From: an uncultured Verrucomicrobiales bacterium
Lineage (GTDB): Bacteria > Verrucomicrobiota > Verrucomicrobiia > Verrucomicrobiales > DEV007
Assembly: GCA_938091905.1 (NCBI GenBank)
Contig: CALKOM010000002.1
Span: 1 to 12,622 of the forward strand
Direction: 5' to 3'
Length of the DNA: 12,622 nt
Below are positions 1 to 12,622 of this stretch, piece by piece; the first letter of the stretch is position 1; the number at the start of each line of letters is the position of its first letter. The position numbers were made by a program, and so were the translations under genes. Below the pieces are notes generated by a model. The model was not told the DNA's origin and ran no database searches. It saw nothing but the letters and a program-made list of their open reading frames with translations.

Positions 1-219
1 CATAAAAGACGACGCCACAGCTCCTTGGGAAACGTCTCGCCCGAAACATTTCTCAATCAACACTTCCAAACTCAGAAAACCCACCTAAACTAACAATGCG
101 ATCTGTCTGATCCGTGTCCACTTTCTTGGGGGAATTCCAGACGAGCGTTCGCTCTATCTTCATGTCGATCCAATTCCTCTTGAGCGAGTAGGGCCAAGCT
201 TGATAGCACCAGAAGCGTT

Positions 220-1380
220 TTATGATTTTGTCGTGGTGAAAAGATAAGGATCCATCCAACCTTTCGTGCCTTGAGGAGGGATGAGGTCGAATGAAGTTGG
301 CTTCGCAGGGAGTCGGAAACTAACGCCAACGGGGAACCTGCCCTCGGGAGGCTTCCTTGTGTAGCGGCCTCCTCCCCAGTAGTCGCCCACGGCAACCAAG
401 TCGAAGCGAGACAGTTTCCCGTCCGTGAATGAGAGCTGGCCTACCAAATTAGCTTCGTAGCCGCTGGAGCCGTCGCTGCGGGCGAGGCGGACCTTGCCGC
501 GGATGTTGCCATCAATGTCGACCTTGAGCGAGGCTTGTTTCACGTCTTTCGGTTTCCAGAACGTGGGTTCTCCGCGGGTGTTATCGACCAAGTGATAGCG
601 AACTAAGCGTTGTGTGAGGGAACCCGTAAACACCCCGCGAGCCAACGCTTTTTGTTCTTTGGGTGTGATCCACAGGTTGTCACGAGACACGGCTTTCTGG
701 AAAATCTCGCGCCAGGAATCGTCAGTTTTCTCATAGCCACCTAGCACTTTAACGTGCGCGCGGGCAATGATCGTACCTTTGGGTGGGATGGCTTGGTATT
801 GCGGGTCTGCTTTCGTGACCTTAAGAGGCTGGGCAGCTTTGTTTGGAGAATAGTGCTTGAGTGCTTCAGTGAGCTGCTTCTTCACTTTCCAGTGGCCTCG
901 ATTGTTATTGAAAGCGAGGAGGTCACCGCTGGGAGAGATGGTGTAGAGTCCCTGTGTGGTTAAATTCACATCGTTCCGTGGACTTTGGGCGATGACCTCA
1001 CGCCAGAAGTCGCCTTCTTCGTCTTTCTGTTGTCGTTGATTGAACTGATCAATCGCGACAGGAACGAACTTTGTTTGGAGCAGCTCGATGATTTCAGGAT
1101 CGGCAAAGGTCGACGCACGGTCGAGGACGCCATTGTTTCAAGTGCAACCTAACGGGTGCCCATCCATGGCCCAAACAAAGAGAGGCTTGCCTTCTTTCAG
1201 TGCGAGTTGTTGCGCTGGCACGAGTGAGACTTGCCATGGAATCGTCGTCCATGCTTCCTTTGAGGGTCGTAGCGTTTGATGCCAGCTCGCAAAGGTTTTT
1301 GTAGTCAGTTCAGGACCACTCAGGACAGGGATTATTGAAAGCGTGAGTGCACCTATGGTCGCGAAGAGGATTCCTTGCAT
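220..1380 (-). CDS. Putative exported selenoprotein, 386 aa, Sec at residue 81 (TGA 1140-1138); thioredoxin-like (Thioredoxin_7/SelN-like) N-terminal domain plus an uncharacterised C-terminal domain
   Basis: Manual translation through the TGA gives ...IPWQVSLVPAQQLALKEGKPLFVWAMDGHPLGCT-U-NNGVLDRASTFADPEIIELLQTKFVPVAIDQFNQRQQKDEEGDFWREVIAQSPRNDVNLTTQGLY..., which joins the 220..969 ORF in frame. There are 56 stop-free codons between them. Thioredoxin-fold motifs lie on both sides of the TGA, and the N-terminus is hydrophobic like a signal peptide. ATG at 1380 is preferred over TTG at 1383. Confidence 0.85.
1101..1132 (-). promoter_or_regulatory. Candidate bacterial SECIS element
   Basis: The mRNA after UGA reads AACAA UGGCG UCC UCGAC CGUGC GUCGA CCUU UGCCG. 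Upper stem UCGAC/GUCGA; 5-nt loop CGUGC with G at loop position 2 followed by U; lower stem UGGCG/UGCCG. The loop starts 18 nt after UGA, matching the general bacterial SECIS model. Confidence 0.7.
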
Positions 1381-1385
1381 CAATC

Positions 1386-1436
1386 AAGAAATGGAGCGCA
1401 GCGGCCCTTGTCAACTGGTGTCCCCGCTCTCATCAT
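1386..1436. promoter_or_regulatory. Bidirectional sigma70-type promoter with overlapping -35 boxes
   Basis: Plus strand: TTGTCA(1408-1413)-17 nt-CATCAT(1431-1436)-5 nt-GTG(1442). Minus strand: TTGACA(1414-1409)-17 nt-TTTCTT(1391-1386)-5 nt-ATG(1380). Confidence 0.55.
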
Positions 1437-1441
1437 GGCGT

Positions 1442-2086
1442 GTGGCGACGTTTGTCCAATTTCTCTCGGATCTCTATGAAATAGGGCACGTGTCCTTGCC
1501 TGTCTTGGATCAGGGCGAGGGGCCAGACTTTGCATCACAGCGGGCGCAGGAACTGATTTCCTCACGCGATCAAACTTTGCGCCTCTCTGCAGCTGGATCT
1601 TTGCCCGAATTGGCGATGCCCGTGGCGCTAATGGGTGCTCGATGTCTCTACCTTGGCTGCCAGCTGTTTGTGGACCGCACCCGACCCATGACCGCGCTCG
1701 ATGGCTGTGTGCATGAAATTGGAAAACTAAGCCCAACCCCATCGACGGTGTATTCGTTGGATCTGGCCCTTGCCTTTCTGCCAGACCTGCATGCCCACGC
1801 GCGACAGCTTACGGAGGATGATGAACTCATGCGCCTCCTTGATCAACTGGCTCGACTGTGGCCATTCTCTACCGTGGGAATTCCCGAGAACGAGTCGGCC
1901 TGGGATCGAATCGCTCTGTGGTGGGACGACGTTAGCCTGCGGATCAGTTATGTGGATCGCCTCCTTGCTCGTGATGAGGGAGCTTGCCTGCGGCACGTGC
2001 CAGTGGCCGAGGCGGTGAAGGACGCGCTAGGCATGCGAGTCGAGGAACTCGCTGGGGATTCTGTAAGAACAATCTTGGCTACTTGA
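1442..2086 (+). CDS. bpX4-like protein (MoxR-vWA-beta-propeller ternary system accessory domain)
   Basis: Motifs FVQFLSDLYEIGHV, ARCLYLGCQLFVDR, VYSLDLALAFLPDL, LARLWPFSTVG and YVDRLL match my recollection of the bpX4 family. GTG 1442 is chosen as start because the ORF-track start (1343) overlaps the divergent gene and 1442 fits the promoter spacing. Confidence 0.65.
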   Translation: MATFVQFLSDLYEIGHVSLPVLDQGEGPDFASQRAQELISSRDQTLRLSAAGSLPELAMPVALMGARCLYLGCQLFVDRTRPMTALDGCVHEIGKLSPTPSTVYSLDLALAFLPDLHAHARQLTEDDELMRLLDQLARLWPFSTVGIPENESAWDRIALWWDDVSLRISYVDRLLARDEGACLRHVPVAEAVKDALGMRVEELAGDSVRTILAT

Positions 2087-2696
2087 GAATTTGGTCGAGT
2101 CCGTCGACACAAGCTTGAGACCAGCCTTCGAGCCGATTATGGCGCTCTAACAAGTCTTCTCGCGAGAGAAAGGTGAGGTCTGCGATCTCCGATTCATTGG
2201 CTTCCACATCGTTGGTCGCCAAGTCGAAGAGGTGGACGACACCGAGATGAACACGGCCGACTTCGTTGTCATCAAGATTGAGCAGGGCGATGATGCGTTG
2301 CTCGTAGCTGCCGGTTATCTTTAGTTCCTCGTTGACCTCGCGCTCGACACCACGCAGGTAGGTCTCACGTCCGAGAGGTTCAGGTGATTTGTCTGTGGTA
2401 TTGATGTGACCACCGATGCCAATCGAGCCCTTTGAGGCGAGCCGTTGCTCACCCGACTTCTTTCCGCGCACGTAGTGGAGGAACTTGCCGCCGTGATGAA
2501 AGATCGCGTAAGGAATGATCTGTTTGTGAGTGGGATCATCCTCGGCGTCATCACGAGACATGAAGAAGTTGTTCTCTGGCTTGAGAAACGTTGGCAGGTA
2601 GCGGTCGACCTCGAATTGAAGTCCCTGGAAGCTCCCGAGGTCATCTAGGAGAGGGCGGGGGATCACCAGAACTTGTTCATCACCGTATCGACTCAT
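2079..2696 (-). CDS. NUDIX-family predicted phosphoesterase (YmaB/COG4112-like)
   Basis: Motifs AEDDPTHKQIIPY, GEQRL, SIGIGGHIN, REVNEEL (Nudix-like) and VGRVHLG. ATG at 2696. Convergent 8-bp overlap with the bpX4-like gene. Confidence 0.85.
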   Translation of the reverse strand: MSRYGDEQVLVIPRPLLDDLGSFQGLQFEVDRYLPTFLKPENNFFMSRDDAEDDPTHKQIIPYAIFHHGGKFLHYVRGKKSGEQRLASKGSIGIGGHINTTDKSPEPLGRETYLRGVEREVNEELKITGSYEQRIIALLNLDDNEVGRVHLGVVHLFDLATNDVEANESEIADLTFLSREDLLERHNRLEGWSQACVDGLDQILK

Positions 2697-2734
2697 CCGC
2701 AATCTCTTAGGCTGCGGTGCGAGTGGTGGCCAGA

Positions 2735-3580
2735 CTAAATCGCGGATTTCGCAAATGAACGTCTGTCAAGATGGGGCGAGAGCTCATGCTCGATCCACTG
2801 CTCCAACGTGGCATGGAAATCGTTTCGAGTTTCTGCGTGAAAGGGTTCATGGAGGACATCTTCCAAAAGTCTGAATGTCTTTGCTTTCACCACCAGACGC
2901 TCGAAGAAAGTTTGAGCGAGGAGTGGGGAACAGATGGGATCCGCGCCACCATGTGTCATCAGCATGCGAAGGTTGGGATTGATCTTGTTTGAGATCGTCT
3001 GCAGTTCGCGTGCTGCCTCCAGGAGGATGATGCCGAGGCGCACTGTGATGCATTTGTGCATGAGCGGATCGCGACGTTTATCGGGGCCTGGACGGCATTG
3101 GCTGCTGCGTATGCCGCTCTTTATTGGAAAGCGAGGGCACACGGCGTGAAGTAATCGTGCCAGGCGCCGTTTGAGCGGCGACGCGTTGGTTTCAGGATCG
3201 ATCAGCGTCGATCCGATCCAAGTAAAGTCAGCCAGATCGGGGTATTTCGCTAAATGATAGAGCGCAATGAACCCTCCCATAGAGTGGCCAAATAATCCGA
3301 TCTGCTTACTCGGGCCGATGTCGTTACGAAGGGCCTCCATTTGCGTCATGAGGAGCTTGGTCATGGTCGCCATTGATCCGATGTGTCCACGCTGGCCTGG
3401 TGATTGTCCGTGCCCGGGCCAATCAAACGCCCGACAATAGATTCCGTGTTTTGCGCAGAGTGCTAGGTGCTGAGCATGTCTCCCGCTGTGCTCGCCAAGC
3501 CCATGGAGCATCACCGCACCGGCGCGTGCGGCCGTGGGGTCACCGAAGCTGCGTTGGAAGACGTCGCTCGGTGATGTCAT
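2735..3580 (-). CDS. Alpha/beta hydrolase, lysophospholipase/monoacylglycerol lipase (PldB-like)
   Basis: HGLGEH oxyanion motif, FDWPGHGQS, nucleophile elbow GHSMGG, catalytic Asp in HGGADPI and His in LHEP. Confidence 0.9.
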   Translation of the reverse strand: MTSPSDVFQRSFGDPTAARAGAVMLHGLGEHSGRHAQHLALCAKHGIYCRAFDWPGHGQSPGQRGHIGSMATMTKLLMTQMEALRNDIGPSKQIGLFGHSMGGFIALYHLAKYPDLADFTWIGSTLIDPETNASPLKRRLARLLHAVCPRFPIKSGIRSSQCRPGPDKRRDPLMHKCITVRLGIILLEAARELQTISNKINPNLRMLMTHGGADPICSPLLAQTFFERLVVKAKTFRLLEDVLHEPFHAETRNDFHATLEQWIEHELSPHLDRRSFAKSAI

Positions 3581-3588
3581 GGGTTCGG

Positions 3589-4404
3589 TTAATTAGATTC
3601 TGTCCTGACTTCTAATTGAGTTAGGGCGGCGATCTCTGCCGGGACATCGTCGCTTCTCATCAGCGTTTCGCCAACGAGAATCGTGTTGGCACCCCAGTCA
3701 AAGACTTGCTGAGCATCTTTTCGGGATTTGATGCCACTTTCACTCACGAAGATAAGATCGTCGGCAATCTCAAGGCTCAGGGCTTCGGTTGTCTTGAGGT
3801 CGACCTCGAAGGTCTTCAAATTGCGATTATTGACCCCAATGATGCGGGCTTCCGTATCGAGAGCGCGGTGAAGCTCTTCCTCATCATGGACCTCCACAAG
3901 GACATCTAGCTGACTCATGTGGGAGATTTCTAACAGAGAAACGAGTTCGTCTTGTTCGAGGCAGGCCACGATCAGCAGAATCGCATCCGCGCCTGCAACG
4001 ACCGCTTCATAGATTTGTGCAGGGTGAATAATGAAATCCTTGCGGAGCAAAGGAACATCCACGCATTTGCGTATCTGTGAGAGATAACTGAGACTGCCTT
4101 GAAAGAACTTCTCATCGGTTAGAACCGAGATGGCGTTGGCTCCTGACTCAGCATAGATCTGCGCCTGTAGGATAGGGTCGAATTCCTCGGCGATGACGCC
4201 AGCGGAGGGGGAGGCTTTCTTCACCTCCGCGATGAGGGAAATTTGATCGAGCCCCTGATCAATAGCGCGCTCGAAGGAACGAAAGTCGTCTCTGGTCAGC
4301 GCGGCCGCACGAAGTTTGTCCTCTAGCGGAATGATCTTCTCGATTTCCGTGCGCTTGTGCGCAACGATTTCTTGAAGGCGGTTGGAAACGGGAGCGTTAC
4401 TCAT
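3589..4404 (-). CDS. trpC: Indole-3-glycerol phosphate synthase
   Basis: Motifs IAEVKKASPSAG, AISVLTD, LRKDF, GADAILLI, LVEVH, IGVNNRNL, VSESGI and LVGETLM. Confidence 0.97.
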   Translation of the reverse strand: MSNAPVSNRLQEIVAHKRTEIEKIIPLEDKLRAAALTRDDFRSFERAIDQGLDQISLIAEVKKASPSAGVIAEEFDPILQAQIYAESGANAISVLTDEKFFQGSLSYLSQIRKCVDVPLLRKDFIIHPAQIYEAVVAGADAILLIVACLEQDELVSLLEISHMSQLDVLVEVHDEEELHRALDTEARIIGVNNRNLKTFEVDLKTTEALSLEIADDLIFVSESGIKSRKDAQQVFDWGANTILVGETLMRSDDVPAEIAALTQLEVRTESN

Positions 4405-5117
4405 TGAAGCTTCGAGATGTCGATAAGGACGTCACCAATGCCCGGCTTGGCTGTGCCAGGCTTGGTTGTGCCGCGAACTACCTGAACGATGGCGTCTTCA
4501 GGCTGACTACTGGTTACCTTCACATTGGCCAAGAGTTCATAGCTATCTGGTCTACGAACCGCGAACTCCTGGTTGGGTGAGACGCCGTCGAGCATCCCTT
4601 TATTGATGGTGTAAAACTCCCATTCTGGTTCGTAATGGCTGATCTTGGCGATGACCGGTAGCTTGGCCATTGCCTGTTCGGCAGGCGACAGCCCTGCGAG
4701 CGGCGATGGTGGTGGTGATGGCAGCTCGGCGGCTGTCGGCGGTGAACTTGGTGCCGGAATATTGGCTGACATTCCGGGCGGGCGTTGTCCATCGGGTAGG
4801 GGCGCTGGGAGATTGCGGAGTTCATTGAAGCGTTCCTGAAGAGCGCTGGTCTCAGCCATCTGTTCTTGGAGGGCTGCTGAAGTTTGATCTGCCTTGGGAT
4901 CGCGCATGCCGAGCCGGGATTCGAGAGCCGCGAGGCGCTCTTTCATCGGCATATCTGCTTGCTGTTTCCAGGCTTCTTGGAAGCTCACCAAATCGTTGCG
5001 TAGCTGAGACACTTCGGTTTGGCCTTGGTAGTTGAGGAAGGCCATCGCTCCAAGAAGAAAAACGGAGACGACTTGGAGAATGACCAGCGTGGTCAGGAGG
5101 CTCTGGTAAGGTTTCAT
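4401..5117 (-). CDS. Hypothetical membrane-anchored protein (N-terminal TM helix, coiled coil, Pro-rich linker, C-terminal beta domain)
   Basis: 238-aa ORF with a hydrophobic stretch at about residues 7-28, a heptad-like Q/E/L region and PSSPP/PSPPPSP linker. Its stop overlaps the trpC start (ATGA, 4404-4401). Confidence 0.8.
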   Translation of the reverse strand: MKPYQSLLTTLVILQVVSVFLLGAMAFLNYQGQTEVSQLRNDLVSFQEAWKQQADMPMKERLAALESRLGMRDPKADQTSAALQEQMAETSALQERFNELRNLPAPLPDGQRPPGMSANIPAPSSPPTAAELPSPPPSPLAGLSPAEQAMAKLPVIAKISHYEPEWEFYTINKGMLDGVSPNQEFAVRRPDSYELLANVKVTSSQPEDAIVQVVRGTTKPGTAKPGIGDVLIDISKLQ

Positions 5118-5663
5118 AAGCGATTTGGGGCGTGCATTCCCAAGCTAGAGTGACCCATAGCAATCGGGCGCTGACAAGTCCAATGCTAATAAAACGCTAT
5201 ATTTGTAACCTTTCTTGGAGGCGCGTGAACTGATGGCGGAGTGTGGCTGGATTTAGGCTACAGGCATGATTCGGGGGGGACCCAGGCTGGGGGGAGTTCA
5301 CGAATTCTCGTGAAGTCTTCGGGAAATCTTGAGGGGGGCAGACGTTGAAGCCAGAGTTTTAAGTTGATCTACTATGCGCGATATCACTCGCTCTGATGAG
5401 CGAGGAATCGCCGCCATCCTTGGCGATGCTCAAAGAAGCGAGGTGACAAGCAGGAGTAGGATTTTTGTTACTGTTAGTGTTGTGATGGCGTGAGTGTGGA
5501 AGGTTTGTCGACACTTCTCCTTTGCAACGTGAGTTCACTTTCAAGGAACTGTCAGTAATCCCAGGACAGGATTAATTCTTCTTTCCCTCCCCGTCGCCTA
5601 AGATTTCGAAGGAATACCAAGGCAAGGGTTGAGCCCGGGGAGTATCTCGGCTTAGGAAAGGGG

Positions 5664-6548
5664 ATGGAAACCACGATCATTGATGGAAAGCAGGTCGCCG
5701 CCGCAGTGCTGGAAGATGTCCGTGCGGACATGGCTGCGCTGGCCCAGGATGGGAGGCAGCCTGGCCTGGCCGTTGTCTTGGTTGGCAGTGATCCCGCATC
5801 GCAAGCTTATGTTGGATCCAAAGAGCGCACTTGTAACAAGCTTGGTATGTTTTCTCGCAAGGAAGAGCTGCCGGAGGACACCTCGCAGGAGGCGTTGTTG
5901 GCGTTGATCGAGGAACTGAATCAGGATGCCAGGGTTCACGGCATCTTAGTTCAATCACCACCGCCCGTTCACATTGATGAAGCTGCCGTCGTTCGTGCGA
6001 TCGATCCAGCCAAGGATGTGGATGGGTTTCACCCCGTCAATGTGGCGAAACTTGCTCTTGAGGATCCCAGTGCTTTCGTTCCCTGCACTCCGCTAGGGTG
6101 TCAGAAACTACTCATCGCAAGCGGGATAGAGACCGCAGGCGCTCACGTGGTCATCGTGGGAAGAAGTTTGATTGTGGGGAAATCGTTAGGATTACTGCTC
6201 ATGGCCAAGGCGCCTCATGCGAATGCGACGGTGACGATTGCGCACTCTCGCACGAAGGACCTCGCTACGGTGACCAAGCAGGCCGACATTCTGGTAGCTG
6301 CCATTGGGCGTCCCCACTTTATCACTGCGGACCATGTGCGTGATGGTGCTGTGGTGATCGATGTCGGTATTAATCGCGTTGACGATGCCAGCGCGAAGCG
6401 CGGCTATCGGTTAGTAGGCGATGTTGACTACGATGCCGTGGCGCCAAAGTGTCAGGCGATCACACCAGTGCCAGGCGGAGTCGGGCCGATGACGATTGCC
6501 ATGCTCATGGCGAACACCGTGAAGGCGTGTAGGCAACAGTCAGCCTAG
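5664..6548 (+). CDS. folD: Bifunctional methylenetetrahydrofolate dehydrogenase/cyclohydrolase
   Basis: Motifs [56 protein letters not shown] and [12 protein letters not shown]. Confidence 0.98.
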
Positions 6549-6633
6549 GAACAAATTGGTGTTCAAGCCGCCATGGTGCCCCGCCGCCGACCGGCATGAG
6601 GCTTTTGGATGAAAACTATCCGTCTTTGATGAG

Positions 6634-8385
6634 CTATTGCGATTGCTCAATCGCGGCGCGTGCCGCTTTGAAGAAGTCGTCCTCGCTGATCTGCTCGGTA
6701 GTGCCATCGAGGCGTCCTACAGTACGCTGGTCATTGCCGTCAGGCTCAGGCGTGGCGAGGAGCACAGGATTTCCTGTCGCCGACACCGAAAGACCACTGA
6801 AATAGACGAGAGCGGTTTCTTCACCGTTTGGTTTCCGCCACTTCAAGGCCGACTCGTCTGTTAGATAGTCAGGCACCAAATCCGTGAGCGTGTCAGGGAA
6901 CGCGCCATTATTCTTCAAAGCATGCTGTTTCATGGCGGTAAGAATCGTGACCATATCCTCAGATGGGTCCTTAACCTCCCTACCGGTCTGAGGCCTGGAA
7001 TCGGCTTGGACAAGATCCTGAGTTTGGGCAGCCTCTGCGGCCAATTGCGCATTCATGAGGTTCGCCTGAGTCGTTCTCGCGCCCATCAAAGCGGCAGCCG
7101 GGAAGACCATGAGGGCCACAGCCGCAGACGATTTGAATGACTGACCACTATTCGCGACTGTGTGAATACCGTCTTCGGTGTGAGCGGAGACACTGGCAAC
7201 ACCGCCCAGGCTTTCGAGGACGAAGTCCACGATCTTGGTGGCTCCTTCTGGAGCGCCTTCTTGTGCCATGGCGTCTTTGACGACCGTGCCGAGGATATCC
7301 TTTAATCTTGGTGAGAAATAGGAGAAGGCATTGCCTTCCGTGGGGAGACCTTGCGATAGCGCGACATAACTAGCATCGCTCGTAATCTTCTCACCATTCC
7401 CTTCTTCACAAGCGGCCAAGAAGGCCGGAGTTGTAGAGAGGACAAGGCGATTGTTAGGCTGATCATGAATCAAGACGGGTTGGAACATCGAGAAGGGCGT
7501 ATTCGGAGGCACCTGCATGGTCAGGGTGGTGACGCCGTCGGCTTCTTCGCGCTGGAATGGGCCACCCTGAGGAATCATGGGGCCGAATTTCTCGAAGATC
7601 CATCCGAGGCCTCGAAGGTCTAACGTGAAGTCGAAAGCGGGGATGGTGACCATGTTGCCATCAATAGGAACCGTGAGCTTTTCTGTGTCGGAGAACTTTG
7701 CACTGAAGAGTGCGCGGCCATTCATCTTGTCGATGACCTCACTGGCGGTCATGCCGACGTTAGGAATCTCCATTTGCAGCATTTGCTCCAGCGGTGGCGC
7801 ACCCGCTTCTGGTGGCAGGTGCGGCCAAATTCCCAGGGCGACTTCCTTAAGTGCGTTCAGCCTAAACTCTTGTTCGATAACAATATCTGAACCAGCAGGT
7901 GCAGCGTTCAAGGCAAGCAGTGGGGAAGACTCTTTGCCAAAGAGGGTCATCAGTCCTTTTGCCCCTTCCGGAGTGTGAATGAACATTTGATTCCGATAGG
8001 AATCAGCGGAGGTGCCGACGGAGCTAGCACCCATGGCTGTGATATCCTTGAGTCCGAGCGGCGAGACGAGGCCATCGAGGTTGAGATCCGGGATATCGGC
8101 TCCCGTTTCGTCTCGGATCGTGTCCATGGCCTTCTGGCCAAATTCTAGCAGACGATTCAAGTCGCCATCGATGTCAATGTAGCCATAGAAGATGCCGCCT
8201 TGGTCGAGATGTTTAGCAACATCGACAAAGTGTGAAGATGGCTTGGCCTTGCCATCAATGGCAGCGACGACCCTCTTTACTTCTTTGGCTGCGGGCTCGG
8301 TTGGCTTGTCGCCGCAACTAGTGAGTGGAATGAGAAGACCCAGGGCAGAGACCTGGCATGAGAGGACAGTAGCTCTAAACTTCAT
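6634..8385 (-). CDS. Large lipoprotein with an internal hydrophobic helix and a C-terminal pilin/DUF1559-like domain
   Basis: Lipobox LTSC (Cys24). Hydrophobic SAAVALMVFPAAALMGAR followed by ILTAMKQHALKNNGAFPDTLTDLVPDYL and RTVGRLDG, which resemble PVC prepilin-like/H-X9-DG-type domains. Confidence 0.75.
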   Translation of the reverse strand: MKFRATVLSCQVSALGLLIPLTSCGDKPTEPAAKEVKRVVAAIDGKAKPSSHFVDVAKHLDQGGIFYGYIDIDGDLNRLLEFGQKAMDTIRDETGADIPDLNLDGLVSPLGLKDITAMGASSVGTSADSYRNQMFIHTPEGAKGLMTLFGKESSPLLALNAAPAGSDIVIEQEFRLNALKEVALGIWPHLPPEAGAPPLEQMLQMEIPNVGMTASEVIDKMNGRALFSAKFSDTEKLTVPIDGNMVTIPAFDFTLDLRGLGWIFEKFGPMIPQGGPFQREEADGVTTLTMQVPPNTPFSMFQPVLIHDQPNNRLVLSTTPAFLAACEEGNGEKITSDASYVALSQGLPTEGNAFSYFSPRLKDILGTVVKDAMAQEGAPEGATKIVDFVLESLGGVASVSAHTEDGIHTVANSGQSFKSSAAVALMVFPAAALMGARTTQANLMNAQLAAEAAQTQDLVQADSRPQTGREVKDPSEDMVTILTAMKQHALKNNGAFPDTLTDLVPDYLTDESALKWRKPNGEETALVYFSGLSVSATGNPVLLATPEPDGNDQRTVGRLDGTTEQISEDDFFKAARAAIEQSQ

Positions 8386-8397
8386 AATGCGTTTTGA

Positions 8398-8426
8398 AGT
8401 CTACGAGAGCCTCTGTGGAAAGCCAA
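8398..8426 (-). promoter_or_regulatory. Sigma70-like promoter for the lipoprotein gene
   Basis: TTGGCT(8426-8421)-17 nt-TAGACT(8403-8398), 12 nt upstream of ATG 8385. Confidence 0.45.
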
Positions 8427-8433
8427 GTAGCAA

Positions 8434-8455
8434 GTCGGACGCGTTCTAGTCCGAC
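8434..8455 (-). terminator. Hairpin downstream of smpB, possible terminator
   Basis: Perfect 7-bp inverted repeat GTCGGAC/GTCCGAC with an 8-nt loop, 8 nt after the smpB stop. The U-tail is weak (UUGCUACUU). Confidence 0.4.
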
Positions 8456-8463
8456 GCCTTCCT

Positions 8464-8955
8464 TTAGCCGCGGGCTTTGTTGAACTTCGCCATCTCTCGC
8501 TGGGCTTCGCGTAACTCAACGCGCTTCTTGATGTCTTGGCGCTGATCGCGTTCCGCCTTGCCCTTGGCCGTCGCGATCTCGATCTTCACCCGCCGATTTT
8601 TCCAATAGGCCCGGAGGGCGACAATCGTGTGGCCCTGTTGATCGACGGCTGCTTGTAGGACACGGATTTCTTTGGCATGTAGGAGCAGTTGGCGCGGCCG
8701 CTTTCCCGTGTGCTGCTCATGACTGGCGTATTCGTAAGGCTGAATGTCACATCCGTGGAGCACCGCATTGCCGTTCTCAATTCGGCAGAAGGCATCTCGC
8801 AAATTGATCTTGCCCGCGCGAATAGATTTTACCTCGGTCCCACGCAGTACGATGCCGCATTCAAACGTCTCTAGGACGTGAAAATCCCGAAGTGCCTTGG
8901 GATTCTTGGCGATCTGTCCACCTGCAGCATCCTTCTTCTTCTTTTTTGAGGCCAT
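8464..8955 (-). CDS. smpB: SsrA-binding protein
   Basis: Motifs IAKNPKA, ECGIVLRGTEVKSIR, RQLLLHAKEI and AKGK...DQRQDIK. Confidence 0.97.
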   Translation of the reverse strand: MASKKKKKDAAGGQIAKNPKALRDFHVLETFECGIVLRGTEVKSIRAGKINLRDAFCRIENGNAVLHGCDIQPYEYASHEQHTGKRPRQLLLHAKEIRVLQAAVDQQGHTIVALRAYWKNRRVKIEIATAKGKAERDQRQDIKKRVELREAQREMAKFNKARG

Positions 8956-9007
8956 TGCTGACAGACATTTCTCCTAAACTTGGGGGGCAGAAACGTCTCC
9001 GAAATGT

Positions 9008-9223
9008 CTACTCCGAACCCTCTTTTTCCTCCACATCTGAAGGGATCACCTTGCCCTCGATGATTTCTTGCAGGGCAATGTCTGCTTGCCCCATGCGTCC
9101 TTGCACTGCAATCAGCGGAGGGCGGCCTTGATTCAGTTGCCTGACTCGCTTGGACACGATGTTGATAAGAAGGGGGATGTCACTGATGACCTTAGATGCT
9201 TGTTCAACTAGCTGGCTTTTCAT
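9008..9223 (-). CDS. rpoZ: RNA polymerase omega subunit (71 aa)
   Basis: MKSQLVEQASKVISDIPLLINIVSKRVRQLNQGRPPLI...DIALQEIIEGKV is the omega signature (SKR-RQL, IAL-EI-EG). True start is ATG 9223; the ORF-track extension to 9487 is non-homologous and overlaps the next gene. Confidence 0.9.
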   Translation of the reverse strand: MKSQLVEQASKVISDIPLLINIVSKRVRQLNQGRPPLIAVQGRMGQADIALQEIIEGKVIPSDVEEKEGSE

Positions 9224-9372
9224 AGGCAAGGCCTGAGGCTGGATCGCTGTGCTGCCTCCCGCAGCGGGGGGGGGAAGTCGATGATCTTTGTGGAGGACAT
9301 GAACAGCGTTACTACCTAAAGCGTTGGGGTAGGGTGAATTATAATAAAAGAATCCGACGATTAGGGAGTCTG

Positions 9373-9400
9373 CGCTTATCACCAGACGCGTGGTTGTCAA
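9373..9400 (-). promoter_or_regulatory. Possible promoter for rpoZ-smpB
   Basis: Perfect TTGACA (9400-9395), 16-nt spacer, weak -10 TAAGCG (9378-9373). Implies a leader of about 140 nt. Confidence 0.35.
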
Positions 9401-9419
9401 CATGAAATTCAGTGGGAAA

Positions 9420-10625
9420 TCACTTAGCGCTGATGTCGAATGATCTCGCGTAGGCGCTAGGGCGTTTAGAAATGAACACATTTCCATCGATTAAATGAGC
9501 GAGTGATTGTTCCTCAAGACGCATTTCCAGTCCCTGAAGCGGAGCCTTCAGCGATGCTGCAGCCCCCCTGAAGATATCTGGACGATAAGTACTTAAGACC
9601 ATGGCTTCGAGTTCGGCATCGGTGAGCGAACCGGGAAGATGGCCCCAGCGCATCATCTGGGTTGCAATCCACAGGGCATGGTTCTGATCGGGAGCCGCAC
9701 TTGCGTTCGTTCCGAACGTCACCATGTGGGAAATGTCTTTCCCAAAGTGGGGCAGTGTGTTCTCCAGGTCGGCTCTGGCTTGCGTCCGATTCTCGCTACT
9801 AGCATCGAGCCACTGACCCGCCTCGATTAAAGCGGCGACGACAGTGATCAAGGTTTCACGATTGGCTTCTGCCCATGACTCTGAACATGCAAGGACTGAC
9901 GTTGGGACGTCGCGAAGAATGGCGCTCGTCGTGATCACCGGCTTCCCATGCTTCGTGCCGGTGAATCCTTGGGCCGATCCTCTTAAACCGGGGGCCGTGG
10001 AAACAGCGACACTGGCCCGGTCTAAATGCGGATGAGGGGATTCAATGATCACCCCGCTCATGATGGGTGTCACCCCGGCAGCTCCCAACCAATAGCACAG
10101 TGTGTAAGCAATCGTGTCGTGTAAGGAGGCGACTGAGAATGTGAGAGGAGGATTCCCATTTCCAACTGCCTGGGCGACTCGAAGGAGGGCATCGGCAGAA
10201 ATTGGACGAACCGGATCGCCGTCGGCATCGAGGAGCATGTGAGATTGCATCTGATTCCAAAGCTCTTCAGTGACGGAAATCTGCCCGCCATTTCTCGTCA
10301 AAATGTGAGGAACAATCACGGCACTCTCTGAAAGAAGTGCTTCAGCAGGCGAGAGCATGCCGATGTCGAGCTGACCATTAGTTAGCTGCTCCCGGATTTC
10401 TTCGGTAGTTGAGTGTGTGGTTAGGGAAAGTTCGACGTTGGCCTTCCCAAAGAGCCCTTGTTTCTCCGCGATGAGGATGGGTGCTGCACCTAGATTTGCA
10501 GTGACTCCGACCCGTATCACCTTGACGTCAGGTATAACGATGGGGACTTTTTCAGCCTCTTCTTTCTTACAGGAGGCTAGTGCCATCATGACCAGTGCGA
10601 TGAGGAGGGACAACAGGCGGAGCAT
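9420..10625 (-). CDS. CmpA/NrtA-family ABC substrate-binding lipoprotein (divergent, orphan)
   Basis: Lipobox LASC (Cys19). Motifs APILIAEKQGLF, NGQLD, RNGGQISV..LW, DGDPVRPISADAL, YWLGAAGVTP, ALIEAGQWLD, ALWIATQMMRWG and YRPDIFR are all NrtA/CmpA-type. Confidence 0.85.
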   Translation of the reverse strand: MLRLLSLLIALVMMALASCKKEEAEKVPIVIPDVKVIRVGVTANLGAAPILIAEKQGLFGKANVELSLTTHSTTEEIREQLTNGQLDIGMLSPAEALLSESAVIVPHILTRNGGQISVTEELWNQMQSHMLLDADGDPVRPISADALLRVAQAVGNGNPPLTFSVASLHDTIAYTLCYWLGAAGVTPIMSGVIIESPHPHLDRASVAVSTAPGLRGSAQGFTGTKHGKPVITTSAILRDVPTSVLACSESWAEANRETLITVVAALIEAGQWLDASSENRTQARADLENTLPHFGKDISHMVTFGTNASAAPDQNHALWIATQMMRWGHLPGSLTDAELEAMVLSTYRPDIFRGAAASLKAPLQGLEMRLEEQSLAHLIDGNVFISKRPSAYARSFDISAK

Positions 10626-10631
10626 GACCGG

Positions 10632-10683
10632 AGAGTAGAAGGCTGTTACAGTCTTTGCAACCCGCTAGAGACGTCGCTAGGAT
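10632..10683. promoter_or_regulatory. Bidirectional sigma70-type promoter sharing palindromic -35 TTGCAA
   Basis: Plus strand: TTGCAA(10655-10660)-17 nt-TAGGAT(10678-10683)-5 nt-ATG(10689). Minus strand: TTGCAA-17 nt-TACTCT(10637-10632)-6 nt-ATG(10625). Confidence 0.65.
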
Positions 10684-10688
10684 GACGA

Positions 10689-11465
10689 ATGGCTGCCAAG
10701 TTCCAGGATGTCGATCTCTACGACTACCCAGACTACTACGATGTGATCTTCGATGACGGGACGTCCGAGGAAGCCGACTTCTTGGAATCGATCTTCACCG
10801 AGTATGGAAGGCCCAAGACGGAACGGCTTCTCGAACCTGCTTGTGGGACGGGACGGCTCCTGATCGAACTCGCAAAGCGCGGCTATGAGGCTCACGGATT
10901 TGATGCCAGCGAGGCCATGCTGAAACACGGAGAACGACGCGCTCGTGGCGTCGTGACGCTTTCATACCAACGAATGGAGAGCTTTCAAATGAAGGGGAAG
11001 TTCGACGCTGCTTACTCTCTGATCAGCTCCTTTAAATACCTCCTCTCCGAATCCCTGGCACTTGCCCACCTGCAGCGGATCGCTGCTTGCTTGAAGCCTG
11101 GTGGGCTCTTCATTTTAGGATTGCATCTTTCTGACTATGATAGGAAATGGCCCGTGCATGAGCGCTGGGTGGTCGAGCGCGGTGGCCAGCACGTGATCTG
11201 TAACACTCGCACCTGGCCTGCGGATCGCAAACGGCGCCGTGAACGCGTGCGCAACCGTTTGCGGATCGAGTCGAAAGGCCTCTCAGCGAAGTATCACGAA
11301 AGCTCCTGGGAGTTTCGAACTTATGATGCCAGGCAACTGCGTCGACTCCTGAGCAAAGTTCCCGAGCTGGCAATGGTGGGGGCTTACGACTTTGGTTATG
11401 ATCTCAGTGAGATTCGTGAGCTGGATGATTCTCAAGAGGATATCGTTCTAGTTCTACGCCGATGA
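10689..11465 (+). CDS. Class I SAM-dependent methyltransferase
   Basis: Motif I LLEPACGTGR, GFDASEAML, FDAAY and LKPGGLFIL. Confidence 0.92.
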   Translation: MAAKFQDVDLYDYPDYYDVIFDDGTSEEADFLESIFTEYGRPKTERLLEPACGTGRLLIELAKRGYEAHGFDASEAMLKHGERRARGVVTLSYQRMESFQMKGKFDAAYSLISSFKYLLSESLALAHLQRIAACLKPGGLFILGLHLSDYDRKWPVHERWVVERGGQHVICNTRTWPADRKRRRERVRNRLRIESKGLSAKYHESSWEFRTYDARQLRRLLSKVPELAMVGAYDFGYDLSEIRELDDSQEDIVLVLRR

Positions 11466-11645
11466 CGACAATGAGTCTCTGATAGTAATCGATGTCTTCA
11501 AAGTCGTGTTTCGTTGGGCCGAAAAGCGGTGAAGCGCTCGAATTGCGTTTAGACGAATGCCGGAGCATGAACTCCTGGAAAAACTGGCTCGACCTCGGTA
11601 GTGGCTGAGTTCTAGACCATTTTTGTGCCGACTAAATTAGAAAAC

Positions 11646-11992
11646 TTGTCCAAACCATTTCGTGTCGGTCTCACATCGGATCTGAGATTCGAAGGAGCCT
11701 CAGGAGTGGGAGATTTGGGAATCGATTTGTTGGACACCAATACGCTCATTGCCTCATTACAGCTCGGAGCAGCCAACCGAGGTGGCCATTGATTACGATG
11801 CCCTGTTGGTGATGGCGCCAAGTGTGACACCGGCTCTCGGTCGTGATGTGCTTTGGTGTGGGCTGCGACAATGTGAATGTCGAGGCATGCACTTGCAACG
11901 ATGTCATGCTCGCGATCACGCCGGATGGCGTCAGTGCGATTGCGTTGCTTATGGCATTGTCACACAAATTACTGATCAAAGACCGACTGACT
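11646..11992 (+). pseudogene. D-isomer-specific 2-hydroxyacid dehydrogenase (SerA-like) N-terminal remnant
   Basis: Three successive frames give LSKPFRVGLTSD...GDLGIDLLD (from 11646), DYDALLVMAPSVT (from 11791) and FGVGCDNVNVEACTCNDVMLAITPDGV-SAIALLMALSHKLLIKDRLT (from 11852). The last matches the family GVGxDNVD...TP motif. The NAD-binding domain is absent. Confidence 0.75.
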
Positions 11993-12001
11993 TCTAGCCA
12001 A

Positions 12002-12136
12002 CAAGGCGACACCAATATAGACGCCATGGTAGCCGATGAGTCGGGGCACTTCGAGATGGTCACGCCGACGACCTCGACTTGGGCTGTCGTGCGCAACGCG
12101 TTTGAAGGCACGCTTGCTGACTTAACCAATCTGTAA
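12002..12136 (+). pseudogene. C-terminal remnant of an alpha/beta hydrolase (esterase/lipase)
   Basis: GDTNIDAMVADESGHFEMVTPTTSTWAVVRNAF* resembles the GD-strand-GHF-xx-xP-S-W-helix C-terminus that carries the catalytic His. Confidence 0.5.
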
Positions 12137-12469
12137 GCTTCTCGTCGATTTTCGGGCGGAGACGCGCAGCGCCATTCAGAAGATCTGCAAGTGCTCGTTA
12201 GCGGGCAGCGAGGAAATTCCCCTGCCAGCACCTGCCATTCCAGAGAGCGTCGACACCTTTGCGACCCAAGTTTGCTTTCCTGAAGGATCGATTGCGTGCT
12301 TTTGGTAAACATTCAGTTCGACAGCGTTTGGTGTCACTCTCAACCACAGCGACACATTCGAAAGCGCCGTCGCTAGCTGGCTAGGGCTAATCCATTAATT
12401 CGCTTAGAGCACTAACTCAGTGACTGTCAGTTCACGATGGTGATATATAGCGCTTGCAGATCCACTTCT

Positions 12470-12622
12470 ATGACTGACAAACATCTTATTGATTCGGCTA
12501 CGTGGGCCAAGTTGCGCCCCTTACTTACGCTTTGAAGCAGTGTGGCTTTTCTAATCGAGGCCGCAAGGGAATGGACCATCGCACCTTTGTTTCAGCACTG
12601 GTCTTTCTTGGAAAGCGGGGAT
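12470..12622 (+). mobile_element. IS5-family transposase N-terminus (DUF4096-like), frameshifted, runs off window
   Basis: MTDKHLIDSATWAKLRPLLTL* (TGA 12533-12535), then in the -1 frame KQCGFSNRGRKGMDHRTFVSALVFLGKRG. Together these match the IS5 pattern 'L.D..W..I.PLL...GR...D.R..LNAI.W..RTG'. Confidence 0.7.

What the first reader, a model, noticed from the sequence alone, without database searches (positions are those of the whole stretch)
220..1380. Hidden selenoprotein: two 'hypothetical' ORFs are one gene read through a UGA in a CxU motif
Seen in sequence: the 81-aa ORF ends at GHPLGCT-TGA, and the same frame continues without stops into the 249-aa ORF. The 56 codons after the TGA (NNGVLDRASTFADPEIIELLQTKFVPVAID...) encode the helix and strand that follow the active site in Thioredoxin_7/DUF255-like folds, so the TGA sits where a redox Cys/Sec belongs. 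Established knowledge: Sec is UGA-encoded and often found in Trx-fold Cys/Sec motifs, and gene callers split such genes. Inference: a 386-aa exported C-T-U redox selenoenzyme with a roughly 200-aa unknown C-terminal domain. I do not recognise it as a classical bacterial selenoprotein family, but cannot confirm it is undescribed.
Basis: partly seen in the sequence, partly recalled or inferred. Interest (0 to 1): 0.93.

Follow-up and report, generated by a model that had tools for sequence, protein, structure and literature searches.

The report
Unannotated selenoprotein gene split by UGA
Two "hypothetical" genes are really one gene for an exported, thioredoxin-like protein that carries selenocysteine at an in-frame UGA; it belongs to a large family in Planctomycetota and Verrucomicrobiota that gene callers always cut in two.

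Summary
On the minus strand, one frame runs from ATG 1380 through TGA 1140-1138 to TAA 222-220, giving 386 codons with Sec at 81.

It is not a broken gene. The same codon is TGA in 80 of 80 related loci from other species' genomes, with conservation on both sides. A 5-bp/5-nt hairpin begins 13 nt after the TGA. It fits the published bacterial SECIS model. Its synonymous sites are frozen, for example Arg is CGT in 81 of 81. Its only variable pair changes C-G to U-A.

Distant full-length relatives carry Cys at this position in 7 of 19 cases. A confident model puts Sec81 at the N-cap of helix 1 of a DsbH/DUF255-like thioredoxin fold. A 200-aa C-terminal domain follows and has no structural match.

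No Pfam or NCBIfam model reaches threshold, and the family is not among the 119 families of a 2026 review.

Not checked: Sec machinery in this genome, and any experiment. The function, probably an exported Cys-x-Sec oxidoreductase, is inferred.

The parts
220..1380 (-). Complete selenoprotein gene: ATG 1380-1378, Sec-UGA 1140-1138, stop TAA 222-220; 386 codons. An in-frame TTG at 1383-1381 is the start that the ORF listing picked.
   Evidence: sequence and translation with TGA=U; 61 full-length homologues align end to end, 45-79% identical to the window protein.
1138..1140 (-). In-frame TGA = selenocysteine codon (residue 81) in the motif G-C-T-U-N-N-G.
   Evidence: TGA at the homologous codon in 80 of 80 loci. 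Cys at this column in 7 of 19 distant full-length homologues.
1144..1146 (-). TGC, Cys79, the likely partner (resolving) residue of the C-x-U motif.
   Evidence: Invariant in the 61-sequence alignment A3; the codon alternates TGC 44 / TGT 37.
1110..1124 (-). Core SECIS hairpin: 5-bp stem UCGAC/GUCGA and 5-nt loop CGUGC. It starts 13 nt after the UGA; 18 nt separate the UGA from the loop.
   Evidence: RNAalifold consensus on 81 sequences. 99.7% of cells paired against at most 41.5% when slid; pair 24:36 changes C-G to U-A in 6 sequences. Synonymous sites are frozen.
1102..1131 (-). Extended SECIS in this window: lower stem GGCG (1131-1128) with UGCC (1105-1102) around the core hairpin. The lower stem varies between species.
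   Evidence: MFE fold of the 42 nt after the UGA is -10.9 kcal/mol for the window; 71 of 81 sequences are at or below -7.5 kcal/mol; 67 of 81 MFE folds keep the core hairpin.
1315..1380 (-). Probable signal peptide (residues 1 to about 22, hydrophobic core GILFATIGALTLSIIPVL). The cleavage site was not predicted.
   Evidence: Read from the sequence. pLDDT is 52-56 over residues 1-20. A crude hydrophobic-run test passes 56 of 61 homologues; the window itself just misses my 60% cut. Leaders are listed.
853..1302 (-). Thioredoxin-like (DsbH/DUF255/Thioredoxin_7-type) domain, residues about 27-176. Strand 67-72, loop 73-81 ending in C-T-U, helix 82-89.
   Evidence: AlphaFold2 model, pLDDT 88.3, pTM 0.86. 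Foldseek hits 3f9u, 3ira, 7tkv, 1sen and AGR2/3 with probability 0.97-1.0, E 2e-3 to 5e-2, TM(target) 0.52-0.67 for the single-domain chains. Weak Pfam matches.
223..825 (-). C-terminal domain of unknown fold and function, residues 186-386, with invariant motifs such as H-L-x-D-N-T-R-G-x-P-x-x-W.
   Evidence: Model pLDDT 88.7. No convincing PDB match: best E 1e-2, probability at most 0.63, TM at most 0.30. No Pfam or NCBIfam hit. Atlas finds only unnamed clusters.
1138..1383 (-). The 81-aa 'hypothetical ORF' that a standard gene caller would produce: N-terminal fragment ending at the Sec codon.
220..969 (-). The 249-aa 'hypothetical ORF' as called from GTG 969 (C-terminal fragment). A public record 99% identical is named 'hypothetical protein' from a Verrucomicrobiales MAG.
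   Evidence: P0002.

Best explanation
Window 220-1380(-) is a single gene for a 386-residue exported selenoprotein. Shown: the frame is open across one TGA. That TGA, the residues on both sides of it and a small hairpin 13 nt downstream are conserved in every relative examined. Inferred from the established bacterial mechanism: the hairpin acts as a SECIS element that recruits SelB-GTP-Sec-tRNA(Sec), so the ribosome inserts selenocysteine at codon 81 instead of stopping. Inferred from the leader: the protein is exported and the leader is removed. Modelled: residues about 27-176 form a DsbH/DUF255-type thioredoxin fold, and Sec81 sits at the N-terminal cap of the first helix, the position of the reactive Cys in thioredoxin-fold oxidoreductases. 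Inferred mechanism: the selenolate of Sec81 attacks an oxidised substrate (a disulfide, sulfenate, peroxide or similar). Cys79 then resolves the adduct as a Cys79-Sec81 selenenylsulfide, which an unknown periplasmic reductant recycles. The conserved 200-aa C-terminal domain, of a fold not matched in the PDB, would supply substrate or ligand binding. The family is a near-obligate Sec clade of Planctomycetota and Verrucomicrobiota. Paralogues that have Cys, or have lost the motif, exist both as stand-alone proteins and as extracytoplasmic domains of Ser/Thr kinases and a FecR-type protein.
For: One frame with a single TGA. TGA at the same codon in 80 of 80 loci: 65 Planctomycetota, 10 Verrucomicrobiota, 5 other or unlabelled bins. 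Of the 120 best public protein hits, 78 start exactly 4 codons after the TGA, 41 start further downstream or otherwise, 1 spans it (with W) and none has Cys, which is the signature of systematic truncation by gene callers. SECIS: the consensus hairpin is paired in 99.7% of cells against at most 41.5% when slid, and the only variable pair changes on both sides in 6 sequences. Normalised synonymous-codon entropy is 0 to 0.15 at Leu+5, Asp+6, Arg+7 (CGT 81/81) and Ser+9. It is 0.37 to 1.0 at the other conserved codons of the gene except Asn+1 (0.28), and Arg elsewhere uses CGT as a minority codon. The element meets the published bSECIS constraints as read in the Fig. 2 legend of PMC13188914: 5-nt loop, 5-bp stem, G then U at loop positions 2-3, 18 nt from UGA to loop, MFE at or below -7.5 kcal/mol in 71 of 81. 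Sec/Cys pairing: Cys at the site in 7 of 19 distant full-length homologues. In the tree, the 61 Sec forms plus one Cys form make one clade with SH-aLRT 99. The fold spans the TGA, with strand 1 before it and helix 1 after it, at pLDDT 84-98 around the site, and Foldseek gives Trx-fold hits. TGA ends 4 of 11 other window genes, so the code is standard.
Against: No Sec machinery (selA, selB, selC, selD) lies in the 12.6-kb window, and the rest of the genome could not be searched. The 81-nt region around the TGA does not fold better than shuffles on energy alone: z = -1.11, and 28 of 200 shuffles fold as well. The covariation rests on one pair; five of its six sequences are one clade, so it reflects only one or two events. 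The conserved peptide L-D-R-A/E-S-T overlaps the hairpin, so part of the nucleotide conservation is protein-level. Eleven of 19 distant homologues have neither Sec nor Cys at the site, so the module can work without redox chemistry. The Trx assignment is sub-threshold by sequence (12.6 bits against 27) and marginal by Foldseek E-value (2e-3). No cis-Pro is evident in front of strand 3, where T-T-Q-G stands instead. C-x-U spacing is unusual for Trx folds. No conserved neighbouring gene hints at a pathway. Nothing here is experimental.
Confidence: 0.85

Rival explanations
1. It is a true selenoprotein, but the Cys-x-Sec pair is a binding site (for example for a soft metal or metalloid, or for a small-molecule ligand held by the C-terminal domain) rather than a catalytic redox couple. 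The protein would then be a periplasmic binding, chaperone or sensor protein.
For: The whole two-domain module occurs as the extracytoplasmic part of Ser/Thr kinases (P0151, P0154, P0189, P0258) and of a FecR-domain protein (P0260), which is typical of sensor domains. Eleven of 19 distant homologues lack the Cys/Sec pair yet keep the fold. The weak best fold resemblances of the C-domain are to ligand-binding lipocalin, PYL, START and LolA-type proteins. No cis-Pro loop is evident. Recalled, not tested: closely spaced Cys/Sec pairs chelate Hg, Cu and As in several selenoproteins, and the Table 1 read lists metal-binding CU and UxxU families.
Against: Sec sits at the helix-1 N-cap of a Trx fold, the classical catalytic position. 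Near-total retention of Sec over Cys within the clade (61 to 1) is more usual for catalysis. The fold matches of the C-domain are not significant.
Confidence: 0.25
2. The UGA is decoded without selenocysteine, by genome-wide or local reassignment (Trp, Gly or Cys) or by leaky read-through.
For: One public full-length homologue is written with W at the site (P0007). UGA-to-Trp reassignment is reported in some Verrucomicrobiota (abstract of PMC13462651 in the listing).
Against: TGA terminates 4 of 11 other genes in this window. The codon is always TGA and never a sense codon in 80 loci from two phyla, whereas a Trp, Gly or Cys position would drift to its sense codons. A conserved hairpin with SECIS geometry follows it. 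Cys, not Trp, aligns in the outgroups. The W in P0007 is most simply a table-4 gene call (inference).
Confidence: 0.03
3. The TGA is a real stop: either a pseudogene or two separately made polypeptides, an 80-aa exported peptide plus a C-terminal protein.
For: Standard gene calling gives two ORFs. In many relatives a GTG lies 4 codons after the TGA, where callers start the second ORF.
Against: In this window there is no start codon for 56 codons after the TGA, although that stretch is among the most conserved parts. That codon is GTC in the window and 5 other sequences, GTT in 5 and GTA in 3 of 79 Val codons, and Ile (ATA, ATC) in 2 loci. The frame is kept in 80 of 80 loci. The Trx fold needs residues from both sides. 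A nonsense mutation would not be identical in 80 species that share 45-83% identity.
Confidence: 0.02

Closest known systems
Thioredox_DsbH / DUF255 (PF03190) and Thioredoxin_7 (PF13899) domains, e.g. PDB 7tkv, 3ira, 3f9u; ERp19/AGR-type Trx folds (1sen, 3ph9)
   Same: The predicted fold of residues about 27-176, with the reactive residue at the N-terminus of helix 1. Weak sequence matches in 52 of 61 (DsbH) and 29 of 61 (Thioredoxin_7) members.
   Different: All matches are below Pfam's gathering score (window: 12.6 bits against 27). The motif is C-x-U after a long G-H-P-L-G loop instead of CxxC. The C-terminal partner domain is different. Sec replaces Cys.
VPGUxxT family thioredoxin-like (seleno)protein, type 2 (NCBIfam NF041383; 'OS_HP5' in Table 1 of PMC13188914)
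   Same: A Trx-like bacterial selenoprotein family of similar architecture: the model is 287 positions long with the Trx part at the N-terminus. It is the only NCBIfam model that the family touches, in 36 of 61 members, over residues 46-122.
   Different: Best E-value 1.2e-3 and 15.7 bits for the window protein against a cut-off of 275. The Sec motif is L-G-C-T-U, not V-P-G-U-x-x-T. At most it is a remote cousin.
[quoted passage not shown]
   Same: Cys and Sec separated by one residue (Table 1 of PMC13188914).
   Different: None of these models matches the protein even at E up to 1. Their sizes and domain contexts differ.
Classical bacterial SECIS, as in E. coli fdhF and the bSECISearch consensus
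   Same: Stem-loop inside the coding region right after the UGA, small apical loop with G-U, UGA-to-loop spacing within 16-37 nt (model read; measured).
   Different: The conserved core is very short (5 bp plus a 5-nt loop, -4.3 kcal/mol alone). It is almost invariant in sequence across two phyla, whereas bSECIS elements are usually described as dissimilar between genes. The lower stem is not conserved.

Membership tests
Bacterial selenoprotein gene (UGA/SECIS-decoded) | In-frame UGA conserved among orthologues, with sequence conservation on both sides | tested here: met
   80 of 80 loci have TGA at the same codon. tblastn matches cross it. 61 full-length read-through proteins align throughout.
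Bacterial selenoprotein gene (UGA/SECIS-decoded) | bSECIS stem-loop just downstream: 3-9 nt loop, 4-16 bp stem, G in the first two loop positions, 16-37 nt from UGA, MFE at or below -7.5 kcal/mol (constraints read in PMC13188914) | tested here: met
   5-nt loop C-G-U-G-C/A, 5-bp stem, 18-nt spacing. Window MFE -10.9 kcal/mol; 71 of 81 at or below -7.5; 67 of 81 MFE folds contain the hairpin. Frozen synonymous sites. One compensatory pair. Counter-point: energy z-score only -1.11.
Bacterial selenoprotein gene (UGA/SECIS-decoded) | Cys-containing homologues aligning Cys with the UGA | tested here: met
   7 of 19 distant full-length homologues have Cys at the column: P0126, P0132, P0167, P0235 and P0151 with C-x-C; P0233 and P0258 without the first Cys. 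11 have other residues and 1 has W.
Bacterial selenoprotein gene (UGA/SECIS-decoded) | selA, selB, selC (tRNA-Sec) and selD present in the genome | not testable with these tools
   None in the window. Passages of PMC4807772 report Sec machinery in several Planctomycetes.
Bacterial selenoprotein gene (UGA/SECIS-decoded) | Selenium actually incorporated (75Se labelling or MS) | not testable with these tools
   This needs an experiment.
Thioredox_DsbH/DUF255 (PF03190) and Thioredoxin_7 (PF13899) | Score at or above Pfam's gathering threshold | tested here: not met
   Window protein 12.6 bits against 27. 52 of 61 and 29 of 61 members match only weakly, best E 5e-4 and 1.9e-3.
Thioredox_DsbH/DUF255 (PF03190) and Thioredoxin_7 (PF13899) | Thioredoxin fold with the reactive residue at the N-terminus of helix 1 | tested here: met
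   Model: strand 67-72, loop 73-81, helix 82-89. Foldseek probability 1.0 to 3f9u, 3ira, 7tkv and 1sen. This rests on a predicted structure only.
Thioredox_DsbH/DUF255 (PF03190) and Thioredoxin_7 (PF13899) | CxxC-type active-site motif (the family's usual motif as I recall it, not from a call) | tested here: not met
   The motif is C79-T80-U81; C79 and T80 are invariant in A3 and the codon for residue 81 is TGA in all 81 sequences.
VPGUxxT thioredoxin-like selenoprotein, type 2 (NF041383) | NCBIfam cut-off score (275 bits) and the V-P-G-U-x-x-T motif | tested here: not met
   15.7 bits. The motif here is L-G-C-T-U-N-N-G.
[quoted passage not shown] | Match to Thioredoxin_3 (PF13192) | tested here: not met
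   PF13192 was not reported for the window protein at E up to 1 and is not among the 12 families listed for the 61 members.

The most novel reading that the evidence does not exclude
This would be a previously undescribed and abundant selenoenzyme family specific to the PVC group. Selenocysteine is practically irreplaceable in it (61 Sec to 1 Cys within the clade). A Trx-fold C-x-U centre works together with a structurally new C-terminal domain on a specific periplasmic small molecule or oxidant. Its Sec-less paralogues have been recruited as the sensing domains of transmembrane Ser/Thr kinases and FecR-type anti-sigma factors, so the same ligand would be both detoxified or converted and sensed. 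Its SECIS, a 15-nt core nearly invariant across two phyla, would point to an unusually strict SelB-RNA recognition in these bacteria.
Probability: 0.3. Interest if true: 0.8.

Novelty: new member of a known kind. Interest (0 to 1): 0.62.

Why it matters
Standard gene callers stop at UGA. In the public protein sets I searched, every member of the Sec clade is split or truncated and named 'hypothetical', apart from one record written with W at the site.

The family is large. A profile search found 2447 clusters at 50% identity with E up to 1e-3, a count that includes the Cys and motif-less paralogues.

It is not covered by NCBIfam release 20 or by the 119 families tabulated in 2026. Recognising it would correct hundreds of annotations. 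It would also enlarge the known selenoproteomes of Planctomycetota and Verrucomicrobiota, and it would add a C-x-U thioredoxin-fold centre with a new partner domain to the list of Sec chemistries.

The clade keeps Sec in 61 of 62 members, which makes it a good case for asking why Sec is preferred over Cys. The kinase and FecR fusions give an experimental handle on what the module recognises.

Tried and rejected
- **Rfam, whole window, gathering thresholds:** no match.
- **tRNA scan:** no gene, so no selC here.
- **Single-sequence folding of the 81 nt around the TGA:** not better than shuffles, z = -1.11. The case for a SECIS therefore rests on comparative data.
- **Lower SECIS stem:** it pairs in the window, but it pairs a Gly wobble base with the first base of an Ala codon. 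It is not conserved, so I do not claim it as a family feature.
- **Conserved gene neighbourhood:** none. The three commonest 'neighbour' clusters are antisense ORFs over the gene itself. The next are a sulfatase-like protein in 9 of 81 loci and another family in 7.
- **PDB by sequence (profile and N-domain alone):** only chance-level hits, E at least 0.1, including a local G-H-P-x-G-x-x-x-N-N-G-V-L resemblance to carboxyltransferases.
- **PDB by fold for the C-domain:** nothing convincing.
- **ESM Atlas:** The table-11 249-aa ORF returned only unnamed Planctomycetota clusters and had no structure search.
- **Literature (paper search; passages or sections read):** no description of this family. 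The groundwater-MAG study mentioned in PMC13188914 is not in the library.
- **Supplementary tables (closed, could not be seen):** PMC4807772 S9, the BSepDB Table S2 and the GOS Dataset S2 might list a member.
- **Closed collections:** Metagenome contigs and viral contigs were not searched.
- **P0263:** left out of the Sec-column count because its N-terminal part does not align.
Full report
**1. The observation**

The feature lies on the minus strand. The ORF listing gives an 81-aa ORF at 1138..1383(-) and a 249-aa ORF at 220..969(-). Translating 1383->220 in one frame with TGA=U gives a continuous reading. The only internal stop is the TGA at window 1140-1138, and the frame ends at TAA 222-220. 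The codons before the TGA read G-H-P-L-G-C-T. Fifty-six codons separate the TGA from the GTG where the second ORF is called. Counted from ATG 1380, the product is 386 residues with Cys79-Thr80-Sec81.

**2. Is it more than a nonsense mutation?**

A search of 5.8 billion public proteins with the read-through product returned 764 hits at E up to 1e-3 among 5047 candidates. Of the 120 best:
- 78 begin exactly four codons after the position of the TGA, with M-x-D-R;
- 41 begin further downstream or otherwise;
- 1 (P0007, 406 aa) spans the site and is written with W there;
- none has Cys.

That is the footprint of gene callers restarting after a conserved stop.

I then fetched DNA. The best 80 loci were kept. 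By record labels they are 65 Planctomycetota, 10 Verrucomicrobiota, 3 unlabelled, 1 Omnitrophota bin and 1 bin labelled Alcaligenaceae. The tblastn matches cross the stop, for example query residues 2-381.

A strict pattern found the motif W-A-M-D-G-H-P-L-G-C-T-TGA-N-N-G in 74 of 80 loci. A looser pattern found it in the remaining 6. So the codon is TGA in 80 of 80, never TAA, TAG or a sense codon, in sequences 45-83% identical to the window protein.

TGA is a normal stop in this genome: it ends 4 of the 11 other window genes I examined. That excludes a table-4 or table-25 type code.

**3. The SECIS element**

I aligned 69 nt (6 before the TGA to 63 from it) from the window and the 80 loci; 79 rows are distinct. 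RNAalifold predicts one consensus hairpin: a 5-bp stem UCGAC/GUCGA with a 5-nt loop C-G-U-G-C/A. In the window it lies at 1124-1110.
- Standard pairs form in 99.7% of cells, against at most 41.5% when the 3' arm is slid by 1-3 columns.
- The only variable pair changes on both sides (C-G to U-A) in 6 sequences.
- One cell is broken, in L034.

Five of those six sequences form one clade in the protein tree. L080 was not in the tree. The covariation therefore reflects one or two events and is weak on its own.

The stronger evidence is at synonymous sites. For residues conserved in at least 80% of the 81 sequences, normalised codon entropy is:
- 0.37-1.0 throughout the gene outside this stretch;
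- 0.28 at Asn+1;
- 0.47 at Val+4;
- 0.15 at Leu+5 (CTC 70, CTT 6);
- 0 at Asp+6 (GAC 80/80);
- 0 at Arg+7 (CGT 81/81, while other Arg positions of the same gene use CGT in only 7-22 of about 80);
- 0.15 at Ser+9 (TCG 75, TCA 6).

Codons just outside the hairpin vary freely, for example Gly+3, Thr+10 and Phe+11. This RNA-level constraint coincides exactly with the hairpin.

The element satisfies the published bacterial SECIS model, which I read in the Fig. 2 legend of PMC13188914. That model requires a 3-9-nt loop, a 4-16-bp stem, G in the first two loop positions (usually followed by G or U), 16-37 nt between UGA and loop, and MFE at or below -7.5 kcal/mol. Here the loop is 5 nt, the stem 5 bp, G-U occupies loop positions 2-3 and the spacing is 18 nt. 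The 42 nt after the UGA fold at -10.9 kcal/mol in the window and at or below -7.5 in 71 of 81 sequences. The hairpin is present in 67 of 81 MFE folds.

Results against: on energy alone the window's 81 nt are not better than shuffles (z = -1.11; 28 of 200 shuffles fold as well). The lower stem seen in the window (1131-1128 with 1105-1102) is not conserved. Rfam has no matching family.

**4. Sec/Cys pairs and evolution**

A profile of 61 full-length read-through proteins (A3) was built from the window plus 60 of the 80 loci. The 20 loci dropped were those whose first ATG lay under 70 or over 100 codons before the TGA, or whose C-terminal length was unusual. I searched this profile against 1.84 billion cluster representatives. 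It found 2447 hits at E up to 1e-3, 1004 at up to 1e-10 and 273 at up to 1e-30.

I aligned 19 hits whose gene calls span the site. A twentieth, P0263, was dropped because its N-terminus does not align. At the Sec column:
- 7 have Cys. P0126, P0132, P0167, P0235 and P0151 have the full C-x-C; P0233 and P0258 lack the first Cys.
- 1 has W (P0007).
- 11 have other residues with the motif lost.

A quick maximum-likelihood tree of 79 rows puts the 61 Sec forms and one long-branched Cys form (P0126) in one clade with SH-aLRT 99. The other Cys forms and the motif-less forms lie outside it. Long branches make the deep order unsure. The window groups with the Verrucomicrobial loci L001, L003, L002 and L010 (support 100).

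The picture is the usual one for selenoproteins, with a Sec clade and Cys relatives. What is unusual is how little Cys replacement there is inside the clade.

**5. The protein**

AlphaFold2 on A3 gives a confident model: mean pLDDT 88.3, pTM 0.86.
- Residues 1-20 are low-confidence and hydrophobic, a probable signal peptide. Comparable leaders appear in the relatives. A crude hydrophobic-run test passes 56 of 61; the window itself narrowly fails my arbitrary 60% cut.
- Residues about 27-176 form a thioredoxin-type alpha/beta domain with strand 67-72, loop 73-81 (D-G-H-P-L-G-C-T-U) and helix 82-89. Sec81 therefore caps helix 1, and the fold needs residues from both sides of the TGA.
- Foldseek against the PDB gives DsbH/DUF255-type and ERp19/AGR-type Trx domains: 3f9u, 3ira, 7tkv, 1sen, 3ph9 and 9i3u. 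Probabilities are 0.97-1.0, E-values 2e-3 to 5e-2, and TM on the target 0.52-0.67 for the single-domain chains.
- By sequence the relation is only sub-threshold. Thioredox_DsbH scores 12.6 bits against 27 for the window, with weak hits in 52 of 61 members. Thioredoxin_7 is hit weakly in 29 of 61.

Residues 186-386, modelled alone, reach pLDDT 88.7. They form two helix-flanked strand pairs followed by a five-stranded antiparallel sheet. There is no convincing PDB counterpart: best E 1e-2, probability at most 0.63, TM at most 0.30, with vague lipocalin, PYL, START and LolA-like resemblances. There is also no Pfam or NCBIfam match and no named Atlas cluster.

The whole two-domain module also occurs C-terminal to protein-kinase domains (P0151, P0154, P0189, P0258) and to a FecR domain (P0260), that is, as a likely extracytoplasmic sensor domain. 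No gene is consistently adjacent to the family: the best real neighbour cluster occurs in 9 of 81 loci. In the window the neighbours are unrelated. They are a divergent bpX4-domain gene, an alpha/beta hydrolase, trpC, folD, smpB, an rpoZ-like ORF, an NMT1-type binding protein and a methyltransferase.

**6. How it most likely works**

Shown: one reading frame, a conserved UGA, a conserved downstream hairpin under RNA-level selection, Cys at the site in outgroups, and a Trx-type model with the site at the helix N-cap.

From established knowledge of bacterial Sec decoding: SelB bound to the hairpin delivers Sec-tRNA(Sec) to the UGA.

Inferred: the protein is exported and the leader removed. The Sec81 selenolate attacks an oxidised substrate. 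Cys79 resolves the adduct as a selenenylsulfide. The C-terminal domain binds the substrate.

The main rival at the functional level, which I put at about 0.25, is that C-x-U is a binding or sensing site rather than a catalytic couple. The kinase and FecR fusions and the motif-less paralogues favour that view. Non-Sec decoding and a true stop are each very unlikely (0.03 and 0.02).

**7. Comparison with what is known**

NCBIfam release 20.0 (June 2026) contains curated models for many selenoprotein families. The window protein touches only NF041383 (VPGUxxT thioredoxin-like selenoprotein, type 2), at 15.7 bits against a cut-off of 275. Thirty-six of 61 members give similarly weak hits.

I read Table 1 of the May 2026 review PMC13188914 in full (section 7, parts 1-2). 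It lists 119 prokaryotic selenoprotein families with their model identifiers. The C-x-U entries are rhodanese form 3, UshA-like, ferredoxin-thioredoxin reductase and Trx-like Sec.1/PF13192. None of them matches this protein even at E up to 1.

Passages of the GOS study (PMC2398784), BSepDB (PMC13326102), the Porphyra planctomycete paper (PMC4807772) and PMC1242214 do not describe it. The searches found nothing else.

I could not see supplementary tables, and the groundwater-MAG study cited by the review is not in the library. A listing there cannot be excluded.

**8. Verdict**

This is a genuine, currently unannotated selenoprotein gene and, as far as these checks reach, a new family: a new member of the well-known kind 'Trx-fold bacterial selenoprotein decoded by UGA plus SECIS'. 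My confidence that it is a Sec-decoded single gene is about 0.9. My confidence in the specific redox mechanism is about 0.5.

Noticed in passing
window 1343-2086 (+): Divergently oriented ORF with a strong match to Pfam bpX4 (PF19920, 'MoxR-vWA-beta-propeller ternary system domain', E 5.5e-34). No MoxR, vWA or beta-propeller gene is visible in the window. As called from GTG 1343 it overlaps the selenoprotein start by about 40 nt, so its real start is probably further downstream.
   Followed up: no
proteins P0151, P0154, P0189, P0258 (Pkinase + module) and P0260 (FecR + module): The complete Trx-plus-C-domain module is fused C-terminally to Ser/Thr protein kinases and to a FecR-domain protein. 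In most of these the Cys/Sec motif is degraded. This suggests the module also serves as an extracytoplasmic sensor domain.
   Followed up: partly
protein P0007 and P0184: P0007, a full-length public gene% identical to the window protein, has W exactly at the Sec position; this is probably a TGA translated under table 4 by the source's pipeline.
   Followed up: no
protein P0126 in the tree: A single Cys (C-T-C) form sits on a long branch inside the otherwise all-Sec clade (support 99). It is a candidate Sec-to-Cys reversion.
   Followed up: partly
L074, about 3169-4700: In this Pirellulaceae locus the ORF continues for 505 codons after the Sec codon instead of about 300. Either the stop is lost or it is fused with a downstream gene.
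   Followed up: no
window 1102-1137 (-) against PDB 4q0g and 9yx0: The peptide around the Sec site (G-H-P-L-G-C-T-U-N-N-G-V-L) locally resembles a G-H-P-V-G-I-x-A-N-N-G-V-L stretch of acyl-CoA carboxyltransferase beta subunits, with E 0.1-1.9. This is probably chance.
   Followed up: no
window 9008-9487 (-) and 9420-10625 (-): The RpoZ-like ORF matches the Rpb6 domain only at residues 107-147, and its long N-terminal extension overlaps the upstream NMT1_2 gene by 68 nt. The true start is probably much further downstream.
   Followed up: no
L001-L080: Long antisense ORFs (up to 489 aa) overlap the selenoprotein gene on the opposite strand in 67 of 81 loci. I read them as artefacts (inference). 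They could mislead gene callers.
   Followed up: no
L001-L080 titles: All 80 best loci come from metagenome-assembled genomes; no cultured isolate is among them. Two bins carry labels outside the PVC group (Alcaligenaceae L006, Omnitrophota L013), which may be binning errors.
   Followed up: no

Follow-up and report, generated by a model that had tools for sequence, protein, structure and literature searches.

A putative secreted two-domain selenoprotein of Planctomycetota and Verrucomicrobiota with selenocysteine in a thioredoxin-like domain

The window analysed in this study is a stretch of 12,622 nucleotides, and one gene on its minus strand probably encodes a secreted (periplasmic) selenoprotein of two domains, belonging to a family of Planctomycetota and Verrucomicrobiota and having selenocysteine (Sec81) at its active site. 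This is the best explanation of the evidence as a whole, and it is held with good confidence. The gene is complete (220..1380, minus strand): it runs from an ATG at 1380-1378 to a TAA at 222-220 and has one in-frame TGA. When that TGA is read as U, positions 223-1380 translate to 386 residues. Translation with table 11 cuts the gene in two, giving an 81-aa ORF (1138..1383) and a 249-aa ORF (220..969). The TGA at 1140-1138 is the last codon of the redox motif Cys79-Thr80-Sec81 (TGC ACT TGA, 1138..1146, minus strand), which stands in the context GHPLGCT-U-NNG with the partner Cys79 two residues upstream of Sec81. The original prediction had read this region (1060-1245, residues 46-107) as WAMDGHPLGCT-U-NNGVLDRASTFADPEIIELLQTKFVP, and the read-through translation reproduces that string exactly, with U81 coming from the TGA.

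The protein begins with a predicted signal peptide or N-terminal hydrophobic segment (1312..1380, minus strand, about residues 1-23; the cleavage site was placed from the sequence), in which the best 10 residues have a Kyte-Doolittle mean of 2.33. A hydrophobic N-terminus (Kyte-Doolittle at least 1.6) was found in 77 of the 79 family sequences with enough N-terminus to judge, and this supports the earlier proposal that the protein is extracytoplasmic. The active site follows the signal peptide at a distance of about 55 residues.

Conservation of the in-frame TGA and its hairpin

The codon at the Sec position was TGA in all 81 sequences compared (the window and 80 related genome loci), with conserved protein on either side and no gap, frameshift or altered spacing at the junction in any of them (0/81). 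Judged by this comparison, conservation of the TGA is far above chance. The codon is very probably a genuine selenocysteine codon of a secreted two-domain bacterial family. Twelve residues around it (W70, M72, D73, G74, H75, P76, C79, T80, N82, N83, D87 and R88) were invariant in 40/40 aligned full-length sequences. The wider superfamily has Cys or no redox residue at the Sec site; Cys was present there in 10 of 33 uninterrupted representatives, and 6 of those 10 had a C-x-C motif.

Gene callers routinely split this family in two at the TGA, and these annotations speak for a reading in which the TGA is a real stop, so that the locus holds two genes or a broken gene, yielding a secreted peptide of 80 residues and, separately, a protein of 250-300 residues. 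Among the 120 best database relatives, 119 cover at most 78% of the protein. An exhaustive search with a profile of the thioredoxin-like domain gave 1289 matches at E <=0.001, and when the best 150 of these were examined (reaching E 1.4e-15), 103 began right after the TGA position and 11 stopped exactly before it. The folding energy of the hairpin downstream of the TGA, which is not significant by itself, also fits a stop. However, in the seven truncated relatives inspected the downstream pieces start 4 or 19 residues past the TGA, and the starts annotated for them are internal Val or Met codons within a conserved helix. The unbroken junction in 81/81 sequences, the uninterrupted homologues with Cys, the single thioredoxin fold that crosses the TGA at high confidence in the AlphaFold2 model and the restriction of RNA constraint at synonymous sites to the hairpin all argue against a stop, which is very improbable.

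It is scarcely credible that the TGA is read as a standard amino acid (Trp or Gly, as in codes 4 and 25) and hence not as selenocysteine. Two database entries, P0007 and P0226, do have W at this position, evidently from pipeline translation. However, TGA is the terminator of 5 of the 12 neighbouring ORFs in the window, three of which have full-length Pfam matches (bpX4, NMT1_2 and a methyltransferase), and it is in frame in none of the 12, whereas the lone in-frame TGA of this family is always at the redox position, which is occupied by Cys in homologues.

A conserved UGA followed by a hairpin with a GU-containing loop is the arrangement that bacterial SelB uses for selenocysteine insertion. 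A hairpin of this kind starts 13 nt past the TGA. Its core (1110..1124, minus strand; nt 17-31 counted from the U of UGA) has a 5-bp stem, UCGAC/GUCGA, and the loop CGUGC. In the window sequence an outer stem, GGCG/UGCC, surrounds the core and extends the hairpin to 1102..1131 (minus strand), though not every relative conserves this outer part. The 60 nt from the UGA fold at -10.9 kcal/mol with outer pairs 10-13/36-39. Folding energy alone is unexceptional (z = -1.38, with 23 of 200 shuffles equally good) and therefore the case for the hairpin was built on conservation and covariation.

The core stem was paired in 99.7% of 385 cells. Pair 18/30 was CG in 68 of the 77 distinct sequences, UA in 8 and GC in 1, and these compensatory changes pair the synonymous third base of a Leu codon (CUC/CUU/CUG) with that of a Ser codon (UCG/UCA/UCC). 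The covariation score was reached by 0 of 500 shuffles. Four of the five stem pairs showed no variation, or one unpaired cell as the sole departure, so the covariation evidence depends on pair 18/30 alone, and the 8 sequences with UA probably come from few lineages. Wobble positions 21, 24 and 27 were invariant and the flanking wobbles 12, 33, 39 and 45 took all four bases; the Arg codon in the loop was CGU in 80/80 distinct sequences. No match to the window was found in Rfam at the gathering threshold. The bSECIS model given in section 5 of PMC13188914, a 2026 review of prokaryotic selenoproteins, has a loop of 3-9 nt, a G in the first two loop positions and a spacing of 16-37 nt, and the hairpin in the window, with its 5-nt loop CGUGC and a spacing of 18 nt, fits that model.

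The family comprises 1255 clusters at 90% identity and was found at 226 genome loci, with cultured carriers among Rubripirellula, Fuerstiella and Isosphaeraceae. Sec was present in all close genomes examined, and the annotation is nearly always a truncated "hypothetical protein". Neither Pfam nor NCBIfam has a model that covers the family. No conserved gene neighbourhood was found, as the largest neighbour family occurred at 10 of 77 loci with sides and strands mixed, and no tRNA was found in the 12.6-kb window. A 598-residue form at one locus (L057) was considered as a possible fusion and rejected, since it has a frame change near the C-terminus and no additional Pfam domain. No description of this family was found in the literature searched, its motif strings were not in print there, and search terms for the family had no match in the deep-Sep paper (PMC12013277). 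Planctomycetes with complete Sec machinery have been reported (PMC4807772), and Table S9 of that report includes a planctomycete "hypothetical" SECIS-positive candidate whose closest match has Cys; going by that table, the candidate may or may not belong to this family.

The thioredoxin-like domain and its nearest relatives

The first domain is thioredoxin-like, of the DUF255/Thioredoxin_7 kind (847..1263, minus strand, about residues 40-178), as assigned with AlphaFold2 and Foldseek. The AlphaFold2 model of the whole protein had a pLDDT of 87.7 and a pTM of 0.86. Its elements in this domain are a strand at 67-72, a helix at 82-103, a strand at 106-111, a helix at 112-131, strands at 144-148 and 154-158 and a helix at 163-176, giving the topology beta-alpha-beta-alpha-beta-beta-alpha, as in solved DUF255/Thioredoxin_7 members. 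In the model the fold spans the TGA position, with strand 1 before it and helix 1 after it. The first Cys of a CxxC motif is the nucleophilic Cys, and in a profile alignment Sec81, at the start of helix 1 (the helix runs from residue 82), was aligned to the first Cys of C-H-W-C in 3ira. Together with the conservation of the TGA in 81/81 sequences, the model and this alignment bear out the earlier claim of a selenocysteine protein with Sec at the active-site position of a thioredoxin-like domain. When compared with 3ira, the family has a specific five-residue loop insertion, GHPLG, and Cys79 lies in this loop.

The top Foldseek matches in the PDB were 3f9u, 3ira, 7tkv, 2dlx, 1sen and 3ph9, with a probability of 1.00 for the first five; further neighbours were AGR2/3, ERp18 and DsbH. 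In Pfam, Thioredox_DsbH weakly matched 40/40 members and Thioredoxin_7 30/40, all under the gathering score; for PF03190 the whole protein scored 12.6 bits against a cut-off of 27, and the best of the 40 members had an E of 1.9e-4. These scores make the family a divergent relative and not a Pfam member. The sequence matches to thioredoxin-like families in both Pfam and the PDB were all below significance, and the fold assignment depends on the AlphaFold2 model and Foldseek. Searching the PDB by sequence, whether with the protein itself or with profiles of the family and of the domain, gave chance matches only. Among the candidates rejected as having an unrelated fold or falling below significance were MPT64 (E 0.062), the AccD1 carboxyltransferases, with a local GHPxG..NNGVL likeness (E 0.045-0.53), and ATP synthase subunit b. 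The nearest detectable relatives are the DUF255/Thioredox_DsbH, Thioredoxin_7, UAS and AGR/ERp18-19 domains.

With DUF255/Thioredox_DsbH (PF03190; 3ira, 7tkv) the domain shares the thioredoxin fold including its leading helix, an active site at the start of helix 1 and the hydrophobic pattern of helix 1 and strand 2 (F+11, I/V+16, L+19, L/M+20 and F+24, then V.V.D). Foldseek ranked 3ira second and 7tkv fourth, and the profile alignment to 3ira had an E of 0.076. However, all scores, at 12.6-18 bits, were lower than the cut-off of 27, the motif is C-x-U with the partner Cys upstream instead of CxxC, and the GHPLG insertion and a C-terminal beta-rich partner without a structural match in the PDB set the family apart. 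Thioredoxin_7 (PF13899) and DsbD-type periplasmic domains (3f9u, 1uc7; Chlamydia DsbH 2ju5) are extracytoplasmic redox domains with a thioredoxin-like fold, and 3f9u was the best Foldseek match (E 9.7e-4, TM to target 0.60), but there was no significant sequence match, Sec stands in place of Cys, and motif spacing and domain partner differ.

Four C-x-U families in a table of PMC13188914 are listed there under accessions that had no match to this protein. The sole NCBIfam match was to VPGUxxT type 2 (NF041383), also a bacterial thioredoxin-like selenoprotein of similar size (profile of 287 positions), with residues 46-122 aligned to profile positions 4-74. However, at an E of 0.0087 and 15.7 bits the match falls short of the cut-off of 275, which makes the protein a non-member, and the motif is GCTU and not VPGU. 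The UAS and ER thioredoxin-like domains (UBXD7 UAS 2dlx, ERp19 1sen, AGR2/AGR3 and ERp18) belong to the Thioredoxin_7-like subgroup and were found by Foldseek at probabilities of 0.85-1.00, but those are eukaryotic domains with Cys or with no redox residue, lack the C-terminal beta domain and share 12-18% identity.

Comparison with selenoprotein N

The original prediction had proposed that the active-site region resembles human selenoprotein N (SELENON), on the strength of seven residues coinciding when the two are aligned from Sec. The positions given for the bacterial protein are correct: G84 (+3), R88 (+7), F92 (+11), I97 (+16), L100/L101 (+19/20) and F105 (+24). However, five of them, belonging to four of the six items listed (hydrophobic +11, +16, +19/20 and +24), also occur in the archaeal DUF255 protein 3ira when it is aligned to the family profile, and so reflect the general helix-1/strand-2 pattern of the subgroup and not a SELENON-specific signal. 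That leaves G(+3) and R(+7) as the two positions for which the DUF255 pattern of 3ira does not account. The searches that were run place the domain with the generic relatives named above (DUF255/Thioredox_DsbH, Thioredoxin_7, UAS and AGR/ERp18-19), and a specific relationship to SELENON is not supported in the form proposed. Kinship with SELENON is unproven rather than refuted, and a relation is not demonstrable beyond the broad thioredoxin-like subgroup common to both.

A specific relationship of the bacterial domain to the catalytic domain of SELENON, closer in descent and chemistry than that to DUF255, Thioredoxin_7 or UAS, is unlikely, although several features are consistent with it. Arg at +7 is invariant across the bacterial superfamily (36/36 in alignment A5 and 33/33 spanning representatives), and the original prediction places an Arg at +7 in SELENON. 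Like the bacterial family with its five-residue insertion compared with 3ira, SELENON would have an active-site loop longer than that of DUF255. The thioredoxin-like region of SELENON has been likened to UAS domains, and the Foldseek matches include a UAS domain, 2dlx.

The two proteins differ in architecture. SELENON has an EF-hand, a large luminal region that follows an N-terminal type II membrane anchor, and a SECIS in its 3'UTR. In the bacterial protein no EF-hand or other SELENON-type Pfam domain and no type II membrane anchor was found, the thioredoxin-like domain stands at the N-terminus with an unrelated domain of 200 residues after it, so that partner and order differ, and the hairpin is a bacterial one within the reading frame.

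Both SELENON and the bacterial protein are Sec proteins outside the cytoplasm (extracytoplasmic here, luminal in SELENON), both have a thioredoxin-like region around Sec, and in both the partner Cys lies just upstream of Sec and not downstream as in CxxC. However, PMC12839072 gives the SELENON motif as SCUG, with adjacent C-U, whereas the bacterial motif is C-x-U within the family-invariant G-C-T-U-N-N-G; it also places an Arg four residues past Sec (p.Sec462Arg, p.Arg466Gln). The best 150 of the 1289 profile matches were all members of the bacterial-type family, no SELENON entry was among the PDB Foldseek matches listed, and no report of bacterial SelN homologues was found in the literature searched.

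A broader form of the idea would make the GHPLG module a bacterial superfamily not described before and its thioredoxin-like domain the prokaryotic sister of SELENON's catalytic domain, and this should be regarded as an unlikely proposal. The features that the two would then have in common are the extended loop, the Cys upstream of Sec and the invariant Arg at +7. If it were true, an abundant, soluble protein from culturable hosts would be a tractable model for the unknown chemistry of SELENON, and the relatives fused to kinases and anti-sigma factors would show the origin of the fold as an extracytoplasmic sensing unit.

The C-terminal domain, proposed function and implications

The second domain is beta-rich (223..813, minus strand, about residues 190-386) and carries the conserved motifs SRDNLW and FHLVDNTRGEP. 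When folded alone with AlphaFold2 it had a pLDDT of 87.4 and a pTM of 0.84. No match to it was found in Pfam or NCBIfam, and comparison with the PDB gave nothing better than an E of 0.019 or a TM of 0.27, which makes it a fold without a solved structural relative. Lipocalin, PYR/PYL and START-like folds were considered and rejected (probability at most 0.5, TM at most 0.27). Superfamily members that have lost the redox residues still conserve this domain.

When 18 proteins were scanned for fusions of the two-domain module, Pkinase was found in 4, FecR in 8 and an ECF sigma factor in 1; one kinase-fused member, P0132, retains a C-x-C motif. In these relatives the module, usually without the redox pair, would make up the C-terminal end of Ser/Thr kinases, of FecR-type anti-sigma factors and of an ECF sigma fusion, a part that presumably lies outside the cytoplasm, and this placement suggests that the module is probably a binding or sensing unit. 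The stand-alone Sec form may be a catalytic version of that unit. Sec81 and Cys79 would cycle between selenolate/thiol and selenenylsulfide, which would make the protein an extracytoplasmic thiol/selenol oxidoreductase, and the C-terminal beta-rich domain would supply recognition of a substrate or ligand.

The same arrangement of residues might serve metal binding, with Cys-x-Sec and the invariant His75 of GHPLG holding a soft metal or metalloid (Cu, Hg or As) and no redox cycling, the protein then acting in the periplasm as a metal chaperone or sensor. His75 is invariant across the Sec family, in kinases and anti-sigma factors the module makes up a part that is presumably extracytoplasmic, which suggests ligand sensing, and several of the bacterial selenoprotein families covered in PMC13188914 are metal-related, some with closely spaced Cys/Sec motifs. 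However, His75, Gly74, Pro76 and Arg88 are kept in members that have neither Cys nor Sec, which argues that these residues are not a dedicated metal site together with the chalcogens. Genes for metal resistance or transport are not conserved beside the gene, and a Sec that takes the place of the nucleophilic Cys in a thioredoxin fold favours redox chemistry. A metal site is therefore rather improbable, and a thiol/selenol oxidoreductase remains the preferred function.

Across Planctomycetota and Verrucomicrobiota, hundreds of annotations would be put right by a curated model of the family. If the link to SELENON were real, a human disease protein whose mechanism is unknown could also be studied through a simple bacterial model. 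The kinase- and FecR-fused forms of the module point to a sensor domain that has gone unrecognised, of which the stand-alone form may have become a selenoenzyme.

Reading frame and the in-frame TGA

Under translation table 11 the minus strand splits into an 81-codon ORF (1138..1383) followed by ORFs in the same frame at 966..1133 and 220..969. When TGA is read as selenocysteine (Sec) there is a single frame of 386 residues, running from an ATG at 1380 to a TAA at 222-220, with only one in-frame TGA, at 1140-1138 (codon 81). The peptide quoted in the original prediction is present exactly in this frame, and the residues it listed (G84, R88, F92, I97, L100/L101 and F105) are all in place. None of the 12 neighbouring ORFs of the window holds an in-frame TGA, and TGA is the stop codon of five of them, three of these with full-length Pfam matches.

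One genome was scanned for each species, which gave 226 relatives; the best 80 loci were taken further and are mostly from Planctomycetota, with several from Verrucomicrobiota and labels of Omnitrophota (1) and Alcaligenaceae (2). Codon 81 is TGA in the window and in all 80 loci (81/81). It stands in the context W-A-M-D-G-H-P-L-G-C-T-[TGA]-N-N-G-V-L-D-R, and the flanking residues are invariant in all 40 aligned full-length sequences. A word-indexed search with the selenoprotein gave 1255 related clusters, and 119 of the best 120 cover at most 78% of the query. In the seven shortened relatives that were examined, the start is a Val or Met codon that lies 4 or 19 residues past the TGA. The one long match, the database protein P0007, has W at the Sec position. 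W stands there in a second deposited translation as well (P0226); some pipelines evidently translate such contigs with a TGA=Trp code. Among the best 150 matches of an exhaustive HMM search of 1.84 billion representatives, 103 begin just past the Sec position, 11 stop exactly ahead of it, 33 span it and 3 are otherwise placed. The spanning representatives carry Cys (10, 6 of them as C-x-C), W (1), R (1) or another residue (21) at this position.

Two loci, L001 and L004 (58% and 55% identical to the query), lie on contigs 15 and 14 of one Verrucomicrobiales MAG and both have the TGA, so some genomes have two Sec paralogues. An apparent 598-residue form at locus L057 (4899-6692) results from a frame change about 35 residues ahead of the usual C-terminus; the sequence after it is unrelated and contains no extra Pfam domain. 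An assembly error or a pseudogene probably accounts for the long form.

No conserved gene neighbourhood was found around the family loci. In the window, a divergent ORF with a bpX4 domain of the MoxR-vWA-beta-propeller ternary system (1343-2086, plus strand; Pfam E 5.5e-34) has a listed GTG start that overlaps the first codons of the selenoprotein, so its true start is probably further in; no other parts of that system were seen within the window. Four minus-strand ORFs without a Pfam match at E 0.001 (6634-8385, 2079-2702, 4401-5117 and 11746-12312; 583, 207, 238 and 188 aa) stand among housekeeping genes (trpC-like IGPS, folD, smpB, rpoZ). The RpoZ-like ORF (9008-9487, minus) and an NMT1_2 ORF (9420-10625, minus) overlap by 68 bases at 9420-9487, so one of their start codons was probably called too far upstream.

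The recoding hairpin

A hairpin, UCGAC-CGUGC-GUCGA, lies at nt 17-31 counted from the U of UGA. It is paired in 99.7% of 385 cells (77 distinct sequences) compared to 3-40% in slid controls, and its covariation score was reached in none of 500 shuffles. This covariation is limited to one pair, the other four of the five having none. Pair 18/30 is CG in 68 sequences, UA in 8 and GC in 1, with both sides at synonymous third positions; the UA variants probably trace to few lineages. Within the hairpin, third positions 21, 24 and 27 are invariant and the Arg codon is CGU in all 80 distinct sequences, whereas all four bases occur at third positions 12, 33, 39 and 45 just outside. A 5-nt loop whose second and third bases are G and U, together with a spacing of 18 nt, fits the bacterial SECIS model as outlined in section 5 of PMC13188914. 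Folding energy alone is unremarkable (z = -1.38), and Rfam gave no match at its gathering threshold.

Fold, relatives and proposed function

The AlphaFold2 model, built on a 40-sequence alignment (pLDDT 87.7, pTM 0.86), consists of a hydrophobic N-terminus, a thioredoxin fold (strand 67-72, helix 82-103, strand 106-111, helix 112-131, strands 144-148 and 154-158, helix 163-176) and a beta-rich domain (residues 204-380). A comparable hydrophobic N-terminal stretch occurs in 77 of the 79 sequences with an N-terminus long enough to judge. In Foldseek searches of the PDB, the thioredoxin-like domain matched 3f9u (E 9.7e-4), 3ira (DUF255) and 7tkv (Thioredox_DsbH), followed by 2dlx (the UBXD7 UAS domain), ERp19, AGR2/AGR3, ERp18, DsbH and DsbD-gamma. 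Its Pfam matches were all sub-threshold (Thioredox_DsbH in 40/40 domain sequences, Thioredoxin_7 in 30/40). A profile of the wider superfamily (36 sequences, A5) aligned to 3ira with E 0.076, placing the first Cys of C-H-W-C opposite Sec81 and the second opposite G84, with GHPLG as a five-residue insertion. The analysis shows the UGA recoding features, the thioredoxin-like fold, a Sec that occupies the nucleophile position and, two residues upstream of it, a Cys. A local likeness of residues 72-109 (GHPLGCT.NNGVL...EL; ~1054-1167, minus) to the AccD1 carboxyltransferase subunit (PDB 4q0g, E 0.045-0.53) was judged a chance match and kinship rejected, as the folds are unrelated.

Uninterrupted representatives share the same two-domain module without Sec. 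A Pfam scan of 18 of them found a protein kinase (4), FecR (8) or ECF sigma regions 2 and 4 (1) ahead of it. FecR-fused forms keep neither chalcogen position; in P0132 (840 aa), fused to a Ser/Thr kinase, the C-terminal module retains the C-x-C pair, an arrangement that would fit a redox-sensing receptor kinase. Gly74, Pro76 and Arg88 are invariant in A5, and the HL.D.TRGE region of the C-terminal domain is kept in divergent members too. Modelled alone, this domain has pLDDT 87.4, and its PDB matches reached E 0.019 and TM 0.27 at best. Its conservation in non-redox, signalling-fused relatives suggests that it may recognise a substrate or ligand. The N-terminal signal would direct export, and Cys79-Sec81 may cycle between selenenylsulfide and selenol while acting on a periplasmic substrate. 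The main functional rival to this redox cycle is a metal-binding role.

No Pfam or NCBIfam model matched the family above threshold, the sole NCBIfam match, NF041383, scoring 15.7 bits where its cut-off is 275. Four C-x-U families tabulated in a 2026 review (NF041203, NF041198, NF041072, PF13192) were covered, and none of them was matched by the selenoprotein. The family's motif strings are absent from the literature searched, and the portions covered of planctomycete and verrucomicrobial selenoprotein literature hold no description of it. Table S9 of PMC4807772 has a "hypothetical" SECIS-positive planctomycete candidate that could be a member. The family is treated here as a new one within a known kind, the bacterial thioredoxin-fold selenoproteins, with an earlier mention possible.

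Relation to SELENON

The original prediction proposed kinship with eukaryotic selenoprotein N (SELENON) from seven putatively coincident positions counted from Sec. Five of these (+11, +16, +19, +20, +24) occur equally in the archaeal DUF255 protein 3ira. These five mark the subgroup rather than SELENON, which leaves G(+3) and R(+7). According to PMC12839072, SELENON combines an SCUG motif with an EF-hand and a type II anchor, and its Sec is followed four residues later by an Arg. The two proteins differ in the spacing of the motif, the order of domains, the accessory domains and the type of SECIS. No SELENON entry is among the PDB matches listed, and the 150 listed matches of the exhaustive HMM search all belong to the bacterial family. 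The thioredoxin-like region of SELENON has reportedly been likened to UAS domains, which would put the two proteins in the same broad thioredoxin-like subgroup; the data support this much and no more. R(+7) is invariant throughout the bacterial superfamily, which makes that putative coincidence with SELENON worth a test.
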